Origin: Proteromonas lacertae | Taxonomy: Eukaryota | DNA: 64,000 nucleotides | NCBI GenBank assembly: GCA_002245135.1 | Contig: NGBS01000584.1 | Span: 62,001-126,000, forward strand | Reading direction: 5' to 3' | In this document: one piece after another, positions 1-64,000 of the stretch | Position numbering within the stretch: the stretch's first letter is position 1 | Layout of the letters: each line of letters opens with the position of its first letter | Made by a program: the position numbers and the translations under genes | The notes under the pieces: model-generated | Database searches by the model: none | Told to the model about the DNA's origin: nothing | What the model saw: only the letters and a program-made list of their open reading frames with translations

Positions 1-1035
1 ATCGTAATGATAATGAAAATGATGATGAAAATGATGAAGAAGAAGAAAATGAAGAGGACAATATCAATAATAAAAACAAGAAGAAAGAAAAATCAGTATT
101 GCCTAATAAAACACAACACTTTAGTATTCCTGAATTAGGAGCATTTAATGTAACAAATGTAGTTGATGGATTTGAAGTTTTACATATAAAGTATATATAT
201 ATATATTGTTATTGTCATAGTTCAAGTGAATCAATATTAATGAACAGTCTTGTAGGAGATGTAATGGTAATATCACACAAAATAGAGAATAGAAATCCAA
301 CCAACTACATATATTCAGATGGTAAGTTAAAGAATTGTGTAATTTACTCCATATTATTTCCATTCAATATGTATTGTTCACCTGCCACATTTGCTGTCAC
401 TAACTTTACACTAAAATCGATGGTTTATATTCCACCACCAGATATCAAACTGAATGAAAATGACACAACAGATACTGAAAAAAGTGAAGGATGTAAATCA
501 TTAATGAATTATACTTCAATCATAAAAGGTAAAATTGTATATTTAGATAGAGGAGGTTGTAGTTTCTCATTGAAAGCGAAGAATGCTGAAGATGCTGGAG
601 CTGTTGGTTTAATAGTAGGTAACTTAGATACAGATCACGTCTTTACTATGTCTTCTACTCCAATTAATAATGTAACTGTTTATTCAAATATACCTGTTGT
701 AATGATTAAAAAGAGTGATGCAAATTTAATGAAATCTTTTATTATACAGAATCCTTATACACCCTGTAATGTGATGTTGAAATCTGATGTTGTAAAGAAA
801 GGTAGAATATCAGTATATATATTATATTATATTATATTATTTAATTATTGAATAGATATCAAAACAAATGTTTGCCACTTTTATTAATTGTATTAATTTC
901 AGAGTTTTATTAACACAAATACCAGGTACTGGTATGGCACAGTTAGCTATTTTACCACCTGAGAATAGTACTGCAACTACTACAGCAAATAAGAATAATT
1001 CAACCGATTCTTCGAAAATTAAAGGAAAGAAGTAA
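1..1035 (+). CDS. PA (protease-associated) domain protein, 5' part outside the window
   Basis: Motif IKGKIVYLDRGGCSFSLKAKNAEDAGAVGLIVGN...IPVVMIKK is typical of PA domains. GT-AG introns at about 192-220 and 813-856. Stop TAA at 1033-1035. Confidence 0.8.
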
Positions 1036-1143
1036 GTTCGTGTTTTTATTACTTTTAATTTATTATTTTTCCTGTCTTTATTGTTTTTATGGGTTATAGA
1101 ACCTCTGAACAAATACATTGACAATTAAATTACAGACTATTAT

Positions 1144-1681
1144 TTACATTTCACTCTTCTTCCATAGACGTATAAGAATTGCTATTATTCAAAGATGGTG
1201 GTGGCGGTGAATCAGTTGGAAGCAAAGTTACGGAGTTATAATATAAGCATTTTGATAATTCCTGAATAATATCACCTAAACCATAAATTGGTCGCCAATC
1301 ATCTATCACAGATAATTTTACAATTGAATTGTTATAACAAACTATAGGTTTTTGGCAAGGGTAGTGAGGCAGAACCTATTTCTTCGTTAATTAATACAAT
1401 ATACAGTATATGTAAAAATCTGTGGAGGATCATACGATGAATATACTATTTCTAACATCATAGGATTGTTATTTATGTAATTTAGATCAATGCAGCTCTT
1501 TCTACATTCTTCTGATATGCTTTTAATATCTACAAGTATTAAATAGCACTATACCTATGGCGAGCCTCATTTCACCTGTAGTTTTAGCTAATCTGATTTT
1601 CTTTATTTTTTCACACACTTGGTCATCTTCTGAATCACTAGCATAATCTTCATGTTTTCTTTTCGGAGGTTTATTATCCAT
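1144..1681 (-). CDS. Small UBC/E2-fold-like protein (Ubc12-like) lacking the catalytic HPN..C segment; 3 exons; absent from the ORF track
   Basis: Splicing two short GT-AG introns gives MDNKPPKRK...TTGEMRLAIDIKSI...FTYTVLPHYPCQKPIV...LSVIDDWRPIYGLGDIIQEL...EM*. This resembles E2 helix 1, the YP..P motif and the W.P motif. Confidence 0.55.
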
Positions 1682-1802
1682 AAAGGTCAAAGGCTAATCA
1701 CAACTAAGTATCAAAAATTAGATGGGTTTCAAAAATTGAAAGACGAAAACCGAACTTTTTTATACCTTCTCTTTTGAATTATTTCTCTTATTTACAAAAG
1801 AA

Positions 1803-3830
1803 ATGGATGAAATTGTATTTAAAAGTTGTTATTTGCTATGAAATAGTTGGCACTTCAAGAAGAGCTTATGAAGATTCAAAGCACTAGTAGTAGACAATCT
1901 CTATCAGAAAGAAACTGTGTTGACCTTGTTTTAAAATTAATTAGTTTGAAGAAAGTAGAAGTTATTGGGTATAAAATTTGTATTTAATATATCATAGAAC
2001 AATATCTGGTGTTCGTGAATATGTAACACCATCTCAACTTGATAAAGAAATAACTGAGACTATAGAATCAACAGGAGGAAGAGTAACGTATGAAGAACTT
2101 CAAGTATTGTTATTTTCGAATTTATTGTAGTCCTTGTTGAATATTGATATTAATTACATTGAAACGCATGTGAAAGCTATGATTGAGAAAGATTCATATT
2201 ATCAAATGTTGAATTCACAAACAATTGTCACTTCCAAATATGTAGATGGTGTTATAAGTCAATGCAAGGATTTAATAAGTGAAAAAGGTGAAATTTCTAT
2301 TGGAAGTTTGTGTAATATTATTGATTTACCTATAGAATTCTTATGTATATTTCATTATTCTACTACTTTTTCATTTAGCTAATCTACTTGGAAATCGCCT
2401 TAAGAATGATAATTCAGTTTATAGTAGAAATGGTAAATTTTACAGTAATGCATTCTACAATCAAGAAAAGTGTAAATTATTAGGAACAATCAGAGGATGT
2501 ACAATTCCTACCTTATTATCTACACTCTATTCATTGTATTGTTATAAATTATTATTTATTATATAATAGATCTGATGTAGAATCATCCTTTGGAGATGAT
2601 ATATTGAATGATTTAATGAAGGATAATTGCTTATTGGGTAATATAGTAAATCAATTGGAATATGTTCCTTCTATATTTATAAAGAATCAAGTATTATATT
2701 GTCTTATTATATATTGTTGTTATAGAAACAAGCTGTGCTTGATTATTATAATTCTAATAATTATATGGAATTCAGTAGAGCTGAAGATTTAAGAGTATTA
2801 TATTCTAATGTTATTGTTATTATTATCTATTAGATTGATAATCCAATCAAATATTTTGAATCGAATTTTAAAGATTGTATTATCTTAGCAAGTTGCGTTT
2901 GTTCAACAGAAATATATACGAATTTAGAACATAGAATTGAAGAATTATATTCTGAAATGGTATATATGAAATATATTATGTATATGAATAGAATATATTG
3001 GATGTAAGAACAATTTTACCAGAAGCTTTCACTACTGAAGATTGTTCAATGTTGATAAGAAAATATCCAGTATAATATAACACAGTCTATTATTAGGGAG
3101 TAAAAGACAAATATGACAGTAATGTAGCAGTAAAAGATAAATGTGAATTAATAATATGTAATGACGTGTTTATTATTCCATCTAAATATATTCAATCATT
3201 GATCTCGTTATTCATTGTATAATTAATGCTTATGATTATAAATAATATAGAAACCTGCTGAAGAAGGTGCAGCTAAATATATGAAAGAAATGGAAGAATA
3301 TGGAAGACAGTATATAACATAGAATATTATCAATAGAAATGATTCAAATAATGTAGAAGAAGATGACAATGCATCAGATGATGAGAGTCTTAATAACAGT
3401 AAAAGAGGAAGGAAGGGAAAAGGAGGTGGTGGTAAAAAGAAAGGTAAAGCAGATACACCAAAAGAGAAGAGTGAAAAGAATAATAAAAAATCAACAAAAA
3501 TAAAGAAACCTTCGCTATTAACAACAAAAGAAATAGAATCAATACTAAGATCAATATCTTTTTTTTTAGCTTATAATTCAATAAATGATTAGTTTTTTGT
3601 TAATTGATATTTTTTTACAACAAAATCCAAAGTGAAGTGATTGAATTTATTAGTGAATCATTATATAATGATGTTTATGATTTATATGTATATATATATA
3701 TATTATTAATTATGATGTAGTCACATGCCTATTCTGAGATGAAATCTACTCTTTCAACATCTTCATCCAAATCAATCAGTAAGAAAGCATTATCAAAAGA
3801 GTTTAATAATATGTTTGGTGGAATATTTAG

Positions 3831-3873
<43 letters not shown>

Positions 3874-4591
3874 TATTATCTTTATTTAATTAGATGTTAT
3901 TATATCAGAAGTGTATTAATGAATTAACTCGTACAATCTCTCCAGATGAAGCATATATGAAAGCTATAATTAGTTGTTATTGTAGTGGTTATATTAAGTC
4001 ATGTATATTATCATTCATTGCTTACACTGCCATTCAATATGATGTAACTTTACCAGAAGGAACTGAGAATATAACAGATATACTGCAAGCAAGAACAATA
4101 ATCAAATTATTCCCAATGAAAATGCAAAATCACTTTTTACAGTTGTTTGATTTTTTGAAGAAGAAAGATTACAATACAATAATTACATACATTGAAGATC
4201 ATTCTGATGAATTGTTATTGACAATACCAAAATTTGATAAGAAATCTGAGAAACAATTGTTATTTAAACATCGCATGCAGATTTTAGAAGAGTTAAAAAA
4301 TTCTACAATTGATGACTTTCATTTTTTACAAAATCATATTCAGTTGTTGTATATTTTGAATTTAAAATGTTTACCACCAGTTATGGAGAGAACTGAAGTA
4401 TTATAATATATTATTATATTCATATATAGTACTTATTATCACTTTTAATTCCTGTTAAATCATTCATAGCAGAAGAAATATATGAATTGTTAAATTCGAT
4501 ATTATCAACAGATCCATTATCATTGACAGTAGACCAAAAGGAGAAGATATTGGAATTATCACATTATGAACCTAAGAAAGCTGAAGAGTGA
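1803..4591 (+). CDS. UFL1: E3 UFM1-protein ligase 1, multi-exon
   Basis: Spliced N-terminus MDEILALQEELMKIQ...LSERNCVDLVLKLI...EYVTPSQLDKEI...GGRV matches the UFL1 N-terminus. Central basic GKGGGGKKKGK region present. Stop TGA at 4589-4591. Confidence 0.85.
3554..3618 (+). other. Candidate AT-AC (U12-type) intron in UFL1, 65 nt
   Basis: Starts ATATCTTTT, contains TTTTGTTAAT about 14 nt before the terminal TAC. Removal bypasses an in-frame TAG and gives ...ILRS|NKIQSEVIEF. Confidence 0.6.
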
Positions 4592-4762
4592 ATGTGAATA
4601 TTGTTTTTTATTTTTGGGGTTATGAAAAAAGTTTCAAACCATTAATCAAACATATTTTCTTTTTTTTGTTTTTGTCTTATTGAATCATATAAATGCTTCA
4701 AAAACATTCACATTGTAAATAAAATCAATAGTGTTTTATAATGTAAGAATAGAAAGCTTTAT

Positions 4763-6681
4763 TTACCAATCATCATCGTTAGTATCTTGTTTTAGTATTT
4801 TGGCTCTTTTTTGTAATGCTTCCAGTACTAAGCTGTTGCAACCGCTGTGAGTTTCTGTCTTTTGTAGAGATCTATCAAAGAAATATAAAGTTTATATACA
4901 GTTTAGTTTTATCTTCAGTGTCAACATGTTTTAATTTCGATTTATTGAACGATTGGATAGATTCAAGAATGTTATCTATAAATGATAATAATAATTGGGT
5001 AATATCATACTCGGAGAAGTTTTATTTGGTTTATCAATGCTATTAGAACGTGATTCCGTTGATACTGGTTTTAATTTACTTTTATTAAAGCCTTTTATAG
5101 CATCACCAATACTTGGTGGTATTCTTTTATCTGTAACAGATGAAGTTGTTGTTTCTGTGATTGGTGTAGCTTTCTTTAGTTCAGATTTATTGAATCCTTG
5201 AATAGCTGCTAATAGTGATTTATTAGGTTTTACCACATCATCATTATCATTATTATCAGATTGTTGTGTTTGTTTAGAAATCTTTCTCTCTGGAACAGGA
5301 GGTGGTGGAGGAGGAGGTGTTGGTAATGATGATGGTTTAATAGATAATTCAGGTGGTTTTGACATTGGTAATGGTGGTGGAGGTGGTGAAGATAATGGAA
5401 TATCATTATTATCATCATCATCAATAACAGGAGGAGGAATAGGAGGTGGTAGTGGTTTTGCTAAATCATCATTATCTTCTTTAACAGTAATAGGTGGTCG
5501 TGATGATGGTAAGGGTGGTGGTGGTGGAGGAGGTGGTAATGATGAAGGAGGCATATCATCATCATCAGTAATAATAACATCATGTGATTGTTCAGGAGGT
5601 AATGGGAAATCTGGAACTTGATTGGGTAATACCATATTAGTAGTAGTATTAGTAATGTTTCTATTAATGTTAGCTGTATTTCTAATAGGAGTATCTTGAA
5701 CAATAGGAGGTGGTATTATCTTCATTACAGGTGTAGGAGATTCAATAGGAGGAGGAACTTGAGGAAATACAGGTGGAATATCAAAACCGCCATTATAGGA
5801 TGATTGTTGTTGTTGTTGTTGTTGTATTGGTGGAGGTTGTAATGGTAATTGTGGTGGTGGAGGTGGTGGAGGTAATGAAGTAGTAGTGGTTGATGTTGCA
5901 GTATTAACTGATTGTGGTAATTTTGGAAGTGGAGGTATTATATTGCTAGCAGGTAATGGAGGTAAAGGAGGTAATGGTGGTGGTACATTACTTGGTGTTG
6001 TAGTTGTTGGAGTAGATGTTGATGAATAACTTGACTGCATTGATAATGGTGTTACTGGTGGTGAATATTGTGGTGTAAATGGTGGTTGAATTCCTGGATC
6101 ATGTTTGGAATTATTATTGGCAATTTCAAGTGGAATTTGATTTAATGGAACACTGTCATATCCTTTTACTCTAAATGTGCTCTGTATTACTGTACATGTG
6201 CTTGATGTGTTTTTAGCTTCTAATTTCAGTACGGTTTTCATTTTGCTGATGAATTTTGTTGCTGCTTTTGTATCAACAAATGCTATTCCAGCTATACATT
6301 CAACATCTATTTTAATTGGTATAGAATAGATTGTAACGACACTTGGATCTTGAGTCACTTCTAATTTTGAAGTTATTCTAATCTCCAGTATTACTACACT
6401 ACAAGGTCTACGCTTTAACTAATGGATGTAGTATAATTAAATATACAGTATCAACTTGATAGAGTCTTAGTGAATGGTAATGTTCCTTACGGTTGATCAC
6501 AATAGCATATGCACCACTGATTCCTGAGTTCTTCCAGTTGACTAAACAGAATACATATTTATATTGTTATACCTGTACGATTTTCTTTTAATAGGAAATG
6601 TCCAAAAGCTATAAAGAGAGCACTTTCATAGCCTGGCATGCCAACAGCTATTTCAAAATCTTTCACTGAAATAGGATCCAT
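4763..6681 (-). CDS. WASP-family-like actin nucleation-promoting factor (putative WH1/EVH1, polyproline, 3x WH2, C, acidic-Trp tail)
   Basis: Long PPPP tracts. Three WH2/thymosin-like repeats (LLAAIQGFNKSELKK, IGDAIKGFNKSKLKPV, ILESIQSFNKSKLKHV). Spliced C-terminus LVLEALQKRAKILKQDTNDDDW*. Confidence 0.75.
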
Positions 6682-6777
6682 TCTTACTCTTTCTGATGAG
6701 ATAAGCAAAGAAGAAAAAGTAAAAAAATAAAGTGATCTGTGAGTTTAATCTATATATATTTTCAAAAATTTAAGTGA

Positions 6778-6849
6778 GGCCTTGTGGTGTAATGGTTAGC
6801 ACTAGGGACTCTGAATCCCTCGATCCGAGTTCAAGTCTCGGCAAGGCCT
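6778..6849 (+). tRNA. tRNA-Gln (anticodon CTG)
   Basis: Cloverleaf with acceptor GGCCTTG/CAAGGCC, anticodon arm AGGGA-CTCTGAA-TCCCT and T-loop TTCAAGT. Followed by a T7 Pol III terminator. Confidence 0.95.
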
Positions 6850-7180
6850 AATTTTTTTGTTTTTTTCAATCCTTTCTTTTTATTATAGAATGATGTTAAA
6901 ATACTCCATTTTATTTGTAAAGAAGATTATCCAAAGTTAGTGATATAATTGAGAAAAGATATAGTTACTATTTTGAATAATCCACCTTATGATAAATATA
7001 GATAGTAGAAAACTCAAAAATAAAAGAATATGATAATAATCTATCTATTCCTTTTTTATTTTGTAAATAAAAAGTGAAATACAACCAAGTGTATTAATTC
7101 ATATTTATACACTGTATTGCAAAAATTATAACTGTCATTTTAGTAGTTGATAGTTTTCACAGTGTTGTAAGGGATATAGA

Positions 7181-10100
7181 ATGTATTCAAGAACTCCAAA
7201 CAGTTCAAGAAGGTATCAGTCATCCAACAGATCGCGTTCTGTTGGAATAGACCACAATCGAATGGGTAATACACCCAACAGAGGTCAGAATGACTTTTAT
7301 GAACTAAGATCTAGAGTATTACTACATATTATATATTGATCTATAGTTTGAAGATGTTACTTCCAACGTTGCGCATTTAAAACAATTAGTTGTATGACAA
7401 TTATCATTTTTATTATAATTTATTAGGAATCAATGAAAGCTACAAACAATAACATAAGATCCACTCCATCTAAAGTATGTATTACCTATTTTTTATCAAT
7501 TAATAGTATTTTGTTCCTCAGAGTGTTCCGCAAGCATCACCAACTGCATCAGTATATTTCAACTCTTTATATTCTAACAATAGTTTCTTGTAAATTCTCC
7601 ACCAGCAAATAGACATCTTGATTATGTCTCATCACCAAATATAAGATCACCAATTGCGCAAGGGGTTGGAATGAGTTCTTCACCAAACAACAATTATTCA
7701 AAATACACTTCATCTCCTTATATTAACGTTGGTTCTCCTACAGCTGGAGGTGTTGGTTCTGTTGGAAGTCCATCATTTCTTTCATCTCCAGGAATTCAGC
7801 AACAGCAACGACAACAAAGTCCATTTATGGGAGATAATATATCAGATAAATATATGAAGATGGTAAATCATTCCCAAGAATTGAACAAACAATTACATGA
7901 ATTGAAATTGACAATAATTCAAAAGGATGATGAAATATTTAACTTAAAAAGACAATTAACACAAAAACAATCAGATGTAACTGATATGATAAGAAAAATA
8001 GGATCACCCACAAAATCTTCTCCATCATCCAATTATCAAGGAGATTTAATAAACTTAATTGCTCAAACACAAAAGAAGTATGAAGAACAAAGAGCTCAGA
8101 ATTTGGAACTATCAAATAGACTGTCAATTATGAATAGTGATAATGTCAAGTATCAACAAATGATAAGTGATTTACAAGCTGAATTAGATAATCAGAGGAA
8201 TAATGAGAATTTATATCAACAGAAGTATAGTTTAATGGAACAGAATTATCAACAGCAAATAGAAATGTTGAAAAAAGAAAAGAATAACTTATCTCAACAA
8301 ATGAATGGCAATTATCAAGATTCAATATCACAGTATGAATCAGAAATAATGAATTTGAAGCAACAATTAGAACAAATGACACTTGAAAAGGAACATTTAG
8401 AATTACAGTTAGTAGCTAATTCAAACCAACATGAGAGTATCAATAAAGAGAATGATAATGAATTGGAAGAAATGCATAATCAGTTAAGTCAATTGCACTT
8501 GAAATTAGCCAACTCTGAAAAAGAAAAGTTTGATTTAAAAGAGCAAATTCATAATTTAATATTAGATAAGAATAGTAATGAAAATAAGATTAATCAGTTA
8601 GAGAAAGAATTGAAAGATAAAGACAGTAATGACGTTCCAATAAGACCTGCAATGGGAAAAGGATTAAGAAGTAAATCACCTAAAAATATAACTGATAAAA
8701 TAGAATATTATAGACAAAAATTGATGGTGTTATACTGTGAAAATACAGATTTACATTACAAAATTAAGCAATTAAAAGCAGGATATAATTCGTCTTCATC
8801 AAGTGATAATGAGAATGAAAAAGATGGAGAAAAAGAAGAAGGATTTAATGAAGAAGAAAAGAATATTCGTGAGGAACTAGAGAATCAAATAAATACATTA
8901 CAAGACGAATTAGAAAAAGCTTATAATGAGATTGAAAGATTAAAATCGCATGATTCATCAGATAATTTAGATTCTCAACAAAATGAAACACAAACTATAG
9001 ACGTTGAATCTCATCCAACTTCTACACAAACAGCAGCTATTGAATCAAGTCATGATGGAACTCAAACACCTAAAGTGGAATTACAACAAAATGAAACTCA
9101 AACAAATGTTCAGACAAATAATGATATGAATTCTGATGAAGAAAATAATAACCAAGAATTATTAAATGAAATTCAAAAGTATGTTGAAGAAGTAAGAAGA
9201 TTAAGTGAAGAAAATATGAAATTGAAAGAAGAATTAGATTCAATCAAAAACAATGAAGTAAAAGATAATAATGAAATGTTGTTAGAAGAAAAAGAAGAAA
9301 CTATAAAAGTATTATCACAAAAAATATCAGAGATGAATGAAGAATATATGGAATCAGAGAATCAATTTAAAGAAGAAATATATCAAAAGGAAGAGATTAT
9401 AAATCAATTGCAACAAGAATTAAACAATACAGAAAGAAACGAAACAAAAACAGAACAGGATGAAGAGATTCAAGAAAATTATGAATCTGCATTAAGAAGG
9501 GTAGAAGAATTAGAAGAAGAATGTTCATCTTTAAGAGAGCAGTTAGATTCAGCTAATAAGAATGATAATAATAATGAAGATTCAACATCAGAAATTAATG
9601 TTTTAAAAGAAGCAATTGAAAATAGAATGAATGAGATTGAAGAATTGAAACAAGATATAGAAATGTTAAAGAATGAATTAGATCAGAAGAATGAAGCAAT
9701 TGAAGAATTAAACACCCAAATCGATTTGTTACATAATGATAATGAAAACATCAAAACAAAATTAGATGAGTCTTTAGAATCAAATCCAGAAAAAGAAAAT
9801 AAAGGTAATGATATAAATGAAGATTTATTAAGTAAAATTAATGAACAAGATAGTATTATTAAAGCTCAAGATTTAGAGATTAATGAGTTAAGAGAACAAA
9901 ACCAACAAACTGCAGTATTGATTGAGCAAAACAAAATGCTGAATGATAGAATAATTCAATTAACAATGTCATTAAATTCAGTGAAGGAATCACCAAAGAA
10001 CAATAACAAGTACTTTAATGATGAAGATGATGATGTTGAAGTATTACCAAATGGTGAAGAAAGTGATAATAACAAAGACAATAATAATAATGAAAATGAA

Positions 10101-10739
10101 AATGATGAAAAAACTACAACAGAAAATCCACAACAACAAGAGAATGAAGAACAACAACAATTACCTCAATATCAAGAAAAGATATCATCATCATCAATGG
10201 AAAACTATGAAAAAGAATTATCTGAAATGGCAGGTAAATATGAAGATAATGAAAGGGATGAAGAAGAAGATAACAATGTGCTAGATGATTCACAATTATT
10301 GAATAGTAGTGATGAAGAGGAAATGGAAGATGAAGATCATCAAACATCATCGCAAAAGGAACAAGATGTAACAGTCATCCATCATGATAATAATGTAGAA
10401 AATATTGAAAATGACAATGACAATGAGAAGGAAGATGATAATAAAGAAATAGAAGATAATCAAGATAGAATTCCTCCTCCACCTCCAGAACAAGAAGAAG
10501 GAAATGAAGAAAGAGATAATACTCATGATATGGAAGATGATGAAGAGAATGATTATCAGCAACAAAGAGTTCAATTTTCTAAAGAAAATCCAGAATACAA
10601 TTATTATGATAATGGAGAAGAAGAAGAAGAAGAGAATGATGAAGATATTCAACAACCATATTATGATAACTATAATGGTATTAAAAATTATGATGATGAA
10701 GTAGATGAGGGTATTGAAGAAGAAGATGATTTAGAATAG
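7181..10739 (+). CDS. Large coiled-coil protein with SP-rich N-terminus and acidic C-terminus
   Basis: Four short GT-AG introns join ATG 7181 to the 1022-aa ORF, which is heptad-rich in E/K/Q/N. Confidence 0.7.
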
Positions 10740-10787
10740 AATGAAAAAACATATTAAATCAAATTAAGAAAAATTACTTATATTTTA

Positions 10788-11227
10788 TTATTTTACTAAC
10801 CTAGCTGTTGCATTGGGAGGATATGACTTTGTTAAAGTCCTTTCAGAGACTATTTGCAAATATTATTATATACTGAATAAATACAAAATTTTTGTTTATA
10901 TGAAAAATTGAGATTGTACGATTCATCTTTTTCCAGTTCATCAAACATTTGCAACATTAAATCGCATGAAGCTCTGCTACACCTGATACACAACAAATCG
11001 GGATGTCCTGTTATATATGTCACTAATTACATCTAAAATCCTATATACATTGAATATTTTGTATTGTTCCTAGTCCATAAAATCCAAAATGTGTTGTAAA
11101 ATAATCCTAAATATATATATTTGTCATTAAATACTCTTATTTCTTCTTTCATATTCTTAACATATTCTTTCGAATCAACTTTCTTCTGATTTATCTGAAT
11201 TACAAAATAAACTAACTTTATTCGCAT
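10788..11227 (-). CDS. Probable Pop5/Rpp14-family RNase P/MRP subunit, 4 exons
   Basis: Spliced MRIKLVYFVIQI...EEIRDYFTTHFGFYGLGTIQNIQLTYITGHPDLLCIRCSR resembles the Pop5 pattern (M.R.K..Y, FG..G, IIRC.R). Confidence 0.5.
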
Positions 11228-11304
11228 AAAAATCGACTATTAAATATTAAGCTTGGCTTGTAATTCTTTTATCTGGTTTGATTTGATTTCTGTTTTTCTA
11301 TTCA

Positions 11305-12111
11305 ATGTTGGGTTTATTTAGAAAAGGAATTTACAAAGTATAAATATTAGTGCTATTATCTTTTCATTTGATCATTCTTATAATTATTATATACAATTTA
11401 TTTCTATTTTACTTTTATAGGTTGGAACTATGTTCAGAGAAACTGGATTAGCTTTAGATCGTGCTAGTTATCAATGGGCTAAATCAAATTTACCCCAAGA
11501 AACATGTATTCTACGTAAATATCTATTCTTTCATAGTCAGCAGAAATAGACCATTGATGAACATTGTGTCACTAAAACCTAAAGCAGCAAAAGATTGCTT
11601 TGTTGCTCCAACTGCTTGTGTTATTGGTGATGTTTATCTTAATGAACAAAGTTCAGTTTGGTACAATGTAGTAATACGTGGAGATTATAACAAGGTCATA
11701 GTTGGAAAATGTTCAAATATACAAGAAGGAAGTGTAATTACAACAGAAGAAAGAACAATGGAAAGACCAAATACCTCGGTGGTTATTGGAAATCATGTCA
11801 CTATTGGTCATGGAGCTAGATTACATTGTTGTGAAGTAGGAGATACATCTTTAATAGGCATGGGTGCACTTTTATGTGAAGGAGTAAAAGTAGGAAGCGG
11901 ATCACTCGTTGGAGCTGGATCAGTGGTTAAACCAGGAACAGTAATACCAGATGGAGAATTATGGGCTGGTTCACCTGCTTCATTTAAGCGTAAATTAACA
12001 CCTGAAGAAATTAAAGGCCAATTGAAACAAGCTACTGACTATCATATTTGTGCTGATAATCATAAAGTTGAATTTAAAGAAAAAGAAGAATATTATGATG
12101 GATTTATCTAA
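11305..12111 (+). CDS. Mitochondrial gamma-carbonic anhydrase(-like) protein, complex I accessory subunit type
   Basis: N-terminal exons give GTMFRETGLALDR. Hexapeptide repeats FVAPTACVIGDV...VWYNVVIRGD...NIQEG...TIGHGARLH. Two introns. Confidence 0.9.
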
Positions 12112-12246
12112 ATCCTGATATTCTAGAGAGAAGCTTCTCACTTTTTGGTTGAAAGAGATGTTAATTAATGTTTTTAATATTATTTTCATATATATATATA
12201 AAAATGAATATGTGTTTTTTGTATTTAGATTAAATAATTATTTAAA

Positions 12247-13510
12247 TTACATCATAAAATCAAGCATCAATGGATCAACAACTTCAGAATCAGAATCTGT
12301 ATCATAATCTCCATTATGACCAGTCGCTTTCCTCAGTTCAGAAGCAGTCATACTAATCTTCTTCATTGGATCTGTTACTTCACTTTGTATTATAGATGCC
12401 CTTTGTCTTGTAATCTTCTCCATTATTGGATCATATTTCTGATCAGTTTGACAGAATCTCTGTCTCTTCACAAATTCAGAATAATAATTAAAACACTTTT
12501 GACATACTTCTACTTCTTCAAATTGTTCTTTTTTACATCCCTTCAATAATTCAGGTTGTCTTAAATATCTACACTGTAATATATTATAATAAGGAATAAC
12601 ATATTTTCTTTTAGAAGCTCTAAGTACATCTGGAAATAATGTATTGTTGTTGGTATTTCCTTGTTTTTTACAAATATCTCCAGGACAATTAAACTTTACA
12701 GATTTTCTCTTTCGTGTAAATGTTTCTGGCAATTCTATTGGTCGACGGATTTGTGCTGTTTTTCCACAGTGTACTTCATCAGATAAAATTATTTCCTTTT
12801 CTTTCCATTCTTTAATAATCTGTTCAGTAGATTCTATTCATAAATATATTAAATAAATAATACTCTTTTTACTTCTAATCACATTCTCTTTCAATTCAAA
12901 ATCTTTAATTTCCAACATATACCAATTATTCTCACTAGTTTGAATATAATCAGCAATCACTGTATTAAATGAAAATCCTAATACATTTTCCATTTCACTT
13001 ACTAATACAGATAATGCTGATTTGGGAGTAATAAAGTCTTCATGTTTGGCAGTAATAATATCAAATGTATCAGGTTTACTAGTCTGTATATACCAACTAT
13101 CTACATCCTTTATATCAATTGGGTTCTTATTCTGTAATAAATAGGCTAATGGTTCTACTAAATTCTGTTTCCATATAATTCTTACAATCTCAGTTCTTGC
13201 TGAACATGGAATTAAGAAGTGTTGAATACATGAACCAGATTTTGTATTGTGTCTATATGTCTTTGAAATTATTTGCTTTGAATTAAATCTATATTAATAT
13301 TAATAATAATCATATGTAATTATACAAAAACTCTATTTCATTAGATTGAAAATCTGAAGATACTTCTTTATACACAGCAACTGGAAAACCTGGTGGATTC
13401 TTAGGCAATGATTGTATAAATGATTGAACAGCTGCACTTACTTCACCACCTGATACTAACTCTAATTTACTTAGCTCTTCAATATTCTTGTGTTTTTGTA
13501 ACATAAAACT

Positions 13511-13544
<34 letters not shown>

Positions 13545-14202
13545 TATACAACCACATATAAGGTACATTCAATGATTTATTCAAATAGTCAAATACAATT
13601 GTTTCAGGAATTCTCAATGCTGATGGACCTATTGGTATTTGTTGATAGAATCTGACTCCTGGCTTTATTGCTGTAGTATATTCAAATTTATAATCGAATA
13701 TTGGATGATGTGGTTTTTCACCATTTAATTCTTCTTCTGTAGGTGGATGAAGTAATAATGTTGGTTGGGATTTGTTTTCTGCTAAAAATTGTTTTGCTCT
13801 AGCTACTGTCTGCATAAATGATTCTTCATTTTCTGGATTTTTAGCCAAATTTCTATTTAATTAAAATAAAGAAATATGAAATACTTTTCTCTTTGTAATT
13901 TCTTTCTATCAACGTATCTAGAATTATATTTTTGTGACAATTCTCTATCTAAACGACGAGACTTTTGTAACATCAACGAAACGCCTGTTTTTCGATCATG
14001 TTCAAGCAAAACCTATTATTATCATGTTAAGCAATATACTTGTTGTGTTGCAGGATATAATTTGTCAGATTGATCATTATTTTGAAGTCTTTGTTCCATA
14101 TCCAATATTGCACAAGATGGATTCTATTTATGTATGCAATATATTTAAATATACATTTCTCAACTCCTTTTTCCACTTACGCAGTTCTATATCCATCGCC
14201 AT
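12247..14202 (-). CDS. Hypothetical protein, multi-exon
   Basis: ORF fragments 12247-12732, 13310-13555 and 13471-13848 join in frame through short GT-AG introns. Start MAMDIELRKWKK at 14202. Confidence 0.6.
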
Positions 14203-14270
14203 TTTGTTTTGAAAATAAAACGATATTTGATCTCTCAAACTTTTTTTTCATTTTAGATTTTAAAATCTCA

Positions 14271-15285
14271 ATGTCATTCAATAAAAAAGAAATAAAAAAG
14301 GCAATAAAAGAACAAATTGAATTTTATTTCAGTGATAGTAATGTTTTAAAGGATAAATTCATATTGGAACAAATAAATAAAGATCCAAATGGTTGGGTTG
14401 ATTTGAAACTAATCGCAAACTTTAATAGAGTTAAACAATTATCTCAAAATATGGAATTAATTACTAAATCATTGAAACATTCACATATAATAGAATTGAG
14501 TGAAGATAAAACTAAATTGAGAAGAAAAAATCCATTACCTAAAGAAGATACAAGTGATAATAGAACGATCTACATAGAAAATTTAAAAGGAATATATGAT
14601 CACTTAACTATAAAAGCTCAATTTTCTAAATATGGTAAAGTAAATCTAGTTAGTCTTCCTCGATATAAAATTACTAAAGAATATAAAGGATTTGGATTTA
14701 TTGAATTTTCAACAGAAGAAGAATCAAAAGATGCATTAAAAGGAATAAACAAAAATGAAATGGGTGAAATAAAGGGAATGACAAAATTAGATTGGTTAAA
14801 AGTATAATAATATTATATAATATATTTATATTAAATATAAATAGAAAAAAGTAGAAGTGAAACAAGAAGTAGAAGAAATTAAAAAAAGAAAAAGAGATAC
14901 ATCAACCACAACAGTTGATAATATATCATTTACAAAAAATGTTTTAGTGAAAGTTAATAATATTCCTATCACAATGACAAGAAAGGAGATAAGAGATATA
15001 ATTGAAATGGCAACTCCAATATCTTATATTGATTATTTACCTCCAACAATAGAAGAAAGTAAAGATGAGGATAAGATAGATGATATCTTGACATTTGCTA
15101 TTATTAGATTTCCAAATTCTGATTGTTCAAATAAGGCAATTACTTATTTTAAGAATCATCCTCAGAAGTTAAAAGGTCATGAGTTATTGTTAAGTCAAAT
15201 TACTGGTGATGAAGAAAAAGAATATTGGATGAAAGTAGAGTCTTTAAGACAAGAAGCAAAGAAAAGAAAATTGAATAAGAAATAA
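14271..15285 (+). CDS. La-motif RNA-binding protein (La/LARP7-like: LaM, RRM1, C-terminal RRM)
   Basis: QIEFYFSDSNVLKDKF...GWVDLKLIANFNRVK (LaM); KGFGFIEF (RNP1); C-terminal RRM ending ITGDEEKEYW. One intron near 14802-14844. Confidence 0.85.
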
Positions 15286-15384
15286 TTAATTTTTGTGTGT
15301 TTGTGTATTTGTTTGTATGGTAAATAGTTTAGAAACTTCTCAACCAACATATAACAAAAATGAAACATAAATATATTCATCAAA

Positions 15385-16632
15385 TTAATTTTCTATTTCA
15401 TTTTTATATTTTTCTCTTATTAAATATTCTAATTCTTCTAACGATTTATCTACTCTATCTGTTATTTCAATATAATACTTATAAACATCAACTTCATTTC
15501 CACTTTTCATTTCTTCTTTATATCTTTCTTTTATATCATCAAAATGGACTTCATCTCCAACTTCTACAAACACTTTCTTTCCAAATTTTGGTATTACATC
15601 AATAACTAAATTATCAGGTCCTTGCGGAACTACCTATAATAATATTATTATTATTATAGAATATATATATAATACATTATTCATTCCAAGATGATATATA
15701 GGTATTAATATTGGTGGTGTTGGTGATTCTAAAATCAATCTACCTACACCCCATTTCAAAGGACCCATTCTTCTACCTGCTGGACTTTTGCGACCACTAT
15801 CAGTTATCCAACTACCATTTTCATCCTTTTTTAAATAACCACAATCCTATAATATATACATCAAAAATCAATTACTATACTTGATATATTCTTCCTTCTG
15901 GATAAATATGCAACCAATCGCCATATTTCGCTCTTTCAATAAATTCTGTGAATTGAACTTGATAAATACCACCTCCTCGCTGTATTGGCATTACTTTGCC
16001 AATTGAAAAAAAGGTTGAACGAAATTTTGAACTAAAACAAACATCTTCTGTTGCTAAAGTCCATTTTACAAGATGTGGTTGAAATAATACACTCATTCCC
16101 ATTATTGAGATTATTAATGGTTCATCTAACATCGATTCATGATTGGTTACTGTTATAAGAGGAATACCTGGAGGTCTATTGTGAATTAAATTAATTACTT
16201 TTTCATTTCCATTTCTAAGATATTATTATACAGTAAACTATACATTTTTACTCTTTCAATTACATGTAATATACGAGATGCTATTCCAACACACAATATT
16301 TCCAACATACTGTTAAAATATGTAAAGAAGAATAGAATATACGCAAAAATCCTGACACTCAGAGGATACTTCAAATAATCAACTGATGGCTGTACTGTCT
16401 CTCTGTATTGCAAAGGTCTATCAAGTAAAGGTACATGACGCATTTTGGAACTATAAGTAAATAATAAATAATATTTATACCCTCTCCACCAACAATAATA
16501 TAGTGATCCAACGGCAGAACTACAAACAATTACAGATCCTAAAATGTTCCTTTTTATAATAGCGTGTGATAATGCATTTTTGTTGTTTGTATTTGTTATA
16601 ACTCTTGAAAATTGATTCACTCTTCTAAACAT
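15385..16632 (-). CDS. TAZ: Tafazzin-family phospholipid acyltransferase
   Basis: VTNHESMLDEP (HX4D), WLHIYPEGRIYQ and LKWGVGRLILESPTPPILIPIYHLGM motifs across exons. Confidence 0.9.
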
Positions 16633-16754
16633 CTCCCAAAGAGAAATATTTTTTCATACTACCAAACCTTCTTCAAGCTCTTTTAAATATATCATGCAGT
16701 TTAATGGATCAACAGTAAAGAATAGAGATAGAATAATTAGACCATCGAATCAGA

Positions 16755-19700
16755 ATGCGGAATATGTGCCTAGATCGACCAAATACATACTTTGAAAATA
16801 CATTATTATCAAATCAAAACAGATTCAATATGAACAATGTATTTTAAAATAATTTTATTGAATAGATTAATAGATGGGATGCAGAACAAATTGCTTCAAA
16901 ACCTAAAACACCTTCAATTGTATAATCCAGTTTTTAATTTAATAGGTTTACCAACATACTACAGAAAAACCTACACTATCTCCATCATTTTTAGATAAGA
17001 TGAAAAGTTGCCAGGAGAAATGTGCATTATTAGAAAAGCAAATGAGAATAACAGAAAATGAAATAAAGATATTAAAAACTCATAAGCAAGACATTAATAA
17101 AATAATATCTAATACAGAACCAAAACTCTCACAACCTCTAATTACACAATCTCAACCAAATCGTTCAATTTCAGTTCCAAAACGAACTTCTCTTCCAATT
17201 ACTCAAACATCACCATCTTCTCCACCTTATGAAATTCAATCCAAACCATCTTCACTACCATCTACTGAAATTCAATCACAATCAAAGAGATCTTTTTCAA
17301 CTCCAAAGGTATTATCAACTCGAGTTACATCACAGTCATTATCACAAAGTGTAAAATCACCAATAGTACAAACAAATAATAATAATAAACTAAGTTTGAC
17401 TCAAAAACCAATCCCCATTCAAGATACTCCATTATATTTCAATAATAGTTATTTCAATACAAATATTGCATCACCACCACCTCCACCAAAGATATTACCA
17501 TTACCACCATCATCTAGTCGTTTATTACCATCTGATAAACCATTATTATCTATTCAACAAACACATACTCCTCCACTTCAATCATCACCATCTGATTCAA
17601 TTGAAAGATTAAGAAAAGAATTGAGAATAGTAAATGATGAAAAGAATGTATTAACTGAATCATTAAAACAACAGAATAATCAATTAATTAATGATAATAA
17701 AGAATTATCAATGCAAAACTCAAAATTAATAAAACAATATAAAAGTATTGAGGAAGAAATGAATAGAATAAAGAATGAAAGATCAGTATCAATCAATAAG
17801 AAAGAGATTGAAGAATTAAATGAGAAATACTTACAGTTACAAGAACAATATAACAAAAGTGAAATGGAGAAACAATCTATATCATTACACTCTAAAATAT
17901 TGGAAAGAAAATTAACAGAATATCAGAATAACAGTTATAATAATGTAAATACAAGTAATAGTAATATTTTACCAATAAAATATACATCTTCCAATTTAAA
18001 TATTACTATGAAAGATATTCCAAATATAATAACTGCCTTAACATCATCAGAATCATTGTTGGATATATTAAATCCAAATACTATTAATAGTCTACAAATA
18101 TCATCAATTAAACATACATTACATGTTTCTATACAATCTATAATATACTTAAAATCGATAATTGAGGATTATAATAATGATAAAAATGATGATAAAGATA
18201 ATTCCTTTTCACCAATTGATACAAGTGTATTATCTACTTCACCATTAAAGAATGATAAAGATAATAATAAAAATTCTGATTTAATGAATGAATATAATCA
18301 ATATAAACAAAAGACTCAAGCTGAGATTGATAACTATACAACCAAAATTCAGTTATTAGAATCATTAGTAAATAAGCAAAAACAAGATATAAAAGATAAT
18401 TTGGAGAAGTATCAGACAATAATTGATGGATTAGAAAAGAAGTGTGAAAACTTACATAAAGAGAATGAAGAATATATGCAATCATCCATAGAAAAAAGTG
18501 TAATAATTGTTGATAATAATAGTAATATACAACAACAAGAACAACAATTATCAGACACAATAACACAAGTAAAACACTTGGAGGAAGTTCAGAATTCATT
18601 GAATAAATTGAAGAATAAGATATTAGAGAAAGACAATAAAATAAAAACTTATGAAAAAGAAGTTGAATTGAAGAATAATCAGATAAAAGAGAAGAATGAT
18701 ATAATAGTGAAACTACAGTGTGAATTACAAAGTATTACAATTACACCAACTCCACGTTCAGTGAATGAAGGTGATGATGATAATGAAGTAGAAGTGAAAA
18801 TAACAGTGAAAGAAAGTGAAGAAACTGTTAAAAAGATGAAAGAATATGAAGAAAGAATAATGAATGAAGAAAAAGAAATAGCCAATTTGAAACAAGAAAT
18901 TGAAAAGATAGAAAATGAAAAACAGAAAGAAATCAATCAATTACAAAGTCATTGTGATAAATTAGATGAAGAAATAAGTGAAAAGATAGTAGAAATAGAA
19001 GAAAAAGATAAGAATATAAAGTCATTAGAACAACAAATGAACCAATTACAAATCAATAATCAAACCAAAATAGCTGAATTAACTCAATCATTATCAACAA
19101 AAGATTATACTATTAATAATTTAAAGAGTGAATTAGAAGCAATAAAGAAAGAAAATGATGAAATAATAGCATCATCATCCAATAATGAGAATGAAAATAA
19201 TAATATATTCAAACAACAATTATTATCAAAACAATCTGAAAATGAAAGATTGAGGAAAGAAATTGAGGATTTAAACAACAATTCAATTACAAAGATTGAA
19301 TATGAGGAGTATAAACAACAACAGAATGATAATATAAATGAATTACAGAATAATATTATAACAAAAGATAATGAATTAAATGAAATAAAGTCTAAATATA
19401 ATAAAATAGAAACCCAGTATAATAATCTAAATAAGATGATTGAACAGAAAGATGAAGTGATTGAAAATAGAAATAAAGAAATGAAAATATTAAAAGAATC
19501 TAATGATAATATGAAAAACGATTTTGAAAAAGAGAAAATGATTATTTCATCAAAATTAAATGAATATAAACAGTTGGAAATGTCTTTAAATGATAAAATA
19601 AAGAACAATGAAAATACAATAAAACAATTAACTCATACATTACATCAGAAGGAAATAGAAATGAAGAGTATTGCAACTAATATGGATTTGTTGAACAAAG

Positions 19701-20489
19701 ATAAAGAACAAAGAATATTATTACTAGAATCAGAAATAGAAAGAATAAACAAAGAAAACAATATAAATATAGAGAAAATAAGAGAAGAAAGTGCTGCCTT
19801 AACAAATGATAAAGACAATGAGATAAAAAACATGAAAAGTGAATTGAATATCTTAAGAAGTAGTTTAGAAAAATCTCCAAATAAAGATGAAGTAAAGAGG
19901 TTAAAAATGGAAATGAAAAGACAAAAAGACTTATTGGATCAATTAAAAGATCAGAACACTCAATATAAACAAAAAGTACAATCATTAACAGCTGAAAAAG
20001 ATGATTTAGCAAGTAAATATGAGAATGAAAGGAAGAATTCTCAATTTTTTAAGAATAACCAATCAGTTCAAGTTGATAAAGTGAAAAATGCAATGAAGTC
20101 ACAACAAGAAAATCAAATACAAGAATTAAATAAGAAATATGATATTGAGAAGAATGAATTAATCAAAAAATATGAAAATGAAAAGAATGAAATAGAAACA
20201 GAGAAACAAAAGTTGTTAATTCAATTACAACAACAACAACAACAAAGTGTAAAGAGTGATAGTTATGTAAATGATGAAAGAAAACAACTTCAACAAATCC
20301 AAGAGAAAGACAAACAGATTCAAATTCAACAACAATCAATTGATAAATACAAACATCAAATAGATGAATTATCAACAGTAATTATAAATCAAGAATCCAA
20401 TATAAATGAATTACAAACACAAATAAAGCAATTGAAGAATGATAATATTGAATTAGTAAAATCAATAGATATGATACAAAAACAGTCAC

Positions 20490-20522
<33 letters not shown>

Positions 20523-21265
20523 CACCAAAAGATTCAAGAAAAACCAAATCCTTAACCATATCAACAGATATAATTGAAGATTTGAATAATACTACTAAAC
20601 TTACACCACCAAAATCACCATTACAATCCCCACAAAGTACAAAATCATTAACATTTGAATTAAAGAATAAAAATGAATCTTTAACCCAACAAATAACTAA
20701 ATTAGAAGGTAAAAATATGATTGTGAATAAGAAAGTGAAGTTGTTAGAAGAAGAGAATAAGAAGTTGAAATTAGCAGCAGAGACATTGATGAATGAGAAA
20801 GATGAAGAATCAATGAAAATAATTGATTCACATAATATTGACTTAATGAACCAATTGGATAGATTAGAGATAGAAAATCAAGACTATCAACAGAAGATAA
20901 TTGAGAAGGAGAATATGTATAGTAGTATTAAGGGAGATTATGATAAGGTTGCTATGGATGTTGAACAGTTAAAGGCTATTAATCAGGAATTAGAGAATGA
21001 GATTGATAATTATAAGAAAGAGTTGATTGAGAAAGATAAAGCTGTGGATGATATTAATCTACAATTACAACACTATTTGGAGGAGATTAATATGTTGAAG
21101 AAGGAGTGTCAAGATAATAACAATACAATTGCTAACTTATCACAAGAACTCCAATCTACCAATAGATTGGGTATGAGTGAACTGGAAAATGATTATAATG
21201 TCTTGTTTGATGCTTATACTGATTTAAGACAAAGATTCGAGAACTTTTTAAATGGAAACAAGTAG
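16755..21265 (+). CDS. Very large coiled-coil protein; start approximate
   Basis: 1421-aa ORF with an S/P/T-rich N-terminus and long heptad repeats. Two small upstream exons splice in frame. Confidence 0.7.
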
Positions 21266-21805
21266 AAAATTATGTAAACAATGTATTTTAAAATATTATC
21301 TTTTTATTTTATAAATATTTGGTTTTTGAGAAAAAGATTTCAAATCTATTTTGAAAAAAAGAGTTTGATTTGAACCTTTGTTTTATAGACTAACATGTTG
21401 AAGAAAAAAGAAATTGTTGTATGAGCACATCTAGAAAAGTGCCTATAATAATAATTTTCAGTTAAATAATTTCTCATTTTCTTTTTATTCCTTTTGCTGC
21501 ATATTCTAAAGCTCAAACACTTGGCACAGGCGAATAATACTGTCAATACATGATATATAGATAAATCAAAAAAGGTCCTCAGTAATATCGATTGATTGAA
21601 GTTCATTTTTTGTTCTTAACTTCAGACAATACAAAATACACACATAATTACAATGAATAGGTAGACAGTAATAAACACAAAAATATTTCGAATATATCAA
21701 AACAACCAATAAAAAGAGGCATTAAAGCTTGATTCAATAACTGTCATCTTTTGATCCTTAAAATTTTCATTCAGTATATTTAAGTAGAGGATACTGTTTA
21801 AATAA

Positions 21806-24299
21806 ATGGGTTGTTGTGCATCAGTATATACTTTAAGAATAAGATCTCTAGAAAACAGACGCTGTTGATGAAACTGTCAACACACCACAAGAAGGTATGG
21901 CTATATATCATTTTTCTACATTGTTTTATTTCTATAAATATATTCCATATCTATTTGGACTGTATTTTATCATAATTTAGATGAACAAGAACTTCCAGCC
22001 TCATCATTGCTATTCAAGCTGAAAACAGCATCAGACGAAGAAAAGTCTAAATATGCAGATAAACTATTGGAATTAATAAAGAAGAAAGGTATAAATTTTT
22101 TAATCTATGATAAAACATAGATCCAAGCTGTGCTACATTAGTAGACGATGAGAATTGCTCAGTTTTAATTGATAATTTAAGTTCAAATCAAACAACTGAT
22201 GTAAGACGAAAGATGTGTGAAATACTTGTAGCTTTAGGTGATTTAGATCGTATATTAGCAATAGTAATTTATATGTAATAGTCGGAAAAACAAAAGAATT
22301 TGTAAAGAAACACGATGGTAAGAAAGGATTAGATGGATGTATGACATCTGACAATGAGGAGTTAAAGAAATGTGCAAAAGAAGCATATGATAAACTAGTG
22401 GAGCTTACACCATTAGACCAATTAGAAGCGGAGAAGAATCCAGAAGAACAATTGAAAATAATAGAAAAACAAGTAAAAGAATTAGATTATGAAAAAGCCA
22501 AACCATTTTATGAGAAATTATCTCAGATTATTAAAGATAATGATAAAATAGATATATCTGAACAAACACTTGAATGTATAATTAAAGAAATAAAGAAGAA
22601 TAAAGAATCTAGACCAACCTTAGTTCCTATATTTTACAAACTATCAAATCAAGCCAAATATTTAGTTCCAATTATAAAGAATGATGGTTTAATTATATTA
22701 GTAACACAATTCAATACTGATAATAAAGATGAACATTTATATAAAGATATAGAGATTAATAATAATAATATATCTAAAGAATCTGGTGATATTTTATGCA
22801 ATACTGTTTCAGTTAAAGATGAAGGTAAAGATGAATTATGTAAAGGTGAAAATATGTCAATTATTGTGAAAGAATATAAGAATAATAATAAAGATACAGT
22901 TGATAATGCTATTAAAATAATTTGCAATATTCAGAGTAAAAGTATATATATATATATTATTGTATTAAATAGAGGATATATCTAAATCAATCGGTTTAAA
23001 ATTAGCCTTGGAATTCTACAAGAATGATGATGATAAGAAGCTACAAGAAATAGGAACAAAATGCTTATCAGAATTAGCAAAGAAAGAAGACCAAATTCCA
23101 GAATTTATTAGTATTGGAGCTATAACTGATATAATGGATGTATTTAAGAATAGCAAAGATTTTGATCGTAAAGTTAGTGCATGTTCAATTATCTTAGCTT
23201 TGTGTAATAGTAATAAATGTTTACCATATGTTATTAAAGATGGAGGATTGAAATTCTTATTGAATACTATTAAGATTGGTGATTTTAAGTTTGTTGATAG
23301 TGGTACTACTGCTAGTAATAAGAATCCAGATGATGATAGAAAGAATGAATTATCATCTGATAGTGAAAATGAAGAAACAGTAAAACCAAAGGAAGAAGAA
23401 GCAAAACCAATAGTTGAATCAAGAAAATCAAGTTCATCATCATCTGATAGTGATAGGCCAAAGGAAGAAGAAAAACCAAAGGAAGAAGAGTCAAAACCAG
23501 TAGTTGAATCAAGAAAATCAAGTACATCTTCAAGTGGAAAGTGAAAAACCAAAAGAGGAAGAAAAACCTAAGGAAGAAGAGTCAAAACCAGTCGTAGAAT
23601 CTCGAAAATCAAGTTCATCATCATCTGATAGTGACAAACCAAAAGAAGAAGAAAAACCTAAAGAAGAACCAAAACCAGCACAAACTAGAAGTAGATCCTC
23701 CTCATCATCATCCAGTGAGAGTGATAAACCAGTTGAAGAAGAAAAGCCAAAAGAAGAACCAGAACCAGCTCCAGCACCACCAACTGAAGAATCAAGAGAA
23801 AGATCAGGAAGTTCATCATCATCTTCATCATCCTCATCCAGTGATAGTGAAAAACCAAAGAAAGAAGATATAGAACCAACTGAATCAGGTAATCCAGATG
23901 CATTGAAGGAATTACATGATGCTGCTCGTAGTAGAAGTTCATCATCATCTTCTTCATCATCATCTAGTGATAGTGAAGCACCAGCAGAACCAGCTGCTGC
24001 TGCACCTCCACCACCAGCGAGAAAGGAAGAATCACCTAAACCAACTGAAGAAACAAGATCAAGATCATCCAGTAGTTCATCAAGTGATAGTGACAAACCA
24101 AATGAAGAAGAAAAACCTAAGGAAGAAGAGCCAAAGCCAGTTGTTGAATCAAGAAAATCAAGTACATCTTCAAGTGGAAGTGAAAAACCTAAAGAAGAAG
24201 AGCCAAAGCCAGTTGTTGAATCTCGAAAATCAAGTTCATCTTCAAGTGGAAGTGAAAAACCAAAAGAAGAAAAAAAAAAAAAGAGAATCAAAAAAAAAT

Positions 24300-24350
<51 letters not shown>

Positions 24351-27300
24351 CAGTGTTGAATCTCGAAAATCAAGTTCATCTTCAAGTGGAAGTGAAAAAC
24401 CTAAAGAAGAAGAGCCAAAACCAGTTGTAGAATCTCGAAAACCTAGCAATTCATCAAGTGGAAGTGAAAAACCAGTTGAAGATGGTAATAAATCAGAAGT
24501 AATTGATTATTATCAATTATCCAAAGCATTCATAAAGAAATTAGACGATGATCAAAAGAAACTCAGACCATTATCTTTCCAAATATTATTACAATTATCA
24601 CAAGATTCAAAAATAGCCAAAGACTTAATGAATTATGAGACAGTTTCACAATTTAAATTGAACTTAGTAGATGAATCAGTAGCTCACTGCAGTGCTGAAA
24701 TATTAGTAAATTTATTAGAAGTAGATACTGAAAAAGTATCTGACTGGATTAGTAGAGAAAGTGGTATAATATTTTTACTCAATTATATACTTAACAATTA
24801 CACAAATCATCCATCTCATATGTCAAAATTTGTTGATTTATACTGCAATGTGATGAACCAAGATTTAGATAGAAATGTTATATTATTACATAATGAATTT
24901 AAGACAACATATGGTAAAGAATTATACAATGATAAATCATCCTTAAAACTCAATAAAGAAAGCAAAAATCTCTTATATTTCTTGAAATTAGTAGATTTAT
25001 TATCAACTAAGGATTGTAGCAAGATAATAAACGCTATTAGAGATCTTGAATTAACAACTAAAGAAGAACTACAAGATGCTACTAAATCATTAAATGAATG
25101 TGTCAGTGTGAAAGGTAAGAATGAACCTGAAGATTTAGAAGATATAGAATATCCAGAAGAATTAGAAGATGATATTACTGACAGACAATGCAATCATTAT
25201 ATATTTAATTATCGTAAATGTTATCCAAAGTGTGTTAATTTATTAGGATTTGATGATGAAATAGTGAAAGGTAATATATGTAGAATATTGATTGAAATGT
25301 TAAATAAAAGTATCTATTTATTTTATTTATTATTATTAATATAGAAAATATTGAACAATATTGTCATGATCAAGAATTCTTTACACTCTTATGTACAGTA
25401 TTAAGTTCAGAATCAATGGAAACCAAAGTAGCTGCTTATACATTGTTATTGAAATACACACCAATTGAAGGAGTTCCACCATTAATCCGTGAAGGAAGAG
25501 GTATTAAACCAATCATTAACGAATTAAAATGTGAAGATAAAAGTCTATTAGTTATTGTTTGTGGTTTAATAAGAGATTTAAATAAAGGTGATAATGAAGT
25601 ATATAAGATTATGAATAGATTTAGAGTTATTTATTCACTTATCGATATTATTAGAAGTGAAAAAGGTGAATTAAGAAAAGCTGCTTTAGAAGCCTTAGCT
25701 GCATTGACTCGTATTGAAGAGAATAAGAGAACTGTTAAGGACTTAGCATTATCATTATGTATGAATGTAATATACGATGATGAGAATGAAGATGATGTAA
25801 AATTAGCAGCTGCTGAAGTTATCAACGAAATTGCCATTGTAAACTTCTTCAAATTCGAAATAAAGAAAGATAAAGGTATTTCAAAGTTATTAAATGTAAT
25901 AAAATCAACTGACAGTGTAGAATTGAAAGTGTGTTTATGTAATATTATCTCCAGTTTGGTAATCAATGATACTGATAGACTATCAGTTATTAATGATGAT
26001 GGTTTAACTATCTTAATGGATTGTGTTAATATTGAAGGTAATACTGATTTATTATTAGCTTCCTCCACTATATTAGCCAAAGCATCCAGTAGTGCAACTG
26101 GTAGACCAAAGATGGTGAATGAAGGTATTATTGAAACAGCTATTAATAAGATGACTGTTGATAATCATGATATTAAAGTGAATTGTTGTACAATATTGAA
26201 TAAAGTGGCTTATAATGAAGAGAATTGTAAGAATATTGTACAGACATATGATGGTGTTGAACCAATCTTAGACTGTTTGAAATTACAATCAGATGAATTA
26301 GCTATATTAGTAATCAGTATAATGTACAAATTAGCATTGAATTGTGAATCAAATATACAAATCTTATTAGAAAAAGAAGTACCAGAAATGTTAATTAGAT
26401 GCTTAGAGAATGGTAATGATACTGTAAAAGTTGCTGCATTTGATGCTATTCATTGGTTATCATTGAAAGGTGTGAAATTACCTGCCTTTGCTGATGCTGA
26501 TATAATGAAATTAGTAGTAAACTGTTTGACAAGTGAAAGTACAGAAGTTGTACGACATGCTTGTACTACATTGTATTGGTTATGTTACAATGATCAGAAT
26601 TTAATCCCATTCGTAGTTGAATTTGATATATTAGGTACATTAATTGATTGTTTAGATAAAGATGATGTAGCTTTACAAACAATATCATTAAATGCATTGA
26701 ATAAATTATCTTACAATAATGAAGTAGCTGTTGAAGTATATGATAAAGGTGGAATTCCAAAAGTGTTATCTTTATTAGCTAATACCAATAAGAACAATCA
26801 AGATTTATTAATCCAAGTATGTAATTCAATCGCTTTATTCTGCGACAATGCTAAAATAAGACAATATATAGTAGATAATATAGAAAAGAGTGTATTAGAA
26901 GAATTATCCAATTCAACCAATATGACATTAGCATCTTCAGCAAGAAATGCAATAAAAGGATTAAGCAGTATTTCTGATGCTATTACATTACGTAAACCAA
27001 CTATGGATCCACAAGATTTAAGCAGATCAACCATCGTTACAGCTCATGGTAGATATTCAATGGATTGTCAAGATGTAAATCCAGATACAAGTATTGCTAA
27101 ACAGAAGAAAGATCAAGAAGAAAATGAAAGAGATAATTCAACAATTAATGAAGCTGATGAAAGTTTGAGTAATCCAGGTTCCTTTATTGAAACATCTGCT
27201 ATTGAAGATACACCATCATTCATTGAAGCACCACCAGCTATTAACGAGGAAGAGAAATTGCCTGAATTGAATGAATCTGCTATTACTAATAAAGATGATG

Positions 27301-27770
27301 AAGATAAGAAATCTGATACTAGTTCAGTTTCTAGTAAATCATCAGTCTCTGAACCAGAAGAACCAAAGAAAGAAGAAGAAGAAGAACCTCCAAAACAAGA
27401 AGAAGCACCAGCAGCACCAGTTGAATCTGCTCCTCCAGCTGATGAAACAAGATCAAGAAGTTCATCTTCATCAGTCTTCTTCAAGTGAACCACCTAAGCA
27501 ACCAGAACCAGCACCAGTAGTAGAAGAACAACCACCAGCACCAGCACCAGTTGAAGAAGCTCCAAATGCAGATGATACTAAATCACAGTCATCTTCAAGT
27601 TCAAGTTCTAGTAGTGAACCAGAAGAACCAAAACAAGCTGAAGCACAACCAGAACCAAACTCCTGCTCCAGAAGAACCAGCACCAGCTCCAGTAGAAGAA
27701 CAACCAAAACCAGATGATACTATGTCACAATCTAGCAGTTCCTAGTTCTTCATCATCATCTTCTGCTTAA
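21806..27770 (+). CDS. Armadillo-repeat protein with MGCCAS dual-acylation N-terminus and Ser/Glu/Lys/Pro repeat inserts; apparent frameshifts
   Basis: ATG GGT TGT TGT GCA TCA at 21806. ARM-like repeats in the 25416-27000 region (e.g. DKGGIPKVLSLL, DGVEPILDCL). Frame breaks near 23540, 24270-24350 and 27480-27740. Confidence 0.7.
23383..24475 (+). repeat. Coding minisatellite encoding EKPKEEEPKPVVESRKSSSSSS-type units, interrupted by an A-rich tract
   Basis: Repeated CCAGT(T/A/C)GT(T/A)GAATC(A/T)(A/C)GAAAATCAAG units visible several times. Confidence 0.85.
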
Positions 27771-27983
27771 GGGAGATAACTTTATCTGATGAATTTGTTT
27801 AATTAAACTTATAATAATTACAAAACCATGTTTACATATTATTTTTCAGTTTGTTTCAGGATAAAAAATGAAAGAATGAACAGCATAAAGGGTGTAAAAG
27901 AGTGTTTTAAAAAAGATTGAAACGAATAGTATTTTTGAATTTGTTTTTAAAGAATCTTTTTAAAAAGAAATTGGATGAAATAG

Positions 27984-29409
27984 ATGGGATCAAAATCTTC
28001 AAAAGAACCTACACAACAAATACCTCCTCCACCACAAAGAAATGAAAGTATAAGCGGTAAATTCATAACTCTAGGTGTTTCTTCCGATATAGATCCAGAT
28101 AATATATTTGGCGAGGATGTGCCTAAAATAGAAATGATAAAAAGAGGGTATATCAATTTATTAATACTATTTTAGATATGCAATGTTAGTAGATGCAATA
28201 GTAAGACCACCTCGTACTACATATGATGTAGAAGATCTAGGTCCAACAGATTTTGAATTTTGTACACGACATTTCCATAGAAGTGATTTTACTTATACTA
28301 ACTCTAGAGGATATAAAATCTACTCAAGTCATTGGGAGCCTATAGAAAGTGAAAGGCCAGAAGCTACTCTTCCTTGTGTAATATTCCTACATGGTAATTC
28401 TTCCAGTAGATTAGGTGCAATTCCTCAATTATCAATAGTTTTATCATTGGGCATTACATTATGTGGATTAGATTTCGCTGGTTCAGGACTGAGTGAATAT
28501 GATTATGTTACATTAGGATATTATGAACAAGATGATGTAAATTGTTTAATAAAGTACTTAAGAGAGAAGAGAAGAGTTGACCAGATAGTACTATGGGGTA
28601 GAAGTATGGGTGCATCTACATGTCTTTTATGTGCAGCAGTTGATCCATCAATATCAGCGATTGTATGAATATTTTATAATTATTTGTATATATATAGATC
28701 CCTGATAGTGCATTTGGTGATTTAAAAGAACTATGTCTTGAGATTTGTGCAAAATTAAAAGACCATGGAATAAATCTATGGCCAATCCTATATAAAACTG
28801 CACTAAAAGTAGTAAGTAAATCTGTATACAGAAAAACACAATTTGATATCACCAATTATCGACCAATAGATTCAGCAGAGAAGTGTAAATGTCCTTGTCT
28901 ATTAATCATTGGAAAAGATGATGATTTTGTGCCACCACATCATTCTTATGATATTAAGAAGAGATATAATAATAAGACAGGTGTAAATTGTGAATTATTA
29001 GAAGTTGAAGGTGATCATAACTCAATGAGACCACAAGAAGCGATTGAAATGATTACTATTTTTTTATTAGAAGCTTTGCATTTAGATGGTCATTTGTCAT
29101 TGCCTATTAAAAGTGATTTAGTTAGATCACAATTACCATGGGGAGGAGAAGCTGAAGAATTTATGTGTATTTCATTTCTATGTTTATATTCAAAATAGTC
29201 CGTCAAGGAGATTTATTTAATAATGATGTAAGAGTTAGTGATATTAGTTATGGCGATTTGAACTTAGATAGTGAATGGCAATGTCCAGTTGTATATATTT
29301 CTCATTTTATTTATTATTTCTTGTATAGTGTACATTGATTAATGGAGCAAATACTCTTCAGTGTGAAGCCTGTCAATCTTTAAGACCATCCATAGCATCT
29401 GGTTTTTAA
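27984..29409 (+). CDS. Alpha/beta hydrolase with N-terminal MG motif and C-terminal RanBP2/NZF-type zinc finger
   Basis: FLHGNSSSR, LDFAGSGLSE, WGRSMG nucleophile motif, GKDDDFV, GDHN. Last exons give EWQCPVCTLINGANTLQCEACQSLRP. Confidence 0.85.
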
Positions 29410-29573
29410 AAATACATAATGTAAATTTATATTTGAATATAATATATTGATAAACGATCTATTCTCTTCTAACATATTTAGATCAAACAAAAAATAAAAA
29501 CAAAAAATTCTCAACAACGGAACATAAACATCTCTTGATTATCAAGGTTTTTTTATCTTTAGTTTTTTCTAAT

Positions 29574-30264
29574 ATGAATTTTTTGCTTTTTGCTTTTGTA
29601 TTTGCTGTTGCACTTGCTGTACCAGAAGAAGATCCACATATTCTTTGTTATAAGGTATTATTTTTGGAACTATATTCTCAAAATTAGAATCTTGAGGCAG
29701 ATTATCTCGGTCAATACCAAAATTTCACTGTAACATACACAGTTTACAACGTTGGTGGAGCGTATGATATTTAATTGCATTTTATTCTATAGTACTGCAT
29801 ACAATGTCACAATTGAGGATCAATGGCAAGATACTGCTTACAACTTATTAGAAGGTGAATTTCCAATCCATTTTGATGAAGTCTTACCGTATAATATTGT
29901 TCTTTTATTAATTTCATTTAGAGGAACTAACCAAACCTACAATGTAACTCTTTCATCAAACCAAATGGGATATGTTGATACTGTAAGAGCATTAGTAACC
30001 TATTATTTCTCTGACACTGAAGGAGCAGAAAAGAAAGTTGCTTTATCATCCTATTTAGGTGTATTACCATTCTTAAACCCACAACAATATGAACAAGTCA
30101 CAGCCAATTACATGGTATATTAATATGTTTATTGTATGTTTTAGAAAGAATGGATTATTTATGGAATTATTGTCAGTGTATTAACTATTTTACCATACAT
30201 GATTGCAAGTTCATTAAGTAAGAATTTAAACCAAGTCAGTGCCGGAAAGAAAAAGCGAAATTAA
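29574..30264 (+). CDS. SSR2: Translocon-associated protein subunit beta (TRAP-beta)
   Basis: Signal peptide MNFLLFAFVFAVALA, then FTVTYTVYNVGGATAYNVTIED, a C-terminal TM helix and a basic tail. Confidence 0.75.
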
Positions 30265-30438
30265 AAAGAACTTAAAGATTCTGTAGTTTTTTCTAATTTT
30301 TATATTTTCGGGGGAAATATTTATTTTAAATGCATTTGCATACATTTGCAAAGCATAATTCTTGTTTATTATTGTTTAAATTAGGATTATTTAAACTTGG
30401 CTTGAAAATGTTTGGCTCGAATTATTGAGTTTTTTAAA

Positions 30439-33400
30439 ATGCCACAATCTCTCTTTTTATCAGAGGAGGTATGATATTCTTATATATTTTTTCTAACTTT
30501 GCTCTGTTTCATACTATTTTGCATAATAGGAGGTGAAAAAGGCCAGTAAATTGAAAACTGCGAAGTGGGTGATAGATAAAGCAGAATTGGTGTTGCAAAA
30601 TCTTACTACACAAAGGGATAAGTTAGTTGATGACATTGAAACAAGTATCTCTAAACTATTTTAATATCTAGATAAATTGAAATATGAGACAAATTTAAAC
30701 GAGAAAGAACGAAGTTTTATGGATATTCAAGAAAAATATGATGCATTGCTAACCAAAAATACAGAATTATTAAGTGAAAATGAATCGTTAAAGGTATATA
30801 TCACCTAACTCTATCACTAATAGACTATTACAAATGAACAAAAATCAAAGATAGTTGATTTAGAGCAATCTAAGTCACATATTTCATCTCAACTTCAATC
30901 TTTACAAGATCAATATACAAGTCTTCTATCCCAGGATGAATTATTAAAACAGGAGAATAAACGATTAGATTCTGAAGTGGAGGGATATTCAAAGAGATTT
31001 AATCAATTGAATAAAGATTATATTGAAGTGAAAAATATGTTATCCGAAACTAATGTATATAATTTCATATATTAATCAATTTAATAGAATAAAAACATAC
31101 AAAGTCAATATGATAATTCCAATAATGATCAACAAATCAATATATTGAAAGAAATGAACGATCACTTAAATGAAGAATTAAAAAAGAAAACGGATGAATT
31201 ATTAAAGAGTAAAAGAGAAATAAATGAAAAGACTATTGAAATAACTCATGAATTAGAAGTAATAAAAAGTGAAAATGAGATGTTAAAAGAGCAGAAGAAA
31301 TCATCTGATGAATTAATAACTGATTTACAGAATAAAACAATTGAATATGCACAACAGTTATCAAATATTGAACAATCTGAATTAATAAAAGAATCATCGT
31401 ATAAAACTGAATTAGAAACAAAAACGAAGAAAATAGTTTTGTATATTTATTATTATTATTATTATGTATTTTATATATAGATTGGAAGAGAAGACAAAGG
31501 AAATAGAAAGATACAGAGATAGAATAATCAAACAATATGAAGTAGATAATGAAGAATTGTCAAATGTACTTACAAGAAAGAATGAAAATGAAAAGCAATT
31601 ACAGTCACATATTCAAGAATTAATGAACCAATTAGATGAAGCGAATAGAAAATTGCTAACCAATGGAAGTGATGGAGTTAATTCCGTTGATAATTCATCA
31701 TCAACTTCATTAACTCCAATTACATTATCAAAATCAGCTGAGATTATTACTAGAGACACTAGTTATAATTTAACTGATATTTTATACAAATTACACCAAA
31801 AAGAGAATGAAATTAATGATTATAAGAATCAATTAGAGCAAAGAGACACTTATATAAAGACAATCCATGAAAAAATAGAAAAGAAATTCCCAGCAATACA
31901 AATAAGAAATAGTGATTATAAGAGATGTCAAGAAAAAGCAATTACTTTACAAAAACAATATGAGGAATTATATAACGAAACTATTAAGCACAAAGAAGAT
32001 TATAAGAGTCTAGAGTATAAATACAGGGATTTAGAGAATGTATTTGAAGCTACTAAGAAGATATTAGTGGAGAGAGATGAAGAATTATCAAAATATAAAT
32101 CACAACAAATACAAATACAACCTATTAATAACACTTCAACATCATCTCCAATAATGTCATTTTCACCCAATAAATCAATAGATAATACATTCACAACAAC
32201 AACCATTACTACTACTACTAATAATAATATGTCTGAAGCATCAAAACAAATGGATATACTTCAAAAAGAAAATACTCGACTGAGTTTAGAACTACAAACT
32301 GTACAAAACAATCTAAAATTAGAATATGAAGCTAATATGAAAGAAAAAGAAAAGGAATTATCATTTAAACTCCAAGATTATATTAAACAAATGCAATCTT
32401 TGCAACAAGATAGAGAACATCAAGAGAAGATATTAGAATCATTAACAAGCCAAAGAGACTTGTATAAAACTTATTATTTAGAAGAAAAGAATAAGAATAG
32501 CGGTGGTGGTAATGGTAGTAGAAGAATGAGTAGAATATCATCAACTTCATCATTGAATGATTCAAATAATGAAATAATTGAAGAGACTAATAATGCCAAT
32601 AAAGAAGAAATCCAACAAATCCAACAAGAATTACTAGAGCTTCGTAGTAAATATGAAGATGTGGTGTTATTAAAAGAAAAATTAGAACAAGATCTTGAAA
32701 CCATTAAAGAAGAACATCAAAAGACAATTAAATCTACTCAAAATGAATATGATAATTGTAGAAATGAATTATTCAAAGTAAAATTACAAAGAGATCAGTT
32801 ACAAAGTGAACATGATTGTGTTGATACAAAGTATAAGTTATTAGAAGATAGTAATAACTCATTGAAAGATCAAATATTGAATTTACAGAAGAAGAATAGT
32901 GAAGTATGTTATAATTTTATATATAATGTTATAGTATCAATCATTATTGTTAAATCATCAAAAGTTATTATCCAATGCAAGAAATGATATAGAAAGTAAG
33001 AATTTAGAGTTACAAACACTAAAAGTAGATTATAGTACAATCAAAGCACAAAATGACATAAATTTAACCAAAATTGAAACACTTAAGAATGATTTAAAGA
33101 AATATACATTATCACCTGAACAACAATTACAGTTATTGGATAATATTAAAAAGTTTGAAGAAGACTTGAAGAAGAGAGATAATGACAATAATAAGAGATT
33201 AATGAGTGAAAGAGAAACTTTGTTAAAACAAATAAGTGAATTGAAAGAGTCCAACAATAAAGAAGTATCATCCTATAAATCACAGATATCTAAATGGAGA
33301 TTAGATTGTGAAGAATTAAACTCCAAATTAACTTCATCCAATAACCATATCAGTGAGTTAGAGACTGAAATTACATCATTAAAATCCAAGTTAGAGAATG

Positions 33401-35012
33401 TGGAGATTGGTAAAGATGGTGATATTACAACAACTTCAAAGAATGTTGATGATAATGCAGAAATGAAGTTATTACCACTTTCTAATGAAGTGAAGAAGTT
33501 ACAAAGTAATTTGGCACTTTCAGAAAGACATTTGAATGAATATAAGTTGTTATTAGAAAGTAGTGAGAAACAGCTACAGAATTTAATTAATTCAAGTGAA
33601 AAATATAAAGTTGATATGGAAGAAACGATTAAGAAAATAGAAGCAGAAAAAGAAGAAGTTAATAATAAGTTAACAGAACAAATCAACAATAATAAGACAT
33701 TTATAACTGATATTAATAAATTGAAAGAAGAAATATCATCTTTACAACAAGAAATTAACAATAATAAAGCGAGATATGATGAGAACAATAAGAGAATGGA
33801 TGAAATGACAAAAGAGAATACAGAGAAAGTGGAAGAAGCAAAGAAAAGTAAAGATGATTATACAAGGGAATTAAAACTACATTCAGAAGCAGTATATATT
33901 AATATATGTTTATTTATCATATATAGATTGAATCATTAAATGAAGCAAATGAAAAGATCAAAAAGATGTCAACAGAGAATGAATCATTACAACAGAAGCT
34001 TGCTGATATGTCAATTCAATTATTAAAAGCAAATACTCTATCTGAAAGTGATAAAAAGAAATTAAGTGAAGAAATAGAAGAGAAGAAACGAAGAATTGAG
34101 ATATTAGAACATCAAAATGAATTATTATTGTCTCAAATACATTCATTCAATATTGAATTAGAATCATTGAAATTGAAATTACCAAAAGAGAACAATAATA
34201 ATCCAACCAATACATTTACATTACAATCAACATCTGATAATAATACAACATCTATTCCAACAACTACAACAACTAATCAAGCAAAGGAAATAAGTGATTT
34301 AAGAGAATTATTGGTATTTACATCAAGGGAAAAGGATATAATCCAAACAGATTTAACAACATCAAAACAAATACTATTACGTTTAGATCAAGATATGAAA
34401 GAAGCGAGAAAGAAAATAGAAATGTTAAATGAAGAAAATCAACACTATAGAGAAAGAGAAAGTAAATCAAAGAGTGATGAAAATCATGCAAAACTCTTGG
34501 TTACTGTATAATTTATAATATATAATTGTTATTATGTTTTATAGATTCAAGAGAATAATGAAATGAGAGAAAAACTAGCAAAGCTTCAAGAAGAACATGA
34601 TCAATTAAATACTCAATTTGAAGAAAAATCAAAGAAATTGACATTAGCATTATCAAAATTAAAAAAATCTACTCAATTAAAAACAACACAAGAAACAAAG
34701 ATATCTCAATTAGAAGAAAATGTGAATATATTGACAGCTGAAAATAGCAAATTGAATAGTCAAATTGAAGATTTAACAAAGAATCCAACAAGAATAGAAA
34801 TGTCAAAGTATAATGAAGTTACAAGTAAATTAAAAGAAGCTTCACAAACTATAGAGAAGTTGAATCATACAATTGAAGACTTGAATAAATCATTGACTAG
34901 TAAAGATGATGAATTAGAACAGATTAAGACTGATAAAGAATCAATTATTAATGTTAAAAACAAATGGAAAAATGCTTATGATAATTTGAAGAAACAATCA
35001 ATAGAATCACAA

Positions 35013-35051
<39 letters not shown>

Positions 35052-35352
35052 CAATAGAAAGCTCAAGAAAATGAAATAAACAATAATAAAGAAATTATTT
35101 CAAATCAAAAACATCAATTGGAAGAATCAAAGAACGCTCAAATTGAATTAAAGTATAATATAAAATAATAATTATTATTATGACTTATAGTAAATTAAAA
35201 TCAATGTTACAACAGCAACAACAACTTCTAAGACCTACAAATGTATTACCTGCAATGAAATCTGCTCCATTAAATGAAGTTAATAGTGATGTTACAAATA
35301 TACTAAATACTACAGCTTCAGAAGTTTTACCAATTCCACCGGCAATTCCAAT

Positions 35353-35386
<34 letters not shown>

Positions 35387-36368
35387 ATATCACAAGCAAA
35401 AGTAGTTCCAATCCAGCCAACATTATCAACACAATCATCATCTCAAATACCAACACAACCATCGGCATTATCAACACAATCATCAACTACAGGAATAGCA
35501 ACAGAAACTGCAACATTGAATCTACAAAAACAAGCAGAAGATAAAGAAGCATTAAAAGCAAAAGCTAAAAAGGCAATGTTATTGATTAAGAAAACTCCGC
35601 CTGTTTCTTCACAACAACAGCAACAACCACAACCACAAAAGAGATCATCTATTGATATAACTCCACCATTTCTAAAATCATCAACAAATACAGAAGCTAC
35701 CAATAATAATAATAATTCTGAAGATGTTAATCCAGCAAAGAAACAAAAGGTATTATTTGAATTACCACCAAAAGAACAATCCAATACATTTACATTCCCA
35801 GTAGCATCATTTGGCGTTAAGAATCCTAATACTTCACCATTTGGTAATAATACAGTGTTTGGCTCATTAAATACAAATATTTTTGGAAATAATAATAATA
35901 ATAATAATAGTTTTGGTGTAGTTAAACCTCTTAGTAATACTGGTAATCTTGTATTTGGCAATTTAAATTCTGCAACATTGGGCAATAATTCTAATTCTAA
36001 TAATAATAATAATCCATTTAGTAATCCATTTACTTCAACACCAATATTCAAATCATCAGTTATTGCTCAAGATCCTGCAATTGTAGCTGTTAGTATGAAA
36101 CAAACTGAAAAGAAAGAAGAAGTAAGGAATGAAGAGAATCATATTCAACAACAACAGCAACAGATTGAAGAGAATAATAATAATGCCCAGAATGAAGAAA
36201 TGGATGATGAAGATAATAACAACAATAACCGAAATATGGATGATGTAGGTAATGAAGCAGATGAAGATGAAGATAATGTTGTTGAAGTAGATGATGATGA
36301 GGAGAATGAAGATCAACAGGAAGTAGATGATGATGAAGAAGGAGAAGCTGAAGGTGAAGAAGAAGATG

Positions 36369-36402
<34 letters not shown>

Positions 36403-36763
36403 GGATGATGATGATGATGATGATGAAAACAATGATGATCAACAGGAAGAAGAGGAAGAACAAGCTGATGATGAACAACAACAAGATGAAGAGGAAGCTG
36501 ATCAAAGTAATACTGATGATACTCCAGTACCAGCACCTGCTGCTCCAGGTATTTATTTAAATGGTGGTCAGAAGACATATGATGTAGCTCCTTATATTAA
36601 TGAAAACACTTTAACCCAATTTTTCAAAAAAATACACACTAGAATGCTGAGTAAAGTGGAAACTTTTATTGCAAAATTGACCCCAGAGAAGATAGAGTAT
36701 AAGATTAGAAACAGATATGGAAATACAGTGGTTGAAGACTTTTTCAACCAGTTTAAATCTTAA
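30439..36763 (+). CDS. TPR: Nuclear basket nucleoporin TPR/Mlp1-like, multi-exon
   Basis: TPR signature segments SLTSQRDLYK, YTRELKLHSEA, LEHQNELLLSQI and LLVFTSREKDII within a long coiled coil. Acidic tail. Confidence 0.8.
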
Positions 36764-37080
36764 TTATTTTATTATTATTATATTTCAATAACTTTTACAA
36801 TATTTGTTTGTTGTTAATACCGAAGAAATAAAATTGTGTGAGTAATTTGTTAAGTTATGGATTAATGATGATATAAAAATGGATAAAAGATAAATTATAT
36901 ATTTGTTGTTATTATATCAACTTTTGAAACTCCAAATGTGAAATGACACTGATTTTATCAAAATGAGTTTATTTTATCGGTAAAATGTAATAGTATTAAT
37001 GTATATATTTTATATATTCAAAATGGAGGTTATTAATAGTAAGTGATATCACTACAAGATTCGTGATAATTTCCTAACAA

Positions 37081-38582
37081 ATGTCTGGATTAGAGTTTCC
37101 TTATACATATATATACAAAAATACAGCGATTAAATGTAATAATAGTCTTGTATCAGCAAGTTTAATAACAGAATATGCAATTGGATCTTTAACGTTTATA
37201 TAATCAATATTCATATCATTAGATTTGGTGTATTCTTACACATATTCGCAATGATATACGATAAAGAGAAAGAATGGACATACGAAAATACATCCTATTT
37301 ATTACTTCCATTAATATTTGCTTCATTTTTCAGATTTGTAATGGCATTTATTCGTCTGTTAGTACTAGCACGTGGATTAGAATACTTTATTTACATAACA
37401 GTACCATTTACAGAATGTGTATGTGAATTATTATCAATTGCAACTTATGCATTATTAATATTTCAACTTCCAGTATCATCAAAAGAAGGAGTATTTGCTT
37501 GTTTTATTCCATTCTTTGTTGGTTATTTCATACTAATAATAGTGTTTACTATAGTAAATGCAGTTCGTTATACATCAATATCCAATAGAATAAGACCATT
37601 ACAAACGTGGTATGAATGTTATACATTTTGGCATTTTAATATTGTCTATTATTTATCAATTATCATATTTGTAATTTCACTTGTTGTTGTTGCTATTAAT
37701 GAATATCAACCTGATTTCAATTGGTTTTTAATAGTTTGCTTTATTGGATGTTTTCCATTTATTGGATTTTTGATTTGTGTTTCATATTTTCCTATTTTAG
37801 TTGGTGTTTTATGTTGTTCTTCATTTCCAATTGGTCAATATCCAAATTACAATCGAACAATGTTCTTTTATGAAAAATCAGCCATGTTGTTAATCTATTT
37901 GTTAATGTTTCTTGGATTAGGTGGTATAACTATAGCATTTTGGTTGTTTTTATTCCGTTTCATGGAATATGATATAAGTTTTGTATATGCACTGTTACCT
38001 ACAGAAATATGTTGTTTTACAATGTTTTTCATATTTGTATCATTAATTCACAATTATAATCAAATGGGTGTTGAATTTAGAAGAGCTAATGGAATAACAT
38101 ATGAAAGATATAGAGTATATATATAATATATAATATTTATTTCATCTTATTATTATTATTAGACTGATAGTGAAGGTGATTTATTGAGATTAGATTCAGA
38201 TTTGCCAAAGAAATTATTGAAAATTAATAATTCAATGTATAGAGTGATATTATCAAATCAAGATATTCATGAACCATTAACTGCTACTGAAATGAAGACT
38301 ATATCTATGTCCACAGAACCAACAAAGTGTAGTATTTGTTTTGAAAGACTGTCTGTATAATTTTTATAGTTTAATGATTTTTAGAATACTGTTATTTTGC
38401 CTTGTGGTCATAGTACTATTTGTACTCAATGTGCATTTACTATATATAAGAATCCAGATACAAGACATTGTCCTTTTTGCCGTGAACCTATTGATAAGAT
38501 TGTGAATATTGAGAATGAAAGGTTAAGTCAGTTTGGTCAGCATACAATAGTGGATGTTGATAGTGTTCTTACTCATTTATAA
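37081..38582 (+). CDS. Multi-pass membrane protein with C-terminal C3HC4 RING finger (putative E3 ligase)
   Basis: About 8 hydrophobic segments, then spliced CSICFERLSNTVILPCGHSTICTQC...CPFCREPI. Confidence 0.8.
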
Positions 38583-38670
38583 TTTACATACTATTACTAT
38601 AATTTATGTCACTTAATTTTGGTTATTTCTTTGTTTTTGTCAAAATAGATTTTCAAGCCAAGTTTATATT

Positions 38671-39393
38671 ATGAGTGATTCTAACGAATTATTCGATGTA
38701 CTTGATCATAATGGGAATAAAACAGGATTAATTCGAACAAGAAAAGAAATACACAGTCGAGGGTTATTCCACAGAGTTGTTCATACATGGATTGGATGTA
38801 AAAGTGGTAAATTGTTGATGCAATTGAGAGATAAAGGTATTTTATCTATTCAATAATCTATTAGCAAAGGATACATATCCAAATAAATGGGATATTTCAA
38901 GTGCAGGACATGTTGATGCAGGAGAGACAATAGAAAGAGCAATAAATAGAGAAGCCATGGAAGAAATGGGAATAAATTTAAATGGAGCATCTTGTTTTCA
39001 TATTGGAACTGGTTTAGAGTCTTTTAATTTAGTTGAATTGAAATATTCAGTGAGTGAAATAATGGAAGTGAATTTATTCATATTGAAGGATGAAATTCCT
39101 CCAGAATCCTTTATATTAAGAGAGAATGAAACAGCTGGATTTAAATGGGTACCAGCTGAAGAAGTTCTTCATAAATTTAGTAATAAATGTTCAGAATATG
39201 TAATACTGACTGATTCAACATTGAATGAATATTATATTCCATATTTTAATAAAATGATAAATATTTTAAACAACATAAAGAATAAGGAAGATAGTAAATT
39301 AAATATAAAATTAGTGAAACAAGTATAATAACTTGAATTATAATTATTTAGATGAAATTACAAATTCCAGAATTATCATTTATAATTCCATAA
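38671..39393 (+). CDS. Nudix hydrolase, IDI-like subfamily, copy 1 (2 introns)
   Basis: GLFHRVVHTWI...KDTYPNKWDISSAGHVDAGET...REAMEEMG Nudix box. Last exon MKLQIPELSFIIP*. Confidence 0.85.
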
Positions 39394-39502
39394 TTAATCT
39401 TTTTTATTTTATTTATTTATTTATTATTACTAATGAAAGATGATGTAATTATGTTTTATTGTTGTTTTTTTCAAAATAGAATTGTCAAGCCAAGTTTTTA
39501 TT

Positions 39503-40296
39503 ATGAATGATTTAATCGAATTATACGATGTGCTGGATTACAATGGGAATAAGACAGGTTTTATTCGATCCAGAAAAGAAATACACAGTCGTGGATTATT
39601 TCACAGAGTGGTAGATACTTGGATTGCAACTAAAGAAGGAAATTTATTGCTACAATTGAGAGATAAAAGTATGAATAGCATTCTGATGATGTTTATAGCA
39701 AAGGAAACATACCCAGGTCGATGGGATATTTCTAGTTCAGGCCATGTAGACTGTGGTGAGACTGTAGGCGATGCAATATGTAGAGAAGCTATGGTATTTA
39801 TCAAGCATATATTAGTTGTCATAAAATAGGAAGAGATGGGAATTACTTTAGATTCAAGTTGTTTTTATCATATTGGAACAGGATTGGATAGTTTCAATTA
39901 TAGTGACAGAAACTATCATATTTCTGAATTGAAGGAAGTGAATTTATGTGTTTTAACAGAAGAAATTCCTCCAGAAAAATTCATTTTAAGAGAATTTGAA
40001 ACTGCTGGTTTTAAGTGGTTAAAAGCTGAAGAAGTGATGGAAGGATATAAAAATAGTGATTTATCTTATGCTACAATGTGTGAAGAAACTTTGAAATATT
40101 ATATTCCTTTTTTTAAAGATATAATAGAGTATATTGATTATTTCTATTTATAATAGGATATTGAATAAAATAAAGAATGAAGATATTAACAAAATGAAAA
40201 TAAAGAAAGTAAAGCAAGTATTTATCAATTGTGTATTTATTTTGAAAATAGATGAAACTTTCCATACCAGAACTGTCGTTTATATATCAATCATAA
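39503..40296 (+). CDS. Nudix hydrolase, IDI-like subfamily, copy 2 (4 introns)
   Basis: GLFHRVVDTWI...ETYPGRWDISSSGHVDCGET...REAM|EEMG. Last exon MKLSIPELSFIYQS*. Confidence 0.85.
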
Positions 40297-40471
40297 TTAA
40301 TTAGAACATAGTAAATTAAATGTAATATGTATTGATTTTAGATGTCGTTATAAGTTGTAAGTGTTTTTCTTTCAAAATAAAAAAGTTTGAGGCTTGTGTT
40401 GTCGTTGGAATTTTGTACTGCTTTTACTCATTAGATCATTTACTTTTCAATCATTTATTAGCACCACATAA

Positions 40472-41803
40472 ATGTTAGAAAGTGTTCCCAGAGAAAGCTC
40501 TCCTCTAACAGTGAGGGTTGCGTTTGATACTCCAGCTCGTCCAACTCTCTCTCCTTTAAATTACAAAAGATCAGAACAAGCATACATAAATCCTCCTAAT
40601 AGTTCTCCTTTTCATTACAGACCAATGCCATTAAATAGATATACCTCTGACAGTTCTAAGAATATAGCTGATGAATTAAATGATAATATATCACTGCAAG
40701 TACAGAGAAGACATTATGGAAGACCAATTACACCCGATTCTGTAATGCTTAACACAATAAATGCACCAAAAGAACCATCTAGAAATACAAATATACACAC
40801 CACAGTAAGAGGAATAAGAGTTGTACATGGAACAAGACAGACTCTATATTCTTGTAAAAATCCAGTTCCAATTAGCCAGTTGTTGAATTATTCAGAATAT
40901 AAAAAGACACAGGCAGCAACAATAATACAAGCATATGCGAGACGATTTCTAGTAATGAAGAAATACAAGAAAGAAGAACAGATTAGATTAGTATTTACAT
41001 TAATCATATATATATACATTATAAATAGCAAGAATATTATCTATTCAGATCCAGTCTACATCAAAAACTACCAAATGAATTATCAAAAATCAATAAATTC
41101 AAAAGAGAAGATTTGCTAGACACAATTAAAAATGAAATAGATATGGATGTAAAGTATGTAATAGATCCACGAATAGTAGTGGAAGATAAAACATCCAGTC
41201 TGAAAGTACTATTTAATTTTTGTGATATTAATCACGATGGCTATTTAACTCTACATGATTTAAGTGTGTTTATTAAATATATATTAAAATGTGGTTATAG
41301 TAAGAAGGAAATTTCTAATATAATATTTATGTGTGATAGTACTAATAGGAAATTGTTAAACTTTACAATGTTCCAATGGTGGTTTACTAATGATTTTTTA
41401 CATCGAAAAGGAGAATCTACTTTAGAAAAGATGAGAAAGATGCTAGTGTCATTTAAAAGTTCATTTTCTTCTAAATTAGATGTTTATTATGAGTATAAAA
41501 ATATAATAATATATTATCAATAGATCATATTATCAGCATGTATATTTAAAAAAAGAATTTCATCGTTTATTAAAAGAATATAAACAAGAACATCCTCCAC
41601 GATTCAAATGTAAATATTGTTCATTTTGTAACCCAAATCCAATGGAAGTGGCTCATCATACAGTTCAATGTGGATGGGATAGAATGAATCAAATTGAGAA
41701 TAATGTGGAAGGTGACTTTGTAGAAAGTGAATATAGTGATGATGAAGACAGTTGTAATAATGTCAACGAAGAAATCATTTATGATGATATTGATAAAGTG
41801 TAA
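40472..41803 (+). CDS. IQ-motif and EF-hand protein
   Basis: AATIIQAYARRFLVMK (IQ), DINHDGYLTLHD (EF loop), and C-terminal FKCKYC...HH, possibly a zinc finger. Confidence 0.7.
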
Positions 41804-42064
41804 ATTATTAAGAATGTAAATAATATTATATAATTGCATGTTTTTTAAATCACAATACAACAACATATTCTTTTAGTTATTTTTCCAATCAATAGAAATG
41901 TTTCTGTAGATGATTTAAAATATGATTTATTCTTAGTGGTTTATTCTTTATGGTTTATTCCTAATCTTTCTATTAATAAATATATTTTCAATTTTATGTT
42001 GTGTAAGTATAATTCAATTATATAATATTATCACACAAAATGAAAGGAATAATAAAATAAATAA

Positions 42065-45000
42065 TTATTTTGCAACTACTTCCTGTAATTTTGTTAATGC
42101 TATTCCAAATGCTTGAACAAGAGACAAGGGATATTTATAATCCAATACCCACGATTGTTCTATTCTAAATAATCTCAAAACAGGAGCTGGAATATACAAT
42201 GGCTTTTTACTTACTTCTAAACTCCTCACTAATTTATTCACTTTTTCTCTTGCTGGTTTTGCTTTGCTTAAAAACAAAACTTCTTCATCAGCTTCAACAT
42301 CATTGTTTTCTTTTAAATTATACTTAATTGGAGGTAAAGATAAGCAAAATGATTTACAATCAGTATCATTCTGAGTTCCAGAGACATTTATTTCTTCAAA
42401 GAATGCTGAAAAATGGTCTTTCTCTGATTTTGATGATGTATAAGCGTCTTCAGGTGTTTCATAAGTGGGAATACAGACTTGGTAGTTATAGGCAGGATAA
42501 TGAGACTTCTCTTCTACTTTAATTACTGCTAAATCTTTATAAGTACCATCATCAGTTCCAATAATTTCTGGATCATCATTTATAAGCAAAAAGATTGAAC
42601 CATTTGGATGACAAATTAATGTTGCTAAATATCCTTCACTTTTTCTATTCTTTAAAACATCATCAATATCTAAAGACATTATTATTTTATCTCCATATTG
42701 TTTTGCATAACAGATTGTAATAAACTCTTCAGAAGCATCAGGTAAGAAAAAACCACATTCATAATACTATATAAATATAATTAATATATGTATACTGTTG
42801 ATAAAAGTTTAGTTTGTTTATTAATTTGTACTCTAACATAAGCATTTCCATTAGGTGATTGAAATGGACAAACAAAACAGAAGTTTTTAATTTCACTAAA
42901 CTCCAAACCTGGTAATGAAGACATATCATAATATAAAGAAACTTTTCCATTCAAATTCTTTACAGTATAACATGGTGGTAAATATATTCCAGTTCTCACA
43001 TAAAAACCTCTGAAATATCTTGAAATTGTTGTAACAGCTTGTATCTTTCTTTCTCTTAATCTTTGAGCTTCTTCTTTCCATCCTTTTATTGCTTTTGGTA
43101 ATAATCTAAACTTGAAACAATTGAATGCTTTAATTCTGTTTTCTTTACGTCTTGCTTCATTTTCTTTAGTTATTCTGCAGTATTCTTTAAACACAGGAGT
43201 GATTAATTTCTTATTACTATATTCTATAGCTATTTTCATTTGTTCTCTTCTAAATTCAACTACTCTAACCCATTCTTTGAAATGATTCTTCAGAGTTATT
43301 CCATTATGCTTCTTCAAACCAATATCTACCTTTTCTTGTCTTAAATCTATCAATTCCAAAATATAATCTTTCCATTCAGTAAATACTTTGATTTGACAGA
43401 GTGTATGATAATGTGCAACAGATTTTAATTCATGTTCATAACGAATACTGAGAAGATGTAATACATATTTACTCCATGAATCAAAATATAACTTTAACAG
43501 ATGTGTCTTATAATGTAAAACAGCTTTATGTTCTTTTTCTTTTATTTGATTTACATTTTCAATAGCATTCTTATTCCATGTTTTAATACATGATCTCAAT
43601 AATCTAATCTTATCATGTTTAACAGCAATCATGAAATGTTTCCATTCTTTCATCATTTTTGTAAGAATCTTTGAATTATAGTGTTTAATAGCTTTTTCAT
43701 TATTCACAATATTTGATTGATTCAATTTAGTAATATAATTTTTATATACAATAAAATTCTTTCGCAATAAATGTGATTTATAGAAGTTAATTGCTTTTTC
43801 TACTTTATTTGGATCTACAGCATTCTGTAATTGTGAATATCTCAACCATTTTGCCATTATTCTTCTTTGCATTGTTCTATGATAATGATTTTCTGCTTTA
43901 ACCATATTATTATGTACTTTTTGAATATATTTCTTCCATGTTCTATAAGTTAGTTTCATACCACTCTTAGAATAGAAATCAGATGCAATTTTGTTCTTTT
44001 CTGGATCTTCTTTGTTTTGTTCAATTGTATATTTATTCCACTCTCTAAGTATAATTTTCATTACTTGTTTTTCTCTAAATCCAGCTGCTTTATTCATCTT
44101 TTCAGTGTTCATTTTATTCATTTCATCTATATAGCCCAACCACATATTAATTGTCTTACCTTTCAGCTTTTTGTTATAAAAATCATCTGCTTTTCGATAC
44201 TTTTTAGCAACAACTTCTAATAACACTTTCAAATTATCATACCATAACTCAATTACTCTCTTCTTGATATATTTATTATTCAAATGAACAGCTTTCATGT
44301 GTTTTTTCCAATCCTTCATCATATCAATCAACAACCTCTTATTATAATGATTAATAGCTACATTTTCATCTTCTTTTTCTTTCAACAACACTTTCTGAAC
44401 ATAACTATACCAAGATTTATAACTTTTATAAACCAGTGTATGAATGTAGTGTTTATTTGCTTTTTCATCATCTATAACTTCTTTCTTTTGATCTTTGACA
44501 TTATTATACCACAATTTGAAATATTTCTTATTAATTCTATCATTATAATGAGAAATTGATGAATTCTCTTTGATTTTCATATCTTTAATTTCTTTTACAG
44601 ATTCTTTCCATTGTTTTATTGATTTCTTCATCAATTTTTCATTATAATGTTTGTCTGATTTTGAAGCATTGAGTTTTTCTTCATCAATCAATTTCTTCAC
44701 ATAATTATACCATTTTTCTATTATCTTCTTTTCTATTGTGTTTCTGTAATGACTATTTGATTTAATGAGATTCTGTTTCTTCTTTGATGTAGTGTCAAAA
44801 ATATACTTTGACCAAGCTTTAAATGTCTTTTTCAACAAATGAGATATACAGAATTTTCTGGATTTTTCTTCATTCTTTTGGTTGATATCTTTCTGTTGAA
44901 TATGTTTATTCTTCCAGAGATTGTAACTATCTTTCTTTAAGTTCTTATTATAACAATTATTTGCTTTAGCTAAATCTTTAGGATCAGTAGAATTAATGTA

Positions 45001-48000
45001 TTTTGTAAACTTGTTCCAATTCTTGATAGTTCTTTTCTTAATCTTTTTATTGTTGAATTTCATTGCTTTTTGATTATTCTTATGATATGTGTCGATAAAT
45101 TTCTTCCATTTCATATAGCATTTAGTTAATTCAGTATGTTTAAAATGATTTTCAGCTTTCTCAACTTCTTCAGGTATTTCAGTGTTTTGATCAATTGAAT
45201 ATTTGTTCCATCTTGTTATAATTCTCTTCAGGATTATTGGATTTCGATGATTTACTGCTTTATTATAATTATTTTTACAAACTTCATGATATTTCTTCCA
45301 TAGTTTATAATAATCTTTCAATACATTCTTATTGTAATTCTTATTTGCTTTAACAACATCTTTTGGATCAGTTGAATTGATATATTTTGTGCATTTATTC
45401 CAATATTTGATTGTTTTCTTCTTCAATTGTCGTTTATTAAACTTGTCTGACTTTTCAACATTCTTGTGATATACATCTATATATTTCTTCCACAATTTAT
45501 AATATTTTATTAATCCAACTCGCTTAAAGTGATTTTCAGCTTTATCAACTTCTTCAGGTATTTCAGTGTTTTGATCGATTGTGTATTTATTCCATTCTCT
45601 TAAGATTTTCTTTAATATTATTGGATTTCGATGATTAATTGCTTTGTTGGTATTATTATGATGTAATTCTACATTCTTCTTTAATAAATTCATTCCGATA
45701 TTCAACAGTCGTTTAGCATTGTGTAAATTACTCTTTTCTAGTTCTTCTTCAGTTGTTAGTTGAGATTTATAATATTTATTCCATTCTTTTATTACTCTCT
45801 TCTTCAAATTAATGTTGAATTTCTTATTCGCCTTATTCACATTATTGTGAAGTATTTCTATTAATTTCTTCCAATTATTTATTGAATGTTTCTTTAGATT
45901 CTTATTATAACAATTAGTAGATTTCTCAACATCCTTTTCATCTACTGAATTTATATATTTCGTATATTTACTCCATTTTGTTAAGATTCTCTTCATTAGT
46001 TTCTTTTCACTAAATACAACAGCTTTAATATTTTTATTTTCAAGATATTTCTTCCATAAAATTATGAATTTCTTGGATAATACACTAATATGATGTTTAT
46101 TAGCTATTGCTATATGTTGTCTAGTTATTATTGCTTCTTCTTTTGTGTATTTATTCCAATGTTTAACTATCTTCTTCTTCATTTTTCTATTATAGAATTT
46201 ATCTGATTTTTCAACATTCTTATGATATGTTTCTACACTCTTTTTAAATCCTTTCTTGAAATATTTTGTTAATTGTTTAATTCTGTAATGATTTTCAGCT
46301 TTCTCAACTTCTTCAGGTATTTCAGTGTTTTGATCAATTGTATATTTGTTCCATCTTGTTATAATTCTCTTCAGGATTATTGGATTTCGATGATTTACTG
46401 CTTTATTATAATTATTTTTATAAATTTCATGATATTTCTTCCACAACAAATAAGTCTTTTTTAGCAATGAATTATTATAATGTTTACTAGCAATGATTAC
46501 ATGTTCTACATCTAATTCTCTTTCGTTTTGAGTAAATTTGAACCAATTTCTATATTCTTTTATCAATAATTTCTTAGTATAACTCTTATCAGCAGTTTCA
46601 ACATTCTTGTGATATACATCTATATATTTCTTCCACAATTTATAATATTTTATTAATCCAACTCGCTTAAAATGATTTTCAGCTTTATCAACTTCTTCAG
46701 GTATTTCAGTATTTTGATCGATTGTGTATTTATTCCATTCTCTTAAGATTTTCTTTAATATTATTGGATTTCGATGATTAATTGCTTTGTTGGTATTATT
46801 ATGATGTAATTCTACATTCTTCTTTAATAAATTCATTCCGATATTCAACAGTCGTTTAGCATTGTGTAAATTACTCTTTTCTAGTTCTTCTTCAGTTGTT
46901 AGTTGAGATTTATAATATTTATTCCATTCTTTTATTACTCTCTTCTTCAAATTAATGTTGAATTTCTTATTCGCCTTATTCACATTATTGTGAAGTATTT
47001 CTATTAATTTCTTCCAATTATTTATTGAATGTGTCATAAGGTTGTTGTTATAGCAATTATTTGACTTTTCTATATCCATTTCATCTACTGAATTTATATA
47101 TTTCGTATATTTGCTCCATTTCTTCAATAATTTCTTCATCAGTTTCTTTTCACTAAATACAACAGCTTTTGTATTTTTATTTTCAAGATATTTCTTCCAT
47201 AAAATTATGAATTTCTTGGATAATACACTAATATGATGTTTATTAGCTATTGCTATATGTTGTCTAGTTATTATTGCTTCTTCTTTTGTGTATTTATTCC
47301 AATGTTTAACTATCTTCTTCTTCATTTTTCTATTATAGAATTTATCTGATTTTTCAACATTCTTATGATATATTTCAATATATTTCTTCCACAATTTATA
47401 ATATTTTATTAATCCAACTCGCTTAAAGTGATTTTCAGCTTTCTCTATTTCTTCAGGAATTTCAGTGTTTTGATCGATTGTGTATTTATTCCATTCTTTT
47501 AAGATTTTCTTTAATATTATTGGATTTCGATGATTAATTGCTTTATTGTTATTATTATGATATATTTCAATACATATCTTAAATAATTTCATTGCTTTAT
47601 TCAGAAGTTGTTTTCTATAATGCGTTTTACTCTTTTCTATTTCTTCTTCGGTTATTAGTTGAGATCTGTAATAGTCATACCATCTATTGATTACTTTCTT
47701 CTTCATATTACTAGTATATTTCTTATTCGCTTTATTTGTATTATTGTGAAGCATTACAATGAGTTTCTTCCAATTATTCATTGAATGTTTCTTAAGGTTG
47801 TTGTTATAGCAATTAGTAGATTTCTCAACATCCTTTTCATCAACTGAATTAATATATTTCGTATATTTACTCCATTTCTTCAATAATTTCTTCAATAATC
47901 TAATTCTTCTAAACTCTTGAGAGTTTTTAACTTTCTGTTGGAATTGTAAGTGATACTTTAGATAAATCTGGAAATGTTTTGATAATAATTTCCTATCATA

Positions 48001-50381
48001 ATGATCATAAGCTTTGATATAATCTTGAGTATGTACAAGTTGAGATAAATAGTATTTATACCATTTATGAATATACTTCCTTCTTAATTTCTTTTTATTA
48101 AATCTTATAGCTCTCTTCATATGTCTATGCATCTTCTTAGTGAAATATTTCCATTCTTTATAATATTTATAAGTTATTCTATGATTATAATGATTATATG
48201 CGATTATAGTATTCTCTTTTTCTTCTTTTACCACTCTCTTTACATATTTATACCAATTAGTAATAAACTTTGCAAGTGTCTTAATTATAAATTGTTTTTC
48301 AGCTTTTTCATTATTCATTTTTGTAATTGGAATAATCTTCTTCCATTGAGTAAAGAGTTTAGTTTTCATATGCTTTTGATAGTGTTTATCAGCTTTTTTA
48401 ATAGCAATTGGATGTAAAGCAAATTCATACCAAATCTTACAACTTTTATCTTTAAGAAATTTATCATAATAAATTTGAGCTCTTATATCTTTAGCTTGTA
48501 AATCATCAACATAATTAACCCATTTTCTAAATGATTTATTAGTGAGGGTTTTATTCCTATGTTCTCTAGCTTTTAGTTCATCCTTTTCATGTCTAATATT
48601 ACTTTCTAAAGCATAATGATACCAAGCAATTGATGTTTTCTTTGCTATTTTTTCATTATAATATCTGATTGATTTTGGAATTAATGATTGTAGATGATAA
48701 TAATAATTATACCATCTAATAAAATGTTTCTTTAACATCTTTAATCTATAATAAAGTTTTGCTCTTGATTCAAATGCTGGATTTGAATATGAATCTACAT
48801 CAACAACATGATTCTCACTCATATATTTCTTATATTTCATATACATTCTATCAAAATAATATATTTAATATATACTTTGAATGATTCTGTAATGTGACTA
48901 ATTTATCATAATAAGAAGCTTCAAAACATTCCAATTGTTTATAAAATTGATAATAACTTATACATCTTTCATAATATGGTCTATTATTTATTGTTGAAAT
49001 AAGACTTCTTCTTGGTCTTATTAATTTCTGCTGTAAATTCTCTAAGTTTCGAATATCACCTTCTAATTTCATTTTAGTCTTCTATATTTCGTTAGAAAAA
49101 TTAAAAGTTATACAGCATTTTTGTATTGTATTATTACAGAATCTGTTGATGATATTGAATTGTTTATTTTACTTAATTCATATTTTGCTGTTAATATATC
49201 CATTTCAACTTTTATTGAATTATTTGATGTGTTTTTATTAATGAAATTATTGATGTAATCTTTTCTATCTTTTATTAACCTACTATTATTATTAATAATT
49301 TGCTTTATTTCTATTGGAATTCTTTGATAATCTTTCATCAAATAATCAATCAAATCATCTGAAAATACAATAGTTTCACTATTTACTTTAATTATTGTAT
49401 GAACATAAGCTTGTATTGTCTGCATTGTTTTTATAATCAAATAATCCATTTAATACAGATGCTATTGAATCATCTGATAAAAAATAAGATTCTTTCTATT
49501 TATAATAATAATAATAATTAAAATGATTATACTGTGCAATTATTTACATATATATATTGTCTGATTATTAAATAAAAAGACAGTAAATCATTCTCTTCAT
49601 TAGAAGATAGAAATGATCTGAAATATCTGACTATTGGCTGATTATTACAGTTTTCAATTGAATATATCATATTATATCCTTTCTATAATTATAGTATATA
49701 TTATTGTTATAATATATATACATTTCTGACGAGTGAAATATCTAAACATTCTTTACATAATAAATAATAGACATGATATGGAAATGGATCTAATATTAAA
49801 TCATCTTTCTATTTCATTTTAATAATATATAAATATACTTTCATTGAAAAGCATGTTTCATAATCGTATCTTTTAGAAAATATATACAACACTTGCTTCA
49901 TTAAATCTTTGGTTGGAATAAGTGAGTATGAAGGAGGAGAAAAAAGTGAATCTGGAATAAAAGATAGGAATAAAGACTATTAATTCTTTATTAATAGGAT
50001 ATTACATACATATTTTTTGGAAATATCAGAAGTTAACCCAACAAGCCTTGGAGAAACAGGTGATTCTGGTCTTTCTATTTTTGGAAGTTGTTTAGGCCGT
50101 CTAGGTAATTGACCGAGGTGTGTAGATAATATATTATCCGTATCACTCGCAGTTCTGCTTATATCTCCTTTACGAACCAATTTTAATGGTTTAATACCTT
50201 CACTATCAGATCTTCTTAAAGCAGATGCTGAACGACATTTTTGAGGAGTTTGTATATAAAAATCGCCGAAATTTACTGATTTTGAGAGAGGAGTGACATC
50301 TGGATTAGACCTATTTGTAGAAATAGGTGCTAGTGATGGTGGTGTCCTTCTAAATGACGATATTCCCCTTCTTTCAGTCAT
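42065..50381 (-). CDS. Giant protein (about 2600 aa): Sfi1-like Trp repeats, IQ motif, C-terminal Tubby domain
   Basis: Seven GT-AG introns join the ORFs at 49980, 49108, 48851, 42781 and 42065 in frame. Periodic A...(H/Y)....L.K.....W repeats, ISRYFRGFYVR, and terminal LDYKYPLSLVQAFGIAL. Confidence 0.75.
45140..47370. repeat. About 1.14-kb near-identical intragenic tandem duplication
   Basis: CTTCCACAATTTATAATATTTTATTAATCCAACTCGCTTAAA occurs at about 45487 and 46630, with a third partial copy near 47387. Long identical peptide blocks recur in the ORF. Confidence 0.9.
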
Positions 50382-50509
50382 TAAGTGGTCATATGACTCA
50401 AAAAATTATAAAAATAAAATTATAAAACGATCTTTCTCAAAATAGATTTGAATTGTTTTTTCAATTTTGTTAAACACATGAAAAACAACAATTTATAATA
50501 AATTATAAC

Positions 50510-52437
50510 TTAATTTACATCAATTGGAGAGGTTGCAGGTTCAACTTCAGTAAAGTCTGCTGTTTCACCAGCTCTGTATCTTCTTCTCTCAACTGCTTTT
50601 ATATAAGCTCTTCTTTCCCTTCTAATCGTGATCCAATTAAGAAAATCATAAATAAGATAAAATCAACCACAAAAAAAGATATTTTTCTAGATTTCCTTGT
50701 GTTGTTCTTTCTCTTTTCATTTCATCATTGTTCACTCTTTCAGCTAATCTAGTCTCATTTATCTTTTGTGATTTGCCTATTCTCTCCCACATTCCTTTAT
50801 TTCTTTCATAATAACTCCTTAAATATTCTGGTTTTTGATATGCTAAATGATGATCAAAACTTTGTGTTGTTGTTGTGAATCTACCTTGTCGATTGATAGA
50901 AGAAGGAGATCCATTCTAATAATTAAATAACAACATATAAATAATACAATAGGAACAGTCAATCTAAATGTATTTGGTCTTGGAGTCTATTACAAGAATA
51001 AATAAAATCTAAATAAACATACACTTTCAAATCTAGAATGATACTTTACTTTTGGAATTTGTGGTATAAATCTATTCAACGGAACAATTGGTAATTCACT
51101 ACCATCCTTCTCCCTCCAGAAATGCCTTCTAATAACCAAAGGTCGTTTAAATTCAGCTACAAATCCTGTTCCATTCATTACAGTACAAATTGGTGTTAAT
51201 ACTTCCATCAAATCAGCTTCATCAATATAACCGTCTTTATTACTATCTAATAAATCAATTAATTCATCTGCTTCGCCATCTTCTAATGGTAATTTGTTTA
51301 AGAATTTATTAAAATCTTCATTACTTATGTAACCATCCTATTTAAAATAAAAATTAACAATTATACTTTATTTTTGTCCAATGAAATAAACAATTGTCTT
51401 ACTTTCATTATACTGTGTGGTAATAAATCAGTAACTTCTTTTCTATTTCCTAATTTTTCAATAATATCAGGTATTTTGGTAAAATCATGAACTTTTCTTG
51501 GCTTTAATTCTCTTGGATGAAGTCTTTCTCTTTGTTCCTCTGCTGATAATGATAAAAACTCTCTGAATTCTATTAGATTGAAATCTTCTTTATCTGAACT
51601 ATGGTTATTTATTAATTTAATTAACTCTTTAGCTGCTTCTTCAGTAACGTCTAAATGATACATATCAAAATATTTGACTAATTCTTTTGAGTTGGCAATA
51701 TCAGCAGTTTTACTACCTGTTATTATAGTAAACTCATGGAAGGGAGAACTACAGTTTGCTCTATTATGTAAATGTTCAATCATTCTTTGAATCACTGTGT
51801 TATTATCAATTATAATTTGAGTTACATTCATTGGATATAATGGATCATCGGTTCTATTGTATTTAGGATTTCTATCTATTTCTGGAGTTGGTGGTGGTGA
51901 TAGTTTTCTAAAATCGTTTATGAATCTTTCAAAATCTATCTCATCCTTGTGGTTTGGATCAATTATGTTCATTAATTCTTTTGCTTCATCTGCTGTGATT
52001 TCTACATGTAGCATTTTAACACCTTCCATAAACTCTTCTCTTGATATTCTATTATTTTGATCTAAATCGAATTTCCTAAATATTTCTAAAATGTAATTTT
52101 GTTCCTTTTCTTTTATTTTTTGTCTTAAGTTATCATATATATGTCTTGGTAACGATTTATAAGGTAATGGTCTTATACTTCTAAATGTAGGTCTTGTATA
52201 AGGTGGAGTTAATGGTCTATTACTAGATGGACCAGTTAATCTTAAAGGCTTCAAATTTTCAGGTTTATCTATTTTGGGAGACCAACATCTTCTTGTAAAT
52301 CTTCTTTGATGAGTGATTGGGCTAAAATCTTCATCTCTAACAGATATAAATCGTTTTAAAATATACTTTGTTCTATTACTTCTACCAATATTACATCGTG
52401 GTCTATATCTAGGCGATAATACTGCATCTAGAGACAT
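50510..52437 (-). CDS. Multi-EF-hand calcium-binding protein
   Basis: DLDQNNRISREE, DPNHKDEIDFE, DKNK|DGYISNED and DSNKDGYIDEAD loops. Multi-exon. Confidence 0.8.
50628..50682 (-). other. Candidate AT-AC (U12-type) intron in the EF-hand gene, 55 nt
   Basis: Minus strand reads ATATCTTTTTTTG...TTTTCTTAATTGGATCAC. Removal gives an in-frame GNLEK-IRRERRAY junction. Confidence 0.7.
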
Positions 52438-53017
52438 TTTTAATAAAAAACAGTCATATACACAAACATTGTTTGATTATCTTTATTTCTCTAATTAAAA
52501 TGTATTATTATAATATGACAGTATATTTGTTGAAATATTATTGCATGAAATAGACTCAAAAAATAATTTTCAAAAAATAGCAAAATCTGTATTTCAAAAA
52601 TTTGAATTTTAGGAGATAATCATATCAAGTGCAGACATACATAATGTATTCGTAATATTTTCTGATTAATCATACATCTCCTATTCTTTCATCAAGATTT
52701 TCTCGGAAATATCATAAAAGAATATTTCATATCGGCCTTTTGTTATATCATTGAAAGAGTTTTTTTAATAAAATAAAAAAATGAGCTTTTACTTTATAAT
52801 AATAGAGTTTTACTCAGATACCTGGCACTATATCATAAGCTTAATTATTAGCTTCATATATGCATAATATCTTCCAGAAATCTATTAAAATTCAATAAAA
52901 ACCCTTTATACTTACCTAAAAATACAAAATTATAAAATTAATAAATATATATTCGTTTTATCTAATTATTTTCTTTCATTACACATCAATAAAAGAAAAT
53001 AATACACAAATAATAGT

Positions 53018-55281
53018 TTAATATGATAAATTATCCTTCCATCTTGGATATGGAACAATATCTTTAATACTTTTCATTCCTACAATATACTTTACTAATT
53101 TATCAAAATAAACTGTAAATCCTCCATGATTAGTATTTCCATATTTTCTTAAATCTAAATACCATCTCATTGTATTTTCATCACATCCACATTCTTTCAT
53201 TTTTTCTTCTAAAACTTCAATTCTATCTTCTTTCACACAACCTTCTCCTATTATTCCTATTTCTGGTAATGTAACATCAAATGAATAACTATATTTATTA
53301 TCAATTCCAGTCTTAATATAGAATTTACTTTTATCAACTGGTTTATGATATTCAAATACTCCTTTTTCTCCTTCTTTTACTGTTTCACCTTCTTTATATT
53401 CTACTCTTTTAAATGGATTTAAAACTATTTTGTTTAATGTATCGATCTTTGATTCTATCTCTTCCGCTTTAGTAAACACATTCTTTAATTCATTTTTATT
53501 CTTTTCAATTACATAACATAAACAATATTTAATATAATCTTCACATATATCCATCAAATCTTCCATTTCAACAAAACTCATTTCAGTTGTCACATACCAT
53601 CTTTCACTTAATTCTTCTTCTTCTTCTGTATTTGTATTAAACACTGGATTAAATGAATAAACATCACCTAATGATAAACAGAAAGGTTCAATGGATAATT
53701 CATTGGATTGGCAAAGTGTAACTTCTCTCTTAAAGAAATCTTCAGTGTAATCTATTTTTCCATCTTTAGTATATTTCATTTGTTTCTAAATTATTACAAT
53801 AATAATAACAATATATTCATACTGTTTTATCATTAAACATAGTAGTAACATTAAAAACAGAATCACATACTACTGGTTTATTTGATGTAATAATAGGTGG
53901 ATTAATGTAGATAAATCCATGTTGATTATAAAATAAGTGAGTAGCAAATGAACAACTGTTTCTGACTTTCATAATATTTCCATACTATTGATAAGATTAA
54001 TAAATAAATATATATGTAATACAATCTTGTTTCTAGGTCTTAAATGATAAATTGATTGAATTGCACTAATATCATCTTTATCAATTAACAAATCACCATT
54101 ATTCTGACTTAACGAAACAATCTCATTAACATTCATTTTTACATTTCCTTCAAGTTTCTTTGATATTATGCCTTTCACTTCTATTGTATAATTCTTTCTT
54201 ATTTTCAAATCTTCTGAAATATTATCTTTATTAATTGTAAGTGTCAAACAATCATAATATGAACCATCATTTATATCAACTTCAACCATATTCTTATCTT
54301 CTGATTCTCTGATAGTTTCAATCCATCCACATACCTTAATCTCATTGTTATTCATATTTGAATCATTTATATTATAGATATCTTGTATGTATACTCTTTT
54401 TCTTGTATATTTATAACTCAAATTCGTTGATAATATAGCTACATTTTTGTTAATTGCATTGATATCATACTCTGGATAATTTCTCTTTATATCTATTTTT
54501 CTATTCTCTATTTTAACATCTTTTTCTTTTCTAGTAACTTCTATATCTTGTTTCTTTTTCTTCTTATTTAATTCATTTTGAGTAGCATAATATGTTATAT
54601 CTCCTAACACATCATGAATTTCAGTCTAAACGAATAAAAAATAGAAGTAATATACAATTGTTAGACAATTTGAGAAATACTTTGTTAAAACAGGTAATTC
54701 ATTTCTTTCTTTCTCAGTTAATATCATTTTGAATACATTCCAAAGATCGCACACTAATGATATATCAGCAAAACTTAATTCATCATCTATTAGATATTTA
54801 TGATGCTTTAATTCTTCTTCAATAATCATTAGTTTATTCTTCAAATCTTTCTTTGATTCTTTACTAACCTATTTATTAAGAAAAGATATTAATTTTCATT
54901 ATACTACTCTATTTTCTCTTATTTTTTTAAATGAAGGGAATGTCAATACTCCTATTGGAACTTCAAGTTCGTTCATTTCAAAATCCAACCATTTATCAAC
55001 CATAGCTTTTCTAAAGTCAGTTGCTCCATATAAACTACTAGCAGTTGGTAAAGTACCAAACATTCTGATAATTGTGTTTGCAGAAGTAAAGGTATTTGTT
55101 CCACAAGATAATATTGGTGTCTTTTCACTATCTCCAGTAACTTCAATATGTTTTACTGGGAATTTAGTAAGTTTCTCAATAATACTGATCTAACTCATTA
55201 AATAGATATTTGATATACCTTTTTTGAATTATAATCCTCATTATTATATTTTAATGTAAAATGACAATTAATTCTGTTCAT
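53018..55281 (-). CDS. GST-like domain fused to a degenerate asparaginyl-tRNA synthetase-like protein
   Basis: N-terminus SANTIIRMF...LYGATDFRKAMVDKWLDF...YLIDDELSFADI (GST/EF1B-gamma-like). OB fold VCGWIETIR...INDGS. Core DGKIDYTEDFF and WYLDLRKYGNTNHGGF...DIVPYPR. Confidence 0.8.
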
Positions 55282-55369
55282 ATTCAACCCAAAATCAAAG
55301 AAAATCAATAAAACCAATCAAACAGTAATCAAATAAAACTAACTCATATACTAAATAAATATATATTAT

Positions 55370-56163
55370 TTATAACTTATCAAATTGTAAAACTGTATAG
55401 TATGCTACGTTTGTATATTTCTCTTTATACCTCACAACACAGCCAGAAACTAGACATCCTTTCACAGATGTCACTTCTTTCAGTATTGAACAATATAAAT
55501 GATTAATAACAGAATTGTGAGGTACAACTCTTGATGGATAAGTCGAAATTGGTTTTCCTATAGGTATATTTCTATATATCGGAGGTAGAGCAGGTGGTTC
55601 AATAAATTTATCTTTTGAAATTCTTTCCCTTGAAAACTCTGAATCATCATATACTTCATCATCTAATATTGCTTTAGTTTCATCTATTGGTTGAAAATTT
55701 CGTAGATCTAATATATTATTTACATTACCATTGCCATCTGCTTGGTGTTCAATTTTGTTTGAGAATTTCCATTGACCATCAACTATAAATTTATATTGTT
55801 GTATAGAATTCTTTGGTAAGTCAACTATTAGACTGAAATCATTTCCGCTTCTATGCATTTGTATCTAATTTTATAAATATCCACAAAAATATACATTAGT
55901 CTGCCAACCGTTAAATGTCCCTGATAAAAACACATGTTCACCACCTTCATCCCAGTGGAAAACATAGGGAACAGTATCTGAGTCAGATTCTAAATATATA
56001 ATCAACATTATTATACGAATTAAATCTTCATCTTCTATATTGGCTATGAAACTATAAATATGAAATAAATAAAGTAATACGACTCATGTTGAAGACAATT
56101 AAGCTTTTTCTCTTCAACAATGGCCTTTAAATTTTGTTTAAATTTCGAATTTTTCGATCCCAT
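55370..56163 (-). CDS. AMP-activated/SNF1 kinase beta subunit
   Basis: MGSKNS start, VFHWDEGGEHVFLSGTFNGW, QYKFIVDGQW (CBM), and PPALPP...VINHLY...RYKEKY (ASC domain). Confidence 0.92.
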
Positions 56164-56303
56164 AGTATCTTTATTATATTTTATCTAGATATCGAATAAA
56201 CAAGAGAAACAATAAAACATAAAAAAAAAATAGGCTTGAGATTTGCAAAAATAATTTAAAAACCACAACACATCACACTATTCATAAAAACAAAAATAGC
56301 TCA

Positions 56304-57083
56304 TTAAAAATAGGGAATAAATGAAAAATAGAACCACACTACCGTGTTCTTTGAAGGGTCGATGATTAAATAACATCTGTTGTTTAATTCTTCAGATATA
56401 AACAATTCTTCACTTTTTACTTGAAGCACCGCTGAAGCAACTGAAATTTCCTTTGTTTCTGGGTTTTTATGAACTCTTAACAAATCTTTGTATAATTTCA
56501 TTGTCATTTCCAAATATCCATTCCATTTATCATCAACTTGACATAATGAACCTCCTATAACTAGCCATGAAAATAAATGGTATATGAATTCATTCTTTTC
56601 TTCTTCTGAATAAAGATCTGCATTTTCTGAGTCTATATTACATAAATATTCTCTTAATAAATCTTGACATTGTACATTTTCATAATATTCATCCATACAA
56701 CTACGAATTGATCCATCTTCTGCTATTATAGGTGATTGTTTGAATCTATCAAAAAAAGACATTGACAATATATTGGTTGAGAGTTTATTTGTTGATATAT
56801 CATTTATCACTTCAGTTTTCTTCATTTGAGATTTATCTGCTACACGTATGTGTTCTTTAACAACATCAGATTTGAAAAAATCATTTGTAAAGTCACTTGC
56901 ATCAAAATCTCGATATTTACCTTTGAAATTAAACTTTAATATTTGAAATGTTTCATTAATACCCCTATAGAATTAGATTTTTCTTTAATACCACTGAGTT
57001 AGTTTTTCATTCGCATCAGCTTTCTTTAATGTGTTAACAGTGAATTTCTCATCAAAAGAAAAAGTGTATTTTGGATCAGCCAT
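56304..57083 (-). CDS. CFAP300: Cilia- and flagella-associated protein 300 (C11orf70/DUF4498)
   Basis: SMSFFDRF...DLLREYL..DSENADLYSEEEKNEFIYHLF..LVIGGSLCQ.DD...YL...KLYKDL..V.K. One intron near 56966-56991. Confidence 0.85.
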
Positions 57084-57159
57084 CAACGTATAACGACTTT
57101 TGAATTTTTAAAAATTTAAAAACGTCAAGCTTTTGATTTGTAATTTTGAAAATAAAATC

Positions 57160-57849
57160 ATGGGTTTATTGACTATACTAAAGAAAATTAAACAGAAAGA
57201 GAAAGAAATGAGAATTTTACTACTGTATCTATAGATAAGTCATGCTATTGTATAGAGGGCTTGATAATGCCGGTAAAACAACACTGGTAAGAAAATTAAT
57301 GGGAGAAGATATTACTTACTATTTGCCCAACATTGGGATTTGATATTAAAACATTGGAATGCAATGGGTATGTAAAATTGTAATATTCATATTAGTTATA
57401 AACTAAATATATGGGATGTAGGTGGTCAAAAAACTATAAGATCATATTGGAGAAACTATTTTGAAGAAGTATACTCACGTTTGTTTTAATCCATATTTTA
57501 TAGACTGATGGAGTAATATGGGTGATTGATAGTGCGGATAAAAGAAGACTGGGTGATTGTGCAGAAGAGCTTAGAACAATTTTACAGCAAGAAAAACTTG
57601 CAGGTGCTTCACTCTTAATTTTTGCAAATAAGCAAGATCTACCAGGTTCTCTACCTTCAGATGAAATAGCTAAAGTATTGTTATTGACTTATTATATATA
57701 AATTCTAGATTTTGAATTTAGAATCTGACTCTTTTAAAGGTCATCACAATTGCGTATTAGCATGTAGTGCAGCAACTGGAGAAGGAATAGAAAAGGGAAT
57801 AGATTGGATCGTAGAAGATATTTGTAGTAGAATACTCTTATTAAATTAA
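57160..57849 (+). CDS. ARL2: ADP-ribosylation factor-like GTPase 2, with an apparent +1 frameshift at about 57316
   Basis: [70 protein letters not shown]. Four introns. Confidence 0.92.
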
Positions 57850-57972
57850 ATAATTCTAATACTATAACATATTTACTATTATTATTGAGTTAATTCATTT
57901 TGTGTTATATGTATATATATACATTATAAAATTGGAAAAAACAAACAAAATACATCTAAATTATAAATTAAT

Positions 57973-60900
57973 CTATTCTTCTTCTTCCTCACCATCATTT
58001 AGCTCAGTATTGTTAATAAAATTGTTATCTAAATTTATATTATCTTGCTCAGGTTGAGTAGCATATATATCAGTATTTCTAATTATTTGTTCTGAGTTGT
58101 AAGTACTATTGTTATTATTGTTGTTGTTATTGTTCTTTTCGTCTATTCTCGATAATTTATCAACAGTCTTATTAGATACATTAGATGCTCTTGTATTGGT
58201 TAGAAGGATTGGCTGATTGGGTTTACTTGAATTCCTATTGTATGGATGAATCTTATTATGTTTACTAACAGTTTTGTATAAAGGTTCAAACTGTCGAACT
58301 GATAGTCTTTTTCCTTTTTTCTTTCTCTTATATTCTTTATATATTTTATAAAACTTTGGAACGATAAATATTCCTGAACTTACTATGACAACTAGACAAA
58401 TACCTAAATTCTCTAAAACAAACTTAGCTTCTTGATTTGTTGTTAATACTATCTCTATAACCAAATATAGCAATTCTAATATAGCCAAAGCTGCTATTGT
58501 TGTTGATAATGATCTACTATCATTAAATTCATCCATTGTATTTCTTGTAGTCCATGAAAAGTAAATACCACAGGTAAAAAGAATAGTCAAAATTACACCT
58601 TGAAATAGCATATAATATATACTCTTATCACATTCTTGAATATAAACATTCTTTATAATTGTTGAATATTCTTTTGATAATGTCATTGAATAACCAGAAA
58701 ATGGATCTATCAAACCCCAAACAACTGAAATAAATGCACATAAAAATAATATCATGAATAACCTCAGGAAAACTTTCTCATTAGTTATTTTTTGTCTTGT
58801 CATTTTTTGATTTCTATATACTGCATGAATTCTCCATGTTCTAAGAATCAATATTCCAGAATAATTAATTAAACACAAGTAAAATAACCCCTGAGTAAAC
58901 AGACATCCTAAATCATTAGATGCAACTAAAGATGACACAATTGATGTTAAAATAACAAAAATACCTGAGACTAAAAAGTATATCAAAAACTGATAACTTG
59001 CAGCTTTTAACACTTTATATTTTCTAAACAGTATTAATACAGTTACTTCAAACACCAACAACACTGTGACTATAACACAAATTGATATGATTATAGATAT
59101 GATAGCTTGATTGATATGAAATATCTCTGTTGTAGGACCACAATCGCAATTTGAGTCATTTTTAAAATAAACTATTGGTGATAATGAAACTCTCAAATTT
59201 TTATTGTCTATTGGAACAGCTTTACCAGCAGAACTAATTTCTACAATCTCAAATACAGATTCAATATGATTTGTTATACTTCCATGTTTATTACCAGATG
59301 ATGTTGATATATCCACCAACTGAGTTCCTCTTCTAATATAATCAATTGTTGGCTTTGCATTATTGATATTGTCTATATTTGCTAATGATAAAGCTTGTTT
59401 TACACTTGCCAAATATATCACAAATGATGATTCTAATGCTGATAATGTTTCAGTTATAAATTCGATAGATCCGATTTTTATATCAATATAATTTTCAAAG
59501 TTTATCGTTGAAGGTAAAGATCTATCACTTGAGTAAGTTCTTGGGAAGAAATGACCTGTTAATTTAGTGATTATATCATAACCCATCAAATACTCTTCAA
59601 TATCATATACTACCTGTAAATGATGTATTGATGAGAATCCATTTTTGATATACAATTCTTCAAATAATAATAAATACTTATAATCTAACATATTAAATAT
59701 GATAGTTTTCATTCTTTCTGATGATAAAATCTTCATTACTCCATCAAATTTTTCTTCATAATTATCATCATTTACTATAGTAATATTCATTGGGACAATT
59801 TTTGTATTATTAACTAAGTAACTATATATATATTCAGAAATATCAATTGCATCAGCTTCATAACCTTTTGCAACACTCATCACTATAATTGCATACTTAT
59901 ATGATGTATTTTGAACTGCTTCTATAGATGGGATTAATACAGTTCTCAATGACGGTTTTATATGAACAATATTACTATCACATTCAGGGTACAGAGGATA
60001 GTTCAATGAATATAATAACTTGTGTGAATTACCTATCATTTTGGCTTTTATTAAACTGTAAGAATACTGTGATTGACATCCAAATAGAATTTGAATTTTA
60101 TCATTTTCAAATAATGAATTAACTAATGTAAAATCATAATCTGTATGTCTTATGGCTATAATTTTATAAGTCATCTTCGTTTCTAAAATTCCACCTTGAT
60201 TATTCTCATCTCGAATATAATTATCAAACAGTAATAACATCAAATGTGATAATCTTTTATTGGCTCTATCACAATAATCTAATATCAATGCAAACACTGA
60301 TGTACTATTCTCTGCAAAATCTTCTTGATAAATTGAAGTGTCATATGTTTTAGGTGATAATAATTCAGTGTGAGATACTACTTTGTATTTGAAATCTACA
60401 TCTTGGACTAAAACTTCATAGTATCTTCTTTGGGCTTTCAAATCTTTGCTTATGTATATAGAACCACTTGGAGTTGAATATTGATGATATGATATTGATT
60501 CAATTAATAGTGTAATATTACTTGGTGATAGAAATTTCTTTAAAGTTGAAACTAACATAGAAAATGATACATATGAATTCTCCATGAAACCAAATGTAGA
60601 ATTCAATTGAGGAAAATTACTATGCTTGAAATCTTCAAATTCTTTATGTTGAGGTGTAAGAAAATCATAACCTGTTTCATTTAATTCAGGCACATACGTT
60701 TCAATAGTTTTTACACCTTTATATATCCTGCTTATTTCATCTTTATTATTTCTGTCAATAAATGGAGTATAAACAATATATTTGTTATCATTTAATAACC
60801 CATTCTTATATATTGAATTCATGCCTAGAATATTTAAATCTCCATCAATACTATATATTATAAAACATGTTGATGAATTGGATGAATAACATGTAGAATT

Positions 60901-63900
60901 AAGTGATGCTATTACTTTATCAAAATCAACCCCTTCTTGTATTATATATGAATTCAGATTTATTGCAGTGTTAGATAAACGCAATGATAAATCATTATAT
61001 AGTGAATAAGAGAACAGTGATTCATCTACAATAATAAACAGATCATATGAATATTTAAGTATTTCACGATAATATATGTATGATAAGATAGTCACTGGCA
61101 ATCCAAAATCAATTACGTTGTTACTTTCAAATAATTGAAATGAAAAACCAATATTCATATATAATGTATCTTTATCAAAATACTCTTTTTGATTAAACTT
61201 ATAACCTCGAATATGAGTGAAAACTATCCTCACTTTTTCATACGACATATAGTCAAACGCTTCTTTCAGTCCTTCATCTGTTGAATAAGTATCTTTCACA
61301 ATTGGCTGTAAATAATATCCTAAATCAATTGAAGTTTTTATATTAAATTCAGCCATACATATTAGCAATGTTGATATTGAATAAATAGTAGAATCACTGT
61401 ACATTCCACTAACAGGATAAATAATCCCGACTTTAAAAACGGGAAGTGTAATTTCCCCATTAGCATTAGGCCAAGAACAAACAGTTACATTTATTACATT
61501 CATTTTACTATATATTGCCCAAGAATGTGCCTTTAAAGGTCCTAAAATATATTCAAATAATTCTCCTTTATCATTAATATAACTATATGTTAAAGACTTC
61601 ATTAATCTATTATTCTGTTGCATATATACTCTTCCTTCTACACTATCCACTTCTAAATTGTAAATCAAATCATAATATTGTGATGAAAAGATTGGCAATT
61701 GGAACTGGTTAAAAGATGCCCAAAAATGGAACATATTGTATAATGATGCTATCTTATCAGATAATTTGTTGGCTTTTATTGAATCTGCTATTGTTGTATA
61801 GGCATCATATAATTCATCTGAAACAACTGAAGATCTTATTTGATTTTTATCATCAATGAAAATATGAGGAGTTGAATCTATTACATAATAATAAGGAGTT
61901 TTTGTAATGAAAGAAGGTTGATTATAGAAACTAATATATCGAATTTTTCCATTTGCATTACCATCATCTGTATAATTATTAATACACTGTATAACTTTAT
62001 TAATGGCAATTTCATCATCATTATCCATAACTATATAAAATCCATCATTATAATCTCTAATATACTCCCTTAATTGATGATGTAGATTAGGATCTTCAAA
62101 TTTTATATCATTGATCAAATGAATTGCTAAAGAAATAACAACATTATGTATTTGGATATATTCATAATCATATTCTTTTGAATGCAATAATAACACATCC
62201 ATATTATTATCCACAGACATTAATTGTATAAATAAATTAGATAGTGAAACACCAGGATACAAAGCACTTGCATAAACATCTCTAATACATATTTCTTCAT
62301 CAAATTGGGAAATAATATTAATTGGTTTTGGATGATCTTTTGTAATGTCCAAAAACTTTTTAATACATTCATATGGAGCTGAAATGTACAACGCTAAATA
62401 AGCATCAGTTTCATTGAACATTTTTGCATAACTTTCACAAGCACCTATTGATGGTGGTTGTGTATATTTAAAGATAATTCTGTTATGATTAATACCACCA
62501 TTACCATTTATAGGAGCTAAAATACTATTAGCAATACCTAACAATTGAAAATCTACTTCATTTTGAGGATATACAACCATCATATAAGAATTACTATTCT
62601 GATATCCTTTCTCCATTATTGATTCATTTCTAAAGTCACAAATAAAATTAGGTGTAATAAACCAATCGTATGCATCTGGTGATGTTGGATTTCTGTAATT
62701 TGCAATTACATGTAATGAACCATCTTCAAAGTACTGAGCCAATTGAAATTTCTTTGACAACATGTTATTTGAAGCTAGTTTTATAATTCCTTCGTCAGTT
62801 TCAACTTCTTTATTGTAAATTTTACTTATTTTGATAATTTCACCATCGTCTGGATTAACATTTAATAATTCTTTGATGAATAAGAATATAATATAAACAT
62901 TTGACATCCTTGTTGTTACAGTTTTATACATGGTATATTCATAAACTGACTTTTTAAATTTATCATCTTCATCAGTTTGAAAATATGACCCAAACATGTA
63001 TATTCCTTCTCTTAATTCAACAGGAATAGTCTCAAATTGTGTTTCAGATATGTAATAAGTTAAAAACGGATATCTATCTCTTTTCATTTTTCTACTATAT
63101 AACTCATTTAACAACAACAATAAATAATCAGTACCTGGATGTATAAATAGCACCAATCCATTGTTTTTCTCCATTATATTTACTGTATTTATCATATCTA
63201 TTACAGTCGATCCATGCATATCAAATGATAAAAGAATAAGGGCTGTTCCTTCTATTGTCTTTCTGATAATAGAATGAGAGACATTTGAGCAATGTAATTT
63301 ACTATCATAGAATAAATACATATATTGATTAGTAGCAAAGAATGGAGAAAAATGAGAAAATGCATTTGAATAATATTGATTTGGTAATCCACCTGTAAAT
63401 ATTATATTCCTATAACAACTTTGACCACAAAAAGGTGAAGGATAGAAGAAATAGATAGGAGTATCTACTAATATCTTTTCTATTGCATAAAAACAATCTG
63501 GATGTGCACCTCCAATTATAAAATCATATTCACCAGAATTGATTATAGTCTTAGTTACTGATGTACATAGATTTGTATCTGATTTAGTATCAAATAATGT
63601 ATAGAATAATTCATAATCTTTGATTTCATTCTGCACAGTATAATATCCACTAATTGAAGCTAGAAATAATGGTAATTCTTGAACTCTTTGTTCACCTGAT
63701 AATGCATATATGAATGCTATTCCTACTTTCCTTTTATTGAAGTCTTTACTTTCTTTCTTTGGTTTATTTACCATTGAAAATGAAGATGAAGGAGTAAAAA
63801 AAGCATGCAATATTTCAGAATGGTAATAAGTTTCAAATTTTCCATTGTTGTAGTATAATAAATATACATAATGATTCAAATAATATCCTGAATTAATATA

Positions 63901-64000
63901 TACAGGACCACTTGGTAAGTTTATTGGTGTGATAAAAATATTATAATAGTAAGTATTCCTATTATTGTCACTGTCTATAGAGGCACGATAAAATAATAAA
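57973..64000 (-). CDS. Class C (GABA-B-like) 7TM receptor with tandem periplasmic-binding-protein type 1 (UrtA/AmiC-like) domains; 5' end beyond the window
   Basis: Frame is open to the window edge. 7TM motifs RKYKVLKAASYQF, LRTWRIHAVY, WGLIDP and FSWTTRNTMDEFNDSRSL. Ectodomain motif FFYPSPFCGQSCYRNIIFTGGLPNQ. Confidence 0.8.
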   Translation of the reverse strand, partial: LLFYRASIDSDNNRNTYYYNIFITPINLPSGPVYINSGYYLNHYVYLLYYNNGKFETYYHSEILHAFFTPSSSFSMVNKPKKESKDFNKRKVGIAFIYALSGEQRVQELPLFLASISGYYTVQNEIKDYELFYTLFDTKSDTNLCTSVTKTIINSGEYDFIIGGAHPDCFYAIEKILVDTPIYFFYPSPFCGQSCYRNIIFTGGLPNQYYSNAFSHFSPFFATNQYMYLFYDSKLHCSNVSHSIIRKTIEGTALILLSFDMHGSTVIDMINTVNIMEKNNGLVLFIHPGTDYLLLLLNELYSRKMKRDRYPFLTYYISETQFETIPVELREGIYMFGSYFQTDEDDKFKKSVYEYTMYKTVTTRMSNVYIIFLFIKELLNVNPDDGEIIKISKIYNKEVETDEGIIKLASNNMLSKKFQLAQYFEDGSLHVIANYRNPTSPDAYDWFITPNFICDFRNESIMEKGYQNSNSYMMVVYPQNEVDFQLLGIANSILAPINGNGGINHNRIIFKYTQPPSIGACESYAKMFNETDAYLALYISAPYECIKKFLDITKDHPKPINIISQFDEEICIRDVYASALYPGVSLSNLFIQLMSVDNNMDVLLLHSKEYDYEYIQIHNVVISLAIHLINDIKFEDPNLHHQLREYIRDYNDGFYIVMDNDDEIAINKVIQCINNYTDDGNANGKIRYISFYNQPSFITKTPYYYVIDSTPHIFIDDKNQIRSSVVSDELYDAYTTIADSIKANKLSDKIASLYNMFHFWASFNQFQLPIFSSQYYDLIYNLEVDSVEGRVYMQQNNRLMKSLTYSYINDKGELFEYILGPLKAHSWAIYSKMNVINVTVCSWPNANGEITLPVFKVGIIYPVSGMYSDSTIYSISTLLICMAEFNIKTSIDLGYYLQPIVKDTYSTDEGLKEAFDYMSYEKVRIVFTHIRGYKFNQKEYFDKDTLYMNIGFSFQLFESNNVIDFGLPVTILSYIYYREILKYSYDLFIIVDESLFSYSLYNDLSLRLSNTAINLNSYIIQEGVDFDKVIASLNSTCYSSNSSTCFIIYSIDGDLNILGMNSIYKNGLLNDNKYIVYTPFIDRNNKDEISRIYKGVKTIETYVPELNETGYDFLTPQHKEFEDFKHSNFPQLNSTFGFMENSYVSFSMLVSTLKKFLSPSNITLLIESISYHQYSTPSGSIYISKDLKAQRRYYEVLVQDVDFKYKVVSHTELLSPKTYDTSIYQEDFAENSTSVFALILDYCDRANKRLSHLMLLLFDNYIRDENNQGGILETKMTYKIIAIRHTDYDFTLVNSLFENDKIQILFGCQSQYSYSLIKAKMIGNSHKLLYSLNYPLYPECDSNIVHIKPSLRTVLIPSIEAVQNTSYKYAIIVMSVAKGYEADAIDISEYIYSYLVNNTKIVPMNITIVNDDNYEEKFDGVMKILSSERMKTIIFNMLDYKYLLLFEELYIKNGFSSIHHLQVVYDIEEYLMGYDIITKLTGHFFPRTYSSDRSLPSTINFENYIDIKIGSIEFITETLSALESSFVIYLASVKQALSLANIDNINNAKPTIDYIRRGTQLVDISTSSGNKHGSITNHIESVFEIVEISSAGKAVPIDNKNLRVSLSPIVYFKNDSNCDCGPTTEIFHINQAIISIIISICVIVTVLLVFEVTVLILFRKYKVLKAASYQFLIYFLVSGIFVILTSIVSSLVASNDLGCLFTQGLFYLCLINYSGILILRTWRIHAVYRNQKMTRQKITNEKVFLRLFMILFLCAFISVVWGLIDPFSGYSMTLSKEYSTIIKNVYIQECDKSIYYMLFQGVILTILFTCGIYFSWTTRNTMDEFNDSRSLSTTIAALAILELLYLVIEIVLTTNQEAKFVLENLGICLVVIVSSGIFIVPKFYKIYKEYKRKKKGKRLSVRQFEPLYKTVSKHNKIHPYNRNSSKPNQPILLTNTRASNVSNKTVDKLSRIDEKNNNNNNNNNSTYNSEQIIRNTDIYATQPEQDNINLDNNFINNTELNDGEEEEE

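What the first reader, a model, noticed from the sequence alone, without database searches (positions are those of the whole stretch)
42065..50381. Sfi1-like repeat rod fused to an IQ motif and a C-terminal Tubby domain
Seen: about 1900 aa of repeats with Trp roughly every 30-35 residues (A..H....L.K.....W..Y), then an IQ-like motif. A short GT-AG intron near 42768-42796 joins this in frame to a region matching Tubby landmarks (IMSLD..D...GYLATL...NGSIF; LDYKYPLSLVQAFGIAL). Established: Sfi1 repeats bind centrin at centrioles and spindle pole bodies, and Tubby domains bind phosphoinositides and act in ciliary membrane trafficking. Inference: a long centrin-coated, calcium-responsive fibre tethered to membrane. 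I do not recognise this architecture from characterised proteins.
Basis: partly seen in the sequence, partly recalled or inferred. Interest (0 to 1): 0.7.

Follow-up and report, generated by a model that had tools for sequence, protein, structure and literature searches.

The report
Centrin-binding rod capped by Tubby domain
A flagellated single-celled eukaryote has one gene that joins about 59 centrin-type binding repeats to a Tubby-fold domain lacking the usual lipid-binding residues, a combination also seen in relatives, which likely makes a long cytoskeletal fibre with a built-in docking end.

Summary
The fusion is real. One open frame holds 59 Sfi1-type repeats (Pfam Sfi1, E 1.5e-43), an IQ-like helix and the first ~50 residues of a Tubby domain. 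A 29-nt GT-AG intron (42795-42767) joins it in frame to the rest of the domain. A relative at 79% identity has the same repeats-IQ-Tubby order and the same intron. A distant relative (40%) runs through the junction with no intron. The last exon folds like Tubby (Z 15.8 to mouse Tubby).

The PI(4,5)P2-binding residues K330 and R332 are T and I, the second basic site is mostly gone, and the domain is acidic. It is still 90-94% conserved in close relatives, against 69% for the rod.

Best reading: a ~290-nm centrin-coated fibre of the flagellar apparatus whose Tubby end docks on a protein partner. Centrin binding, location, calcium response and splicing were not shown directly, and no RNA run was listed. 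Exons 1-7 rest on sequence alone. I found no description of this architecture in the papers searched. New variant of the Sfi1-repeat proteins.

The parts
48876..50381 (-). Exons 1-7 (aa 1-432): Ser/Pro-rich N-terminal stretch, then a region of unknown family; six introns of 30-39 nt
   Evidence: In-frame GT-AG model; no Pfam hit above cut-off; no homologue or RNA support
48848..48875 (-). 28-nt GT-AG intron joining the N-terminal exons to the repeat exon
   Evidence: As separate genes the two ORFs would abut with no gap, whereas the flanking gaps are about 140 and 260 nt at GC 0.17
43057..48780 (-). Sfi1-type repeat rod, aa 456-2363: 59 repeats (53 with Trp), mostly 34 and 30 residues long, about 286 nm if one helix
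45098..47414 (-). Recent internal duplication of 381 aa (offset 1143 nt); 82-93% identical, with exact runs of 321 and 200 nt; an older offset of 756 nt is also present
42994..43047 (-). IQ-like helix (S in place of Q), aa 2367-2384
   Evidence: Sequence; conserved in P0030 and P0019; no Pfam IQ hit
42796..42948 (-). First ~50 residues of the Tubby domain, in the same exon and frame as the repeats
   Evidence: Aligns to stand-alone Tubby P0001 residues 169-214; the last exon alone aligns only to mouse Tubby 282-502
42767..42795 (-). 29-nt phase-0 GT-AG intron inside the Tubby domain
   Evidence: same place and length in P0030; absent in P0019 and P0168
42065..42766 (-). Last exon: rest of the Tubby barrel and its C-terminal helix; K330->T (42622), R332->I (42616), basic site 301-305 reduced to one Lys (near 42706)

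Best explanation
One gene encodes a 2683-residue protein with 59 Sfi1-type repeats, an IQ-like helix and a C-terminal Tubby-fold domain; it likely forms a centrin-coated fibre about 290 nm long in the flagellar apparatus, whose Tubby end likely docks on a protein partner and not on PI(4,5)P2. Shown: the repeats, the order of parts, the Tubby fold of the last exon, conservation in relatives, loss of the lipid-binding residues. Inferred: each repeat binds one centrin, as in yeast Sfi1; the IQ-like helix binds one more EF-hand protein; the coated helix sets a distance or bears load, for example between basal bodies and nucleus or cortex; the strongly conserved barrel caps or anchors one end. The Tubby part probably came from a duplicate of a stand-alone Tubby gene of the same lineage.
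For: Sfi1 profile hit and consensus positions: Ala/Ser at -16 in 52 of 53 repeats, hydrophobic at -8 in 45 and at -3 in 51. Tubby start lies in the repeat exon. P0030 (79% identity over 221 aa) has repeats, IQ and Tubby start in one ORF and reads into the same 29-nt intron; six last-exon orthologues are about 90% identical, and one lies on a contig of the same length as P0030's (1736). P0019 and P0168 (40%) cross the junction without an intron. AlphaFold model of the last exon: pLDDT 84.7; all 7 Foldseek hits at E<=0.001 are Tubby/TULP1; VIA Z 15.8, rmsd 4.4 over 182 residues. K330/R332 are T/I, whereas 83 of 86 proteins matching the pocket pattern keep both basic (149 scanned). Net charge -9 against -4 to +10 in seven other Tubby domains. 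IQ plus Tubby start 81/86 identical to P0030, rod 92/133. CFAP300 in the window points to a flagellated host.
Against: No binding, localisation or RNA evidence. The strict Sfi1 consensus matches only 1 of 53 repeats. Lengths of 34 and 30 give 160 and 120 degrees per repeat, not the ~65 of yeast filaments (PMC2063913), so a canonical filament needs local unwinding. The stand-alone relative P0001 also lacks R332, so part of the pocket change predates the fusion. In P0019 only one weak repeat is visible (domain E 0.043), so the deep relative proves the IQ-Tubby join better than the rod. No partner for the barrel is known. The fold model used an alignment rich in Tubby homologues and so leans to that fold.
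Confidence: 0.5

Rival explanations
1. Membrane tether by lipid: the Tubby domain binds a phosphoinositide or other membrane lipid and ties the centrin fibre to plasma, Golgi or nuclear membrane.
For: The Tubby fold is kept and strongly conserved. In Proteromonas, a possible kind of host, a rhizoplast passes through the Golgi to the nucleus (PMC2997541, figure legend).
Against: K330, R332 and most of site 301-305 are replaced; KR330/332AA lowers PI(4,5)P2 affinity in mouse Tubby (PMC10445746, passages). The domain is acidic. A different lipid at another site is not excluded.
Confidence: 0.2
2. Calcium-driven contractile fibre: calcium binding to the centrins kinks the rod at repeat-locked prolines and shortens it, pulling against the Tubby-anchored end. 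This can coexist with the best explanation.
For: Paired 34+30 sub-repeats, with prolines clustered 22 residues (9 of 20) and 10 residues (5 of 20) before the next Trp. This recalls the 36+33, proline-split repeat of Spirostomum Sfi1 that compacts with calcium (bioRxiv 10.1101/2024.11.07.622534, passages). Repeat number is nearly three times that of yeast or human Sfi1 (20-24).
Against: Only 20 prolines over 59 repeats. Yeast Sfi1-centrin filaments were 59 nm with and without calcium. The IQ motif is degenerate.
Confidence: 0.22
3. No fusion: the Tubby part is a separate transcript that starts at an internal Met of the big exon, or the join is an assembly chimera.
For: No RNA evidence. A Met lies just before the first Tubby strand. 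No full-length fused protein was found in the collections.
Against: The frame is open from the repeats into the Tubby start with no GC seam. The same order is found in P0030 and P0019 from other organisms. The IQ-linker stretch upstream of that Met is conserved.
Confidence: 0.05

Closest known systems
Yeast Sfi1p and human SFI1 (Pfam PF08457)
   Same: Tandem helical repeats with Ala at -16, hydrophobic residues at -8 and -3, and Trp; a rod predicted to bind one centrin per repeat.
   Different: 59 repeats against 20-24; lengths 34/30 against mostly 33; an IQ-like helix and a folded Tubby domain at the C-terminus.
Giant ciliate centrin-binding proteins (Paramecium PtCenBP1, Spirostomum GSBP1/2, Stentor Sfi1, Tetrahymena Sfr)
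   Same: Large size, many repeats, paired sub-repeats with prolines.
   Different: No Tubby domain is mentioned in the passages read; fewer prolines here; repeat unit 64 against 69.
Tubby/TULP family (Pfam PF01167; PDB 1i7e, 3c5n)
   Same: Barrel fold with a C-terminal helix; C-terminal position in the protein.
   Different: PI(4,5)P2 residues replaced, acidic domain, 17-19% identity; preceded by a repeat rod in place of a disordered N-terminus.
Unnamed stand-alone Tubby proteins P0001, P0015, P0016
   Same: About 31% identity over the whole domain (P0001); group with the fused domain in a quick tree (SH-aLRT 98).
   Different: No Sfi1 repeats; P0001 keeps K330 and the basic 301-305 cluster.

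Membership tests
Sfi1-repeat proteins | Match to Pfam Sfi1 above cut-off | tested here: met
   149.7 bits against 22
Sfi1-repeat proteins | Tandem AX7LLX3[F/L]X2W consensus (PMC8622359) | tested here: met
   Positions kept with conservative changes in 43 of 53 Trp repeats (shuffle mean 0.3); strict pattern in 1 of 53
Sfi1-repeat proteins | Each repeat binds centrin | not testable with these tools
SFI1 orthologue (centriole/SPB) | 20-24 repeats, mostly 33 residues long | tested here: not met
   59 repeats of mostly 34 and 30 residues
SFI1 orthologue (centriole/SPB) | Location at centriole or spindle pole body | not testable with these tools
   Needs imaging
Tubby domain | Profile match | tested here: met
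   Pfam Tub 29.4 against 27 on 24 residues; own profile of Tubby hits matches positions 61-319 of the spliced C-terminus, E 1.2e-17 among 15 sequences
Tubby domain | Beta-barrel with C-terminal helix | tested here: met
   pLDDT 84.7; Foldseek TM 0.46-0.55; VIA Z 15.8, rmsd 4.4, 182 aligned; last exon only, alignment rich in Tubby homologues
PI(4,5)P2-binding Tubby/TULP adaptors | Basic residues K330 and R332, and second site 301-305 | tested here: not met
   T and I; one Lys left in the second site
IQ calmodulin-binding motif | IQxxxRGxxxR pattern or Pfam IQ | tested here: inconclusive
   4 of 5 pattern positions, S for Q; no Pfam hit; conserved in relatives

The most novel reading that the evidence does not exclude
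This is the backbone of a basal-body-to-nucleus (rhizoplast-type) fibre in gut flagellates: a centrin spring whose length is tuned by ongoing repeat duplication and whose end is gripped through a Tubby barrel that has been turned from a lipid sensor into a structural anchor, a use of the Tubby fold I did not find described.
Probability: 0.25. Interest if true: 0.75.

Novelty: new variant of a known kind. Interest (0 to 1): 0.55.

Why it matters
How centrin-Sfi1 fibres attach at their ends is poorly known outside yeast, where the C-termini pair with each other. Here a folded domain of known structure sits at the end of the rod, which gives a direct handle: pull down its partner and the anchor point is named. 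It also suggests that the Tubby fold can be kept under strong selection after losing its phosphoinositide pocket. The range looks narrow (a few unnamed relatives), which limits general impact.

Tried and rejected
No whole genome is held. No sequencing run was listed, so there is no RNA test. Searches for longer fused proteins (409-2000 aa only) found one stand-alone Tubby and nothing; these cannot see a 2683-aa protein. Two metagenome scans: no locus and one chance bacterial-looking match, L001, rejected. Fold of the P0001 domain from a 4-row alignment was unusable (pLDDT 39.6). PDB sequence hits to the designed WD40 protein Tako8 are summed weak repeats, rejected; the rod has no PDB sequence hit. 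Atlas: last exon gave Tubby clusters at 0.90 with low recognition, a lead only; the junction gave nothing at 0.9 or above. Exons 1-7: no Pfam family above cut-off, a weak RGS hit set aside; their identity stays open. Three other in-frame GT-AG choices at the junction (65, 71, 71 nt) were rejected on GC content and homologue alignment. The host as one of eight sequenced Blastocystis strains was rejected: they have 0 CFAP300, 0 Sfi1 and 0 IQ entries. None of 7 window ORFs was in the collection by exact look-up, nor the big ORF. The careful tree did not finish; only the quick tree is used. Earlier scan findings: none relevant. No complex was predicted, as no centrin was at hand.

Full report
Setting. 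The window is eukaryotic, 27% GC, read with the standard code, with short GT-AG introns. It holds a CFAP300 gene (Pfam E 6.6e-61) and a gene with a Pfam IQ motif. In a supplementary table of PMC12129017 (Table S5 rows), CFAP300, Sfi1 and IQ entries are 0 in all eight Blastocystis strains and 1, 1 and 68 in Proteromonas lacertae, which also has 11 Tubby entries. The host is therefore likely a flagellate, and a Proteromonas-like gut stramenopile would fit. This is an inference: I did not place the organism by phylogeny. The first two named hits of the Tubby profile were oomycete proteins.

Gene model. A minus-strand ORF of 2027 aa (48864-42781) is followed by a 233-aa ORF (42766-42065). A 29-nt phase-0 intron at 42795-42767 joins them. 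Seven more introns of 28-39 nt extend the frame to an ATG at 50381, giving nine exons and 2683 aa with no internal stop. All eight introns have GC 0.08-0.22. Four GT-AG pairs could join the last two ORFs in frame; the 29-nt one has the lowest GC and restores the spacing of homologues. Exons 1-7 rest on sequence alone.

The rod. Pfam Sfi1 matches at E 1.5e-43 in 13 stretches. The 53 Trp residues are spaced 34 (24 of 52 gaps) or 30 (14 of 52) apart. Six further repeats without Trp fill long gaps, for 59 over 1908 aa. Ala/Ser stands at -16 in 52 of 53, a hydrophobic residue at -8 in 45 and at -3 in 51. These are the positions of the published consensus AX7LLX3F/LX2W (PMC8622359, passages), though the strict pattern matches only once. 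The relaxed pattern occurs 43 times against a shuffle mean of 0.3. At 0.15 nm per residue the rod is about 286 nm. Yeast and human Sfi1 have 20-24 repeats, and 33 residues best fits the 65-degree step between centrins (PMC2063913, passages). Here 34 and 30 give 160 and 120 degrees, so the filament must unwind locally or pack differently. A 381-aa block was duplicated recently (82-93% DNA identity, exact runs up to 321 nt). The copies differ, so this is not a plain assembly repeat, but the exact repeat count could still be mis-assembled.

The Tubby domain. Pfam Tub catches only the last 24 residues (29.4 bits). A stand-alone homologue, P0001 (Pfam Tub E 3.9e-24), aligns to the last exon (E 9e-26) and, more weakly, to the end of the repeat exon (15 of 48 identical, E 0.003). 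So the domain starts in the same frame as the repeats. An AlphaFold model of the last exon from a 110-row alignment has pLDDT 84.7. All 7 Foldseek hits at E<=0.001 are Tubby or TULP1, and VIA-align gives Z 15.8 (rmsd 4.4, 182 residues) to mouse Tubby 282-502. The alignment was rich in Tubby homologues, so the model leans to that fold.

The fusion is conserved. A profile search of 1.84 billion representatives gave 150 hits. P0030 has Sfi1 repeats, the IQ-like helix and the Tubby start in one ORF (79% identity over 221 aa), then reads into an intron of the same place and length. P0014 and five cluster members match the last exon at about 90%. P0166 and P0030 have the same longest-contig length, 1736, which suggests one locus. 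P0019 and P0168 (40%) run from one degenerate repeat through the IQ-like helix into the Tubby core with no intron; P0017 (51%) probably continues that gene (contig length 8703 for both). The repeat in P0019 is weak (domain E 0.043). Of 61 proteins scanned in Pfam, only P0030 hit Sfi1; of 189 scanned with a repeat profile, only P0030, P0019 and P0168 scored. No full-length fused protein was found; the hits are ORF fragments. In a quick tree of 47 rows the fused domain groups with stand-alone P0001, P0003, P0015, P0016 and P0180 (SH-aLRT 98) on a long branch (2.15), so attraction of long branches is possible.

The lipid pocket. PMC10445746 (passages) names K330 and R332 as the canonical PI(4,5)P2 pocket and residues 301-305 as a second site. 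I placed these on chain 1s31, counting back from residue 505 (length recalled). In the fusion they are T and I, and the second site keeps one Lys. The position of R363 (recalled as a third contact) is Y. Of 149 hits scanned, 86 matched the pocket pattern and 83 of these keep both basic residues; the fused domain has net charge -9 against -4 to +10 in seven others. P0001 keeps K330 but not R332, so some change predates the fusion. The IQ plus Tubby start is 81/86 identical to P0030 while the rod is 92/133, so the barrel is under strong constraint for something.

Mechanism. Most likely (0.5) the protein is a centrin-coated rod of the flagellar apparatus with a Tubby barrel that docks one end on a protein partner. 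Centrin binding follows from family knowledge; location and docking are inferred. A calcium spring (0.22) is suggested by paired sub-repeats and clustered prolines, like Spirostomum Sfi1 (bioRxiv 10.1101/2024.11.07.622534, passages), but yeast filaments ignore calcium. A lipid tether (0.2) needs a new binding site. Separate transcripts or a chimera are unlikely (0.05). If the host is Proteromonas-like, the rhizoplast that runs through the Golgi to the nucleus (PMC2997541, legend) is the obvious candidate structure; its composition was not checked.

Novelty. Full-text searches found 0 papers with Sfi1, Tubby and centrin and 3 unrelated proteomic or methylation papers with Sfi1 and Tubby (listing only). 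None of the 12 listed of 78 papers contains 'tubby domain'; one search listed one plant paper. The Proteromonas genome paper was not held, subscription papers are not searched, and bioRxiv supplements were closed, so a mention there cannot be excluded. Also read as passages: bioRxiv 10.1101/2025.08.11.669701 and PMC6492006. Verdict: a real, conserved, apparently undescribed domain architecture; a new variant of the Sfi1-repeat proteins; interest 0.55.

Noticed in passing
window 56304-57085 (-): CFAP300 gene (Pfam E 6.6e-61), a flagellar dynein assembly factor; marks the host as likely flagellated.
   Followed up: yes
window 40472-41803 (+): Gene with a Pfam IQ motif, an EF-hand pair and a small Cys/His-rich end, tail to tail with the fusion gene.
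   Followed up: partly
window 50500-52476 (-): Multi-EF-hand gene directly upstream on the same strand; not centrin-sized. Neighbourhood is probably incidental.
   Followed up: partly
window 38617-40153 (+): Two tandem Nudix-like genes; the first passes the Pfam cut-off, the second is below it.
   Followed up: partly
window 53018-55200 (-): Class II tRNA synthetase gene (Asn-like by eye) with an N-terminal region that looks GST-like (recalled, untested) and divergent-looking catalytic motifs.
   Followed up: no
window 49533-49976 (-): Exons 2-4 of the fusion gene resemble, by recall only, the helical module of TSNAXIP1-like ciliary proteins; Pfam gave nothing.
   Followed up: partly
window 22242-27717 (+): Large armadillo-repeat gene with Ser-rich acidic repeats and a long poly-A run near 24270-24350 that may be an assembly error.
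   Followed up: no
proteins P0001, P0015, P0016, P0018, P0021, P0024, P0033: A Tubby subgroup shares a short GxQN-type insertion before the late strands, also present in the fused domain.
   Followed up: partly
protein P0081: A Tubby domain fused to armadillo repeats in Rhodelphis marinus: another unusual Tubby fusion.
   Followed up: no

What the first reader, a model, noticed from the sequence alone, without database searches (positions are those of the whole stretch)
53018..55281. GST-fused AsnRS paralogue that has lost both class II catalytic arginines
Seen: an intact spliced ORF with a GST/EF1B-gamma-like N-terminus, an anticodon-binding OB fold and an AsnRS core. Motif 2, normally FGPTFRAENS.T.RHLAEFWM.E.E, reads FNPVFNTNTEEEEELSERWYVTTE (about 53585-53657). 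Motif 3, normally HGGFGLGFERL, reads HGGFTVYFDKL (about 53095-53130). LTVSGQL has become LCQSNEL, and the insertion domain is largely deleted. Established: the motif 2 and motif 3 arginines bind ATP in class II synthetases, and GST-like domains assemble multisynthetase and EF1B complexes (Arc1p, AIMP2/3). Inference: this is a catalytically dead synthetase retained as a scaffold, tRNA-binding cofactor or heterodimer partner of an active AsnRS.
Basis: partly seen in the sequence, partly recalled or inferred. Interest (0 to 1): 0.75.

Follow-up and report, generated by a model that had tools for sequence, protein, structure and literature searches.

The report
Conserved dead asparagine-tRNA synthetase copy
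This protist gene is an intact copy of the enzyme that loads asparagine onto tRNA; it has lost its ATP-, asparagine- and anticodon-binding residues yet is conserved in related organisms, so it likely serves as an inactive partner subunit of a working copy, and flowering plants appear to have evolved a similar dead copy independently.

Summary
Observation confirmed. A six-exon, 697-aa minus-strand ORF (55281-53018; five GT-AG introns, 29-38 nt) encodes a GST-like domain, an OB fold and a bacterial/organellar-type AsnRS core. Both class II arginines are gone (N492, K671). It is not a pseudogene. Orthologous fragments from two other lineages (70-74% identical) share the lesions. Family-invariant positions it kept are 38/40 identical in an orthologue, while former catalytic positions drift (21/37, like variable sites at 63/104). 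The best-kept segments include those that form the AsnRS dimer interface. The GST fusion is inherited, since intact GST-AsnRS proteins occur in stramenopiles and alveolates. Best reading (inferred, about 0.5): a catalytically dead structural subunit that heterodimerises with an active AsnRS, as SLIMP does with SerRS2, but without binding tRNA. The active partner, expression and binding could not be tested. Plant 'cytoplasmic AsnRS 2' proteins show convergent losses, which makes the idea testable in Arabidopsis.

The parts
55219..55281 (-). Exon 1 (ATG at 55281); first strand of the GST-like domain, no organellar presequence evident
   Evidence: aligns with the N-termini of intact GST-AsnRS
54905..55189 (-). 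Exon 2; GST N-lobe and helices 2-3 (interface-1 region; Arg and Asp kept)
   Evidence: (EPRS GST, E 5e-4)
54656..54868 (-). Exon 3; GST C-terminal helices, N-capping box kept, helix-7 Arg replaced by Lys
   Evidence: (GST_C E 1.2e-10)
54023..54625 (-). Exon 4; Lys-rich linker (54571-54407), OB fold (54406-54062) with anticodon residues replaced (E302, T315, K350), HLRPR hinge
   Evidence: AlphaFold2 barrel at pLDDT 89-95
53823..53984 (-). Exon 5; motif 1 (53969-53889, kept) and flipping loop (53888-53856, degenerate, Glu lost)
53018..53785 (-). Exon 6; catalytic core with stop codon TAA
53696..53716 (-). Former amino-acid pocket segment LCQSNEL (intact: LTVSGQL)
53582..53659 (-). Degenerate motif 2; catalytic Arg position is Asn492 (53638-53636)
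53339..53413 (-). Remnant of the insertion domain, about 31 residues shorter than the intact median; same span in both orthologue lineages
53096..53128 (-). Degenerate motif 3; catalytic Arg position is Lys671 (53101-53099), pocket glycines replaced by Thr and Tyr
53021..53077 (-). C-terminal segment with YPRW, equivalent to the human AsnRS tail that makes inter-subunit contacts
   Evidence: PMC12513289 passages; the residue mapping to human is by motif, inferred

Best explanation
This gene is a duplicated GST-AsnRS that has lost its catalytic and anticodon-binding residues but is held intact by selection, and it likely acts as a dead structural subunit in a heterodimer with an active AsnRS encoded elsewhere in the genome. 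Shown: intact spliced frame, loss of substrate contacts, conservation in three lineages, preserved fold (predicted), and inheritance of the GST domain. Inferred: an active AsnRS must exist, because this protein cannot make Asn-tRNA. After duplication the homodimer likely became a heterodimer. The dead subunit would supply the motif 1, helix and C-terminal contacts that shape the partner's active site, and would add a second GST handle for EF1B or multisynthetase partners. In AsnRS a tRNA is modelled as binding one subunit, so the dead subunit would not need to read the anticodon, which fits its loss of those residues.
For: (1) 42 of 86 columns at least 90% conserved in 93 intact bacterial-type AsnRS are kept. 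The lost ones include the equivalents of human E279, R322 and E324 (Asn and adenylate contacts, PMC10831071 passages), of R522, and the pocket glycines. (2) Kept columns are 38/40 identical in orthologue P0237, replaced ones 21/37 and variable ones 63/104 (Fisher p 9e-5 kept vs replaced, 0.70 replaced vs variable): structure is selected and the old site drifts. (3) The best-conserved segments are residues 466-491 (25/26), 649-678 (27/30), 432-465 (29/34) and motif 1 (20/27). Motif 1 and the C-terminal tail are dimer elements (PMC7564348 legend; PMC12513289). (4) Neutral simulation: 0 of 2000 runs reach 71% identity without a stop, and 13 of 2000 reach 85%. (5) Long stem (1.43) with short tips (0.14-0.25). 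(6) The AlphaFold2 model of orthologue P0237 has pLDDT 91 and pTM 0.90 and matches AsnRS 6pqh (TM 0.86). (7) Precedent: the SLIMP/SerRS2 obligate heterodimer with an ablated site (PMC10570016).
Against: No active paralogue from the same organism was identified. The kept residues are also buried core residues, so they show a preserved fold rather than a partner; a homodimer or another complex would look the same. The C-terminal segment is only 9/19 identical in P0237, though 18/19 in P0238. A dead human AsnRS subunit poisons its wild-type partner (PMC12513289), although that mutant lacks the tail that this protein keeps. The AlphaFold2 model used an alignment of intact enzymes and is biased towards their fold. 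The orthologues are fragments of the core only; their GST and OB parts were not seen.
Confidence: 0.5

Rival explanations
1. Stand-alone scaffold: the protein homodimerises through the dead core and uses its GST domains to organise a multisynthetase or EF1B complex (AIMP/Arc1p-like), without pairing with active AsnRS.
For: The GST domain is intact, 48-59 of about 191 positions identical to five close intact GST-AsnRS. GST domains build such complexes (PMC10813123 passages). A preserved core fits a homodimer equally well.
Against: The helix-7 Arg needed for GST interface 2 is Lys. The active enzyme family already carries the same GST domain, so a dead copy adds no new domain. A pure GST scaffold does not explain 95% conservation of core positions.
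Confidence: 0.25
2. Moonlighting regulator outside aminoacylation (HisZ-like or dominant-negative modulator): the fold is reused to bind an unrelated protein or to tune AsnRS activity.
For: HisZ and SLIMP show such reuse (PMC9437257 passages). Several replacement residues are shared with orthologues, e.g. N470, E471, N488, E623, K627. Dead human AsnRS subunits inhibit wild type.
Against: Replaced positions as a class evolve like variable sites. The asparagine pocket is filled (G470N, G623E, G666T/K, G668Y/D), so asparagine sensing is unlikely. No linked partner gene lies nearby.
Confidence: 0.13
3. tRNA-binding cofactor that recruits tRNA through its OB fold (Arc1p/Trbp111-like).
For: The OB barrel is predicted folded. 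Arg293 and a Lys-rich linker (net +7) remain.
Against: The anticodon Phe, Gln and Glu are replaced (their role is recalled from class IIb structures, their conservation measured here). The OB domain has net charge -6 and the core -8.
Confidence: 0.07
4. Still an enzyme (residual AsnRS, or an AsnA/EpmA-like adenylating enzyme), or a decaying pseudogene.
For: The fold is intact, and Lys at motif 3 and at the GGSQR Arg position is a conservative change.
Against: Mutating the arginine tweezers abolishes function (PMC5919687 passage). The flipping loop and motif 2 loop are degenerate and differ between orthologues. An open frame in three lineages excludes neutral decay.
Confidence: 0.05

Closest known systems
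Bacterial/organellar-type AsnRS (asnS; PDB 6pqh) and its GST-fused eukaryotic form (P0192 Phaeomonas cluster, P0053 Abedinium, P0203-P0213)
   Same: Same domain order (GST, OB, class IIb core), motif 1, fold (TM 0.86) and C-terminal tail; about 33% core identity.
   Different: Lacks both arginines, the flipping-loop Glu, SGQ, the pocket glycines, about 31 residues of the insertion domain and the anticodon Phe/Gln/Glu.
SLIMP (dead SerRS2 paralogue, obligate heterodimer in invertebrate mitochondria)
   Same: Duplicated class II synthetase with an ablated active site, preserved fold and faster evolution, retained by selection (PMC10570016 abstract, introduction and passages).
   Different: Different synthetase, likely cytosolic. 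SLIMP keeps its tRNA-binding arm because SerRS binds tRNA across subunits; this protein has lost anticodon contacts. Heterodimer formation is not shown here.
Plant 'asparagine--tRNA ligase, cytoplasmic 2' (SYNC2-like) proteins
   Same: Motif 3 Arg lost in 9 of 9 examined and motif 2 Arg in 5 of 9. Of 83 invariant core columns, 33 are lost in both groups and 33 kept in both (Fisher p 6e-8).
   Different: Most carry the plant WHEP-region insertion, have no GST domain and keep the insertion domain. They group with plant SYNC1-type P0047 in two of three trees. The paper read (PMC7564348 passages) treats SYNC2 as a full-length cytosolic AsnRS.
HisZ, AS-A/AS-AR, EpmA, trypanosomatid pseudodimeric TyrRS
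   Same: Synthetase folds reused; the TyrRS pseudodimer has one degenerate half (PMC8319005 passages).
   Different: AS-A activates aspartate with ATP and lacks the tRNA domain; EpmA is likewise an active enzyme (recalled). NCBIfam scores for these are far below cut-off. HisZ is bacterial and regulates HisG. The TyrRS halves are fused.

Membership tests
Active class IIb AsnRS | Motif 2 Arg and motif 3 Arg (arginine tweezers) | tested here: not met
   N492 (Thr in the orthologue) and K671
Active class IIb AsnRS | Flipping-loop Glu and SGQ/GGSQR asparagine pocket | tested here: not met
   V426, SNE, EGCVK
Active class IIb AsnRS | OB fold with anticodon Phe/Gln/Glu | tested here: not met
   Fold present; residues E302, T315, K350
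Active class IIb AsnRS | Class II fold with motif 1 dimer element | tested here: met
   Predicted model; motif 1 kept
SLIMP-type dead synthetase subunit | Paralogue of a class II synthetase with ablated active site and conserved fold | tested here: met
SLIMP-type dead synthetase subunit | Forms a heterodimer with the active paralogue that is needed for aminoacylation | not testable with these tools
   No genome held, no partner sequence from this organism, complex prediction unavailable
SLIMP-type dead synthetase subunit | Retains the tRNA-binding element | tested here: not met
   Anticodon residues replaced; sequence-level test only
AIMP/Arc1p-type GST scaffold | GST-like domain with N-capping box and helices 2-3 | tested here: met
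AIMP/Arc1p-type GST scaffold | Helix-7 Arg for GST interface 2 | tested here: not met
   Lys here, Arg in 11 of 11 intact relatives (criterion from PMC10813123)
Plant SYNC2 clade | Descent from plant cytosolic WHEP-AsnRS | tested here: not met
   No WHEP-region insertion, GST instead. Separate in the trees; attracted together when catalytic columns were included

The most novel reading that the evidence does not exclude
Eukaryotes that use the bacterial-type AsnRS in the cytosol have more than once turned the homodimer into an asymmetric enzyme with one dead subunit. This protist protein and plant SYNC2 would be independent, convergent pseudo-subunits, and AsnRS would be a second synthetase after mitochondrial SerRS with an obligate dead partner, here one that touches neither substrate nor tRNA.
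Probability: 0.3. Interest if true: 0.78.

Novelty: new variant of a known kind. Interest (0 to 1): 0.58.

Why it matters
Dead synthetase paralogues with a structural role are known from few cases (SLIMP, HisZ). None for AsnRS appeared in ten full-text searches; that library lacks most subscription journals. A conserved AsnRS pseudoenzyme that lost both catalysis and anticodon reading would be a clean test of whether homomers become heteromers by duplication and mutual dependence alone. The convergent plant SYNC2 proteins, annotated as active ligases, make the question testable in a model plant and may need re-annotation.

Tried and rejected
No whole genome is held, so the active paralogue could not be sought directly. 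The sequencing-run search gave no RNA holder listed; laying three DNA runs showed no splice joints. The metagenome locus scan returned 7 loci, whose matched stretches are AspRS-like with the motif 2 Arg intact, so no orthologue DNA, synteny or dN/dS was obtained. The search for longer proteins found no full-length dead orthologue among 24 hits. The protein atlas returned only generic tRNA-synt_2 clusters. A mixture-model tree on all core columns nested the dead clade within SYNC2-like proteins (SH-aLRT 100). This vanished when 84 columns conserved in intact enzymes but lost in a dead group were dropped, and it was absent under LG+G4. I read it as convergence, but the column choice used the labels. 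A clade of the dead proteins with bacterial P0278 was not rejected (p-AU 0.50), though free trees place P0278 among bacteria. The nearest intact sequence in two trees is P0239 (support 87; also AT-biased), so the parent lineage is unresolved. The genome scan with P0278 found two loci: L008 encodes an intact asnS, L009 scores over the asnS cut-off (its motifs were not read), and the second full-length hit in that genome is an AspRS-type gene, not a dead copy. Earlier scan notes held nothing on this sequence. Supplements of the papers were not opened.

Full report
Context. The window is 22-32% GC, has short introns and encodes CFAP300, so it is likely a flagellated or ciliated protist using the standard code. 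No whole genome is held for it. The lineage was not determined; the GST-AsnRS architecture points to stramenopiles or alveolates (inferred). Neighbours are an AMPK beta subunit gene ending 89 nt upstream on the same strand and an EF-hand gene downstream; no functional link is evident.

Gene model. Six exons (55281-55219, 55189-54905, 54868-54656, 54625-54023, 53984-53823, 53785-53018) give a 697-aa protein; the introns are GT-AG, 29-38 nt and phase 0. Orthologue P0237 carries 11 extra low-complexity residues exactly at intron 5, and these are the only stretch below pLDDT 50 in its model. This supports a shared intron position. Domains are GST-like, OB fold and class IIb core. The best solved relative is Elizabethkingia AsnRS 6pqh by sequence (E 4e-45) and by fold (TM 0.86), so this is the bacterial/organellar type, not the human type.

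What is lost. From 355 retrieved proteins, 265 had both arginine motifs by pattern, 126 were full-length bacterial-type and 93 remained after dereplication. Of 86 columns at least 90% conserved in these, the window protein keeps 42. Because the set was chosen on the two arginines, their 100% conservation is by construction; the PDB alignments are the independent check. Lost are the flipping loop (D-C-E-G-A-G), G and Q of SGQL, the motif 2 Arg and following loop, the E..GGS.R elements, and the motif 3 glycines and Arg. In human AsnRS the flipping-loop Glu binds asparagine, and the motif 2 Arg and Glu bind the adenylate (PMC10831071, passages). Mutating the tweezers abolishes function (PMC5919687, passages). 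Small pocket residues became bulky (G470N, G623E, G666T, G668Y). The insertion domain is 25 residues against a median of 56. The OB-fold Phe (86%), Gln (86%) and Glu (89%) are E, T and K, while Arg293 is kept; that these read the anticodon is recalled, not shown by a call. The barrel itself is predicted folded (pLDDT 89-95 over residues 81-170 of exon 4).

It is conserved. A search of 1.84 billion representatives returned one close hit, P0025 (71%, E 2e-105); the next scored 2e-45. A profile search added P0237 (same lineage as P0025/P0175, longer) and P0238 (5 members, 74%). All are unnamed assembly fragments of the core. With the window that makes three lineages sharing the insertion-domain deletion and the motif 3 lesion; P0238 does not cover motif 2. 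Invariant columns kept in the window protein are 38/40 identical in P0237, replaced ones 21/37 and variable ones 63/104. Selection therefore acts on the scaffold, and no new catalytic constellation is being fixed. Neutral mutation to 71% identity left the frame open in 0 of 2000 runs. The clade has a long stem and short tips.

The GST fusion is old. Five hits and a family of 13 clusters carry GST on the same synthetase, including Phaeomonas and Abedinium proteins. The full-length members shown in the alignment have intact motifs; several of the 13 are N-terminal fragments. The window's GST is about 25-31% identical to the closest of these. It keeps the helix-2 Arg, helix-3 Asp and N-cap, but has Lys for the helix-7 Arg seen in 11 of 11, the residue needed for GST interface 2 (PMC10813123, passages).

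Mechanism (inferred). The cell needs an active AsnRS, so this is a paralogue. AsnRS is a dimer, and motif 1 and the C-terminal tail build the interface and steady the active site (PMC7564348 legend; PMC12513289 passages). These segments, and the helix after SGQL, are the best-kept parts. A tRNA is modelled on one subunit of AsnRS, so a dead partner could drop anticodon reading, unlike SLIMP, which keeps its tRNA arm (PMC10570016, abstract, introduction and passages). I put the heterodimer at about 0.5, a self-dimerising GST scaffold at 0.25, a regulator at 0.13, a tRNA cofactor at 0.07, and enzyme or pseudogene at 0.05. Against the lead reading: the same residues are buried core, no partner was seen, and a tail-less dead human subunit poisons its partner.

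Parallels. Of the 355 proteins, 18 lacked a motif arginine by pattern: 4 of this clade, 13 plant SYNC2-like and 1 bacterial-looking P0278 (patterns can miss fragments). Several of the plant proteins are named 'asparagine--tRNA ligase, cytoplasmic 2'. In nine of them the motif 3 Arg is always lost and the motif 2 Arg is lost in five; the losses overlap those here (33 both lost, 33 both kept, 17 discordant of 83; p 6e-8). Arabidopsis SYNC2 itself was not retrieved. Architecture (WHEP-region insertion versus GST) and two trees favour independent origins; one tree joined them. Overlap of losses is expected for any folded dead enzyme and does not show a shared function.

Literature seen. PMC10570016: abstract, introduction, start of methods and passages. 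PMC12513289, PMC10831071, PMC5919687, PMC9437257, PMC10813123, PMC7564348, PMC8319005 and PMC6723311: passages only. No supplements were opened. Ten searches found no description of a dead AsnRS paralogue; only one paper names SYNC2, and its passages do not call it inactive.

Verdict. A real, conserved AsnRS pseudoenzyme: a new variant of a known kind (dead synthetase paralogue), with its role inferred and not shown. Interest 0.58.

Noticed in passing
proteins P0039, P0071, P0079, P0082, P0106, P0114, P0130, P0174, P0196: Plant 'cytoplasmic AsnRS 2' proteins lack the motif 3 Arg (9 of 9), the flipping loop and pocket residues, and look catalytically dead although annotated as ligases.
   Followed up: partly
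protein P0278: Bacterial-looking 447-aa AsnRS lacking both arginines but keeping the anticodon residues; 60% identical to an intact Bacilli asnS (L008:1524-2918); a singleton with no second dead copy found.
   Followed up: partly
protein P0155 cluster: 467-aa AsnRS relative on contigs up to 15 kb that keeps both arginines but has lost SGQL and altered the flipping loop and GGSQR; possibly a changed specificity.
   Followed up: no
window 55218-53786: All five introns of the gene are phase 0 and 29-38 nt long.
   Followed up: no
window 42781-48864 (-): Open frame of 2027 aa built of Trp-containing basic repeats; by eye like Sfi1 centrin-binding repeats (recalled, not tested).
   Followed up: no
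window 58000-64000: No open frame of 70 aa or more in about 6 kb, unlike the gene-dense rest of the window.
   Followed up: no
window 6777-6850 (+): Single tRNA-Gln(CTG) gene.
   Followed up: no
window about 24250-24360: Long A-run giving poly-Lys, with a frame change between two long ORFs of an armadillo-like gene; an intron or an assembly slip.
   Followed up: no

Follow-up and report, generated by a model that had tools for sequence, protein, structure and literature searches.

How class C receptors work mechanically is understood for those with a single Venus-flytrap domain per subunit, and two flytraps are found in Bordetella BvgS. Ectodomain types known from non-metazoan class C receptors are Bmp, OpuAC, SBP_bac_1, PBP_like_2, TctC and Peripla_BP. 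According to the available text of four studies (PMC3251606, PMC5168858, PMC3727952, PMC3971589), such receptors join a bacterial solute-binding domain to a 7tm_3 domain, and the accessible part of the PMC3971589 supplement records a /Peripla_BP//7tm_3/ architecture. Tandem clamshells lie outside the signalling domain in trypanosome receptor adenylate cyclases, as described in the available part of PMC6027212. We found no description of an array of units of the urea-binding protein UrtA under a class C 7TM domain in the literature covered, with subscription journals mostly outside its scope; Supplementary file 12 of PMC12716839, on glutamate receptor architectures, may bear on this novelty. 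No paper pairing 7tm_3 with Peripla_BP_5, or UrtA with a GPCR, was found; PF13433 and the wording 'tandem' or 'multiple' flytrap or VFT were absent among the matches listed, and the available text of PMC12965686, PMC8687355 and PMC5447177 does not describe the architecture. Here we describe a gene with exactly this architecture in a 64,000-nucleotide stretch of DNA, hereafter the window.

Layout of the receptor gene

The gene and its parts are listed below, with units numbered along the protein; the leave-out profile is a unit profile built with the window protein (P0001) and its 13 closest relatives excluded.

57973..63999, minus strand: receptor open frame, P0001, 2,008 aa; 5' end past the window; homology to the relative P0002 reaches residue 3
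63751..63999, minus strand: C-terminal part of the fifth UrtA-like unit counted from the membrane; leave-out profile 21 bits versus 4.1 shuffled; P0002 71-140, E 8e-9
62608..63750, minus strand: unit 1, fourth from the membrane, the most UrtA-like; PF13433 E 1e-21; Cys195 and Cys454; urea contacts 0/5
61459..62607, minus strand: unit 2, third from the membrane; without Pfam match; leave-out profile 41 bits; Cys571 and Cys841; urea contacts 1/5
60310..61458, minus strand: unit 3, second from the membrane; PF13433 E 1e-7; both Cys of the pair missing; urea contacts 0/5
59131..60309, minus strand: unit 4, membrane-proximal; Cys1340 and Cys1618; urea contacts 0/5; 8HIC-like model
59107..59148, minus strand: short stalk linking the final UrtA Cys with TM1; gapless alignment; without nine-cysteine domain
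58354..59106, minus strand: 7tm_3 domain; GABA-B2 is the closest solved relative; Cys 1699 (TM3) and 1790 (ECL2); RTWRIH, TRN..NDS, VPK
57976..58353, minus strand: cytoplasmic tail; by sequence basic at first, then of low complexity and rich in Asn, and acidic at the end

The frame runs through 2,008 codons without a stop and is open at the 5' window edge; a stop-free run this long has a chance of ~1e-80 at the window base composition. The original prediction of an uninterrupted, intron-free frame of more than 6 kb stands, but intronlessness is not exceptional here, as the window holds other stop-free frames of 2,027, 1,439 and 1,051 codons. Candidate GT-AG introns of ~31-35 nt are present in neighbouring small genes such as an ARL2-like one. 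The units begin where they had been placed, with KVGI at 63729, SYMMVVY at 62589, KVGI at 61434 and SVFALILD at 60300, and LPSGPVY lies at 63918. For the complete protein we predict 7-9 units and a length of ~3,400-3,900 aa; a hydrophobic stretch, read by eye, stands at the start of the relatives P0221 and P0222. The motif TGTTTGTT, a 3'-end signal in Blastocystis, was counted 8 times versus 6.7 expected, and we therefore assign no lineage from it.

The ARL2-like neighbour has a frame break, so the assembly may contain indel errors, and the receptor frame might on that account result from a contig misjoin or from contaminating bacterial DNA, or be a pseudogene in decay. We regard this as very improbable given the length of the open frame and GC and GC3 values that are even across the units and the 7TM domain. 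Moreover, the neighbouring genes are eukaryotic, the collinear architecture recurs in many independent records, and 167 prokaryotic, metagenomic and viral loci include neither a 7TM domain nor any locus with more than two units.

Identity and fold of the units

Pfam finds Peripla_BP_5 in four stretches of the window protein (E 2.5e-32). Scanned singly, units 1, 3 and 4 match PF13433 (E 1e-21, 1e-7 and 0.006, respectively), and unit 2 has no Pfam match. On the leave-out profile, however, units 1-4 reach 160, 41, 61 and 71 bits, respectively, with 21 bits for the edge fragment, versus at most 6.2 bits for shuffled controls (100 per unit or fragment), and the predicted count of at least five flytrap units, four full ones and the tail of a fifth, is therefore correct. 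The motif remnants once ascribed to the units in general are more patchily distributed, with FYP and PNQ in unit 1 alone, GGI in units 2 and 4, and FGC in unit 4.

TIGR03407 scores 62.7 bits on unit 1, below its cut-off of 492.75, and does not match units 2-4. Unit 1 has four matches among PDB sequences at E ≤ 1, all of them urea-binding proteins (7S6F, E 4e-17), and AmiC is absent from these four. An AlphaFold model of three units (2-4), built from 23 sequences, reached pLDDT 84 and pTM 0.81, with both lobes complete in the modelled units. In a structure search with this model, urea-binding proteins were the best matches (Z 38-39), with lower values for AmiC (35) and LivK (34). Unit 3 matched the urea-binding protein 8TG1 with Z 38.1 and rmsd 2.6 over 353 residues, and unit 4 matched UrtA 8HIC with Z 38.9 and rmsd 3.1 over 372 residues, reaching the C-terminus of UrtA; the beta-alpha pattern of both recurs in unit 2. 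The type I periplasmic-binding fold is thus confirmed in the modelled units, where the model is backed by the structure search (units 3 and 4) or by the profile (unit 2), and is assigned to unit 1 by sequence. Of the UrtA/AmiC-like module originally proposed, the UrtA part holds and AmiC fits less well. Identity of the window units to Novosphingobium UrtA is 11-18%; unit 4, the best-kept unit of the P0001/P0002 pair, is 52% identical to its P0002 counterpart.

The units are joined head to tail, almost without linker. FICDF, TVCSW and NCDCG, previously taken for Cys-containing linkers, are in fact the C-terminal motif of UrtA itself: bacterial UrtA has a Cys in a GxEC loop and a Cys-Asp-Trp tail, and the tail Cys is present in window units 1, 2 and 4. 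Across 113 units, both cysteines of the pair occur in 94, neither in 9 and a single one in 10. In 29 of the 31 junctions detected (7 proteins), 16-20 residues separate the tail Cys from the following unit's first strand, a spacing that equals the bacterial UrtA tail plus mature start. From these sequence features and the pTM of the model, we infer that the tail of each unit is likely pinned by a disulfide to the loop carrying UrtA's ligand contacts; a pinned tail would lead directly into the first strand of its successor, making the chain a semi-rigid rod.

The 7TM domain and stalk

As predicted, the C-terminus is of the GABA-B/7tm_3 type. Pfam 7tm_3 covers residues 1632-1882, corresponding to profile positions 6-251 of 251 (79.5 bits versus a cut-off of 33.5, E 4e-22). 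The alignment to GABA-B2 (E 5e-10) reveals a common cytoplasmic face (RTWRIHAVYRNQKM versus KTWRVHAIFKNVKM; TRN..NDS; VPK) and retains both the TM3 and the ECL2 Cys, with Arg in place of Lys in the window RTWR. The window domain has the cytoplasmic motifs with known roles in class C receptors: a basic residue in TM3, an acidic one where TM6 begins, and PK in TM7. Although seven hydrophobic helices had been described, a hydropathy scan resolves six distinct peaks, TM3 being visible through the Pfam and GABA-B2 alignments. Pfam, the model and the trees together bear out the arrangement of tandem binding modules, bacterial UrtA in origin, under a class C-type 7TM domain.

Between the final UrtA Cys and TM1 lies a stalk of ~13 residues that aligns without gaps across 22 relatives, and neither ANF_receptor nor NCD3G matched the window protein in Pfam at E ≤ 1. 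Membership of the mGluR/CaSR/T1R subfamily is ruled out by the lack of both domains and by the length of the stalk. The GABA-B subfamily, with a single ANF flytrap and a short stalk, shares the stalk, yet the window protein has at least five UrtA-type units. The membrane-proximal unit likely rests on the GABA-B-like stalk and the ECL2 hairpin, where it would serve as transducer.

Loss of the urea pocket

Mutating W120, S122, Q144, Y190 or N246 of Prochlorococcus UrtA abolishes or strongly reduces urea binding (available text of PMC10392092, which gives a UrtA Kd of 141 nM). Window units 1-4 retain 0, 1, 0 and 0 of these five essential contacts according to two alignment methods, and the contacts are also missing from unit 1 when it is aligned directly to 7S6F and 8HIC. 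None of the 84 units of the AT-rich clade, to which the window protein belongs, retains more than two contacts, and the units fifth to eighth from the membrane in its closest relatives have at most two each.

The protein had been proposed to be a multivalent, avidity-tuned urea or short-amide sensor, and UrtA is indeed its closest family in both sequence and fold, the complete pocket exists in relatives, and N-terminal units beyond the window could in principle be intact. With the visible units retaining so few contacts, and the fifth to eighth units of the closest relatives similarly depleted, such sensing is improbable for the window protein, and the earlier caveat about possibly non-binding units extends, with respect to urea, to all four. 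The window protein probably senses something other than urea.

The full 5/5 pocket is found in 21 of the 30 units of the compositionally balanced relatives P0014, P0221, P0222 and P0223. P0014, P0221 and P0222, three distant relatives, have nine units each, most of them with the full urea pocket; their membrane-proximal units retain 1, 0 and 0 contacts, so that this unit is pocket-less already in urea-intact relatives. The urea-sensor hypothesis thus suits these unnamed nine-domain proteins, which are predicted urea sensors, and not the window protein.

Among same-position AT-rich units, conservation of the pocket columns is 0.13-0.16 versus 0.18-0.23 for average columns, and the highest-conserved positions are a Gly, Asn, Phe and Cys scaffold. 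Pocket conservation at or below background would fit binding that has been lost and, equally, binding that has diversified. If the clefts were ligand-free, the chain could be a structural stalk for adhesion, spacing or force transmission, or else the protein could resemble GABA-B2, the ligand-blind, G-protein-coupling heterodimer partner that is also the best solved match of the window 7TM domain; the 22 N-x-S/T sequons in the window protein are consistent with this view too. We consider ligand-free clefts rather unlikely, since positional identity is kept across highly divergent paralogues, which would be needless for a plain spacer, a urea-binding partner was not seen among the 84 AT-rich units, and the modelled units have both lobes complete. 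On balance, we read the window gene as a class C-type receptor whose chain of at least five UrtA-derived clamshells, devoid of the urea residues, likely drives G-protein signalling on a non-urea ligand. Such a ligand would likely shift the chain and thereby signal to the G protein.

Relatives and origin of the array

Relatives were recovered by a full HMMER search, two word-index homologue searches having given none. At least 18 proteins with 2-9 full units and a class C 7TM domain were found among the 150 matches listed; P0221 and P0222 are two further unit-array 7TM proteins beyond those 18. The receptor family is giant, and nearly all its proteins are unnamed. Window units group with the same-position units of relatives, all 19 membrane-proximal AT-rich units fall into one group (FastTree 95), and position labels on the unit tree change 12 times, where 8 is the fewest possible and shuffled labels average 78. 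This clustering by chain position indicates that the array is old and fixed.

The 19 intact eukaryotic units form a single clade (99/92); a 100/99 branch divides the tree, and this clade falls on the side with the Cys-Asp-Trp tail. The adjoining UrtAs with this tail are cyanobacterial and marine; the donor group is provisional, because the bacterial sample was picked by patterns from eukaryotic proteins. AT-rich units form long branches in the unit tree, and the union of the 7TM domains of AT-rich and intact-unit receptors has support of 79/51. The trees do not settle whether AT-rich and intact units go back to one array; we infer that they do from the tail and the junction spacing, which both have in common, and from a shared motif in the stalk (12/23 versus 2/111, the motif having been picked after the data were seen). 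The 7TM domain of P0221 is placed among single-flytrap receptors (99/87), although forcing it into the family is not rejected (AU p 0.06), which suggests that the array may have been captured by a second 7TM domain.

Prokaryotic genomes, metagenomes and viral contigs yielded single-unit UrtA-like genes (80/421, 80/319 and 6/6 confirmed loci kept, respectively), and two loci, L076 and L123, have two separated UrtA-like units apiece. UrtA-like units also serve as bacterial signalling inputs, with HisKA and HATPase (L032, L048) or with HAMP and SpoIIE (L037). A genome scan with P0221 alone as query gave no match, and the ESM Atlas (large clusters only) returned class C clusters of the ordinary kind, none of them poly-unit.

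Discussion

The evidence is consistent with a history that began with the uptake of a single bacterial UrtA of the Cys-Asp-Trp-tail type, which multiplied into a chain of about nine units and became joined to a 7TM domain; whole receptors would afterwards have duplicated in an AT-rich protist lineage while their clefts diverged. Cleft residues vary among the paralogues, so the family is a probable receptor repertoire for differing solutes or surfaces. Tentatively, and with slightly less than even confidence, we propose an undescribed giant class C family of microbial eukaryotes, derived from one captured UrtA. Its nine-unit ancestor, exemplified by P0014, P0221 and P0222, would have been a urea GPCR in which a transducer unit without pocket is mechanically linked to five to eight intact sites, and the window lineage a chemoreceptor repertoire with rewritten clefts.

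We found no eukaryotic urea-sensing GPCR in print, and the nine-unit relatives are direct candidates for one, their ligand being predicted from a fully conserved pocket. Five to nine serial flytraps raise the questions of how distal binding reaches the 7TM domain and whether chaining gives cooperativity or ligand counting. The family spans a trajectory from bacterial transporter subunit through tandem array and receptor to loss of the pocket with the fold kept.

Among known systems, the available accounts of non-metazoan class C receptors leave UrtA and tandem arrays unmentioned and give longest N-termini of 1,600-1,667 aa, whereas ectodomains here reach ~3,600 aa and up to nine units. Bacterial UrtA (TIGR03407; 8HIC, 7S6E, 7S6F, 8TG1) has the fold, GxEC loop Cys and Cys-Asp-Trp tail of the window units, and AmiC (1PEA) a similar fold (Z 35, compared with 38-39 for UrtA); both are single soluble transporter subunits, unlike the chained window units without urea pocket. 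The trypanosome cyclases and BvgS have two units, a cyclase or kinase output and no 7TM domain, and bacterial UrtA-domain kinases and phosphatases have one unit each, or two separated ones in L076 and L123, and a two-component output. GABA-B subunits (7C7Q, 6UO8) resemble the window receptor in the 7tm_3 domain, the ICL2, ICL3 and TM7 motifs, the long ECL2 and the lack of a nine-cysteine domain between flytrap and TM1, but have one ANF-type flytrap where the window receptor carries at least five UrtA-type units.

The receptor gene and its surroundings

On the minus strand, translation with the standard code gives 2,008 residues without a stop from 63999 to 57973, in a frame that is 5′-open at the window edge. 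A search of this frame for very AT-rich in-frame GT-AG stretches of 21–120 nt detected none, in agreement with the original observation of one uninterrupted frame of more than 6 kb. The probability of such a frame arising by chance is ~1e-80, which excludes a chance origin; together with the uniform GC by codon position over all units and the 7TM (GC3 0.15–0.23), this makes it very improbable that the gene is an artefact. The host DNA is AT-rich and eukaryotic (GC 22–32%), and the neighbouring genes include CFAP300, AMPK-beta, a class II tRNA synthetase, Sfi1 and La, of which CFAP300 and Sfi1, by their established roles, suggest a flagellated protist.

57973–63999, minus strand: receptor (window protein), UrtA-like units followed by 7TM
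57160–57850, plus strand: gene for what we take, from its motifs, to be an ARL2-like small GTPase; candidate GT-AG introns of 31–35 nt; near 57315 the frame appears to shift by one base, owing either to an indel in the assembly or to a broken gene
56304–57080, minus strand: gene for CFAP300, a protein of cilia and flagella, in head-to-head orientation to the ARL2-like gene
42781–48864, minus strand: stop-free frame of 2,027 codons with Sfi1 centrin-binding repeats and near-identical internal blocks

Domains and fold

Pfam placed 7tm_3 at residues 1632–1882 and Peripla_BP_5 in four stretches. Among solved structures, GABA-B2 is nearest to the window 7TM, which retains the TM3/ECL2 cysteines as well as the GABA-B2 motifs of ICL2, ICL3 and TM7, bearing out the predicted 7tm_3 C-terminus. 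Unit 1, the fourth from the membrane, matched four PDB sequences, all urea-binding proteins (best E 4e-17). Unit 2 had no match in the domain library, and a unit profile was therefore built from relatives, with the window protein and its 13 closest relatives removed. Units 1–4 scored 160, 41, 61 and 71 bits with this profile and the edge fragment of a fifth unit 21, far above shuffles (≤6.2), so that the proposed count of at least five units stands. AlphaFold, given units 2–4 plus TM1 and 23 aligned sequences, returned one beta-alpha pattern in three repeats (pLDDT 84, pTM 0.81). The structure-prediction check suggested at the outset also came out positive: in the search listing, which covers units 3 and 4, membrane-proximal unit 4 superposes on UrtA 8HIC (Z 38.9) and unit 3 on urea-binding 8TG1 (Z 38.1), with AmiC (Z 35.0) and LivK (Z 34.2) ranking below.

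A family of multi-unit receptors

Searching 1.84 billion representatives with a profile that combines the 7TM with units 1/3 and 4 yielded 474 matches; among the 150 listed, 18 have 2–9 full units ahead of a 7TM according to the unit profile, with lengths up to 3,745 aa, and two of these 18 score under the Pfam 7tm_3 cut-off. The first 20 clusters checked are nameless and all from Logan, except for one short ENA member. A separate search with P0014, a compositionally balanced relative, as query brought in P0221 (ENA, 4,080 aa) and P0222 (JGI, 3,909 aa; sole name, urea-binding protein), together with P0223, a EukProt entry under the label Pfiesteria piscicida. P0014, P0221 and P0222 have nine units apiece, the ten stretches counted by Pfam in P0221 being due to an insertion that interrupts one unit. 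This insertion of ~150 aa (residues 3013–3161) divides the second unit from the membrane; the P0221 stalk is Cys-rich, unlike those of other family members. The UrtA module serves another receptor type too, in P0223, which combines four UrtA units with ephrin-like Cys repeats and no 7tm_3; one of its units has a full urea pocket, and its hydrophobic C-terminal region is not 7tm_3. The closest relatives of the window protein, mostly beginning within a unit, reach up to 7–8 units, and the window gene therefore probably continues 4–6 kb past the window edge.

UrtA-like domains also occur in other settings. Bacterial loci L032:1570-4503, L048:1489-4104 and L037:1411-4164 join them to histidine kinase or SpoIIE outputs and are candidate urea-sensing two-component proteins. 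Two bacterial proteins of ~1,520 aa (L076:1342-5931, L123:564-5117) have one unit at each end, separated by HEAT repeats in L076. Six viral-collection contigs (L162–L167, five labelled GVMAG) each encode a single domain in frames of 465–541 aa, with 26–41% identity to P0221 units.

Unit junctions

The segments first described as Cys-containing linkers align instead to the C-terminus of UrtA itself, and the unit 4 model tracks UrtA as far as its final residues. The nearest bacterial UrtAs among the best loci of the genome scan (55–57% to P0221 units, mostly cyanobacterial) terminate in a Cys-Asp-Trp tail of ~14 residues. In the arrays this tail forms the junction, with the next first strand 16–20 residues on in 29 of 31 detected junctions; the units are joined head to tail, almost without added linker. 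The GxEC loop Cys, four residues past E146, and the tail Cys are both present in 94 of 113 units, both missing in 9 and single in 10 (Fisher p 5e-7, over related rows and with one single being a miscall of window unit 3, which has neither), a co-occurrence likely explained by a predicted disulfide. Such a bond near E146 would pin the strand that runs on into the following unit to the ligand loop, which is why a mechanical relay is proposed. From the last Cys to TM1, 22 aligned relatives have a short stalk of constant length.

Loss of the urea pocket

PMC10392092 gives W120, S122, Q144, Y190 and N246 as required for urea binding by UrtA. With units <230 aa excluded, all five contacts are present in 21 of 30 units of P0014, P0221, P0222 and P0223, and the membrane-proximal units of the first three have 1, 0 and 0. 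The nine-unit relatives appear to be receptors with five to eight complete predicted urea sites and constitute the most testable lead. In the AT-rich group, the clade of the window protein, all 84 units have at most two contacts, and window units 1–4 keep 0, 1, 0 and 0, on which two alignment methods concur; the idea that the window protein is a urea avidity sensor, as originally proposed, is accordingly unlikely. Across eight pocket columns, conservation among same-position AT-rich units is 0.13–0.16 versus an average of 0.18–0.23, the reduction being significant (0.02) only in the proximal unit and in one alignment. Lost contacts and below-average columns argue, at the sequence level, that urea binding is gone from this clade, with no new common pocket in its place.

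Low pocket conservation is compatible with diversified ligands and with no ligand alike. We lean towards a receptor of GABA-B-like type whose repurposed clamshells would form a semi-rigid chain; on binding ligands other than urea, which would differ between paralogues, this chain would pass a conformational change through the pocket-less proximal unit and then the short stalk to the 7TM. That the clefts bind nothing, the window protein being a stalk or ligand-blind dimer partner, is possible, if less likely.

History of the units and the 7TM

In an unrooted unit-origin tree (LG+G4; 29 of 82 bacterial units, a sample biased by query), 19 intact units from P0014, P0221 and P0222 group together in a single clade (99/92) with the three proteins interleaved, and share one side of a 100/99 branch with the Cys-Asp-Trp-tail UrtAs, one Planctomycete row with this tail lying across it. 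AT-rich group units cluster by distance from the membrane rather than by protein (FastTree, many long branches), and the window units show 20–25% identity to one another versus 40–52% to same-position units of P0002, a relative from this group, which argues that the array is old and fixed in order. In the careful 7TM tree, which took in 42 of 148 rows, AT-rich 7TMs form one clade (95/90) and those of P0014 and P0222 another (99/98), their union having support of only 79/51; the 7TM of P0221 is placed elsewhere, and a single 7TM origin is not rejected.

Comparison with known systems

Bacterial binding domains on 7tm_3 are known from PMC3251606, PMC5168858, PMC3727952, PMC3971589 and PMC12716839, and trypanosome cyclases carry two tandem flytraps according to PMC6027212. 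Our literature search found neither an UrtA ectodomain on a GPCR nor five to nine serial flytraps; the architecture is real, and these two features appear to be what is new. By its class C sequence and modelled fold, the window protein would work like a class C GPCR. Its ectodomain sets it apart from mGluR-type receptors and also from GABA-B-type receptors, and its units differ from UrtA in being without the urea pocket residues.
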